Source: Malacoraja senta
Lineage: Eukaryota
Direction of reading: 5' to 3'
Assembly (NCBI GenBank): GCA_038087875.1
Contig: CM075988.1
Span: 19,036,001-19,096,000, forward strand
Length of the DNA: 60,000 nucleotides
Below the pieces are notes generated by a model, which saw only the letters and a list, made by a program, of their open reading frames with translations, did not search any database and was not told the origin of the DNA. The position numbers were made by a program, and so were the translations under genes. The stretch's first letter is position 1, and the number at the start of each line of letters is the position of its first letter. Below, one piece after another: positions 1-60,000 of the stretch.

Positions 1-228
1 CAACTGTTGGGAGAGTCTAGAATCGGAGGGCATAGCATCAGAAAAAAAGGACGTACCTTTAGAAAGACGAGGAGGAATTTCTTTAGGCAGATGGTGTTGA
101 ATCTATGGAATTCATTGCCATAAAAAGCCTGTGGCGGCCAAGTCATTTGGTAGTTTTATGGTGGAGGTGGACAGATTCTTGATTAGTAAGGGTGGCAAGG
201 GTTATGGGGAGAAGGCAGGAGAATGGTC
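1..228 (+). mobile_element. CR1 LINE 3' fragment
   Basis: Degenerate match to the CR1 ORF2 C-terminal region (…RRNFF..MVLNLWNSLP…KGYGEKAG) that is intact at 10620-10850. Confidence 0.8.
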
Positions 229-616
229 TACTTCTGCTTCAATGACATCAACTAATGAACTTATTTGTGGAGCGAATGGACAGGCGACGTTTCAGGTCGA
301 GAATCTTCTTCAGATCCTTCATGGTTCTGAAGAAGAGTCCTCACCCAAAGTGTGTGTTCGTTCCCTCCACAGATGCTGCTTGACCAGCTGAGGTACATCA
401 GCACTTTGTGCTTTCCGCCAAATTAGAATTGCTTGTGGAAGACATGTTAGGGAGGGTGAAGGGATGGGGGGAGGGAAAGGTTAAAGGTGCTTCAGCAAAC
501 ACGTAGACACCAAAGCATGTCAGAAGCTATCAGTTGATAAAATGGTGTGAGACACTTTACCATATACCTGACCCTGCAACCTACACTATGATACTCAGTT
601 GCAAGCATAGGGCTGA

Positions 617-852
617 AATGTAATAGGAAGGAACTGCAGATGCTAGTTTATAGCAAAGATAGACACAAAGTGCTGGAGTAACTCGGCGAGTCAGGCAGCA
701 TCTCTGGAGAAAAAGGATAGGTGACGTGTCGGATTGGGACCCTTCTTCAGACGGTCTGAAGAAGGTCCTGACCGGAAAGTTCACCTATCCATTTTCTCCA
801 GAGATGCTGCCTGACCCACTGAGTTAGTCCAGCACTTTGTCTCGCTCTTTTA
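617..852. mobile_element. Palindromic Penelope-like short element with 11-bp TSD
   Basis: Arms at 661-751 and 753-842 are inverted copies (acaaagtgctggagtaactc…cttcttcagac / gtctgaagaagg…ccagcactttgt). catagggctga is duplicated at 606-616 and 853-863. Confidence 0.65.
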
Positions 853-2492
853 CATAGGGCTGAGACTGCATTCGGCTTTTCTTTCAGAAATTTGTTAATA
901 CTCAGCACTTTATAAATAGATGCACCGCTCTATAAATAAATGTCCTATTCAATGTTAGCAAGGGCCCTGTAGGATCAAGAGCTGTACGGTGTGTGCTGTA
1001 TACGTGACCTAGCTGGGATGGAGAAGACGGGTCTATTTTGGACCGGATAAAGTACTGCATAAAATAACTAGGCCAGGTCGTATTCGGCTGCAATCAGGTC
1101 AACCTTAGGTCATGTTATAATTATACATCTAAGCAAATTTTTCCTTCAGTTTCTCGATTAACATTATACAATCTAGCAGCCCAGTTATAGACAGCTTTGT
1201 AATGCTCCCTGCGTATGTCGTACACAGTGCTCTCTTTATTGGTTTCTAATACTGAATTAATTTAATGATTGTGGCAAGGATCAATGGATAACGACACTTT
1301 GTGAATCAGAAGTAACAAGGTGGTGCAGTGATTATGAGCCTGGGCTAGTTCTACAACATAGACCATAGAACAGTAGAGCACAGAACAGGCCCTTCGGCCC
1401 ACAATGTCTGTACCGAACAAGATGCCAAGCTAAATTAGTCACCTCTGCCTGCCCACATAGCCCTCCATATCCATGTTCCTACCGAAAAGCCTCAAAACGC
1501 CACTATCATATCCGCCTCCACCACCACTCCTGGCAACATGTCCCATGCACTCAGCACCCTCTGTGTAAAAAACACAGTTACCCCATGTAACCCCAGGGGC
1601 AGCACAGTGGCACAGTGGTAGAGTTGTTGCATTACAGTGCTTGCAGTGCCGGAGACCTGGGTTCGATCCTGACTACGGGTGCTGTCTGTATGAATGAATT
1701 AATAAGTTTATTGGCCAAGTATGTACACATACAAGGAATTTGCCTTGGTGCTCCGCTCGCAAGTAACAACACGACATACAGTAAACAATAAAGAATAAAA
1801 CATTAAAACATTAAAAATTTAGAATAAAACATTACAGTTTAAACATGTGAATGAAATAAAATACTAGTGCAAAAGGAGGCTACAGACGTTCGGTTTTTGA
1901 GTAGAGCTACTACTCGTGGGAAAAAGCTGTTTTTACGTCTGGCTGTGGCAGCTTTGACAGTCCGGAGTTGCCTCCCAGAGGGAAGTACTTCGGAGTTTGC
2001 ACCTTCTCCCCGTGAACACATGACTTTCTCCAAGATCTTCGGTTTCCTCCCACACTCCAAAGATGTACGGGTTTGTAGGTTAATTGAATTGGTATAAATG
2101 TAAATTGTCCCTAGTGTGTGTCGGATTATGTTAAGGGCCTGTTGCTGCGCTGTATCTCTAAACTAAACTAAACTAAAGTAAAGTAAATTATACTAAACAT
2201 CTCCTTTAAACTTTGTCCCTTTCACCTAGAGCTAAGCCCCCTGGTCTCCTTTCATTTCTTCCAGATATCTTTCCTCCCCCCCCCTCCCCCCTCTATTTAA
2301 CATCCTGCCCAAAATAGGTTTGTCCTCTCCATCCCCACTAGGTCATGTATGGTACCGTACATGCTCTTAATCCTACAAGGTCCTTGATAACATAGAATAG
2401 GACATTTATTTATAGAGCAGTGCATCTATTTCTAAAATGCTGAGTATTAACAAATTTCTGAAAGAAAAACTGAATGCAGTCTCGACCCTATG
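853..2492. repeat. Inverted repeat with ~195-bp arms (853-1048 / 2302-2492)
   Basis: ctttcagaaatttgttaatactcagca…ctataaataaatgtcctattc reappears as its reverse complement at ~2390-2490, and the similarity extends to 1048/2302. Confidence 0.85.
1597..2195 (+). mobile_element. HE1-like V-SINE interrupted by another repeat (~1692-1987)
   Basis: tRNA-like head (tggcacagtggtagag…ggttcgatcc), V-domain (ggagtttgcaccttctccccgtg…ggtttcctcccaca) and (aaact)n tail. Confidence 0.8.
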
Positions 2493-2804
2493 CTAAAGAT
2501 GCAAGGGTCCCGACCCAAAACATCACTTTTACATGTTTTCCAGAGATGCTGCCTGACCTACTGAGTTACTCCACCACTTTGTGTCCCCTCTAGCCTTCCC
2601 CATTTCCACTGGGAGAAAGATTCTGACTGTCTACCCTTTCCATGCCTCTCATAATGTTATATACTTCCATCAGATCTCCCCTCGATCTCTGACACGAGTT
2701 ATTTTTTACACTGAGAGTGGTGTGCGCCTGGAACAGGCTGGAAGAAGACATAATAGTCTGATTTATAAAGCTTTCAGATCGTTTTATAAAGCTTTGGATT
2801 GTTT

Positions 2805-3205
2805 ACCTTGTCGTGGTGAAGAGGCTTGCGTGCCCTCATGATTCTGAGAGCGATGCCGTCGGAAGCACCAGCTTGCGGTAGGGCCACCCATGGCGGTAAG
2901 GTTGAGGATGAGGGTCCAGACTAAGAACGATCCAACCTACAAGACCTCAACGGCGGACGAGGCGGACAAAGTTATCTTGAACTCAACGGCTGTGAAGGCG
3001 GATGAAGGCTGCAACAGATCTATCGGCTCCAGTCGTCTTGGTTCCCTTGCCATTGGAATGAGTTGATTGATTTGTGAAGGACCGTGTGCTTCTTGGAGTA
3101 CAACATCAAGTACACGTTAAACACACACACGCACAGGCGTCTTCGTTCTGTGAGAAAACAACGGAACGTAGACCATCATCCTCGACCTCGAGGGATAGCC
3201 ACGAC
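2805..3205 (+). mobile_element. Short bipartite non-autonomous RTE (Expander/Rex3-like) element
   Basis: The 5' part (accttgtcgtggtgaagaggcttgcgtg…ggtagggccacccatggc…ccagactaaga) resembles RTE/Expander 5' UTRs. The 3' end catcatcctcgacctcgagggatagcc resembles RTE tails. It has no ORF and sits inside a CR1 3' fragment. Confidence 0.6.
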
Positions 3206-5932
3206 TAGATAGGCACGTGAATCCACAAGGAATGGGTTACGCGCAGGTTACAAAGAGGGGTCAGGCGTGTGGGGCCACTGAGAACAAAGAAGGGCCATGT
3301 GTGGGGGATGCGCCGAGAGAACCAAGAGGGACAATTAGGGACTACATTGAACACTTTGTAAGTTGGTCGGCGCCTTATACATGGCGACTCTTTGCATACC
3401 TTGTGTATGGTCTGCAAAACGAAGACTTTTACTGTGACATGGACGTGATAATAATGTATCAATCAATCGGTCAGAAGAGAGTAGTTTGGCATCATGTTTG
3501 GCACAGAGTAGACATCTTGGGCTGAAGAGCCTGTTCCTGTGCTGCACTGCTCTATGTTCTATTAACGCAGGATCAGTACAGGTGGGCGGGTAGTGGTCAT
3601 TGCAGACACGGAAGTTCCAGGGGACCTATTTTTTACCTTATTGTCCATAGACCTCCAGGTATACCTCGAGGAATTTAGCTTTGGGGTGCGGTTTAAGTAA
3701 TGGCCACGGCTGTCAGGAAGTTTAGGAGTTCTTCATTCAAGGACAAGAGTAAGTGAGGACATTCTGGCTGCTCCGTACAAAATCCAGGCCATTCTTTGGA
3801 CCAGTCCCATCACACACAGTAAACAGTGAAGTTCACACTGGGTGCACACCGGGAGTGTTTTGAGATTACTCATTGAAAGTCCATGCACATTGCAGTCCAT
3901 GAATTTAGGTCTGGGGTAAATGTTGCCCATTTGCAAGAGTTATTTTGTGCTGTGATTTTCATTGGGACACAATTAACATTCAATGGTTTAATAAAGTCCT
4001 TTACAATTGACATTGTGATTGCTCACTACTTGGGGATAACAAGATTGTTTCTGCTATGTTATTTATTATTAGAGACAAAAGAGGCTGTAAATGCTGGAAT
4101 CTTGAGCAAAACACAAATTGCTGGATTAACTCACTGGGTCAAGTAGCATCTATGGAGGGAAATGGACAGACGGCATTTCGGGTCGGGACTCAATCTGAAG
4201 ATAGGTTTTGACCCGAAACGTCCACAGTCCATTCCCTCCACAGATGCTGCCTGACCCACTGAGTTCCTCCAGTACTTGGCATGTGATTTCTACTCATCTG
4301 TTCGTGGGGTGTGGACATGGTTGGCAAGGAGAGCATTTAATTTCAATTCCAGTTTCTTGTCTCCCCACCCCCCCCCCCCCCCCTCAAGAGTCACCCACAC
4401 TGGTACAGATCTGGAGTCACTTGTAGACCAGGTCAAGATTTCCTTCACTACATATCACTCACAGCCCAATAGGTCTTTGCAGTTTCACGATCACCACACT
4501 GACACCTGCATTGTATTTAACATTTATTTATTTACTTGAGTCCCTAACCTCCATGGAAACATCCTGCTTTTGGGTCAATGGTCCAGGACCATGGCACTTC
4601 CTGTGACTAAACCAATATATCTTGGTATCACTGACCGAGGCTTATTTTCGGTTGAACAACACACGACGTTACAAAACTATAGTCTGAAGCAGGGTCCCAA
4701 CCCAAAACGTCTCCTGTCCATTTTCTCCAGAGATGCTGCCTGACCCGCTGAGTTACTCCAGCACTTTGTGTCTATCTTTCACATGATTTTCCAACCTTCA
4801 TCATCTTTCAAGTCTTTCCATTTCTTCATTTGGCCTCCTCGGTGCTAAAACACTCAGAGAATTCAGCCCTCTGAGGTTTAGTTTAGTTTAGAGATGGACA
4901 CAGCGTGGACACAGGCCCTTCGGCCCATCGAGTCTGCGCCGACCAATGATCACCCGTACACTAGTTCTGGGTTCTGAAACACCCCTGATACTGCTCACCT
5001 CTAATAATATGAATAGCAATAGGAATACTTTATTGTCACATGTGACTAGGCACAGTGAGATTCTTTGCTTGAATGCACAATGTATACATAGTGCAGCCAC
5101 CTACGGCACTGACAAAGTTACAAAGCTGTAACGCTGAATGCCAAGAGTGTTTCATTGTCATATGTACCGACAACAGAACACTGACATTTTTATTTACTGC
5201 ATAACAGGCCTGTAAACACAGTACACGGAGATAATATATGATAAAGAAAAACGTATTTAATTAATGACAACAATACTGATGCAAAAAAACAACCCCAAAT
5301 CCTCACTGTAAAGGATACACCTTCTGTGACAGATTCCGAACTGAATGAATTCATTCTCTAAACATCAGTCGCTCACCTCTTTCTTGATCCCCTTTGAAAT
5401 CTATCACTTTAACAAGCACGTCCTTTTATTGTTCCATGGCTCAGTGTTACACTTGATTCGATAATGCTCCTGTGAACTTTGCTGCAATGTGTAAGAAGGA
5501 ATGGGTGACCTTTCGGGTCGAAACCCTTCTTCAGACTTGTTGTGATGTTTTAGCCCGTTAAGAGATGCTAGAAAAAGTCAAGTTATTTTTCGCGTTTAAC
5601 GGAACCATCTTGCAGCTATAATGATTTTTAATACTTACAGTTAGCTGGCCTAATTAAAGGAATAAATAGAAGTTAATCTGAACTTGCCACTATTGAATTC
5701 GTGTCTGTTAGTTCTTTGTTGGATCAATGAAGAATGGGACGGAGAAAGGCAAGAATTTTTCTAATGTGAAGTTTTAATTGACAGGAGCCACCAACCTATT
5801 GATTGGGTTAATTGGCTTACCTTTTTACTGACCAACACTGAACTGATCATTCAGTGTTAGTCAACATTGAATGCAGGACTTTTGATTATTGATTCCTTAA
5901 TTATAATGTAGACAAAGAATATATATAGAATG

Positions 5933-6011
5933 TTAGTTTAGTTTAGAGATACAGCACGGAAACAGGCCCTTCGGCCCACCGAGTCCACGCCGACCAGCGA
6001 TCCCCACACAC
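5933..6011 (-). mobile_element. HE1-like SINE 3' part (probable head remnant at ~11243-11283)
   Basis: tttagtttagagatacagcacggaaacaggcccttcggccc… is interrupted at TTA 6012-6014. Confidence 0.75.
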
Positions 6012-6014
6012 TTA

Positions 6015-6415
6015 AGGGCCTGTCCCACCAGCATGCGATTGCATGCGTCTAGCGTGACCAAACGTGGTGGCTTGAGGCGTACGGCTGCGCGGGACCGGTC
6101 CCACTTCCAACCGCGGAGGCGTCTGGAGTTGTGCGGGGCTGGTCCCGACATCATACTCACCAATCAGCTGGGCAGGAGGAGGGCCGACTGAATTTGGACG
6201 TCTCACAGCGTCGGTCGGTGACGTCATCACACAACGGCACGCCGGGCGGTGACGCCATCGCGCAACGCTACGCGCCAGGCTTACGTCGTCAAGACGCTGC
6301 GTACGGTGTCATGACGCTGCGTACGACGTTTAGACGCTGCGTACGCCCATTGAGGTGCTGCGTACGGCCTCAAAGCGCCTGCGGGCCGACAGGCCGTTGT
6401 CGCGCGGGATTTTCG
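6015..6415. mobile_element. PIF/Harbinger-like MITE, left part
   Basis: Follows TTA and begins agggcctgtcccac, the same TIR type as the complete element at 40931. It is CpG-rich with internal gacgctgcgtacg repeats. The right end is not seen. Confidence 0.6.
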
Positions 6416-6602
6416 GAGGCCCGAGAGCCGTTGGAGCGGTCGCAGAGGGAGGAGGAACCAAAATCTGCAACGTTCCAAGTTCCACTCGCACTTCAAAAAC
6501 AAGTGGGCTTAAGGAAGCCGCTGATTGGTGGAAGCAGACAAGAGGGAGCAGCTGATTGGGAGTCAGATCCCTGCTGATTGTACTGTATTGTAGCAGTTTG
6601 TT

Positions 6603-6980
6603 TTGTATTGTACCCTAGGTAAGTGGAGTATGAGGGCCAGGGCAGTTTACTGTTCTGGATGTCAGATGTATTGTATCCAGGGTAAGGGGAGTATGAGGGC
6701 CAGGGCAGTTTACTGTTCTGGATGTCAGATGTATTGTATCCAGGGTAAGTGGAGTATGAGGGCCAGGGCAGTTTACTGTTCTGGATGTCAGATGTATTGT
6801 ATCCAGGGTAAGGGGAGTATGAGGGCCAGGGCAGTTTACTGTTCTGGATGTCAGATGTATTGTATCCAGGGTAAGGGGAGTATGAGGGCCAGGGCTGTTT
6901 ACTGTTCTGGATGTCAGATGTATTGTATCCAGGCTAAGGGGAGTATGAGGGCCAGGGCAGTTTACTGTTCTGGATGTCAG
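6603..6980 (+). repeat. 63-bp tandem repeat, 6 copies, in frame (MYCIQGKGSMRARAVYCSGCQ)
   Basis: Units start at 6603, 6666, 6729, 6792, 6855 and 6918. Confidence 0.97.
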
Positions 6981-7875
6981 ATGTGGGAAGTCATGGAGTC
7001 TGATAGCCCTCCAGACGTCCACATCTGCGCCAGGTGTATCGAGATGGGGCTCCTAAGGGACCGTATTAGGAACCTGGAGCAGCAGCTCGATGGCCTCCGT
7101 CTGGTCAGGGAGAGCAAGGAAGTCATTGAGAGGAGTTACAGGGAGGTGGTCACTCCAAGACCACAGGAGGCAGTGGATCACGGTTGGGAGAGGCAAGGGG
7201 CACAGGCAGGGACTAGAGAGTACCCCGGTGGCTGTACACCTTGACAATATGTACTCCTGTTTGAGCACTGTTGGGGTGGACAGCCTACCTGGGGGTAGCG
7301 ACAGCGGCCGGGCCTCCGGTACAGAGACCGGTCCTGTTGCTCAGAAGGGTAAGGAAAAGAAGAGGAGGGCAATACTAATAGGGGACTCTATAGTTAGGGG
7401 GTTAGACAGGCGATTCTGTGGACGCAGTCGGGAGACCCGGATGGTAGTTTGCCTCCCTGGTGCCAGGGTCTGTGATGTGTCTCAAAGTGTCCAAGATATC
7501 CTGAAAGGGGAGGGAGAGGAGCCCGAGGTCGTGGTACATATAGGTACCAATGACATAGGTAAAAAAAGAGAAGAGGTCCTGAAAGGAGAATTTAGGGAGT
7601 TAGGAGGGGAGTTAAAGAGTAGGACAGCAAAGGTAACAATCTCGGGATTACTGCCTGTGCCACGCGACAGTGAGAGTAGGAATGGAGCGTGGTGGAGGAT
7701 AAATGCGTGGCTGAAGGACTGGTGCAGAGGGCAGGGATTCAAATTTCTGGATCATTGGGACCTCTTTTGTGGAAGGTGCGACCTGTACAAAAAGCATGGG
7801 TTGCACTTGAACCTGAGGGGGACCGATATCCTGGCGGGGAGATCTGCAAAGGCTACTGGGGAGACTTTAAACTAG
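6603..7875 (+). pseudogene. CR1 ORF1: zinc finger/coiled coil plus SGNH esterase-like domain, frameshifted near 7170
   Basis: Motifs CSGC…CARC, LLRDRIRNLEQQL, IGDSIVR, CLPGAR, VVHIGTND and GLHLN. Confidence 0.88.
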
Positions 7876-7921
7876 AATGGTTGGGGGGAGGGACTCAAAT
7901 AGAGAAAGCTATTAGACAGTG

Positions 7922-8022
7922 TGTTTATTATTGTTTTCTTCTTTCCCCCCTACATGTTGGGTCTTTCCCCCCTACACTCAGACCCAACATGTAGGGGGGG
8001 AAGAAGAAAACAATAATAAACA
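7922..8022. repeat. 43-bp-arm hairpin inside CR1
   Basis: 7922-7964 is the reverse complement of 7980-8022 with 1 mismatch, around a 15-nt loop. Confidence 0.95.
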
Positions 8023-8189
8023 GAGAATAAGAGGTGGTGGGGTTCTTAAATGGGTGAGCAGAGAAACAGAGGGGTGTAAAATGCGGGCGGAAGCAATAGG
8101 TAGCAAGGTGAAAGGTAAAAGTGGCAGGCAGACAAATCCAGGGCAAAAATCAAAAAGGGCCACTTTTCAACATAATTGTATAAGGGGTA

Positions 8190-10853
8190 AAAGCGTTGTA
8201 AAAACAAGCCTGAAGGCTTTGTGTCTCAATGCAAGGAGCATTTGTAATAAGGTGGATGAGTTGAAGAGGAGATTAACGCAGTGGAAAGGAAGGACATTAG
8301 CTTGGAGGATGTGGAATCGGTATGGGTAGAGCTGCGAAACACTTAGGGGCAGAAAACGCTGGTGGGTGTTGTGTACAGGCCTACTAGCAGTAGTAGTGAA
8401 GTTGGGGATGGCATCAAACAGGAAATTAGAAATGCGTGCAACAAAGGCAAAACAGTTATAATGGGTGAATTCAATCTACATATAGATTGGGTGAATCAAA
8501 TTGGCAGGGGTGCTGAGGAAGAGGATTTCTTGGAATGTATGCGGGATAGTTATCTAAACCAACATGTAGAGGATCCAACAAGAGAGCAGGCTATTCTAGA
8601 CTGGGTATTGAGTAATGAGGAAGGGTTAGTTAGCAGTCTTGTTGTGCATGCTCCCTTGGGCAAGAGTGACCATAATATGGTTGAGTTCTTCATTAGGATG
8701 GAGAGTGACATTGTTAATTCAGAAACAACGGTTCTGAACTTAAAGAAAGGTAACTTTGAGGGTGTGAGACGTGAATTGGACAAGATTGACTGGCAATTAG
8801 TTCTAAAAGGGTTGACGGTGGATATGCAATGGAAGGCATTTAAAGACTGCATGGATGAACTACAAAAATTGTTCATCCCAGTTTGGCAAAAGAATATATC
8901 AGGGAAGGTACTGCATCCGTGGATAACAAGGGAAATCAGGGATAGTATCAAAGCAAAAGATGATGCGTACAAATTAGCTAGAAAAAGCAGCATACCAGAG
9001 GACTGGGAGAAATTCAGAGACAAGAAGAGTAGGACAAAGGGCTTAATTAGGAAAGGGAAAATAGATTATGAAAGAAAACTGGCAGGGAACATAAAAACTG
9101 ACTGCAAAAGTTTTTATAGATATGTGAAGAGAAAGAGGTTAGTTAAAACAAATGTAGGTCCCTTGCAGTCAGAAACAGGTGAATTGATCATGGGGAACAA
9201 GGATATGGCGGACCAATTGAATAACTACTTTGGTTCCGTCTTCACTAAGGAAGACATAAATAATCTGCCGGAAATAGCAGGGGGCTGGAGATGGAGGAAA
9301 TGAGTGAAATCCAGCTTAGTCGGGAAGTGGTGTTGGGTAAATTGAATAGATTAAAGGCTGATAAATCACCAGGGCCAGATAGGCTGCATCCCAGAGTACT
9401 TAAGGAAGTAGCTCCAGAAATAGTGGATGCATTAGTGATAATTTTTCAAAACTCTTTAGATTCTGGAGTAGTTCCTGAGGATTGGAGGGTAGCAAACGTA
9501 ACCCCACTTTTTAAGAAAGGAGGGAGAGAGAAAACGGGGAATTACAGACCAGTTAGTCTAACATCGGTAGTGGGGAAACTGCTAGAGTCAGTTATTAAAG
9601 ATGGGATAGCAGCACATTTGGAAAGTGGTGACATCATTGGACAAAGTCAGCATGGATTTACGAAAGGTAAATCATGTCTGACAAATCTTATAGAATTTTT
9701 TGAGGATATAACTAGTAGAATGGATAGGGGAGAACCAGTGGATGTGTTGTATCTGGACTTTCAGAAGGCTTTCGACAAGGTCCCTCATAAGAGATTAGTA
9801 TACAAACTTAAAGCACACGGTATTGGGGGTTCAGTATTGATGTGGATAGAGAACTGGCTGGCAAATAGGAAGCAAAGAGTAGGAGTAAACGGGTCCTTTT
9901 CACAATGGCAGGCAGTGACTAGTGGGGTACCGCAAGGCTCAGTGCTGGGACCCCAGCTATTTACAATTTATATTAATGAACTGGATGAGGGAATTGAAGG
10001 CAACATCTCCAAGTTTGCGGATGACACTAAGCTGGGGGGCAGTGTTAGCTGTGAGGAGGATGCTAGGAGACTGCAAGGTGACTTGGATAGGCTGGGTGAG
10101 TGGGCAAATGTTTGGCAGATGCAGTATAATGTGGATAAATGTGAGGTTATTGACTTTGGTGGCAAAAACAGGAAAGCAGACTATTATCTAAATGGTGGCC
10201 GATTAGGAAAAGGGGAGATGCAGTGAGACCTGGGTGTCATGGTACACCAGTCATTGAAAGTAGGCATGCAGGTGCAGCAGGCAGTGAAGAAAGCGAATGG
10301 TATGTTAGCTTTCATAGCAAAAGGATTTGAGTATAGGAGCAGGGAGGTTCTACTGCAGTTGTACAGGGTCTTGGTGAGACCACACCTGGAGTATTGCGTA
10401 CAGTTTTGGTCTCCAAATTTGAGGAAGGACATTGTAGCCATAGAGGGAGTGCAGAGAAGGTTCACCAGACTGATTCCTGGGATGTCAGGACTTTCATATG
10501 AAGAAAGACTGGATAGACTTGGCTTATACTCGCTAGAATTTAGGAGATTGAGAGGGGATCTTATAGCAACGTACAAAATTCTTATGCGGTTGGACAGGCT
10601 AGATGCAGGAAGATTGTTCCCGATGTTGGGGAAGTCCAGGAGAAGGGGTCACAGCTTAAGGATAAGGGGGAAATCCTTTAAGACCGAGATGAGAAAAAAC
10701 TTTTTCACACAGAGAGTGGTGAATCTCTGGAACTCTCTGCCACAGAGGGTAGTTGAGGCCAGTTCATTGGCTATATTTAAGAGGGAGTTAGATGTGGCCC
10801 TTGTGGCTAAAGGGATCAGGGGGTATGGAGAGAAGGCAGGTACGGGATACTGA
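8190..10853 (+). pseudogene. CR1 ORF2 endonuclease/reverse transcriptase (disrupted)
   Basis: Motifs LCLNARS, VVYRP, GEFN, SDHN, KSPGPD, NYRPVSLTS, YLDFQKAFDKV, GVPQGSVLGP and KFADDT (~10011). Disruptions: a deletion near 8262, a stop near 8345, a frameshift near 9290 and a stop at 10224-10226. Confidence 0.95.
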
Positions 10854-10945
10854 GTTGGATGATCACCCATGATCATATTGAATGGCGGTACAGGCTCGAG
10901 GGGCCGAATGGCCTACTCCTGCACCTATTTTCTATGTATCTATGT

Positions 10946-11182
10946 AAGTGTGCCCTATACCTTCTACCTACTACCCCTGTTCTACGTCTAAGGAACTATG
11001 GACTCGAGCCCCACGTTTTGTGATGAAATGTAAAACACCTGAATCAGGTGACGTTGTCTATTATTTGCCTGTGAATTTGAACCTCTTCGGGTATACTGGG
11101 TCTCGAGATGTGATGATGGTTTCTTTGCGTGGTTTAAAACTCTCCCTCACACGTGTTTACCAACAAGAGACGACAGAGTGGC
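10946..11182 (+). repeat. 237-bp copy of 59199-59435
   Basis: Identical to the distal copy except for one substitution (gatgtgatg vs gatgtcatg). Confidence 0.97.
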
Positions 11183-13331
11183 GGTGCAGGCTTGAGGGGC
11201 CGAATGGTCTACTCCTGCACCTATTTTCTATGTATCTATGTATCCATAGTTCGGATCGAACCCAGCTCTCTGGCAGCAACTCTAGAATGAAGTCATTAAT
11301 TTTGAGAAATCAAATAAAATTCTCAAATAACTGTATGCAATGGGCAGCATGCAAAGAAATATTTAGAAGCAGGAACTAAACTAAACTAAATGGCAAGGTA
11401 TAGTATCTTGCTCAAAAATAATTTATTTTAATCTCAAATACTGCAAAAAGCCTGGAGATATTCCTCCTAGGGTAAAAAAATCTACAAAGCACCAACCATT
11501 AAATGGTTATTCACTTTCATTATCAAACACTAATCACAAGCTGCTGGTGTTCCATTGATTGGTAAATGACTTCCAAATTATGCTTCTTTTATGCAGAATT
11601 AACAATGTCATGGTTTGATCACACAGTATTATACAATGAAATATGGGCATGCAAGGCTAATAGAAAATTATTTTGAGACACTTTTGATGTTCATACCGCA
11701 GCCCGATTTCAGCTGCTGCTTTCATTTCTCACAGATTAGTGCCTCGATTCCTAACAATCGTTTCAATGGATATTAGGGATGGTGAGACAGAAGCTGGCGT
11801 GATGCTCAAATAAACTCAGAGGGCTTGGACTAATGATGCAGAGATGTGAGATGTCAACCCGCCCTTGTTACCCACTGAACATAAAACATAGGACAGTACA
11901 GCAAGGGGACTGGCCCTTCAGCCCACAATGTCTGTGCCAAACACGATGCAGGGAATGGAGGGATATGTGTCAGGTGCAGACAGAGGAGATTAACTTGACA
12001 GTAAGACGACACAGATTGCTGAAGCAACTCAGCAGGTCAGGCAGCATCTCTGGAGATCGTGGATCTTGACAGTAGCTCTGCACCTGATCCATATCCCTCC
12101 ATTCACTGCCTACCCATGTGCCTATCTAAAAGCCTCCGAAAGGTTTATTAAGAAATGTAATAAGAAGGAAACGCCAATGCTGTTTTTTCAAGGAAAGACA
12201 CAAAGTGCTGGAGTAACTCAATGGGTCAGGCAACATCTCTGGAGAACATGGATAGGTGATGTTTCAGGTCAGGAACCTCAGAAGAAGGGTCCTAACCTGA
12301 AGCATCACTTATCCACAGATGGACGCAAAGTGCTGGAGTAACTCAACGGGTCAAGCAGCATCTCTGGAGAAAAAGGATGGGTGACGTTTCAGGTTGGGAC
12401 CCTCCTTCGGACAGAAAGTCAGGGGTGGGAGGGGAAGGTTAAAGAACTCTAGGCAAGAAAAGACCAGGATTAATCAGGGCCGGCCAGTCTATCTATGGAT
12501 GTGATATTTCAGGTCGGAAACCATCTTCAGACCTTTATTAGATCTGAATAAATTTTGAATTAGGAAATCTGGATTTGCGGTACAGTAGTTGATTCTTCAC
12601 TGCACTATGAAGTGGCCCAGCAGACCTGAATTCAAGATCAATAAAGAATAAGCAACAAGGGGAAAAAAAAAAAAAATGCCAGGGCTCGTAATCTGAAATA
12701 AAAACAGAAGAGGTTGGAAACACTGAGTAGGTCAGACACCACCAGCGGGGTCCACGTGTCAAGTCTGTGACCCTTTTTAGGATGAAAAGGGTGATATCTG
12801 ATGTCAGTGACACCTCATCTCATGAAGGGGTAGAAGAAGCATGGACTGCAGGGCAGCACGGTGGCGCAGCGGTAGAGTTGCTGCCTTACCGCGCCATAAT
12901 GGACGGTAAAGATCGTTTGTGATGGACTACAATTCACGATCTTACTGAGAAGTGGCGGAGAGACTAGAAATCAAGTTTGAAACGGAAACAGAATAAGTCA
13001 AGTGTCCGTTCTCTGTAGCAGAACACCAGTTGCTGAGTAACATCGACTGCCGAGCTGGAAAGGGTTTCTCCAGGCTTGTCAGTCCCTGAATAGCCCGGGC
13101 TTTAAATCTGCTTCTTTTCACCAGGAGGTGATGTAACTTCAGCTCACAGCGGAGAGCATCTATATTACAGAAAGCATCGTTCTGTGGGCTATTCCTGTTG
13201 TCATGGCCACACCATAGTTATTGTCTGCCTCGGTGGGAAATTCAGGCTGATATAAAACAAAAGGATAGATATGCAAATCTTGCTACAGCACTCTCTGAGG
13301 AAACTAACCCACTTCGATAATGCTTGGATGG

Positions 13332-13560
13332 GTTTTAGTTTTAGTTCAGAGATACAGCGTGGAAACAGGCCCTTCGGTCCACCGAGCCCATGCTGACCAG
13401 CGATCCTCGTACGCAAGCATTATCCTTCGCACACTAGGGACAATTTATAATTTTTACCGAAGCCAATTGACGTACAGACTTGTACGTCTTTGGAGTGTGG
13501 AAGGAAACTGGAACACCCGGAAAAAACCCATGTGGTCACAGGGAGAATGTACAGACTCCA
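13332..13560 (-). mobile_element. HE1-like V-SINE (partial)
   Basis: Reverse complement of the SINE tail and V-domain. Confidence 0.75.
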
Positions 13561-13653
13561 TACCCATCATGAAATTCCATATATCCACCTCCATCTTACT
13601 GTCATAGAGTCATAACACCATACAGCGTGGAATCAGGCCCTATGGCCCAACTT

Positions 13654-14058
13654 TAGAAGATTGAGGGGGGATCTTATAGAAACGTACAAAATTCTTAAGG
13701 GGTTGGACAGGCTAGATGCGGGAAGAATGTTCCCGATGTTGGGGGAGTCCAGAACAAGGGGTCACAGTTTAAGGATAAGGGGGAAATCTTTTAGGACCGA
13801 GATGAGAAAAACATTTTTCACACAGAGAGTGGTGAATCTCTGGAATTCTCTGCCACAGAAGGTAGTTGAGGCCAGTTCATTGGCTATATTTAAGAGGGAG
13901 TTAGATGTGGCCCTTGTGGCTGAAGGGATCAAGGGGTATGGAGAGAAGGCAGGTACAGGATACTGAGTTGGATGATCAGCCATGATCATATTGAATGGCG
14001 GTGCAGGCTCGAAGGGCCGAATGGCCTACTCCTGCACCTATTTTCTATGTTTCTATGT
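13654..14058 (+). mobile_element. CR1 3' fragment, same subfamily as the ORF2 at 8190-10945
   Basis: RGDLIETYKILKGLDRLDAG…EKAGTGY* followed by a (tttctatg)n tail. Confidence 0.92.
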
Positions 14059-14142
14059 TTGCCCACACCGACCAACATGCCTCAACTACACGAGTCCCAC
14101 TTGCCTGCATTTGCCTATATCCTCAAAACCTATCCCATCCAC

Positions 14143-14402
14143 TTCTGAAAATAGGGGGGGTGGGTGGGGGGGAAGAGCTAGAGGCGAGAAAATACCAGGA
14201 CAAATCAGGGTTTGCAACAAATGACCTCAGGCAGGGTGGTGCCCTGGTAGGCCCATTGTTGGCTGGGGAAGGGGTGATCTAAAGAGAGATACAACGTGGC
14301 AAACTGTGGAATTGGTTAAATGACTAGGGTGGAGGCAGGGGGCAAGAAGGGAGGGAAAGGGAGTGTTAGTAGAAGTTACTTGAGAGTAGAGAATTCAACA
14401 TT
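14143..14402 (-). mobile_element. Penelope-like element 3' remnant
   Basis: The minus strand reads …NVEFSTLK*, resembling Penelope ORF ends, followed by a pyrimidine-rich 3' region like the one at 24590-24930. Confidence 0.5.
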
Positions 14403-14654
14403 TAAAACAAGTTAAAAACTAAATGTGAAAAAAAAGTTAGTTTCAGGTTGCAAAGAGGATGGGGAAGGGGTGGATAGGACACAGAGAATGCTTATGAAAC
14501 CACAAATACTTAACACACCAGGTCACACTAGTGGGGGCAGAATGCAGTTAATGTGATCAGAGCAGGTCATAATTTAAAGTATCCTGGCCGTTCATACGTG
14601 TATAAAATAAAACATTGTCGCTTAGAGTCTTGGGTAACAAATCTGTACAGCACA

Positions 14655-14958
14655 CAAATGTGAATAAAGGGAGGCCATTTAAGTCTGAGGTGAGAAAAAA
14701 CGTTTTCACACAGAGAGTTGTGAATTTGTGGAATTCCCTGCCACAGATGGCAGTGGAGGCCAAATCACTGGATGGATTTAAGAGAGAGTTAGATAGAGCT
14801 CTAGGGGCTAGTGGAATCAAGGGATATGGGGAGAAGGCAGGCATGGGTTATTGATTGGGGACGATCAGCCATGATCACAATGAATGGCAGTGCTGGCTCG
14901 AAGGGCCGAATGGCCTCCTCCTGCACCTATTTTCTATGTTTCTATGTTTCTATGTTTC
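14655..14958 (+). mobile_element. CR1 3' fragment
   Basis: KGRPFKSEVRKNVFTQRVVNLWNSLP followed by a (tttctatg)n tail. Confidence 0.88.
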
Positions 14959-15711
14959 TAAATTGGCCCTTCAGCCCAACTTGTCCATGCCAACCAAATT
15001 GGCATGTTGGGTCAGACCCATTTTTTTGCATTTGGTCCATAGCCCTCTAAAGTCTTCCTATTCATACATCTGTCCAAAAGTATTTTAGAAGTCATAATTG
15101 TAATGTATCTGCCGCTACAGCTTCCTCTGGCAGCTCGTTCCACTTATAGTCACTGATAATATATCCTCTCTCACCTTAAACCTATGTCCTCTAGTTTTAG
15201 AATCCTCTACCCTGGGAAAAAGACTGTGAGCATTCACTTAATCCATACCCCTGATGTTCTTGTACACCTCAATAAGGTCACCCCTCAGCCTCCTGTATTC
15301 CAAAGAAAAAAAGTCCTATTTTGAACGTTAAAGAGACAAGGAGCAGTAATAGTGCAAATAATTATTTAGAACTCTTGGGAGTGGAGGTAGAGGGGGACAG
15401 AGTTTGAAGTTCACAAATCCAATGTTCAATAGAGGAACGAGGAGATAGTGAAAGTTGCAGAAAAGAAACAAAATAGCTACAGGACTAGCCATGGTGCTCA
15501 TGGATTTCTTGCAGCACGGCAGTAAAATGAGAAGCTGCCAACATCAAACTGAGATGCTAAGACACAGAGCAGTGGACCAGAACGCCAGCGGCATAGAGGG
15601 ATGCACCGAATCAATACTTGGAATCAGTCCCAGGAAAACAAATGTTACCACCACATGAACTGGAGGAGCCAAGAGTCACGCAATCAAGACTCGCCAATGA
15701 TCCATGTGAAG

Positions 15712-15860
15712 CTCATCATAATCCTCCTCTGCAGATGGCTGTGGGTTGAGGATGACTGCTTCCACTCCACTCCTCTGGGTCCTGAGGTGTCTGATGGAGC
15801 CAAGCGGAGACCCGTAGACTTTGCTGCAGTATGGCCAGCAAAGGCATTGCAAGTCGCAGA
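15712..15860 (-). mobile_element. RTE LINE 3' remnant
   Basis: The minus strand reads C..KVYGSPLGSIRHLRT, like the RTE C-terminal Cys/His motif, then gtcatcctc and a (gat)-rich tail. Confidence 0.55.
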
Positions 15861-15947
15861 TCTTCACCCAGGCTTCTTTGCACTCCAACTGAATCAACCT
15901 CCGAGGGTCTCACAGCTGGGAGAACATGGATAGGTTTCTCCAGCACC

Positions 15948-16247
15948 TTAGTTTAGTTTAGAGATACAGCGCGGAAACAGGCCTTTCGGCCCACCGAGCC
16001 CGCACCGACCAGCGATCCCTGCACACTAACACTATCCTACACACACTAGGGACAATTTACAATTTTACCAAGCCAATTAATCTACAAACCTGTATGTCTT
16101 TGGAGTGAGTGAGTTAAACCGGAGCACCCGGAGAAAACCCACGCAGGCCGCGGGGTGAACGTACAAATTCTGTACAGACAGTGCCCATAGTCAGGATTGA
16201 ATCTGGGTCTCTAGCGCTGTGAGGCAGCAGCTCTACCGCTGCGCCAC
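15948..16247 (-). mobile_element. HE1-like V-SINE, full length
   Basis: Reverse-complement head, V-domain and CR1-like tail. Confidence 0.85.
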
Positions 16248-18281
16248 TTGTGGAAATCAACTTAGCCATTTGTCTTTAGATGTTTCCCTGTAAGACTCAT
16301 CCTAAGGATTAATTCCTACTCCTTTTCCACATACCGCTTCAACATTTAGTACCTCAAGGACTTACTCGATTTCTTTACAGAAGCAATATTTGATTCTTCC
16401 CCTCCTTATATCACACCTTCACAAAACAAACATCTCCAAACCTTTGGTCTTTTCCTGATGAGCTCAATTTTATTATGTCCCAACGCAAGTGTTTTCCCCA
16501 TTTATTCTGAAGGCCGCTCTCTGTCAGATCTCTGTATTTGTGAAGATGTCCTGCAATTTCTCAACCCCTTCCTCAACGTTAGATAGTGTTTCAGTGAATT
16601 TTTACTGTGGATAGACGTTGTCGCCTATTGCAGGGAGAAAACTATCCTGCTATATTGTACGTCTTTTTATCTTGAATCTACGCTCTACAACATGGAAACA
16701 GGCCCTTCATGCCGACCCTCGATCACCCGTTTGTACTATCTACGTTATCCCACTTTTGCATCCACTCCCTGCACACTATGGGCAATTTACAGAGTGCTAA
16801 TTAACCTACAAACCTCATATCTTTGGAATGCGGGAGGAAACCGGAGCGCCCGGTGGAAACCCACGTGGTCACTGGAAGAAATGTGCAAACTCCACATAGA
16901 CACCATCTGAGGTCAGGATCGAACCTGAGCCACTGCTGCTGAAAGACAGCAGTTCTATCAGACGTGTAACTCTGCTGCCTATTCTTCAAATATAAAACGT
17001 AATATTTCGGTTTCCTCACCCGTCACAATAAATAACACATCACAACTGCCCCACATAAATCCTGTACAAAATATCATTGTTCTTGAAATGAATTCAGTTT
17101 TAATTTACTCTCCATGAGATTTTAAGTTGAACTATTGGAATAAATGTGTTCAGCATCATTTTACTCCCCACGGTGCTTCTGATTTATATTTCATAATATC
17201 TGTTGGTTTACAGAAATATTTTTATAAAACTATTTCTTCGTTTTATATTGTTAGTACATCAAAGAGACATCTTTGCCTCCTTCCTTCTTGGGTGAATTCG
17301 ATTGTGGAATGGTGATGATTAATGTCTTTGTGGAGATGCTCTACATCACGACGAGCAATAATATTCCATCCACTTATCTGTCAGAGAAAAGGTACAAGAT
17401 AAATAACCCAATAACAGGAGAGAAAGCAGAGGGAAACAAGGAATCAGCAGGAAAAGTTGAGAGATAGATCAAACGCCCCACATTTGAGAACAAGCCATCA
17501 ACAGATAGAATAACACCCGCACCTGGCAGTCAAGAATTATAAGTTCGCCTTCAGAAATACAATTATGCAAAGGGGAGGTTTAATGTTCCCATTAAATCTG
17601 GATTTGAAAACCGAACGACGACAGTATGGGCTGGAATTGCCGGGGAATAGATCACACATACCACCGAGCAAATGTAAACAAAAGAAGGATGTGAGAAATA
17701 CATTAATTACTTGCACCGGTACGCTAGATGCATCATATACCTTCACTAGGAGGTTACCTGCTGACTCCAGTTCAGTTCAGTGTAGTTTATTGTCACGTGT
17801 ACCGAGTTACAGTGAAAAGGTTTTTGTTGCGTTCGAACCAGTCAGCAGAAAGACAATACACGATTACAATCAATCCATTTACAGTGCATAGATACATGAT
17901 AGGGGAATAACATTTAGTGCAAGGTAAATAACCAGCAAAGCCCAGTCAAGGATAGTCCATGGGACATCAAAAAGGTAGATAGTAGTTCAGCACTGGTCTC
18001 TGGTTATGGTAGGATGATTCAGTTGCATCTACACTGCATGTTGCCTCAGAAAAGCAGCAGGTATAATCAAAGAAGTGTCCCACCCCAGTCATTCCCCTTC
18101 TCCCTGATCCCGTCAGGCAGAAGATACCAAAGCTTGAAAGTATGGACCACCAGACGTAGAAACAGCGTTCCTCCCCCTATTCTCAGGCTTATGAATGCTC
18201 CTTCCAAATGCTAGGGTACTGTCTGATTCAGTTCTGCCACCATGAGGACATTGGGCTTTGTCTATGGAATTAATGCACCAC

Positions 18282-18335
18282 GGGGTGGGAGATTGCAACC
18301 TTCACGTGGTCCGCCCTGTTTTGGCTAATGTAATC
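18282..18335 (+). ncRNA. Putative HDV-like ribozyme
   Basis: P1 GGGGUGG/CCGCCCU, P2 GAUUGCA/UGUAAUC, P3 ACC/GGU, L3 UUCACGU, J4/2 CUAA (C18325). Confidence 0.78.
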
Positions 18336-18422
18336 AACCTGGCGTGCACAATCAAATAAGGTCAAATAGAACAAGTTGTCCTACAACTTTAGGCTGTGCA
18401 CGCCATACGCAAGAAGAAGAAG
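18282..18422 (+). mobile_element. ~140-bp ribozyme-headed short retroelement, copy 1
   Basis: TSD aatgcaccac (18272-18281 / 18423-18432), (gaa)n tail, and homology to the copies at 26254 and 36922. Confidence 0.9.
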
Positions 18423-19136
18423 AATGCACCACAATGCTGAGAACTATATTCTGCACCCTGTACCTTTCCCTTTGCTCTACCTATTGTACCTGGATTTGAC
18501 ATGAATGTATTTACTTATTGTATTATCTAATCTGATTGAACAACATGCAAAACCAAAGCTTTTCGCTGTACCTCGGTAAAAGGGATAATAATAATAAACC
18601 AAAACCTAAAAAAAGAAACTTTGAGTTAATGCAATGAATGACACACATCTAAATATGTAATACTCAATAATACACTCATTATTAACCATAATATTAGATA
18701 GCCATAATAGTGCATAAAAACGAAGGAACGATAGACACTGTCCATCGAAGGTCATGCTGTAGTTGCCAAGGTTAGTGTTGTGCAGTGTTCAAGAGCCTAA
18801 TGGTTGCTGGAAAGAAGCTGCTCTTGAACCTGGAGGTCACCGTTTCTAAGCCTCCTTCTTGTACCTTCTTCCCAATTGTAGTAGTGATATGAATGAGTGG
18901 CCAGGGTGGTGTAGATCTTGATGATACTAGTTGCCTTTTCAGGCAGCGCCTCCTCTAGGTCTCATCGATGGTGGGGAGGTCAGTACCTGTGATGGACTGG
19001 GCAATGTCTACCATTCTCTGCAGTCTCCCTCATTGCTGGGGATTCTAAATCAGGCCGTGACAAAAGAAACGCTCAGTATGTTCTCTACCATACACCTGAA
19101 GATGTTCAATAGAATATTTGGTAACATACTAACTCT

Positions 19137-19438
19137 GACAGTGGCATAGCGCCAGAGACACTGGTCCGATCCTGACTATGGTTGTTTGTCTACACGGAGT
19201 TTGTACATTCTCACCGTAACCTGCGTGGGTTTTCTCCGAGATCTTCGATTTCCTCCCACACTCCAAATATGTTCAGGTTTGTAGGTTAATTGGCTTGGTA
19301 TTAATGTATAAATGCAAAATTGTCCCTGGTGTGTGTAGGACAGTGTTAACGGGCGGGGATCGCTGGTCGGTGTGTAATCGTTGGACCGAAGGGCCTGTTT
19401 CCGCGCTGTATCTCTAAACTAAACTAAACTAAACTAAA
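19137..19438 (+). mobile_element. HE1-like V-SINE
   Basis: V-domain and (aaact)n tail. Confidence 0.82.
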
Positions 19439-20144
19439 ATCTTTTAGGAAGTAGAGACATTGATGGATCATTGTTAAGATTGCATCAATGTGCTGGGTAT
19501 TGGACAGATCTTCAGAGATATGCATTTGCAGAAAGTTAAAGCAGTTGATTCTCTCCACTATGCCCATTGCACAATTAATACCAATAAATCCAATATCTCG
19601 GCTGTTAACTGGACATTATAGGATTGCTTTTTTGTTCGAGCTTGCTGTGTACAAACTGAATGGTGCGTTTTCTGCTTTGCAATTATGACATTACTTCAAA
19701 AAGTATTTCATTGCCTTTGGAAGGTCTGGAGGTCGTGAATGGAACTGGATAAATGTAAGTCTGTCAAGTCTTTACTTTAGAGATGTCATGCATGTCTGAT
19801 TCCTTCCAGGCCACGCCTGATCTCTTCCGCCCCCTCCAACTCTTAAATGTCAACTGCACAGATCTAGACCTCGTGGTAACAACCAACATCACAGCATTGA
19901 AACAGTATTTCACAGCACAGCGACTCTCTCCAAGAAATGTGGCAACTACACATTGACGATGCCCTTTAATTTTTTCAACGTTTGGCTGCTTTTGGACATA
20001 ATGTTAAAAATAATTACTTGCGCAAAAAGAGGAGTGAAGCTGATCAAAATTAGGCTAAAAATTCTTCTGAACAGCTCAAGCATAAATTCACCAATGTGAG
20101 AATGTTGGCTCTAGCAAGGAAACGAGTGTGCTGTTAGTACACAG

Positions 20145-20578
20145 TCATAGAGTCATAGGGTGTTACAGTGTGGAAACAGGCCCTTCGGCCCAACTTGTCC
20201 ACACCAGCCAACATGTCCCAGCTACACTAATCCCACCTGCCCGTGTTTGGTCCATATTCCTCCAAACCTGCCCTATCCATGTACCTGTCTATGTTGGGAT
20301 AGTGCCTCAACTACCTCCTCTGACAGCTTGTTCCATACACCCACCAGTTACCCCTCAGATTCCAATTCAATCTTTTCCACTTCACCTATGTCCCCTGCTT
20401 CTCGATTCACATACTCTGGCCAAGAGACTCTGTGCAACTACCCGATCTATTCCTCTCGTGATTTTATACACCTCAAAAAGATCACCCCTCATCCTCCCAG
20501 CCTATTCAACCTCTCCCTATAGCTCAGACCCTTTAGGCCTGGTTACATCCTTGTAAATTTTCTCTTCACCCTTTCCAG
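20145..20578 (-). mobile_element. CR1/HER1 3' fragment
   Basis: Reverse complement of the same CR1 end seen at 58440-58875. Confidence 0.75.
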
Positions 20579-20856
20579 CGGGTCCGTAGGAGTTCGTGGA
20601 TATCTCGTAGCGACTCGTAATGCTAACGGTAAGTACTCGGGACATCCGGTAAGCTCGTGACATTTTTTCATCCATGTAAAAAATGTCCACGAGTAAAAAA
20701 ATACTTGTGATGAAAAAAATGGTTACTTTTTACTCGTACGAGCCACTACGAGACATCTACGAACTCCTAGGGACCCGTTACGGACATTCTCCGAGTTCGA
20801 ATCAGGGGAAAACTTGGGAGAACTCGTGAATTACCTCATACAGTGGGACAGGGGCT
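20579..20856. mobile_element. PIF/Harbinger-like MITE, one end only
   Basis: Ends cagtgggacaggggct followed by TTA. The interior is related to 40931-41246. Confidence 0.65.
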
Positions 20857-20921
20857 TTAGTTGTTAAGAGTATATTGCTCACAACACTACTAAATTGTGT
20901 TAAAAACAATCCAACCTGGAA

Positions 20922-21242
20922 CAGTGGCACACAGTGGCACAGCTGGTAGAACTACTGCATCACTGCGCCAGAGACCCAGGGTCGATCATGATCTCGGGTG
21001 CTGCCTGTGTGGAGTTTGCATGTTCTACCTATGACCACGTGGGTTTCCTTTGGGTGCTCTGGTCTCCACCCACATCCCAAAGACATGTGGGTTTGTGGAA
21101 TAATTGTCCTCTGTAAAATTGACCCGAGTGTGTAGAGAACAGATGAGAAAATGGGATAAAATAGGCATGATGTGAAAAGTTGTTGAAAGGTTGGCATGGA
21201 CTCGGTGAGCCAAAAGATCTGTATCCTTACTGTATCTCTAAA
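20922..21242 (+). mobile_element. HE1-like V-SINE (older copy)
   Basis: Head and V-domain are recognisable. Confidence 0.75.
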
Positions 21243-21667
21243 GTAAGCATCTTTGTATTATTTAGGAAGGATAAAGGCTGACAGATGACTGGTGAAAAAA
21301 TTACCATACCTTAACAAGGCTACATTTTTCATTTGTTGTTGTCAAACGATTTGGATATACATTGTTCTTTTAATTTTTTACTCGTGCATACAGACCTAAA
21401 AAAAGTGTTTTATTTGCACACTCAGGCAAAAGATTGTGCCCAGAAACTCATCCCTGATATAAATAAATAAAATTGTGAGAGGCATGGATAGGATGGACTG
21501 TCAGATTCCTTTTTCACAGAGTTTGGTTTAGTTTAGGTTAGAGATACCGCACGGAAACAGGCCCTTCGACCCACTGAGCCAAGATTCAAGATTCAAGAGA
21601 GTTTATTGTCATGTGTCCCAGATAGGACAAAGAAATTCTGGTGTTGCTTCAGCACAACAGAATATAG

Positions 21668-22283
21668 CATTGAGTATAGAAGTTGGGATGTAATGTTAAA
21701 ATTGTACAAGGCATTGGTGAGGCCAATTCTGGAGTATGGTGTACAATTTTGGTCGCCTAATTATAGGAAGGATGTCAACAAAATAGAAAGAGTACAGAGG
21801 AGATTTACTAGAATGTTGCCTGGGTTTCAGCAACTAAGTTACAGAGAAAGGTTGAACAAGTTAGGGCTTTATTCTTTGGAGCGCAGAAGGTTAAGGGGGG
21901 ACTTGATAGAGGTCTTTAAAATGATGAGAGGGATAGACAGAGTTGACGTGGATAAGCTTTTCCCACTGAGAGTAGGGAAGATTCAAACAAGGGGACATGA
22001 CTTGAGAATTAAGGGACAGAAGTTTAGGGGTAACATGAGGGGGAACTTCTTTACTCAGAGAGTGGTGGCTGTGTGGAATGAGCTTCCAGTGAAGGTGGTG
22101 GAGGCAGGTTCGTTTTTATCATTTAAAAATAAATTGGATAGTTATATGGACGGGAAAGGAATGGAGGGTTATGGTCTGAGCACAGGTATATGGGACTAGG
22201 GGAGAATACGTGGTCGGCACGGACTAGAAGGGTCGAGATGGCCTGTTTCCATGCTGTGATTGTTATATGGTTATATGGTTATA
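21668..22283 (+). mobile_element. CR1 3' fragment (different subfamily)
   Basis: IEYRSWDVMLKLYKALVRPILEYGVQFWSP… followed by a (gttatatg)n tail. Confidence 0.92.
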
Positions 22284-24586
22284 TAGTAGGCATAAATAAA
22301 TACAGAACAGATCAGTGTGACCACATACCATTGACCATCCATGCCGACCATCTATCCCCACACATTAACACTATCCTATACACACTAGGGACAATTTAAA
22401 GATAAACCAAGCCAATTAACCTACAAACCTGTACGTCTTTGGAATATGGGTGGAAACCGGATATCCTGGATGAAACCCACACAGGTTTTGGGAAGGACAA
22501 ATAAACTCTGTACAGGCAAGCACCTGTAGTCAGGATTGAACCCAGATCTCTGGTGCTGTAAGGCAGCAAGTCTACCGCTGCACCACCATGCTGCCCAAAA
22601 TTTCAAAGATTTGAGGGCATAGGTTTAAGGTGAGAGGGCATAATGTATAAAGGAGCTGTGCAGGGCAAGTTTTTTTACACAGAGAGTGGCGCACATTGCA
22701 AGGGATGGTGGTCGAGGCAGATACAATAGTTCTGTTTAAGAAGCGCTTAGACACACGGATATGCAGAGAATGAAGGGATATGGATCACATACAGGCAGAG
22801 GAGATTACTTTAACTTGGCATCATATTTGACACAGACATTGTGGGCTGAAGGGCCTGTTCCTATGCTATACTGATCAATGTTCTATGAGTCCAGCAATGG
22901 AGTATGAACTTTCAGGTATTTAAGACGTTAAACTATTGAAGGGACTACAAGCCATTACAGTGGAGAGGAGAAGTTATGTGCATGAATGTAAATAATACCA
23001 CATTACAACCTTTTTAATTAATTGAGTGCAGCAAAGTGATTTTAATTATTTTGAACATGTTTTTGTTTATTTTTAGAATCATGAAGACTTTGGGAAATGT
23101 TAATTGATTTTCAATTGTGTTCAAATGATTCTGTGTTTTGAATGTATCTGAATGTTTTTTATATTCTGATTGGTTAAGGTGCATGTTACTTGTCAAGTTC
23201 TTTAAAATACAGTGTACGTGTGGAATAATGTAATAGAGAAGGTTTATACCAAAGATTGACCCAAAGTGCAGGAAAAACTCAGCAGGTCAGGCAGCATCTC
23301 TGGAGACGCGAGTCTGAGTCTGAAGATTTGGTCCCGATGCGAAACACCACCTATTCATTTTCTCCAGAAATGCCGCCTGACCCACTGATTTACTCTGGCA
23401 CTTTGTGTGTCTCCAGTGTACGTGCGGAGCTTATTCATTTTCTACCAGCAAGTCCACGAAAGGTAGCTTTGTATTTGCAATGGGTCAGTGATGACCACAG
23501 GAAGATAGCCATTAGTAGTCACGGGGGACACTAAGTCAAGTTGTAAACTAGAAAGCTGAAATGAAGTCCATCTTTGAATGAAACTGAAGCACACCATACA
23601 AATGAATTGTATAACAGTTGAGGTGGACAGAACATAAAATAAAAATTAATGCGCAAAAATGTCCCATGTTACATCATCCTCAAAGCAACATGTTAATGCA
23701 GTTGTAAATAAATGATCTATTTTGGAGCTCATTCTTCAAACCATTCTTACAACCCATATGGCCAACAATATCAATAATACCAAGAATATAATCAATAATT
23801 GAACCTGAGTCACTGTGGGAAAGGTTCTTTTTTTAATAAGACTGTGATGAGGAATAAATCCAATATTCTTATCACAACAGAATAAAAAATCCTCCAAATA
23901 TTATACTCTATAAACAAGTTGTCAGAATTGAAGACATCAAAAACATGTTCATTCTGTTATATTTTGATGGGATTTTACTACACATTCAGAGATAAGAATA
24001 GAAAATAGTTTTTATTGGATTGTGGTGTCAAAGAGAAATGATGGGTACAATCAGACAATGATATATTCTGGTACCATGGATATATAAAAAATTGCATTTG
24101 CAATTGTAACTGTCTCAGTTAATAGTACAACGCTTTGATTTTTCAAATTGTGCTTTTCACACATGTCATTAAAATTAAATGGGATTGTTAAAATGTTCAG
24201 CTGGAGATTAACTCAAGCCATGCAATTAGAATGGATAACAAAATATGCAAGGAGGTTTGCATGGAACATGATTTTTCAATTTGGAACAGGAATGGGCCGG
24301 GTGCGCAGCGAGGTGCTAAAAGATAGAAGGGGCATTGTCAATTAAAAATAAGAAAATAATAAGAAAGTCAAAGATGGGAAAAACGATTAGTTGGCATCAG
24401 TATCTACAGCAGGGGGTGACATGATATTCTGCACATCCAGAGAAAATTAACATTGGATCAAAGACAGAGATGCGCCAACGCTAACATAGAAATCTCAAAA
24501 TAGAAAAAAGTAGTAGGTTCCTGGTATGAGATGGATTCTATTAAAGGTTTGGAAGGAAGATGCGCCAACTATAATGTTCTGAACAA

Positions 24587-24935
24587 AACACAATGTGCTG
24601 GAGGGTCTCAACGGGCCAGGCAGCATCTGTTGATGGAATGGACAAACGATGTTTCGGGTTGGGACCCTTCTTCAGGCTGGTTGTAGTAGGGGGGCGGGAG
24701 GGGGGGTGGGGTGGGGGGGAGAAAGCCTAGTATGGGCAGGACAAAGCCTAGCGAGTGATAGGTGGATACAGATGAGGTACAGATACAGGTGATTGCCTGA
24801 TGGCTGTAGTAAGTGACAAGGGCTAGAATTGAAAAGGAGAGAAAAGGCTGTCAGATAAGGGGAAAAGAGGAGGAGTGAAATGTAATGCCCGAGTGAGGGA
24901 GGTGGGTGGAAGGGGACAGGGGAGAAGGGAAAGAC
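24587..24935 (-). mobile_element. Penelope-like terminal repeat remnant with hammerhead-like core
   Basis: The minus strand reads ctgaagaagggtcccaacccgaaacatc at ~24648-24676. Confidence 0.55.
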
Positions 24936-25049
24936 TTCCACAACTTGCCATGATTACAGAGAGACTGCTTGGGTCAACTCCTGAGTGTTACCACTAATGC
25001 TTCGCCTTTCTTTCCTCCTCTGTCTGTCACTATAATCCTCTACTTCCTT

Positions 25050-25570
25050 TCATAGAACACAGAATGTAGACACAGGAACAGGTACAGCACAAGAGCAGGC
25101 CCTTTGGCCCACAATGTTTGTGCCAAACATGATGCTCAAGCTAATCTCCTCCACCTGTATGTCATCTATGTCCCTCCATTTCCTGTGTACCTGTACCTAT
25201 CTAAAAGTCCTTTGAATGCCAATATCGTATCTGCCTCCACCACCATCCCTGGCAATGCATTCCAGGCACTCATCACCTCTGTGTAAAAAACTAGCTCCGC
25301 ATACCTCCTTTAAACTTTGCCCCTTTCACTATAAAGCTGTGCCCTCTGGTCTTTGACATTTCCACTCTGGGTAAAAGGTTCTGACTGTCTACCCTATCTG
25401 TGCCTCTGATAATCTTACATGCCTCTATCAGATCTTCCCTCTACCTCTTGTGTTCTAGAGAATACAATCCAAGTTTGTCCAACCTCTTGTCATCGCTAAT
25501 AACACCTAATCCAGGCCTCATCCTGGTAAACCTCTTCTGCAGCCTCTCCAAAGCCTTCACATCCTTCCAA
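25050..25570 (-). mobile_element. Old CR1 3' fragment
   Basis: Reverse complement of the CR1 C-terminus and 3' UTR. Confidence 0.7.
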
Positions 25571-26253
25571 CGAATTCGGATACCATTGAACTAGTGTAAG
25601 GGTGATAGACGGGTGGGCATGGACCCAGTGGGCTGAAGGGCCTGCTTCCATGCTGTATCTCTAAATTAAACCAAAGACAACAATCTATTACACAACCTAG
25701 CGCGGCGTTCCCTGAAATTACAAGGTTAAAGGATAATCTAATCGGTGCTTTCATTTGATAAAGATGCTGCTAATGGAATTGGAAGCATCTTAGTAAGCTA
25801 GTTAGGAAATGAGCAGTGCAGCAGGAGAGAAGGAATGAGGATAATGACCAGATATCCAAATAGACACGATGCAATAATGGGATTCCACAAAGGGCTGTGT
25901 CAGGGCTACATTTATTGACTGTATTTATAAATGACTTATCTGGAGGGACAGAAGGCACAAAAGGAAGTTTGTCAATGACACAAACAAAGATGTTATTGTA
26001 GACAGAGAAGGGGAAGATTAAACCACAAACAGATATCAATAGGTTGAACAAACGGGAAAAATCACCTCAAATAGATATCAATGAAGGCAAATATAACGTC
26101 TCACCGCGGAGTTTGAGTTTGAGTTTAGTTTATTGTCTCGTGTACCGACGTACAGCGAAGAGCTTTTGTTGCGTGCTAATCAGTCACGGAAAGACAATAC
26201 ATGATTACAATCGAGCCATCCAGAGTGTGCAGACGCATGTTGAAAGGAATTAT

Positions 26254-26307
26254 GGGGTGGGAGATTGCAACCTTCACGTGGTCCGCCCTGTTTCGACGAA
26301 TGCAATC
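26254..26307 (+). ncRNA. Putative minimal HDV/CPEB3-like ribozyme
   Basis: GGGGUGG-GA-GAUUGCA-ACC-UUCACGU-GGU-CCGCCCU-GU-UUCGA-CGAA-UGCAAUC gives a full nested double pseudoknot with a G1·U wobble and a catalytic C at 26297. Confidence 0.85.
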
Positions 26308-26398
26308 AACCTGGCGTGCACAATCAAATAAGATCAAATAGAACAAGTTGTCCTACAACTTTAGGCTGTGCACGCCATACGCAAGAAGAAGAAGAAGA
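26254..26398 (+). mobile_element. ~140-bp ribozyme-headed short retroelement, copy 2
   Basis: TSD tgaaaggaattat (26241-26253 / 26399-26411) and (gaa)n tail. Confidence 0.92.
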
Positions 26399-27639
26399 TG
26401 AAAGGAATTATGTGAATAACGTTTAGTGCAAAGCAAAGTCCGATCAAAGATAGTCCAAGGGTCTCCAATGAGGTAGATAATAGCTCAGGAGCACTGTAGT
26501 TGTTGGAAGGATGGTAGGATTTCACACCGTGCCTCATTTATGCCTCACAGTGAGACATCATACTTGCCTTCATTTATATCTATTTGAGGTGATTTTCCCC
26601 GTTCGTTCAATCTATTGACATTTGTTTGCGATTTAATCTTACCCTTCTCTGTCAATGACACAGTTGTTTGTGTCATTGGCATACTTCCTTTATGCCTTCT
26701 GTCCCTTCAGATGTCATTTTGTAAATACAGTAAATAAATGCAGTCCTGACACAGTTCTCTGTGGAATCCCATTATAGCATCATGTCTATTTGGATACCTG
26801 CTCATTATCCTTATCCCATCTCTCCCGTGGTTCTGCCAAGCTTGCATACACAACTTGCATTTGCTGGTTTGTGGCAGGAACTAACCTTATCTTGTCCATC
26901 ACCTTTACAGGTCAGGCAGCATCTGTGGAGAGAGAAGCAGAGTTAATATTTTTGAAAACTGGTCATTGACCGAAGTGTTAACCTCGGGTTCTCTCTCCAT
27001 ATATCCTGCCAGACCCACAGGATAGTTCCAGCGCTTTCAATTACTGCATCTGATTTCCCCACAAAAATGCGACTGTTATGTGTACAGATACAAGTGCAAG
27101 GCTCACGCAGTGTGGCAGGCTGGTGTGAGATGGGAACAGGGGGGTGGACATAAGAAGAACTGAGTTTGGAGGTAATTCTAAATTCCATTACTTGTTTTCC
27201 CTTTTGGGAATCCCATTCCTTTGTGTCTCTGGTGTGGTATCTCGGAATGGCGGCGTGGACCCAAGTGAACAAACAGCGAGTGCGGACACCAGGGACCTAG
27301 GGTTTGGAGGGGGAGCTGTTCCAGGAGGTTTACAGTTGTAACAGCCCATCATTTGGGGCAAGAGCACAATTGTGCAGAACCTTGTGGTTTAGATAAACCG
27401 TTTGGTGGGGGAGTTCCTGAGATGATGTGTAATATTGAACATTACGGCAAATCAATAAAAAATCAATAATATGAAGAAAACACTACCTGCAGCTGGGAGT
27501 ACTTCCATTTTAGTCAATCGCTTGATTTGACTGGATATACAGTGGCACACAAACAAAAGCTTTTTGTTGTACCTTGTAACATGTGCCATAGAACATAGAG
27601 TATAGAACATAGAACAGAATAGTACAGAACAGAACAGTA

Positions 27640-28335
27640 CACATCTCTGAGGATATGACATGGACATCACACGCTGCAGCACTCGTGAGTAAGGCAAGGC
27701 AGCGCCTTTACCACCTCAGGCAATTGAGGAAATTCAGAGTGTCTCCGAGGATCCTCCAGTGCTTCTACTCAGCGGCTGTGGAAAGCATCTTGTCCGGAAA
27801 TATCACAATCTGGTTTGGGAATTGCTCTGCCCAGGACAAGAAGGCTCTGCAGAGAGTAGTGCGTTCGGCCGAACGCACAATGGAAACTACACTCGCCCCC
27901 CTGCAGGAACTAGAAGGTGCAACTCCAGAGCCAATAAGATCATGGGAGACCCCTTCCACCCCTGCAACGGACTGTTCCAGCTGCTACGGTCAGGCAAACG
28001 CCTCCGTTGCCATGCTGTGAGAACGGAGAGGATGAGAAGGAGTTTCTTCCCAGAGGCCATTCGGACTGTATACTCCTATCTCACCAGGGACTAACTCTAC
28101 TGCACCATTCTACCGTTTTTTTAAATTGCTGTTTTTTTTCCCTTTTTCCTTCCGCCCACTATATTTAATATGTAAAAGAATATGTGATTCTATTCTTCCA
28201 TTCTGTTGTAGTTTGTTTGTTTGTTTGTTTGTTTGTTGTTTTTTTGCACAAAGTCCGCGAGCATTGCCACGTATCATTTCATTGCACATCTCGTATGTGT
28301 ATGTGACGAATAAACTTGACTTGACTTGACTTGAC
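27640..28335 (+). mobile_element. Rex1/Babar LINE 3' fragment
   Basis: KARQRLYHLRQLRKF…ESILSGNITIWFGN…RSFFPEAIR, ending in an aataaa(cttga)n tail. Confidence 0.85.
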
Positions 28336-29422
28336 TCCAGCACAAAATCAGACCCCTTAGCCCACAACACATGTGCCGAACAAGATGCCCAGACCATCTC
28401 TTATCTACTTGCATATAAACCATATCCCTCCATTCCCTGCCATATCCATATCCATATCCATTGACTCTTGACTGCTACAGTTGTATTTGCCTCCACCCCC
28501 CCCCCCCCCCCCCCACAGTGCGATGCAGGCTCCCACCACTCTATGGGGGCTGGGGACTGGACATTGTGCCTTCTCCCACAGTGGAAATCATTCTGGGGGG
28601 ATGATTTTTGTTTGTAATTGTTTGTAATTGTATTTGTTAGTCTGTGTTCAAGATGGCAGTCGGAGGGGAGAGTGGACGCTGGCGCGGTTTCGTTGCCGCT
28701 GCTCTCTCCTCAAATTGTGCTTCTGATTTTATTTTTTGTGTTTTTGGAAGGAATTCTGTCCCTGATTTGTGTATTGGTCTTTATAACTTATTTTTTGAAA
28801 ATTCTGATTAATCTGATTATATGTTAACCATAAATCTCTGTAAGGTGTCCTTGAGACCTCGGTATAAGGCGCCCATAAATAAAATTCATTATTATTATTA
28901 TGTGTAAAAATCTTGACCCGCACATCTCCTTTAAACTATGTCCCTCACCGTTTAGCCGTGTCTTTCAGTGTCGGACATTTCCACCCTGGGGAAAAAAGTG
29001 ACAACAATAAACCAATACTAAAGAGAGGTTGGTTATGCGGCATATCATCGACCTCAGCAAGGATCTGGATCCACTGCAATTCATCTACTGCCACAATAGA
29101 TAAACGGGGATGTGATCTTGCTCGCTCTCCACTCTTCACTGGACCACTTGGACCATAAAAACACTTACTTCAGGCTGTTGTTCATTGACTGCAGTTCAGC
29201 ATTCAACAACATCATCCCCTCCCAAATTTGATACCAAGCTCACAGAACTGGGTCTCTGCACATCCCTCTGCAACTGCATCCTCGACTTCCTCATTAACAG
29301 AACACAGGTACAAATTGGCAGCAACACTTCCTCCTCCATAACCATCAGCAAAGGGGCACCACAAGGCCCCTGCTCAGTCCCCTGCTCTACTCATTTTACA
29401 CCCAAGATTGCACAGCCAGTGT

Positions 29423-29514
29423 AGACTGAAGAAGGGTCTCGACCCGAAACGTCACCCATTCCTTCTCTCCAGAGATGCTGCCTGTCCCGCTGAGTTACTC
29501 CAGCATTTTGTGTC
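29423..29514 (+). mobile_element. Penelope-derived short repeat with intact hammerhead-like core
   Basis: CTGAAGA-A-GGGT-CTCG-ACCC-GAAAC-GTC at 29426-29453. Confidence 0.65.
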
Positions 29515-29759
29515 TTGCATAGCCAGACACAGTTCCAAGTTAATCATTAAATTTGCTGCTAACACCTCCGTTGTTGGACGAAGTATGGATAATGATGTCG
29601 GAGTACAGGAGGGAGACCGATCGTCTGATTCAAAGGTGACAGAACAACAACCTTACTCTTAGTTAAAGCAAGTAAAACAAAAGAACGGATTGGTAAGTAT
29701 AGACGAGAGTCCACAAACCTGTCTTCATTAATGGGTCGGTGGTGGAGGAAGTCAACAAC

Positions 29760-30355
29760 TATAATAATAATTATAATAATAATAATAATAATAATATCTT
29801 TTATTGACAATGCACATAGGTGCAACGAGATTTGGTATGCAGCTTCCATCCGATGTCATAACTTAAACAAATAATAACATTTAGATACCCCGAGAAACAT
29901 GATTTATTAAAAAAAAAGAACAGTAAAACTAAAACAGTCTAAAGTGCAAATATGTCTGCCGGGTCGATGTGCGAAGTGACCATCCAAGGGAGACAGTTCA
30001 TGGGGGTGGTGGGGGGGGGGGGGGAACTCAGCAGGGCCGGTTCAGAGCAGCTATAGCTCTGGGGATAAAGCTGTTCCTGAGTCTGGAGGTGCGGGCGTAG
30101 AAGGCCTTGTAACGTCTGCCGCAAGGTAGGAGTTCGAACAGGCTATTACAAGGATGTGAGGAGTCTTTGTGGATGCTGACGGCCTTCCTGGGGCACCGTG
30201 TGTAGTAGATGCCGTCCAAGGCTGGTAGCTGTGTCCCAATAATCTTCTGTGCTCTGTGGACGATGCGCTGAAGAGGTCTCCTCTCCGCCTCCGTGCAGCT
30301 AAGATACCACACAGAGATGCCATGTGTTAGTATGCTCTCTGTGGTGCAGCGGTAG
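29760..30355 (-). mobile_element. Rex1/Babar 3' fragment with (ATT)n tail
   Basis: LYRCTTESILTHGISVWY…TSRLRNSFIPRAIAALN. Confidence 0.85.
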
Positions 30356-32325
30356 AGGTTCCTGGGCGTGCATATCTCCGAAGATCTGTCCTGGATCCAG
30401 CACATTGATGCAATCAGAAAGAAAACCCATCAACTCCTCTACTTCCTTCGAAGATTGAGGAGAGTTGGTATTCCATGAATACTCTCTTGAACTTCTACAG
30501 GTGTCTGGTAGAGACCATATTGACTGGTTACATCACGGCCTGGCTCGGCAACTCAAACACCCAGGAACAAAGGAGAATAAAAAAGTGGTGAACACTGCCC
30601 GGTCCATCACAGGTACTGACCTCCCCACCATCTATAAGGAATCTATAAGAGGCGGTGTCTCAAAAAGGTAGCCGGCATCATCTATGATCCACACCACATT
30701 GGCCATGCTCACATTTCATTCCTGCCATCAGGAAGATGAAATAGAAGCCTTAGCCCAGGATAACGTTCAGGTTCAGGAATAGCTTCTTTCCAACAACCAT
30801 CAGGCTATTGAACACAATGAAGTCCAACTACACTTTGAAATACAAACTGCCTGGTTTTACCAGGGTTTCCGGGCTATTTTGTGCACTATACCGGGTCTTT
30901 TTATTGATCAAATGTTTTTTTTGTTTGTTTATTGATTAGATTATCTATTCAAACTGGTGTGCTGCTGCTGCTGCTGCTGCAAGTAAGAATTCCATTGTTT
31001 CATTCCGATACAAACGACAGTAAAACATCTTTGACTTTTGACTCTTGAATTAATCTGCTACTCTGCTCGTCTGACAGACTTGAGTTACGACGTAGGTGGA
31101 AGTCACCAAACCCAAACAGTTTACATCAGATTAAAAGGATCAAGACAGGTTCACTCAGCTATTCCACTGGGCCATATTTGTCATGGAATTATTCAGAAAT
31201 AAAGTTAACGAGAGCAATCTCGAACCACTGCCCTACAATGTTACATCCAATCAAGATCACCTCTTGCTGGAGAGAGCCATATTGATTTAAGCAGGACGCT
31301 GTGAAGCACCTGCCACTCAAATTATATTAATAGATTCTGCGATTTGTCACCAAGGAACTTTGTGACTGATATCTCATCATGGATAAAACACTGTTTTAGC
31401 TAATGAAAGACAGCTTGATGTATTCAACAGAAATAGAGCTTCAAGAAGAAAGCTGATAACTCTTATAAAGTCTCGTTTTTTTCAAATGATTTTTTTTTTT
31501 ACCTCAGTTTAGAGACACAGCATAGAAACAGGCCCTTCGGTCCACTGTCCACACCTGACCAGCGACCCACGCACACTAACACTATCCTACACCACACTAG
31601 GAACAGCTTTTTTTACATTTTTATACCAAGCCATTTAGCCTACAAACCTGTATGTCTTTGGAGTGTGGGAGGAAACCGGAGAAAACCCGGAAACAGGAAC
31701 TAAAGATTAGTTTAGTTTAGTTCATATTGTCATGTGTATCGAGGTACAGTGAAAAGCTTTTGTTTGCATGCTGTCCAGTCAAAGAAAAGACTATACATGT
31801 TTACAATTAAGCCGTTCACAGTGTACAGATAAAGAATAAAGGGTCAAACATTTAATGCACGATCAAGTCTGATTAAAGATAGAGATTTGAAAGAGTGGAT
31901 TGATTGTAATGGATGATAGTAGATCATCTTCTCGAACCAGCACACAAAGAGTCGCCACACCCCGGCGCCACCTTAGATGGTGGCTGGGATTGTTTTTGCC
32001 TTATGTAGTGGATGAGGCTTCTTCACCCCCAGTCCTTGGCAAGGATGTTAAGGCAAGGCAGCCAATATCATCAAAGACCCACACCTCCATGGCCATGCTC
32101 TCATCTCACTGCTACCATCGGGAAGAAGGGTACAGGAGTCTGAAAACTGTGACCTCCAGGTTCAAGAACAGCTTCTTCGCAGCAAACATCAGGATTTGGA
32201 ACACTGACCAGTTATGGACTTCCTGGATTTCTTTGGTCACACTAAGGACTATGGGTCTTTCTTCTCTAGTGTTGTGGTTATTCATTTATTGAGTTATTGA
32301 AAACTGGCATTGTAAGTTATGAGGA

Positions 32326-32630
32326 TGGCAGAGTGGAATAGTGGTAAAGTTGCCGCCTTACAGCACCAGAGACCCGGGTTCGATCCTGACTACAGGTGCT
32401 GTTTGTACAGTGTTTGTACATTCTCCCTGTGACCATGTGGGTTTTCTCCGGGTGCTCCAGTTTCCTCCCATATTCCAAAGATGTACAGGTTTATAGTTTA
32501 ATCGGCTTCGGTAAAATTGTAAATTGTGTGTAGGATAGTGGTAGTGTACGGGGTGATCTCTGATCGAAATGGACTCGGTGGGGCCAAAGAGACTGTTTCC
32601 ACGCTGTATCTTTGAAGTCTAAAGTCTAAA
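32326..32630 (+). mobile_element. HE1-like V-SINE
   Basis: Head, V-domain and tail are present. Confidence 0.8.
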
Positions 32631-33685
32631 AAAGGATGCAGACAGGCTTCAAAGTGAGCCAAATGAGTTTGCAAATACAAGGCAGATGCAGTGTAACGTG
32701 ATAAATGTGAAATTATCCATTTTGGGAGGACCACATCATTGCAGAGTTTAGTTCAATTGTTATAAAGTCATAGAGCTGGATAGCATGGAAACAGACCCTT
32801 TGTCCCACCTGGTCCATGCCAACCATCTTAGCATTCTGGAAAACCAGTAGAATATTGAGGTAAAAATACTTCAGAAGAAGCAAGAAAGGTGATTTGAATA
32901 TTTACATTTCTCAAAGGCTTCACGGTCAAAAGTTGCCTTTCCATCAATCTCATGAACAAAATATCCATTCCTCAATAAGTCTGGCTAAATGTTCTTTACT
33001 ATTCCCAAGCAATATACCTTTACACAAGTACCAAACAGCAACTACTCCCAAAGTTTTTAAAGTACTTGAATCATATCAGAACTTCCATGTCAGCAATGTC
33101 TGATAGTAGATAATCTTCTCGGACCAGCAGACAAAGAGTTCCATGTCTATTATATTCCAATTAAACTTGTGTGTTTTTCACACAGAAGGTGGTGGGAAAG
33201 TGGAACGAGATGCCAGAGGAGGTTGGTGAGGCAGGTACAATAACAACATTTAACAGACTTTTACACCGGTACATGGATAGTAAAGGTTTGGAGGTATATG
33301 GATCAAATGTGGGTAAATGTGATCAGCTTAGATGGGGCACCTTGATCGGCATGGACGATTTGGGCTGAAGGGCCTGTTACCGTGCTGAATGACCCTATGA
33401 CTCGGGACTGTGACATAAGCGCATGGTTTGTAAAATATTGCAAAGATTAAGATATAAAGATTCATTATCCACATAATTCACAAATAAAGTGCTTTACCTT
33501 TACAAAGCAAGGTAAGTTTGACCACTAAATGTCCACCAATTCAGGGTTACAAGTTTCTCTCCAAGTCTCCCACCTTTGTAATTTTGAAATATTCTCCCAT
33601 CTTTCTTCAGTCTGAATCTTCACAATCTTCACCCCGCAGCACAGCGAGAGTACGTTCTGTACATAAACTGCAGCAGTTCAAGAAG

Positions 33686-34082
33686 ATGACTCTAGTCCTC
33701 ATCTTTGGACACCCTGAGCGTAGGAGAGAGGGCAGGGCCGAAGATGTCCTGGTTGGGTTTCTCCTAGCCCTGGCCAAGCTGGCCATCCACGAGTCACGGC
33801 GCCAGGCGGAAGAGGTCTCTGCCCGAGCCTGCTGCCTGCCCCTTTTCCGGGGGTTACGTCCGCGCCCGGGTGGTTTTAGAGAGGGACTACGCGCTGTCCA
33901 CGGGCTCCATGGTGGATTTCTGGCTCCGTTGGGCACCGCATGGGGTGAAAGTCATCCTCAATGTGGATTGAAATATAGTTGTATAGGAGTTTATTTAGTA
34001 TGTTTGTTTGACATGTATTATGGTGGAGGGTTTTGTTTCATTTTATATTGTATTGTAAATATTATTTTAAATAATGTTTTAA
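33686..34082 (+). mobile_element. Tx1/L1-clade LINE 3' fragment
   Basis: LIFGHP…DVLVGFLLALAKLAIHESR…CLPLFRG(Y)VRAR..LERDYA resembles Tx1 ORF2 C-termini, and an AT-rich tail follows. Confidence 0.7.
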
Positions 34083-35347
34083 AAGGATGATTCTAGGGTG
34101 ATTCAGAATGCTTGACTAATAATGGCCTTACCAATAATGCCCACACCATGTCAACGAATAAAAAAAATACCATGTGCGTTCATAAATCACACATTCCTCC
34201 AGCATTAAAAAGGGGTTTCGGATAGATAAATCAAAATAGATGCCATTTTGCTCATTGAGTATGATTGAAGTATGCAAACAACCTTTGTGTCAGCAACAGG
34301 TTGATGTGAAATATGCTAACGCAAGACTGATGAATGATTGGTATGCAAATTGGACAATTTCCAGAGGATTCTGATGCTACATAAATTTGACCAACAGCCA
34401 AGACTACAAGGCTGAGAAAAAAAAAAAACGTTACAATCATTATGCAGAGAGCTGGCAATTTATACAAGTAAATATATATCACTGTCTCGTGGAAAAAAGA
34501 ATGGGTTCCTTAAATGTTTATTCAATTAAGGAGTTTTGGAAATAGCACTTTACATGTAAATTAGGACGCAGGAACTAGGAGTTGTCTCCTAAGGCAGAGA
34601 AAGAAACGAAACTCAGACGACTAATTTTTTACTCTGATGCTGACTTTCCGTTGACTTGTTCTGTGAATATTCCACAAGATGTCATCCCTAAAATTCTCCT
34701 TAAAATGATCAGATTTATGCATTCGTTAAAGGGTATTTTGGGATTAAAATCCATAATCCCCACTGTTTCTGGGACTGCATGGATTTAAAATAGAGTCAGG
34801 ATCGAACACGGGTCTCTGGCGCTGTGAGGCAGCAACTCTGCCGCTGTGCCACTGTGCCGCCCAAACACAATCAACCGACAGACCCACATGCCCTTGAGAT
34901 AGAGAGTTACTCACAGAAGTAAAGGGAAAGGATGGGAGGACAGGTAACACAGCCATTATAGACATTGATATTGGCATTAGTTTATTATTGTCGCGTGAAC
35001 CGAGATATGGTGAAAAGCTTTTTTTTGCATGCTATCCATTCAAATCAGTTAATACTGTACATGAATAACATTGAGCCATACACAAAAACAACAGGTATTG
35101 TAGCATAATACTTCCAGAGTACAAAGTGCAATGTCCATGATGAAGTAGGTTGGAAGATCAGGACTACACCCTCGTCTATGGGAGGACAGTTCAGTGGTCT
35201 TTAATACAGAGGGGATGAAGCTGTTCCTGAATCTGGTGGCACGTGCTTTCAAGCTTTTATATCTTTTGCCTGGCAGGAGGAGGAAAAGATTCGCGATTAT
35301 GTTCATTATGATGAACTGAATGGCCTTCTTCTGTACCATAACAATTC

Positions 35348-35572
35348 ATCCAGAGAGTTGTGAATCTGTGGAATTCTCTGCCACAGGCCAATTCACAGGA
35401 TGTATTCAAGAGAGAGTTAGATATAGCTCTTGGGGCTAACGGAATCAAGGTATATGGGGAGAAATCAGGAACGGGGTACTGATTCTAGATGATCAACCAT
35501 GATCATATTGAAAGGCTCGGAGGGCTGAATGTCCTACTCCTGCATCTGCTTTCCATGTTTCTCTGTTTCTAT
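35348..35572 (+). mobile_element. CR1 3' fragment
   Basis: cagagagttgtgaatctgtggaattctctgcc…ctactcctgc. Confidence 0.8.
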
Positions 35573-36921
35573 TTTTCCATAAAGGTGATCAGAACTAAAA
35601 TGATCCTTGTGACCATTTAAAAACAATATTGGTTATTTCAAAGAGTAAGTCGATGCCTGTCTGCATGGTAGCTGGAACTGTCAGTGTGACTGTAATTGGA
35701 TGCATATTCTACATTGAAACCATAATCTAGGGCTCATTAGAGGGAAAACGGTTCTCAACCTTATTAACTATCTCCAAGGAAGTGGATAAAAGGCAGGAGC
35801 GAAGCCCTTTCATTTTCCCGAACCCTCTTTGAACTGACTTAGCTTTCCCTGCAAATGGATTCATTATACAAAAGTAATGATGTATATCTAAAATATCAAG
35901 CCCGTTGATTCTTCATGACCATGCTATGGTCAAAGCTGCACCATGTGTAGAGGCATAATATCAAACTTCTCCTCATTCACCACCATCTTTGCTCAATAGA
36001 AAAAACACTGAGGAGAAATGGACAATTTATTTCATTTGAAACGAGTTAACACATCGTGCTAATGGGTCTCTGGTCTGATTAGGAATTGTTGGCACTACTT
36101 GAGAAATGATCCGACAACGCATCCCTGGTGATTCTCTGCACAGCAGACCACTGCAAGAACTCTGCACTCTTTTAAACATGTTATCACACTGGGCTTGATG
36201 TTTCAGTCTCCCAACTCTAAAGCGCGAATGGATATGAAAATAGAAGTTTCATCTGGGAGCATGAAATATTCAAGCTAACGTATGTATTGACTCCTATTTG
36301 TTCTCTGTGCGAGTCCATAAAGCTGATTCAACAAAGAAATGCTTGCATTTCGAATAGCGCCTTCTTCTCAATACAGGATGTCCCAAGGTACTCCACGGAG
36401 CAAAGTGAAATAAAATGTAAAACGCTGGACAGAATCAGCAGGTTAGTAGAAAGACAAACAGCCAACATTTGGGGTCGATGGTACTTCAACTGAATCTGGA
36501 AGGAAAGAAAGCGAGTTGGTTTTAAATTACATAGGAGGTGTGGAAGGAATAGGCAGAACTAAGCGATTATTTCTGATGGGTGAGGCCAGGGTTGGTGTGG
36601 GGATAAATTGCAGAAGTCACCTAATCAATAACTTAATGGTGAAAGGTGAATCATAGAACAAAAAAATAGAACATGGAGCTGTACAGCACAGTCGGCGACA
36701 CAGTGGCGCAGCAGTAGACTTGCTGCCTTACAGCACCAGAGGCCCAGATTTGATCCTGACTATGGGTGCTGTCTGTACGGAGTTTGTACGTTCTTCCTGT
36801 GACCATGTGGGTTTCCTCTGGGTGCTCCAGTCTCCCCCCACATTCCAAAGACGTGCAGCTTTGTAGGCTTCTGTAAATTGTCCCCAGTATGTAAGATAGA
36901 TCTTGTGTATGGATGATCGCT

Positions 36922-36975
36922 GGGGTGGAAGATTGCAACCTTCACGTGGTCCGCCCTGTTTCGACTAATGCAATC
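36922..36975 (+). ncRNA. Putative HDV-like ribozyme
   Basis: Same P1, P2 and P3 as the copy at 26254, with J1/2 AA and J4/2 CUAA (C36965). Confidence 0.82.
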
Positions 36976-37065
36976 AACTCGACGTGCACAAACGGAAGAT
37001 CAAATAGAACAAGTTGTCCAACAACTTTAGGCTGTGCACGCCACATGAAAGAAGAAAATTAAGAA
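36922..37065 (+). mobile_element. ~140-bp ribozyme-headed short retroelement, copy 3 (variant)
   Basis: TSD gatgatcgct / gatgatcact (36912-36921 / 37066-37075). Confidence 0.88.
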
Positions 37066-37312
37066 GATGATCACTGGTCGGCGTGGCCTTGGTAGGCCAA
37101 AGGGCAGAGTCAAGTCGAGTTTATTGTCATATGCACAAGTAGGGTGAGGTACAGGTACAATGAAAACCTTGCTTGCAGCAACATCACAGGTGTACAATAA
37201 TGCAAGGCCACCAGCATAATCAAGGACCAGTCTCACCCTGCACACTCCCTCCTCTCCCCTCTCCCTTCTGGAAAAATGTGCAGAAGTTTGAAAACGCATA
37301 TATCTCCAGATT

Positions 37313-39162
37313 CATAGAAACATAGAAACATAGAAAATAGGTGCAGGTGTAGGCCATTCGGCCCTTCGAGCCTGCACCGCCATTCAATATGATCATGGCT
37401 GATCATCCAACTCAGTATCCTGTACCTGCTTTCTCTCCATACCCCCTGATCCCTTTAGCCACAAGGGCCACATCCAACTCCCTCTTAAATATAGCCAATG
37501 AACTGGCCTCAACTACCTTCTGTGGCAGAGAATTCCAGAGATTCACCACTCTCTGTGTGAAAAATGTTTTCCTCATCTCCTAAAAGATTTCCCCCTTATC
37601 CTTAAACTGTGACCCCTTGTTCTGGACTTCCCCAACATCGGGAAAAATCTTCCTTCATCTAGCCTGTCCAACCCCTTAAGAATTTTGTACGTTTCTGTAA
37701 GATCCCCCCTCAATCTTCTAAATTCTAGCGAGTACAAACCGAGTCTATCCAGTCTTTCTTCATATGAAAGTCCTGACATCCCAGGAATCAGTCTGGTGAA
37801 CCTTCTCTGTACTCCCTCTATGGCAAGAATGTCTTTCCTCAGATTAGGAGACCAAAACTGTATGCAATTCTTCAGGTGTAGTCTCACCAAGACCCTGTAC
37901 AACTGCAGTAGAACCTCCCTGCTCCTATACTCAAATCCTTTTGCTATGAATGCTAACATACCATTCGTCTTCTTCACTGCCTGCTGCACCTGCATGCCTA
38001 CTTTTAATGACTGGTGTACCATGACACCCAGGTCTCGTTGCATCTCCCCTTTTCCTAATCGGCCACCATTCAGATAATAGTCTACTTTCCTGTTTTTGCC
38101 ACCAAAGTGGATAACCTCACATTTATCCACATTATACTGCATCTGCCATGCATTTGCCCACTCACCCAGCCTATCCAAGTCACCTTGCAGCCTCCGAGCA
38201 TCCTCCTCACAGCTAACGCTGCCCCCCAACTTCGTGTCATCCGCAAACTTGGAGATGTTGCATTCAATTCCCTCGTCCAAATCATTAATATATATCGTAA
38301 ATAGCTGGGGTCCCAGCACTGAGCCTTGCGGTACCCCACTAGTCACTGCCTGCCATTGTGAAAAGGACCCGGTTACTCCTACTCTTTGCTTCCTGTCTGC
38401 CAGCCAGTTCTCTATCCACATCAATACTGAACCCCCAATACCGTGTGCTTTAAGTTTGTATACTAATCTCTTATGTGGGACCTTGTCGAAAGCCTTCTGA
38501 AAGTCCAGATATAACACATCCACTGGTTCTCCCTTATCCACTCTACTAGTTACATCCTCGAAAAATTCTATAAGATTCGTCAGACATGATTTACCTTTCA
38601 TAAATCCATGCTGAATTTGTCCAATGATTTCACCACTTTCCAAATGTGCTGCTATCCCATCTTTAATAACTGATTCTAGCAGTTTCCCCACTACCGACAT
38701 TAGACTAACTGGTCTGTAATTCCCCGTTTTCTCTCTCCCTCCCTTTATAAAAAGTGGGGTTACATTAGCTACCCTCCAATCCGCAGGAACTACTCCAGAA
38801 TCTAAAGAGTTTTGAAAAATTATCACTAATGCATTAAACTATTTCTGGGGCTACTTCCTTAAGTACTCTGGGACGCAGCCTATCTGGCCCTGGTGATTTA
38901 TCGGCCTTTAATCCATTCAATTTACCTAACACCACTACCCGGCTAACCTGGATTTCACACAGTTGCTCCATCTCATTTGACCTCCGGTCCCCTGCTATTT
39001 CCGGCAGATTATTTATGTCTTCCTCAGTGAAGACAGAACCAAAGTAGTTATTCAATTGGTCTGCCATATCCTTGTTCCCCATGATCAATTCACCTGTTTC
39101 TGACTGCAAGGGACCTACATTTGTTTTAACTAATCTTTTTCTCTTCACATATCTATAAAAGC
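37313..39162 (-). mobile_element. 5'-truncated CR1 LINE carrying the RT domain
   Basis: ORFs 38834-39148 and 37573-38826 (KFADDT) and a (catagaaa)n tail. It is inserted into a Rex1-like fragment, with ttca at both junctions. Confidence 0.95.
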
Positions 39163-39977
39163 TTCAGGGACAGTTTCTTCTCAGCTGTTATCAGGCAAAA
39201 CTGAACAGTCCCCTCATCAGCTAGAGTGTGGTTCTGACCTCCCATCTACCTCATTGGAGACATTTGAACTATCTTTAATTGGATTTTATCTTACACTAAA
39301 TGTTGTACCCTTCATCCTTTGTCCAAGCACTGTAATCATGTATAGTCTTTTCTTTGACTGGAGAGCACGCAAACAAAAGATTTTCACTGTACCTTGGTAC
39401 ACGTGATAATAACAATAAACAATACTAAACTGAAGTAAACACGCTAAACAAGACCCTAAATTAAACATATAGACACCGCGAACTGCAGGTATTGGTTTAG
39501 TAAATAAAAGACACAAAGTGCTGAAGTATGTCAGAGATACTGGTCCGGCAGCAACTGCGGAGAACATGGATTGGAGAAGTTTTGGGTCAGGACATGGAAT
39601 GTCACCGATCCATGTTCTCCAGAGATGCTGCCTGACCCGCTGAATTACTCCATCACTTTGTGTCATAAATTGAGCATATATTATTAACAAATTAAACATA
39701 ATTGCTGATAGATAGTGAAAAACAAAAAGCCCTCAAAAAAGAAGACATTAGTGGAAGACACACAAATTCGAAAGCCGGTTCATGGTCGTGCAAGAGGCAG
39801 TCAATAGTGTTCCAATGCCACTGTCCCAATGCCTAAATCCTGGTCATTTTTTAAATTGCTGAATATGTTTTTTTAAGCACCAAACACTGGAGACCATCAT
39901 TTCCTCACTTGCTTTGAGGAGGAGCAAGAAATGTAGCGCAGAGGGATCTCGGAGTACAAGTAAATCATTCTTGAAAG

Positions 39978-40427
39978 CATCTGGGACCTCAACGCCTGTT
40001 CTCTCATCGCCCCCTCTCCCATCACGCAGCGACCCTCTGTGGCTCCGGTTTCAACACACTAGGAGCATGGAGAACCAGCTGGGAACAGACTGCACGACCT
40101 CCGCAATTCGCTGTTGCACCGAACACCACAGCCCCACCCGGCTCGGACCTGCCCCGCAAAGAGTGGGTCGCCCGCCCTGAACCGGCTCCGTACAGGGGTC
40201 GGCCGGTTCAACGCCAACATGCGTCGCTGGGGGCTGCGTTCATCAGCAGCCTGCGTGTGTGGAGCAGACCAGCAAACAGCGCAGCAGCACGGCATTTTCT
40301 ACTGCGCTGTCCTCTGCCCCCCTGGTGGAGGGGTAGACCTCACGGCCCTCGACAACAGCACATTGAACTGGCTACAGCACCTGGAGGGCGTCACATAACC
40401 TCTGCTGCCTCAAATGCAAGAAGAAGA
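39978..40427 (+). mobile_element. Ingi/Vingi-like LINE 3' fragment
   Basis: PGSDLPRKEW…LNRLRTGVGRF..NMRRWGL..SAACVCGA.QQTAQ.H…C…WL*, then a very short 3' UTR and a caagaagaaga tail. Confidence 0.65.
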
Positions 40428-40930
40428 TGAGTCCTGAGTGGCATTGCAGGTAGATAAGGGTGGTGAAGAAGGTTCTTGGCAAGGCTTGTCTTTGGCAGTA
40501 AGTTGCAACTTTAAGGGAAGTTGGCAATGTTGATGAGGAATATCGAGCAAATTCTGAAGTTCCTGGGATGGAATCTACCTGCACTCCTGTGGATTTGAGG
40601 AGATAAATGTATGTGAATCACGCAGTGAACCTCTTGTTCTTCTGGTAGCCACAATCTGTGCAGGCAGTGCATGTTTGGAATGTTCTTAATCTGGTTCTGA
40701 AGTAAGAGTCAACAAGAGGAGTGTTTCATGCCGAGGGGAAGACTTTGATGTTACACATGCCGATGCAACATCAGTTATCTTCCCATCAGTCCCATGAGTC
40801 CCCAGTAGTTCAGCCACCTGGAATAATGAGTTGTTGAAACAAAGAGCTACAGATGCAGATTTCTACCGGGGTAACAGTGCAGGGTGGCACAGTGGCGCAG
40901 CAGTAGAGTTGCAGTAGAGTTGCTGCCTTA

Positions 40931-41246
40931 TGGGTCTGTCCCACTGTACGAGCTCATTCAAGAGTTCTCCCGAGTTTGCCCCGATTCGAACTCGGAGATT
41001 TACGGTAATGGCCGCTCGTGGGTACTCGGGTATCTCGTGGACATTTTTCAACATGTTGAAAAATCTTCACGAGTCTTCCTGAGCTTACCGCGTTTCCCGA
41101 GTACCTGCCATTAGCGTTACGAGCCGCTAAGAGATGTCCCGAGCTCCGACGTACCCGCTACGTACATTCTACGTGCTTCCACGAGTTTCTTTTTTTTAAA
41201 AACTCGGTAGAGCTCTTGAATGAGCTCGTGCAGTGGGACAGCCCCA
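40931..41246. mobile_element. Complete PIF/Harbinger-like MITE inside an HE1 SINE
   Basis: 34-bp TIRs (tgggtctgtcccactgtacgagctcattcaagag, 2 mismatches) and a TTA TSD (40928-40930 / 41247-41249). Confidence 0.9.
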
Positions 41247-43824
41247 TTACAGCACCAGAGACCCGGGTTTGAGCCTGACTATGGGTGCTGTCTGTCCATA
41301 GTTTGTACGTTCTCTATGAGTAAGTCCTATCCTGCCCAACCTCTCCCTACAGCTCGGACCCTCGGGTCCTGGCAACATTTGTGTAAAGCTTCTCTGAGCT
41401 CTTTCCAGCTTAATGGCAGTGTTCATGTGTTTTTCAGAGGAGCAGAGAGCTGTACTGCAATTATACTGTGTTAACCCAACCAGACCAGGCTGGGACTGAA
41501 CATATGATTACTCAGGTCCAGGATTCACTGATGGCATCTGCAGCCACAGTGTATCAGAGAAGATGTTCATCGCAAGAGGCAACTATAGCATCTACCTGCC
41601 CTTTGTGATGTGTTGGACAGAATACAAGACATTAGCTCCACTTTTCGCAGATAATTTTAAAATCAACATTCAAACATTGATTCATCGGTGAAGAAGCATT
41701 TAATTAAACTGTAATAAACAAATTTCACCTTCAAAGTTTCAATTTAAGTTTGAACCAAACAAACGCAAACTCCCGAATCGTTCAATTTCTGCCTGGAAAA
41801 TGGATTCTGTAACTAGAAATATGACTTATTAAATGCAAGCACCATCAATAGTAGCCCTTCGAGCTGATTTTAGAGCCAGAATAATTATCCGCAAACTATT
41901 CATTTTATAAACAGTTTTTTCCATTTTACGGAGAACAATTTTTATTTCACTACATTGACTGATTAGTCGAAGGCAGCCATTCCACAAGAAAGTCTAAATA
42001 CATCTTAGGTTTCTGACATGTTATTACACTGCATATCGAAATATGTTCGTTTAAACCATATTTCATGTGTTTTGTTGTACAGCCAGGAGTTTGAATGGGA
42101 ACAAGTAGAATCCAGTCCCCATTTGATGTGCTGAACTAACTCATTGAATTGAACATTACTTGGAGTTTATGAAATGAGAAAGAATGTTAATCAATGTTTC
42201 TTTCTGATTTTTTAACCTTCCATCAGCTTCCCTTCATAAACAAATGTCACAAAGTGAGAAATCCCAGCGAGAAGAATAGTTACACAAGGAACTGCAGATG
42301 CTGGAAACTTGAGCAAAACACAAAGTGCTGGCGGAGCTTAACTGGTCAAGCAGCATCAGTGGAGGGAATTAACGGACAGTGTTTTAGGTCAATGCCTATC
42401 TTCAGAGAGATGTCGTAGGGGGGAGAAAACTGGAAAAGAGAGGCAGGGTCGGGCAAAGATTGATACAGGTGAGAGGGGTTATTGTGTAGGAAGGAACTGC
42501 AGATGCTGGTTTACTCCGAAGATGGAGGCAAAATGTTGGATTAACTCAACGGGTCAGGCAGCATGGAGTAGGCGACGTTTCGGGTCGATACCCTTCTTCA
42601 GCAATTTGTGTCTATGTGCTGAGAGGGGTTGTTGATTGGGCAGATGGGAGGAGTAAGTGACAAAGGTTACAGGTGAAAAGGAGACGAAAGGCAGTCGGAT
42701 AAGGGAATAAGAGGAGGGGTGAAATGTAAGGCTGGAGGGAAGCGGGAGTCAAAAGTCCCGAGTGTTGAATTGTCATATGTACTGACAACCAACAATGAAA
42801 TTCTCACCTACAGCAACATAACAGGCCTGTAAAAACAATACTCCTAGATAACATATACAAAAAAATCAATCAATTAATAATCACAATACTAGTGCACAAA
42901 AGCCGTAGTCCTTAGTGCAACCAAAGACAGTATATAGTTCATAGTTGGGCAAAGAGCCTGATGGTTGTTGGGAAGAAGCTGATAATGAACCTAGAGGCCA
43001 TGATAATGAACCTAGAGGCCACCTCCTTCCTGATGGTTGCAGTGAGATGAGAGCGTGGCCAGGGTAGTGTGGGTCTTAGATGATATTGGCTGCCCTTTTG
43101 AGGCAGCGTCTCAATAGGAGGAATGTGGGAGAAGGGAATGGTTGGGTGTAGGGAAAGGGGGGGGGGTGTGGGAATAATCGTGGTGTAGTTTCTTCTTTTC
43201 TCTCTTATTCTTACTTGCAATGTGTGGGTCAGTGAGCTTAAGGTCAATTATTCGGCCTCCAAGAGGTATTAGATCTCAAACACGTTGCTCCGTGCTGGAG
43301 TCGGGAATCATGGCAAATTGACTTTTTCCCGTTTCCGCGCTGTATCTCTAAACTAAACTTAAAATAAAATACAATAGCAATCATATTTTGAACACATTGG
43401 CTGGAAAACATGGACTATTTTGAAAGGGATCCCAAAATTCAAGAAACACAAGGAACTGCAGATGTTGGAATCTTGAGCAAAACACAAAGTGCTGGAGGAA
43501 CTCTGTGGTCAGGCAGCATCTGTAGAGGGGAAGGACAGATGATGTTTCAAGTCGCGACCCTTCTGCATGCTGATGGAGTAGGCGGGAGAAAACAGGAAGA
43601 GACAATTGAGGGCAGGACAAAGCCTGGCAAGCGATAGGTGGATACAGGTGAGGGGGCAGAGGGTTGAGTAAGTGACAAAGGCTGGTGGTGAAAAGGAGAC
43701 AAGATGGTGTTGGAAAAGGAGTGAAGAGGAGGAGAGAAATGTAAATCATTTTTGTTAAACCAAGCCCTTTTTGTTCATCCACATCCTCAAAAGAAACCCA
43801 ACATCTCTGCTTTGAAGATACTTT

Positions 43825-44155
43825 GGGCGGCACCGTGGCTCAATGCTAGAGTTGTTGCGTTACAGCGATTGCAGCGCCGGAGACCCGGGTTCGATCCCGA
43901 CTACGGATGCTGCCTAAAAGGAGTTTGTACATTCTCCCGGTGACCACGTGGGTTTTCTCTGAGATCTTGGGTTTCCTCCCACACTCCAAAGACGTTTACC
44001 GGTATGTAGGTAAATTGGCTTGGAATAAGTGTAAATTGTCCCCATTGTGTGTAAGATAGTGTTAATGTGCGGGGATCGCTGGTCGGTGCGGATTCGGTGG
44101 GCCGAAGGGCCTGTTTCTGCGCTGTATCTCAAAACTAACACTAAACTAAACTAAA
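43825..44155 (+). mobile_element. HE1-like V-SINE with 16-bp flanking duplication
   Basis: atctctgctttgaaga at 43803-43818 and 44156-44171. Confidence 0.88.
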
Positions 44156-44424
44156 ATCTCTGCTTTGAAGAAAAAGAAAGGAATTCTCCCCAATATGATG
44201 TTTCAGATGTGCAAGTTTAGTATAGGATTTTACTTCGGAGTCACGTGAGTGACTATGTGAAGAACCCGTCAGGGCGCATGCGCGACATATCGTCTAACGC
44301 ATTGTGCAGCGACTGGCGGGGAGGAGCATTCCCCGCAGCGGTAAGCTTAAAACCAGAGACCTACAGGTAAGTACTTACTCTGAGGTCGTTTGGAGTCTCC
44401 TTCTGTGTTACAGGAAGAACCACC

Positions 44425-45637
44425 ATGGACAGGACTCATACAAAGTCCAAACGGGCCGCTAAAAAACTGGCTGAGGAGGACCGCGAGAGCACAGGGAGCC
44501 AGCAGCGGCCGACTGCAGCATCGCTATCTATGCGATCAGCAGTCTCTGTCCCGGCACCTGTGCAGTCTGGGTCACCACAGGCTGACAACAACGCCAAACG
44601 GAAGCAGGGCAACGCACATGGACTCCGAAGTATCGGGCCATGAGCAAACGCCGCTGGCAGACAGCGACAGTGGTCGCATATCCCGTCTGGAGTGGCTAGT
44701 GGAGCCATTGCTTCACCATGACACACTCCGGGAGAAGGAGTCACGTCACTACGGGCCTCCTAGGACGCCCATGGCAGCACCTTTTTCAGGGCTGCACAAT
44801 GTATCTCCCTCGACAGAGGGGAGCATTGGGAGTCATTTCTGGGCTGACTCCGTACAAGGGTTGGCTGAAGATACCTCAAGTATGCTGGTGGTGCCAGAAG
44901 AGAAGATGCTGGGAATGGTAACGAAGTTTGCGGTGCCTCCACAGTCAGGGCAGCCACTGCAACCAGAACTAGCAGCCAGCATTGACTACCTTTCAACCCA
45001 TCAATTACAGGAACAGGCGCTCAATGAAACCACTGCAAAATAGCTGGCACCAGGGAACTCTATCTCACTCAATGTTCCAGCAGTGAATACCTCCATCTGG
45101 GGACATATTGGTGCAGGTATAAGGGCACAGGAGGTGCAGATGCAGAAGATCCTCAAACTTCTAGCTTCGGGGATTACAGCATTTGCCCGATCGGTGGATG
45201 ACTCGGAAATGACAGAGGCTCAGCAAGATGCTCTGGCGCTCCTCTGCAATACGCAGTTTGAGATCAACTGCTTCCGAAAAACCGCCATCCGCCCAGCCTT
45301 GAACCCCAAATTTGCGGCTCTGTGCAAGACCAACACCACACAGCCGCCAATTTTGTTATTCGGGGGCAACTTTCCCAAACAGGTTAAAGACCTGGATGAA
45401 GAGGCGAAAGCCGCCGGGCTCATTAAGGCTCCATCGGGCAAAACACCTCGGCGACAGCACCCCTACGCATCCACCAGCAGGCCACGTCACGTCGAAGCTG
45501 GTGAAAGCTGGAAGGCCGCATCTCAAGGACAGCAGAGGTCTTTTTTAGACCGCTGCCCAGAGCGACCTTTGTGGAACATGCGCCAACCCCGAACTCCAGC
45601 ATCTCAACCGGCCAAGAAACAGAAGAAGAAGAGATGA
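44425..45637 (+). pseudogene. DIRS gag-like ORF1 (frameshift and stop)
   Basis: MDRTHTKSKR… and QKILKLLASGIT…QFEINCFRKTAIRPALNPKFAALC…LFG. Homologous to the ORF at 54240-55497. Confidence 0.75.
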
Positions 45638-47524
45638 ACACCCCACTGGTAACCATGGAGGTAGGTGGGTCTGGTTCCTCCCAGGACACAGCAGGTGCAA
45701 GGGATACACTTGTTCGGGGTAGGTTGCACTTGTTTTGGGAGGCATGGAGCTCTATAACCTCTGATTCTTATATACTGCATAGTGTTCAAGGATACGAAAT
45801 TGAATTCATAAACAAACACCTTCCTCCGGTTCAGCATGCACCCAGCAGATCATTTATGCTATCACAACAAGAGAAGTTGGATGGTCATGCTGAACGTAAG
45901 AGGCTATATGCTAAAGGTGTAATTGAGAGATCTCAATATGACTCTCTAGAATTTGTGTCAAACATTTTCACAAAAAAGAAAAAGGATGGTGGGTGTCGCA
46001 TCATCATCGATTTGACAAAACTGAACACATTTGTGCAGTATACTCATTTCAAAATGGAAACCTTTGTCACGGCCAAACAATTGATTTCCGAAGGCTACTT
46101 CATGGCATGCATCGATTTAAAAGATGCATACTATTTGGTGCCTATACACAAGGATCAACGCCGATATCTGAAGTTTAACTGGATGGGGCAGCTTTGGCAG
46201 TACAAAGCACTGCCTAATGGGTTGACCTCAGCCTCCAGACTGTTCACCAAATTACTGAAACCAGCTCTGGCGTTTCTTCGGAAACAAAAACATATTGTCA
46301 TGGCGTATTTAGATGACATACTAATCGTGGATAAAACCTACAAATTAGCCAAAACAGCTGTTACAGCTACCATATGTCTGTTTGAGAAACTGGGGTTTAT
46401 CATCCACGACTATGGACTATTTGGGATTCACCATTAATTCAGTTCACATGACTGTGACTTTGCCTAGGGGCAAGGGAACTGAATTAATGGAAGTTTGCAG
46501 CAACCTTGCTGTCATCAGTCAACCATCCATCAGACAAGTAGCTAGGGTGATTGGCAAACTCGTAGCTGCTTTTCCAGCCACACAGTTTGGACCTTTGCAC
46601 TACCAAACATTACAGAGAGCAAAGGTGCAAGCACTTAAACATCATGCTGGTCATTTCGACAGACCAATGCAATTACCAACAAAAGCTATTTTGGAACTCC
46701 GATGGTAGATGCATAACATCCGGCGTTCCTTCAGCTCCATTATTATTAGCAACCCGTCAGTTGTATTACAGACTGATGCCAGCGCTCAAGGTTGGGGTGC
46801 CACCAACACCATCTCCAGTTGTGGTGGCAGATGGGATGCGCATGAATCATCTCTACTTTATACACTTGGTATAAATTATTTGGAAATGTTGGGAGCATTC
46901 TATGGTCTGAATGCATACTGTTCAAAAATGCATCATCTGCATGTTCGCCTGCAAATAGATATTACCACTGTGGTGGCCTATATTAATCACATGGGTGGAA
47001 TCAGATCGATATCATGTGATGATCTGGCCAATTCAATCTGGCAATGGTGTATCAACAGAAACATTTGGATATCTGCTATTTACCTACCAGGTAAACTCAA
47101 TTCAGTGGCAGACACCAGGTCACGAAAATTTAATGACAACACCGAATGGATGTTGGACCCCAAAGTGTTTGCAGACATCATAGCATGATATGGAACACCA
47201 GATATCGATCTATTTGCATCTAAGCTTAACCACCAGTTGCCGACATATGTTGCGTGGGAACCAGACCCTGGGGCAGCAGCGATGGACGCATTTTCGCTGC
47301 ACTGGGGAAATTTGTTTTTCTATGCATTTCCCCCTTTCTGCCTCAACAGTCGGGTCTTACGCAAAATACAACAAGACTCTGCGTCAGGTATTTTGGTAGT
47401 ACCCGACTGGCCTACCATGGTTCCCTGTGGTTCTCGACATGGTTTCAGAACCATGTATGGCCGTCGCCAAACGACCAGACTTGATGGTCCATCCTGTAAC
47501 AGGCGAAAGTCATCCATGCCATGA
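45571..47524 (+). pseudogene. DIRS pol: RT, RNase H and Dam-like methyltransferase domain (disrupted)
   Basis: KKDGGCRIIIDL, IDLKDAY, YLDD (46306-46317), TDAS…GWG, INYLE, NSVADTRSR and DLFAS…DAF…YAFPPF. Confidence 0.92.
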
Positions 47525-47542
47525 CAGGACTAATCTGTTAAT

Positions 47543-48525
47543 TTGCAGAATTTGAACAGGCCACTTCTGGATCTTGGACTGACGGACCGAACCATCAACA
47601 TGATCACAGCGGCGCAAAGAGAGTCTACCAGGAAACAGTACCTGACTTACATCAGGAAATGGGAACTAAATTGTTCCAGGACTAATATTGAGTATAACTC
47701 AGCCACTGTAACTAATGTCCTGGAGTTCCTCGCTAACCTTCATTTCGATGAAGGACTTAGCTACAGTGCCATCAACAGCGCCAGGAGTGCCCTATCCACC
47801 TATTTGTGGCGGGGATTCGACCACCATTCACTGGGATCTCACCCCTTGGTTTCCAAATTAATGAGGGGTATATTCAACTCCAATCCCCCTAGGGTCAGAT
47901 ACTCTCACATTTGGGATGTGAGTATTGTTTTGACGTTGCTTCGAGGTTGGTCACCAGCAACGTCCCTGTCCCTGGAGAAACTTACCCTTAAGTTGGTAAT
48001 GCTGATGGCACTGGTCTCGGCCCAGTGGGTGCAATCTTTACACAAATTACGACTGGACTCGATGGCTAAAGGGACGAATGGTATAACTTTTTATATCCTT
48101 GAATTGGTAAAACAAAACAGGCCTGGGTCATCCGGCCTTAAACTAGAGTTTCGAGCATACCCTACAGATGTTCGCCTATGCGTCATGACACATCTGTTAC
48201 TATACGTTGAGCTAACAGCTAAAGTAAGAGGCCAAAAATTGGCACTATTAGTGAGCCACAAAAGACCTCACAATAGGGTATCGACCCAAACTATATCTAG
48301 ATGGCTTCAACAGGTTTTGGGGTCTGCAGGGGTGGATACTGATATTTTCAAATCTCATTCCACCAGGGCTGCAGCCACATCGGCAGCACAGCAGATGGAG
48401 GTTCCAATGGATCACATCCTGGGTACGGCAGGATGGTCCAGGGAGAAGACCTTTCAATAATTTTATAATAAGCCAGTTGCCAAACCTGCGACTTTTGCAG
48501 ACACTATTTTGAGTTCTATTTTATA
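47543..48525 (+). pseudogene. DIRS tyrosine recombinase (premature stop at 48458)
   Basis: INSARSALS, HPLVSKLMRG, WDV, HSTRAAATS and AGWS…F*(*)FY. Confidence 0.9.
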
Positions 48526-49211
48526 ATACACCCCGAAGGACAGGGGTCATTATTATAATTTGTGTTAATAAATCACTCATTGTTTCTTTTTAACCATTGT
48601 ATCATGTCTGCATTTGTTAACATACTTCCTCCTCAGTCTACGACAGCAGGGTGTGAAGCATGGACTCGTTCCGTGGCATGAAATCACAGAGCTTTAAAAT
48701 CTTCACGTAGTCACTCACGTGACTCTGAAGTATAATAGTAAGATTAAACGAGAACTTACCAGTTTGAAGTTTGATCTTTATTTTATGAGGAGTTACGTTG
48801 AGGGATTACATGCCCTCCACGCCCACCCTCTATTATAAAGGTCAGCTGGTATTATGGTTCTTATCTTACTATGTTAATTCGACTACCGTATCTGTGATTT
48901 CACACCACTGCTTTGAAGATTGTCGCGCATGCGCCCTGACGGGTTCTTCACGTAATCCCTCAACGTAACTCCTCATAAAATAAAGATCAAACTTAAAACT
49001 GGTAAGTTCTCGTTTAATCTTACTATTAGCACAGGTGAGTTTGAGATGGTTGGTGAGAATGTGTTTTAACTGAAGGGCCTGGTCTGTGCTGTGTGACTCC
49101 ATCTAGCTATCTGACAGGGGATGTATATTAAAAAGGACAACATTGTTTGGTTAATCTGCCTATACATAAAATTAAAGAGACATTTTGTGCAGGTACACGA
49201 AAAGGATAAGA

Positions 49212-49511
49212 CGGCACGGTGGCGCAGCGGCAGATTTGCTGCCTTACAGCGCCAGAGACCCAGGTTTGATCCTGGCAACGGGTGTTGCCTGCACAGAGCT
49301 TGTACGTTCTCCGTGGGTTTTCTCCGAGATCTTCGGTTTCCTCCCACACTCCAAAGTCGTACAGGTTTGTCGGTTAATTGGCTTGGTATAAATATAAAAA
49401 TTGTGCCTAGTGTGTGTAGGGTAGTGTTAATGTGCGGGGATCGCTGGTCGATGCGGACCTGGTGGGCCGAAGTGCCTGATTCTGTGCTGTATCTCTACAC
49501 TGAACTAAACT
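49212..49511 (+). mobile_element. HE1-like V-SINE
   Basis: Head, V-domain and tail are present. Confidence 0.85.
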
Positions 49512-50077
49512 ACGAGATATGAATCAAACGCAGGCAAAGGAGACCATCTCAGCTAGGCTTCTTGGTCAGCATGAATGAGTTGGGCTGAAGGGCCTGGATC
49601 TGAGCTGTACGGCTCCATGATTCTGAAAGTCCTGTGAAATTCTGGTTGTTATCAAGCTAGCTGCACTGGACGCAAGGATAGGCTTTCAATATTATTTATC
49701 ATCAACTGTGTAAAGGAGAAAAAACACCGGATCAATGTTTTTTTATGAAAACACTCATCCTCATTTAGATGGTCAAGTCTCTTCAAATTTGTCTTTGAGC
49801 ATTTGATTCAATGATCATTCAGTGGGGGAAGTTCAGCAATGAACTAGTAAAGTTACCCAAATGCAATAATCAGGGAAAGGAGGTTAGTTGAGCAGGGATT
49901 TGAATCCAGGTTCCTGGCACCAGAGCTGTAATTATCATTGAAATATGACTTGCGTATTATAGATCACTGCTGTCATTCACAATCATTTCTTGAGTGCAAA
50001 AATAGCACAATATTGTCATCTTGAGACATTCAGCCAGATATATGTGGATAGAAGGATTTAGGGGGTTTAAACGTTAA

Positions 50078-50349
50078 ACTTTAGAAATACGGCACAGAAA
50101 GGGGGCCCTTTGGCCCACCGAGTCCGTGCCGACCAGCGATCACCCCGTACACTAGCACTACCCTACACACTAGAGACAATTTACAATTTTACTGAAGCCA
50201 ATTAACCTACAAACCTGGACGTCTTTGGAGTGTGGGGGAAAGCCAGAGCATGCAGAGAAAACCCACGGGGTCAGCACCCGAAGTCAGGATTGAACCCGGG
50301 TCTTTGGCGCTGTAAGGCAGCAACTCTACCGCTGTGCCACCATGCCGCA
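50078..50349 (-). mobile_element. HE1-like V-SINE
   Basis: Reverse-complement copy. Confidence 0.82.
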
Positions 50350-51444
50350 CCATATGGGCCATGGGGTTCTGGGCCAAATGCTGGAAAAGGGGATTAGCCC
50401 AATATTTGCCAATTTGGTCAGCATGGATGAGGTGGGCCAAAGGGCCTGTTTCAATGTGGTACAGCTCTATGACCCCATGACTCTAATTACAATCCATCAA
50501 ATATATTTTTAATTTATGACAGACAAGTTTGAAATATCATAGCTTATAATCATATCGTGCTGTGTCAGACATTTTTGCAATGAAGTACAAAGGCATAAGA
50601 ATAAGTTGTAAGTGCCATAAGCACTGGTCAATTTAATTGATTTCTCTTGAGTAGTGGTGAAGGCTACAGAGTGGCAGAGTCTGTTGTGGAGCAGTAAATC
50701 TCAGACAACACCGTGAGATTTCCGTGTTAAATTACATGTGGGAAAGGCCTGAAGCTGCCATTGGTTTAACTGAGTGATAATGAACAATTCTGATGGCATT
50801 TGCTGTCATTGCAGTCACAGACACTGTGCTGATACCCTTCCGACACACACTGTATTTCTCGACCTCTCAAATCATTGTTCTCTAAGGTTTATTAGTAAGA
50901 TTAAACGAGGACTTACCAGTTTGAAGTTTGATCTTTATTTTATGAGGAGTTACGTTGGTGATTACGTGAAGAACCCCATCAGGGCGCATGCGCGTCAATC
51001 TTCAAAGCAGCGGTATGAAATCACAGACAAAACCATAATTGAAGTAACATATTAAGATGATCAACATGAGAACTACCATTATGACCTTTTTTCTATGAGA
51101 GAGGGTTGGGCATGGCGGGCACGTAATCACCAACGTAACTCCTCATAAAATAAAGATCAAACTTCAAACTGGTAAGTTCTCGTTTAATCTTACTATTTTA
51201 CTTCGGAGTCACGTGAGTGACTACGTGAAGATTTTAAAGCTCTGTGATTTTTATGCCGCAGATCAAAATCCCGGCTTCTCACTGCATCGATTGACTCTGA
51301 GTATCATCAATAATGCTGTAAACATGACATTGCATATCATGCAAAAACAAAACAGTTTTACTTTTTGGTCATAAAACAACCAATAAACCCTCTTAATGTA
51401 GGGGCAACAAACGAAACAGAATGAAACAGTATTGAAAACAGACT

Positions 51445-52441
51445 TTAAACAATAGCAACAGCACTCAATATTGAGTTGGCAAACAGCCCTCCATCGGCAA
51501 TCGGCCGATGGTAGTATTGCTGAAACACAAGTTCATTTTTCCAACCTGCGGCTTTTAATATATGGTCGATGGGAACGTCCATCGCCCTGGCCGCGGATGT
51601 TGCTATTGCGCTAGTGGAATGAAATGTAAACACGTAAATGTTAATTCCTGTCTGAACCAACTCTTGCTTTAACCACCTTGAGATAGTCTGAACTGCCACT
51701 CTTTTATGTTGGCTTCTTGTCACTGAGAAATAATCCTGTTTCTTCTTGTCTTAAAGCCCTTGTGGCTTCAATGTAATGTAACAAATGTGTCCTTACACAT
51801 AAACATGGAGCTGTAGGATATGCTGAGAACACAATCTTAAATCCTGTCACACCTGGCCTGCTTTGTTTGAGCAGGTCAGAAATATAAAACAGAACATTCT
51901 CTGTATTCACTTCCATTCTCTCGAACTGAAGTTTTTGCAAAGCCTGCACTCTCTGTACTGACACCAATGCCATTAGCATAGCCAATTTCATGGTTAATTT
52001 TAACAAAGTTATAGACGTGACAGGGACCCAATGACGAAGTATGTTAAGAACAACGCTTACCTCGCAGATTACCATATACCTAGGCTTAGGCGGTTTGGAA
52101 TTAAAGATTCCTTTCATCAACCTAGATATGAGAGGGTGAGAACCTATACTTTGTGTCCGTGTACCTATTACAAGATATGCCGACAACGCACTTCTAGCTG
52201 TATTGATAGCACTATAGCTATGACCCTCATCATAATAAAGTGTAGATAATACTAACGCATTTTCAATAACTACAGTATCATATTGAATATTCTTTTGAAC
52301 ACAATATTGTTCCCATTTTTTTTTTTTTTCCCCATAAGTCATATACTGCTTTTGAGTACTCTTTCTCCAGGCTGCAGTGAGTATATCCACCGTTGGCCTA
52401 GAAAGTCCTCGACCAATGTAAGGCATTCTTAAAACCTGCAA
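51445..52441 (-). pseudogene. DIRS tyrosine recombinase (frameshifted)
   Basis: INTARSALS, HPLISRLMKG, HSTSAIATS and AAGW…FQQYY. Confidence 0.88.
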
Positions 52442-54960
52442 ATTAACAGATCCATACGATCACATAACGGATGAACTTAACGCGTTACTGGATGCTCCAG
52501 CAAATTCCTACTGTTTGGAATCAGCAAAAAGAGGTTGGATCGCTATCTGTAACATCAAAGGGAACCATGGTTGAAGGGCAATTTGGTATCACCAAAACCC
52601 CTGAAGCGACATCCTGCTTGATTTTCTCAAACACCGACCTATGAGGCAGAATGGTGGGAAAATGTACACAAACATATCATCCCAATTTAGTGAAAAAGCA
52701 TCAATTGCCACTGCCCCTGGATCTGGTGCCTATGAAACATATTTTGGCCTTCCATATAGAAGTACTATGTTCTTGAACACATCCTGTTTCCACATCCACT
52801 CTGTGTTATGACGGAATTTTCGTGAGCTGCCATCTGGTACTACATTAAGTTTCCCTGGCAGATAGATAGCTCCAATCCAAATCTCTCTATCCCTACTCCA
52901 GGTCCACTTTTATTTGCCAACCTGTCACATGATAACGATTTGATTCCACCCATGTGATTCATATCAGCAACTGCTGTAGTGTTGTCTATTTTGCACTGCA
53001 CATGCAAACTAGTTTAGTTAGTGCCATAAGCCTTGAGTCCATAAAATACTCTTGGTTAATTCCCCATGTTTGCAGAAGCAATGTTCATCTGTCTCCACCG
53101 CTGGATCTTGTATCAGTAGCACCCTACCCAAGTGCTCTGACATCTGTCTGCAAATCATGGAATCTTGGTTCAATAACACTTTGGAACTACTAGTGTACAC
53201 ATGCTGAATCCACCATTGTACATCAGCAACAGCCTCTATTGATAGAAGCATTGGTCTATTATAATGACCCCAATGTATCCTCAATGCTTGTTCCTTTGAC
53301 CTTTGTAATTGTAGATAATAAAGTGGCCATATTGAACTGCTGGAAATGCTGCCAGCCATTACCACAGCAGACTTGTCACCTGGCTAATTGAAGGCTGTGT
53401 GTCAGCAATTAACTTGATACAGCTCTTAATTAGCTCTACCCTTTTTTGCCTGGGCAAGGTCACAATGATGTTGATTAAGTCCATTGTGAACCCAACTAGT
53501 CAATTTGTGTCACAGGTATAAATTTAGATTTCTCTGGATAGCTTATAAAGCCCAATTAAAAAATGTTTTTTACCAACTGCCACTGATGCTTCAGCTGTTT
53601 CCTTTGATTGTCCTACAATCAAGATATTATCTAGCTAAGCCATGAGCACATGACCTTGACTTCTCATCATGCCTAGAATAGGTTTTAACAACTTTGTAAT
53701 CCCTCTAGGAGCTGAAGACAAACCATTAGGCAGTGGATTGTATTGGCATAATTGCCCCATCCAGCTGAATTTTAAATCTTCTATCCTGCAAATGAACAGA
53801 CACTGAATCCGCATCTTTAAGATCTCCTTCACGAACGTTTCCATCTTTAAATGTCTATACCGTACAAAAGGGTTAAAACTATTCAGGTCCGTATAATTCT
53901 GCATCCCCCCATCCTTTTTTGGTCTGGGAAAGATATTGGACACAAACTGATGGCTTTGGTAAACTGCCTTAGCAATTACACCTTTATTACATAAGCTTGC
54001 AAGTTCCAGCTGAACTTCCAATTGTTCAGTGATACTGAAGTCAAACTCCTTTTTGGAACATGTTGCATGGGTAAATCAGAATTTTCATTAAGCTTTATTC
54101 GATGCCCTTGAATAACCTTCAGTACAAACATATCTGAGGTAAACATTTAATTGTATCACATTACATCTGTCTACATGAGAACCAGACCCTCTTACCTCCT
54201 TACCACCTGGCATTCTTCCCCAGCCTTGAGCTGGATATCTCACCTCCCTGGTGGTGCTACAGCCGAACGCCAACTGCGCTGCATCGTAGCTGGACTCGTC
54301 CCTTGCCCGGACCAGTCTCTTCCCTTATAGGGATACTTCCGCTTTGGTGAATATGTGGCTGCCGTCTTAGCCTCCTCCTCCAGCTCCTTCACCTGCTGTG
54401 CGAAATCCTCGCCAAACAGCTGTGCCGGTTGCACTGTGCCAGGCTGGCAGAGTGAAGCATATTTAGCATTGATGATTGGTCTAATCGCAGTCTTGCGGAG
54501 GCAGTTGATCTCAAAGTGGGCACTCCACAATAGCGCCTTTTGTTGTAATTTGTCATGGCCTCTCCATCCACCATCCTGGCAAAGCTCGTTATACCAGATG
54601 CCAGCAACTTTAAAAATATGCTGGAGCTTCACATGCTCCTGGGCTCTCATTAGTATGCCCATCTTGCCCCAATTCTTCCTGTTCCCAACAGGAACTATTA
54701 ACAGTCCACAGTTGATTGGGGCTTCATACTTCGTTACTGTCTCATCCATTGTCACCTCCTGTAGCTGATGTGAGACTTGGTAATTTATGCTGGTGGCAAA
54801 TTCCTCACCCAGAGGCTCACCAGCGTCCGATGACATGGCAAACCGTGCTGCACACGGTCAGCTCTGACAGCTGCCTGCCCTCCCTTTGGAAGTCGTCGGA
54901 CTCAGGGTCAGAGCGTATCTGCCCTTCTGCACTCACCTCTTGCAAAGAGGGTGCTTTCAA

Positions 54961-55200
54961 GCAGGCCGCTACTAGGCACTGCCAGCGGAGCCTTCCCTAA
55001 GGCTTCCCGCCTGCACAACTCCTCCTGGAGTTGTGGCTTTGTGAAGCAGGCCTCTCCTAGGCACTGCCAGCGGAGCCTTCCCTAAGGCTTCCCGCCTGCA
55101 CAACTCCTCCTGGAGTGTGGCTTTGTGAAGCAGGCCTCTCCTAGGCCCTGCCAGCGGAGCCTTCTCCATGGCTTCCCGCCTGCACTACTCCTCCTGGAGC
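54961..55200. repeat. 84-85-bp tandem repeat (~2.8 copies) in DIRS B gag
   Basis: ctaggc(a/c)ctgccagcggagccttc recurs at 54972, 55057 and 55141. Confidence 0.92.
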
Positions 55201-55726
55201 GTCTCTGTGGAGCAGCCCCTGTATGAGCTGCTCCTTTTGGATAACCCCTGGGGAACGGTATCCTGTCCCCGACGGGACTCTCGTGGCCCGACTCTGCGGA
55301 GTCTATAGCCCTGACAGACTTGGCTTATGCCGACCGCCCGACTGGCGTTGGCTGTGTACCCGGCTGGGCACTTTGCCAATTCTGTCGCCGCACCGCTACC
55401 GGCCTGCGACTCCCCCGAGGTGACAGGCTGCCTTTCAGAGACTGCGTCCCGCAGCTCTCTCTCTCCTTGTCGGCAACAGACCTGCACCTTTTCGTTGTTC
55501 CTGTATGTGGGGGGAAAAACACACAGAAACAATTTCTTTACTTTTCTCTAACTCCTCCAAAGTCTCCCCGACTTTGGTGGAGCTGTAATTACTCACCTTG
55601 CAGGAGCTCCGTGCTCCTGCTGCCGTTCGCACCAATGTGTCAGACGTAATGACGCGCATGCGCCCTGACGGGGTTCTTCACGTAGTCACTCACGTGACTC
55701 CGAAGTAAAATGGAAGGTCTGCCTAT

Positions 55727-56450
55727 ACAATCACAATCACATTAATACTTTATTATCCAAGTATGTTTTGCACCATACGAGGAATTTCATTTGCCAAGTC
55801 AGTCATACAAATAAAACGCAACGGAACACACAAAATACATTTTAACATAAACATCCACCACAGTGATTCCTCCACATTCCTCACTGTGATGGAAGGCGAA
55901 AAAAGTTATTTGCCCGTCGGGGGCCTCGAGCCCTCCGTTGACGGGACGATCTTGACTCCCGTAGCCGGCGGCGTTTTGGCCTTCCGCATCGGGGCGATCA
56001 GCTCCTGCATCGGGGGGGATGTCAGCTCCCCGCGCCGGCGATCGGACCCCACGTCGGGGTCTCTGCGTCGTTGGAGCTCCAGACTAGCCTCTCCCGAGAC
56101 TGCGAGCTCTCGATGTAAAGTCCGCAGGCTGCGGTTGGAGCGATCACAGGAAAGGGATCGACTCCGATGTTAAGTCCACGTCCCGCGATGGGGCTCAAAG
56201 TCAGTCCGAGCAGGCCTCCACCTCCATGATGTTGGGCCGCAGAGCGACCGGAGATGCAACCCGGAAAACAATCGCATCTCCGGCAAGGTAAGAAACTGAA
56301 AAAAAGTTTCCCCCAATCGTCTCCCCCTCCTCCCACATAAAACAAACCGGAGAACATTTACACAGACTTTTAAAATGCACTACAAAATGTTTTAAAAGAC
56401 GAAAAAACGGACAGACTGCTGGCGGGGCTGCCAATCGTGCGGCTCCCCTG
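55727..56450 (-). mobile_element. Unclassified CpG-rich non-LTR-derived repeat
   Basis: The minus strand ends aataaagtattaat(gtgatt)n, like Rex1/L2-type tails. The body is GC-rich with no credible ORF. Confidence 0.45.
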
Positions 56451-56464
56451 AACTAAAACACGTG

Positions 56465-56557
56465 TAGTCTGAAGAAGGGTCTCGACCCGAAACGTCACCC
56501 ATTCCTTCTCTCCAGAGGTGCTGCCTGCCCCGCCGAGTTACTCCAGCATCTTGTGTC
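56465..56557 (+). mobile_element. Penelope-derived short repeat with intact hammerhead-like core
   Basis: gtCTGAAGAAGGGTCTCGACCCGAAACGTCac at 56467-56498. Confidence 0.65.
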
Positions 56558-57207
56558 ATTCTTCTATACCAAAACATCGCAGCCAAACCCATTGCATTGT
56601 GATACCTGACCCAAAATACGAGGAGTCTGATGATATATTATTATATTCCTATGCGTTGGTGACATTTATGTTATTGACTGAAACATACGAGGCATGAACA
56701 CACTTTATCGAAGTATTAGATGATTATTGAGTGATATTTTTCTCTCACAACACGAGACAATACGTCAAATTAATTAGCTTGCGAAATTAGTGGACACTTG
56801 CAAGGGAACTTCAGAGTGTGTGTACTCACTCCATCAGCGAATGTCATTTGGGAACCACTATATCCTTGGTTACTCAGTTATCGATTTTGATTTAGGAAGC
56901 TAAGTGTCAATAAGTACCATTTCAACTTAAACAATTAGCATGACTGCGGTGACATTTTCTCTTTCCTACTGTGCGTGATAAGGCAACGTTTTCACATAAC
57001 ACTGATGGATTTAAGTCTATTTTCCTCTCGGCCATCGTTGCCATTGACAGTTAGATCACTTCATGATATCGTGCAATGAATTAACTCTTAACTTCCTTGA
57101 GAAATCATTAAGGCCAGTGACAAATCAGTGCAAATAAAGAATAGTGTGACTTTCAAACACGGATGCTGCCTGACCCGCTATCTTCCTTTTAATTTATTTA
57201 GACTTTA

Positions 57208-57495
57208 GGCTTTAGAGATACAGCATGGAAACAGGCCCTTCAGTCCACTGTGTCCATGTCGCCCAGTTCACTGGCACTATCCGACACACTCGGGGCAATT
57301 TATAATTACCAGAAGCCAATTAATCTAGAAACCTGTACGTCTTTGGAAATTGGGAGGAAACCGCAGCACATGGAGAAAACTCACATTGTCACAAGGAGAA
57401 CATACAAACTCCGTACAGACAGCAGCCATAGTCAGGATTGAACCTGGGTCTCTGGTGCCGTAAGACAGCAACTCTACCGCTGTGCCACCGTGCCA
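57208..57495 (-). mobile_element. HE1-like V-SINE
   Basis: Reverse-complement copy. Confidence 0.8.
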
Positions 57496-57589
57496 TAGCT
57501 TCCTTGGTTAACTTTCGATGATGTTGAACTTATTTTCCTCAGCTTTGTTGAAGATACATTGAAGCCTCAGCCAAAAACGTGCACCCACG

Positions 57590-58200
57590 CCTGCCCTTCC
57601 ACAGGACACTGAGGGAATTTGACATCTCCAACAACTCTTACCAACTACTGCACACGCACCATAGAAAGCGCACTGTCGGGTTACATCACAACTTGGTTTA
57701 GGAACAGCTCTGCCCAAGACCACAAGAAAGTAGCCCGGCCCATCACACAGACCAGACTTCCCACCAGTGACTCCATCTACACTTCACGCTGCCTCGGGAA
57801 AGCAGCCAACACATTCAAAGTCTAGTCCCACGTCGATCATTCCTTCTTCTCACACCTCCCACCAGGCAGAAGATACAAAAGCTTGAAAGTGCACATCATC
57901 AGACTGGAACAGTTTCTTCCCTTCTGTTATCAGGCTTCTGAACAGACCTTCCATAAACAAGGGCATAGTCCTGATTTTCTAACCCATCTCATTGCAGACT
58001 GCGGGCTTTTTCTCTGGAACTGTCACGTACGTTGATGAGAAACTACATTCTGCACACTGGTATTTTTCTCTTCACTCTACCTGTTGTACTTGTGTTTGGC
58101 CTGATTGTATTCATGTGTTGCACGATCTGATTTGATTGCTTAGCACACAATCAAAAGCCTTTCACTGTACCTTGGTACACGTGACAACAATAGATCAAAA
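57590..58200 (+). mobile_element. Rex1/Babar 3' fragment
   Basis: TLTNY..RTIESALSGYITTWFRN and a Rex1-type 3' UTR. Confidence 0.75.
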
Positions 58201-58439
58201 CCAAAACCCAAAGAAGTGAAGTTGATTTCAAGGCACCATGAGAAGAAGTAGATTGTTCATCTGGACTGCAGCAACCAAGATAGGAATACCATCCAATGCT
58301 TTCCAAGTTCACCGATAGACATTTGCTGGCAAAGCCAAAATATATTTATCGCCCAGTCCTTAACCTAATCTGAGTTACATGTGGAAGAGACAAGATAAGT
58401 GAAGTGGAGTGCCTTCTCTGAAGGACATTGGTAAACAGA

Positions 58440-58877
58440 TTGAGAGGTTGAGTAGGCTGGGACTCTATTCCCTGGAGTGCAGGAGGATGACGGGTGATCT
58501 TCTAGAGGTATATAAAACCATTAGGGGAATAGATCGGGTAGATTCACACAGTCTCTTGCCCAGAGTAGGCGAATCGAGGACCAGAGGATATAGTTTTAAG
58601 GTGAAGGGGAAAAGATTTAATAGGAATCTGAGGGGTAACTTTTTCACACAAAGGGTGGTGGGTGTATGGAACAAGCTGCCAGAGGAAGTAGTTGAGGCTG
58701 GGACTTTCCCAATGTTTAAGACACAGTTAGACAGAGTACATGGATAGGACAGGTTTGGAGGGATATGGACCAAACGCAGGCAGGTGGGACCAGTGTAGCT
58801 GGGACATGTTGGCCGGTGTGGGCAAGTTGGGCCAAATGGCCTGGTTCCACACTGTATCACTCTATGACTATGACTCT
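58440..58877 (+). mobile_element. CR1/HER1 3' fragment
   Basis: LSRLGLYSLECRRM.GDLLEVYK…FFTQRVVGVWNKLP. Confidence 0.88.
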
Positions 58878-59421
58878 AGGTGAGTTTCTCCAAAGACAAG
58901 GCACTGTCTATTGAACTTCTACAGGTGTACTGTACAGAGCATGGTGCCTGGTTGCAACACGGCCTGGTTCAGCAACTCAGACGTCCAGGAATGAAGTGGA
59001 TTACAGAGAGTGGTGGACACTGTCTGGTCCATCGCTGATAATGATCATTGAAGCAGCAACATCCTGGTCATTCTTCTCTGTAACCATATCCTTCCTTCGG
59101 TGGGCTGACACGAACTGCACAAAATATTCCAAGTGCGGTCCAACCAGTACTTTGTAAAGTTGTAACGTAACTTTTATATTCTGTGCCCCAACCATGACAA
59201 GTGTGCCCTATACCTTCTACCTACTACCCCTGTTCTACGTCTAAGGAACTATGGACTCGAGCCCCACGTTTTGTGATGAAATGTAAAACACCTGAATCAG
59301 GTGACGTTGTCTATTATTTGCCTGTGAATTTGAACCTCTTCGGGTATACTGGGTCTCGAGATGTCATGATGGTTTCTTTGCGTGGTTTAAAACTCTCCCT
59401 CACACGTGTTTACCAACAAGA

Positions 59422-59720
59422 GACGACAGAGTGGCACAGCGGTAGAGTTGCTGCCTTGCAGCGCCAGAGACCCGGGTTCCATCCTGACCTTTGGTGCTGT
59501 CTGTACAGTGTTTGTACATTCTCTCTGTGACCGCATAGGTTTTCTCCGGGTGCTCCAGTTTCCTCCCACATTCCAAAGACGTGTAAGTATGTACAGTCGG
59601 TGAATTGGCTTCTGTAAACTGTCCCTAGCGTGTGGGATAGAACTAGTGTGAGGGAGATCGTTTTGTTGGCGTAGACCTGGTGGGCTGAAGGGCCTGTTTC
59701 CACGCTGTATCTCTAAAACC
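59422..59720 (+). mobile_element. HE1-like V-SINE
   Basis: Head, V-domain and tail are present. Confidence 0.82.
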
Positions 59721-60000
59721 AAAAATCTAAGACTCGCAAAGGGAAGATTCTCTCATTGCAGGGTGTAAAATAAATCAGCTGCTTCAAACAAATATGTAAA
59801 TAGATTGAGAACACAACATGCAGAGAATATCTGCTAACCTGGAGCTTTCCAATCTACTTACAACTAAATTGACATGTTCGACCGTGCTGTTATAAAAAAC
59901 TGCAAATCACCAGGACAATTACTGAGAATTTTAAATTGGTCGATTTATTTTCTGATTTTCTCTAATTGTACTTATTATTGGTCCCACCTTGCTGACAGCT

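Follow-up and report, generated by a model that had tools for sequence, protein, structure and literature searches.

Three copies of a 140-nt repeat in the window (the whole 60-kb stretch of DNA that was analysed) begin at the same base, each directly behind a short target-site duplication (TSD), which raises the question of what sets so exact a 5' border and how a unit without coding capacity can spread. An earlier reading, made from the sequence alone (the sequence-only reading), had placed GGGGTGG starts at 18282, 26254 and 36922; we confirmed all three, and each adjoins the 3' end of its 5' TSD. All three copies lie on the forward strand, with copy 1 (18282-18422) 96.5% and copy 3 (36922-37065) 88% identical to copy 2 (26254-26398), and a sensitive blastn search detected no fourth copy in the 60-kb window. 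The (GAA)n endings that had been described for all three were present in copies 1 and 2, whereas the tail of copy 3 is an interrupted, degenerate (GAA)n. As claimed, the targets are unrelated, every copy sitting in its own, different host repeat. The left and right flanks were searched separately against the window together with 786 kb of retrieved loci, and in uninterrupted host repeats the flanks overlapped by 10 bp for copy 1 (3 loci), by 13 bp for copy 2 (1 locus; 22-24 bp at 5 others) and by 10 bp for copy 3 (6 loci). Thus, flank overlap equals TSD length, and the TSDs are true insertion duplications. Copies 2 and 3 leave 1-2 nt of uncertainty at the junction, because G or GG stands behind their 3' TSD copy as well. 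The features of the three copies are collected in Table 1. At least 54% of the window consists of repeats; it further contains a 63-bp tandem array (6604-6984), a 1.26-kb inverted pair (9427-10683/37578-38834) and a long LINE copy (44384-46871) with a reverse-transcriptase (RT) domain, RVT_1, at 45505-46434. No host gene was found in the window, where a scan of 84 of the 119 open reading frames in unmasked DNA yielded no domains other than retroelement-type ones.

Table 1. Coordinates of the element copies within the window
Feature	Position	Strand	Description
Copy 1, 5' TSD	18272-18281	+	10 bp, exact; empty-site overlap of 10 in 3 host-repeat copies
Copy 1, head	18282-18335	+	predicted minimal HDV-like ribozyme fold, descriptor with 0 mismatches; same as the parent LINE's 5' end
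Copy 1, P1	18282-88/18311-17	+	pseudoknot descriptor
Copy 1, P2	18291-97/18329-35	+	pseudoknot descriptor
Copy 1, P3 and L3	P3 18298-300/18308-10; L3 18301-07	+	pseudoknot descriptor
Copy 1, P1.1 G and predicted catalytic C	G 18318; C 18325	+	pseudoknot descriptor; P4 absent
Copy 1, middle	18336-18380	+	remaining piece of the LINE 5' UTR and a rearranged part
Copy 1, 11-bp stem	5' arm 18340-18350; 3' arm 18395-18405	+	folding done on copy 2, z -4.4
Copy 1, 3' part	18381-18422	+	from the parent LINE's 3' end, with the stop codon region and a short 3' UTR; (GAA)n tail
Copy 1, 3' TSD	18423-18432	+	exact match to 18272-18281
Copy 2, TSDs	5' 26241-26253; 3' 26399-26411	+	13 bp, exact
Copy 2	26254-26398	+	145 nt; predicted fold 26254-26307, (GAA)n tail
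Copy 2, predicted catalytic C and stem	C 26297; stem 26312-22/26367-77	+	descriptor; folding
Copy 3, TSDs	5' 36912-36921; 3' 37066-37075	+	10 bp, 1 mismatch
Copy 3	36922-37065	+	144 nt, other subfamily; predicted fold 36922-36975, degenerate tail

The first 54 nt of each copy, its head, are predicted to adopt an HDV-like ribozyme fold. A pseudoknot descriptor applied to both strands of the window returned exactly three matches, at 18282, 26254 and 36922, each with 0 mismatches. Every copy shows a 7-bp P1 opening on a G.U pair, a 2-nt J1/2, a 7-bp P2, a 3-bp P3 with a 7-nt L3, the P1.1 G and C-N-A-A before P2', with 17 of 17 pairs formed in all three; the helices make up a nested double pseudoknot, and L3 begins with pyrimidines as in HDV-like ribozymes. 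The same descriptor gave 0 perfect and 2 relaxed matches in 1.2 Mb of Markov sequence and none in 5000 shuffles, and the fold is far beyond chance. P4 is absent, 5-6 nt standing in its place, and the predicted head fits the minimal (P4-less) subgroup of HDV-like ribozymes. A two-pair hairpin on a UUCG loop within the P4 replacement could sequester the predicted catalytic C. Rfam at the gathering score returned no match in the window, nor in any of 14 LINE loci, and around copy 2 at E 10 the minimal head went unscored, two chance matches alone being reported. ViennaRNA gave no support for the 54-mer head (z 0.2-1.0), a result without weight as evidence because the program cannot fold pseudoknots. 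No hammerhead ribozyme was detected by Rfam, which places the element outside the retrozyme/hammerhead SINE-like class, and the short copies are monomers between TSDs without terminal repeats or tandem units.

From three copies in 60 kb the sequence-only reading had expected a large family. We counted sequence patterns across the 1.94-Gb genome, with reversed-pattern controls at 0, and obtained 4,636 exact matches to a 23-nt 3'-end pattern, 2,346 exact matches to a 29-nt core pattern and 8,732 matches to a 28-nt core pattern with up to 2 mismatches, hence at least 8,732 ribozyme cores. The family is therefore large, comprising thousands of copies, but not the ~100,000 implied by window density, because the window is about 11 times denser than the genome mean (3 copies versus 0.27 expected, P=0.003). 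The 5' borders were analyzed in the first 100 listed matches to the 3'-end pattern, all of them exact and from the first 39 Mb of contig 1, so that the sample leans young; after removal of 3 segmental duplicates it comprised 3 LINE 3' ends and 94 short copies. Although chosen by their 3' end, 88 of the 94 short copies carry a complete head and 6 are truncated. Ragged 5' ends were looked for and not seen, 75 of the 94 aligning from G1 and 88 from position 6 or earlier; a search for conserved sequence 5' of G1 likewise found none, with at most 17 of 30 bases identical among 3,828 pairs of the 88 copies. A TSD is adjacent in 77 of the 88 complete copies, with none adjoining in the other 11 (swapped-flank control 3/261), and its length is 8-13 bp with a mode of 11, one TSD being 17 bp. 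It adjoins G1 exactly in 55 of the 77, with 1-3 extra bases in 17 and 1-5 bases missing in 5, so that the junction deviates by 1-5 nt in 22 of the 77. The hallmarks of target-primed reverse transcription, which had been proposed as the route of insertion, are present: a TSD mode of 11 bp, a microsatellite tail and a LINE-derived 3' end. The 88 flanks show a weak target bias, with T at -14/-13 and A at -12/-11 on the nick side, and T is the last TSD base (-1) in 45 of them. Furthermore, contigs from runs of four organisms, one possibly the source, break at 26253/26254, and their flanks differ from one another (198-283 contigs per place and an agreement of 0.33-0.34, among the matches listed). 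In contigs of four runs presumed to be RNA, which are unable to reveal RNA start sites, the element is embedded in longer, varied sequences; this fits read-through transcription.

Conservation within the head was assessed in the same 88 short copies. The predicted catalytic C is retained in 84, the A of C-N-A in all 88 and G1 in 78, and all pairs and core bases are intact in only 35. Variants shared by at least 10% of the copies number 5 in nt 1-54, located at J1/2 position 8, P1 position 32, loop 42 and mid J4/2, and that at P1 position 32 exchanges U-A and U.G, so the pair is preserved; nt 55-101 contain 12 shared variant sites, or about 8 events. Constrained positions of the head differed from nt 55-101 in a post hoc Fisher test (0/40 versus 8/47, p=0.007). 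A promoter or a protein-binding site in nt 1-54 would likewise account for this conservation. A skew between C-to-T and G-to-A changes at the catalytic CpG (3 versus 13) was considered as evidence and rejected, as the neighbouring CpG is likewise skewed (5 versus 15).

The sequence-only reading had overlooked the parent of the element. Some matches to the 3'-end pattern continue upstream into a LINE C-terminus, and the 140-nt element is an internally deleted Vingi-like LINE that consists of the ribozyme head and the last ~40 nt. The head is common to the LINEs L223, L226, L227 and L221, in which it runs on into the ORF, and L226 and L227 begin at G1; the 3' end of the element is common to L220, L221 and L230, and in contigs from runs presumed to be RNA, LINE sequence joins at 18381 of copy 1. 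In about 3.1 kb, the near-complete LINEs L223 and L220 contain the head followed by a short 5' UTR and one APE+RT frame. Parent copies are old and broken (about 85-93% alike), and no intact frame was present among those inspected, every one being broken. Pfam detected no RNase H in the L223 pieces, P0001, P0004 or L231, and public relatives are ~1000-aa APE+RT proteins without RNase H (301 matches among 8,000 scored), of which the closest intact one among the 120 matches listed, P0001, has 1019 aa and is 72% identical over the RT piece; a metagenome scan for relatives of P0001 found none. A Vingi protein of 993 aa has been described (PMC3708506), and PMC13708176 describes Vingi as without an RNase H domain and Ingi as having one. 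As predicted from its sequence, the parent architecture (~1000-aa single ORF, APE+RT, no RNase H, about 3.1 kb) is of the Vingi type. We use the name Vingi-like because the placement is by architecture rather than by an RT tree that includes labelled Vingi proteins.

The LINE inserts also show which property of the short copies is informative. A LINE-type 3' pattern has 169 matches genome-wide, and of 46 inspected, 8 carry the ribozyme head whereas 38 are headless and ragged, measuring about 60-1,684 nt (two being a duplicate pair). The earlier claim of full-length insertion is borne out by 88 complete copies in 94, but completeness is mostly expected from the short size alone (about 82%), as 31 of the 38 headless inserts reach at least 140 nt. 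Thus, completeness is mostly a size effect, and the precise border is the informative feature. L197 (1.6 kb), L170, L120 and the L104/L110/L112/L173 group arose by separate internal deletions, which retained the head but differ in their joins; most of these derivatives start at G1 after a TSD. In the 5' UTR and 3' UTR of the parent LINE (L223, L230), a short inverted repeat surrounds a common palindromic hexamer. The commonest short subfamily has a changed 5' arm that extends this inverted repeat to 11 bp (18340-18350/18395-18405), which suggests that selection may have favoured pairing of the two ends.

Two further LINE families occur in the genome (RT identity about 42-48%). Their heads differ in sequence and are predicted to fold into the same topology, with P4 present. 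The strict descriptor (0 mismatches) missed these heads and the relaxed descriptor detected them. Both scored in Rfam below the gathering score: the family 2 head (L235, - strand 3948-3870) as CPEB3 with 18.2 bits (E 0.017), and the family 3 head (L241, + strand 1639-1706), which opens on A-U instead of G.U, as HDV-F-prausnitzii with 36.7 bits (E 1e-5). Across the families ACC/GGU in P3 is replaced by GCG/CGC, and P1 and P2 are altered on both sides; a MAFFT alignment of the heads mis-registers P1 and P2'. Helices, L3, the P1.1 G and C-N-A are thus kept in three LINE families while the sequence changes. In family 2 the family's own G1 is the start in 24 of 30 loci, with unlike flanks, and the head pattern has 53 matches genome-wide. 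This family, also found at loci L243-L272, is a younger Vingi-like LINE with copies 94-97% alike, frames of up to 886 aa and a TAAA tail, and it combines a full-size CPEB3-like head with short deletion derivatives of 280-490 nt. At the family 3 locus L241, a second head-like copy lies 1.4 kb upstream, at + 239.

These sequence features support the sequence-only reading and make it likely, in our judgement, that the element spreads by excising itself at G1 from longer transcripts and being inserted by the endonuclease and RT of a LINE. Host Pol II transcription would run through an element copy, and the predicted fold would cleave itself just 5' of G1, so that every RNA begins at G1 whatever lies upstream. 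The LINE protein would then bind the 3' end of the element in trans, as the common 3' end, the tail and the TSD pattern suggest, nick the target with a stagger of ~11 nt and prime reverse transcription on the (GAA)n tail. With 140 nt the RNA would be short enough for copying to the end, leaving 0-3 extra bases at the junction, and a new copy in a transcribed region could become a new source for which no promoter is necessary.

The same border could arise if the head were mainly an internal Pol II promoter that starts at +1, like Pr77 of L1Tc; the precise end would then be a start site, and the fold secondary, slow, or a structure that protects the 5' end or binds protein. Genomic ends and sequence conservation are alike under both models, and in L1Tc/NARTc, of the Ingi clade that is sister to Vingi, the first 77 nt are described as both promoter and ribozyme (PMC3383444, PMC8256844), so by analogy the two functions can coexist in one head. 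However, three LINE families keep the helices, L3, the P1.1 G and C-N-A despite sequence change, upstream transduction is absent from the 88 copies, and each of the two families tested for its border starts on base 1 of a covarying pseudoknot, which a promoter-only model does not need. We therefore regard a head that is mainly a promoter as unlikely.

Self-cleavage might instead be confined to the parent LINE, with the P4-less head now dead or nearly dead and the sharp end derived from a small number of master copies with transcripts that by chance begin at G1. The very short P4 replacement with its possible misfold, the lack of an Rfam score for the minimal head and the age and decay of the parent copies (about 85-93% alike) would all suit such a history, which is nonetheless improbable to a high degree: the P4-less head is already present in the parent LINE, G1 is the first base in several subfamilies and in deletion derivatives of independent origin alike, and the core is spared by shared variants. 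A fixed start without a ribozyme would also be possible for a plain Pol III SINE or a hairpin repeat arisen by chance; full length is the rule among short SINEs, and size alone predicts about 82% complete copies. Pattern searches found no A or B box, though, there was no tRNA, 5S or 7SL match, the head is the LINE's own 5' end and the fold is far beyond chance; the LINE parentage largely refutes this explanation, to which we assign hardly any probability.

The heads also point to the CPEB3 ribozyme of mammals (RF00622). It has the same L3 heptamer and the same single-pair P1.1 layout as the element, whereas it is single-copy and intronic with P4 present, and the window element receives no score on RF00622. 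Compared by eye, the family 2 head and the window L3 resemble nt 2-74 of Vingi-2_Gav (PMC5786205 supplement), and the 5' end of this gharial element is identical to the Rfam CPEB3 consensus at 38 of 40 positions, from the element's second base. Moreover, the alligator SINE2-1_AMi, derived from Vingi-2_Gav, contains the same fold in its body with a 12-nt P4 interior like that of the CPEB3 model. The likeness to CPEB3 is not remarked on in the part of PMC5786205 at hand, and the main text of the ancestral-CPEB3 paper (PMC8233481) contains neither 'transpos' nor 'origin'. The sequence match suggests that the mammalian CPEB3 ribozyme may be a domesticated Vingi head, and it opens the origin of the best-known mammalian ribozyme to direct testing. 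On balance we lean slightly towards the joint proposition that the Vingi clade begins with CPEB3-type ribozymes, that the 140-nt element is the smallest promoter-free retroelement of this kind and provides the first role in an animal genome for ribozymes that lack P4, and that the CPEB3 ribozyme is a domesticated Vingi head.

Ribozyme-headed short LINE derivatives are already known, as R2 SIDEs and NARTc/RIME; as far as we searched, the P4-less head, the 140-nt size and Vingi as a ribozyme-bearing clade are new. No title or abstract on a Vingi ribozyme or this family was found in a search that left aside Ruminski 2011 and Kojima 2011, and priority is uncertain. The R2 SIDEs of Drosophila, for which cleavage has been demonstrated (PMC3414825, Eickbush and Eickbush 2012), are described, like the element, as non-autonomous units that join a 5' HDV-like ribozyme to a LINE 3' end; the 5' junctions of both are mostly precise, with extra bases in some cases, and a promoter is not needed by R2 SIDEs and probably not by the element either. 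In contrast, they are 529 bp long, site-specific in 28S rDNA and rare, whereas the element is 140 nt long, dispersed, APE-type and P4-less, with ~11-bp TSDs and thousands of copies. Cleavage has likewise been demonstrated for the ribozyme-headed short derivatives of L1Tc/Ingi, NARTc and SIDER (PMC4035085). NARTc, RIME and SIDERs of trypanosomatids resemble the element as short, dispersed derivatives of APE-type LINEs with an HDV-like head and TSDs, and the L1Tc/Ingi clade is the sister clade to Vingi; they differ in their 77-nt Pr77 head, which is also a promoter, in their protist hosts and in a parent, Ingi, reported to have RNase H (PMC13708176), which the element's parent LINE is without.

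According to a review (PMC6765202), there are HDV-like ribozymes with many copies in which the downstream sequence is conserved and the upstream sequence differs from copy to copy. Delta-like ribozymes lacking P4 have been reported from metagenomes and phages, with origin and function described as mostly open (PMC10879173); drz-Mtgn-1 and the theta ribozymes share with the head the lack of P4, a catalytic C placed first in J4/2 (predicted in the head) and a length of about 54 nt, yet they come from metagenomes and, beside tRNAs, from gut phages, whereas the element's head belongs to an animal nuclear retroelement. The family is a source of natural variants, dated and numbering in the thousands, of a single minimal HDV-like fold. 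It also gives a 140-nt outline of what a Vingi-like LINE needs in cis: a ribozyme head, a 5'-3' stem and a 3' end of about 40 nt. Work to engineer Vingi elements for RNA-only gene insertion keeps the native 5' and 3' UTRs (PMC13708176), and a self-cleaving head would explain the retention of the 5' UTR. Finally, Vingi-1_EE (cited in PMC5786205) and the element are alike as bipartite, internally deleted derivatives of a ~3.1-kb LINE, and both parents are of the single-ORF APE+RT type, described for Vingi-1_EE as without RNase H. Kojima asked why bipartite derivatives arise only from RTE, Ingi, Vingi and R2 (PMC5786205), and the present element bears on that question, since of these four Vingi alone had no listed ribozyme.
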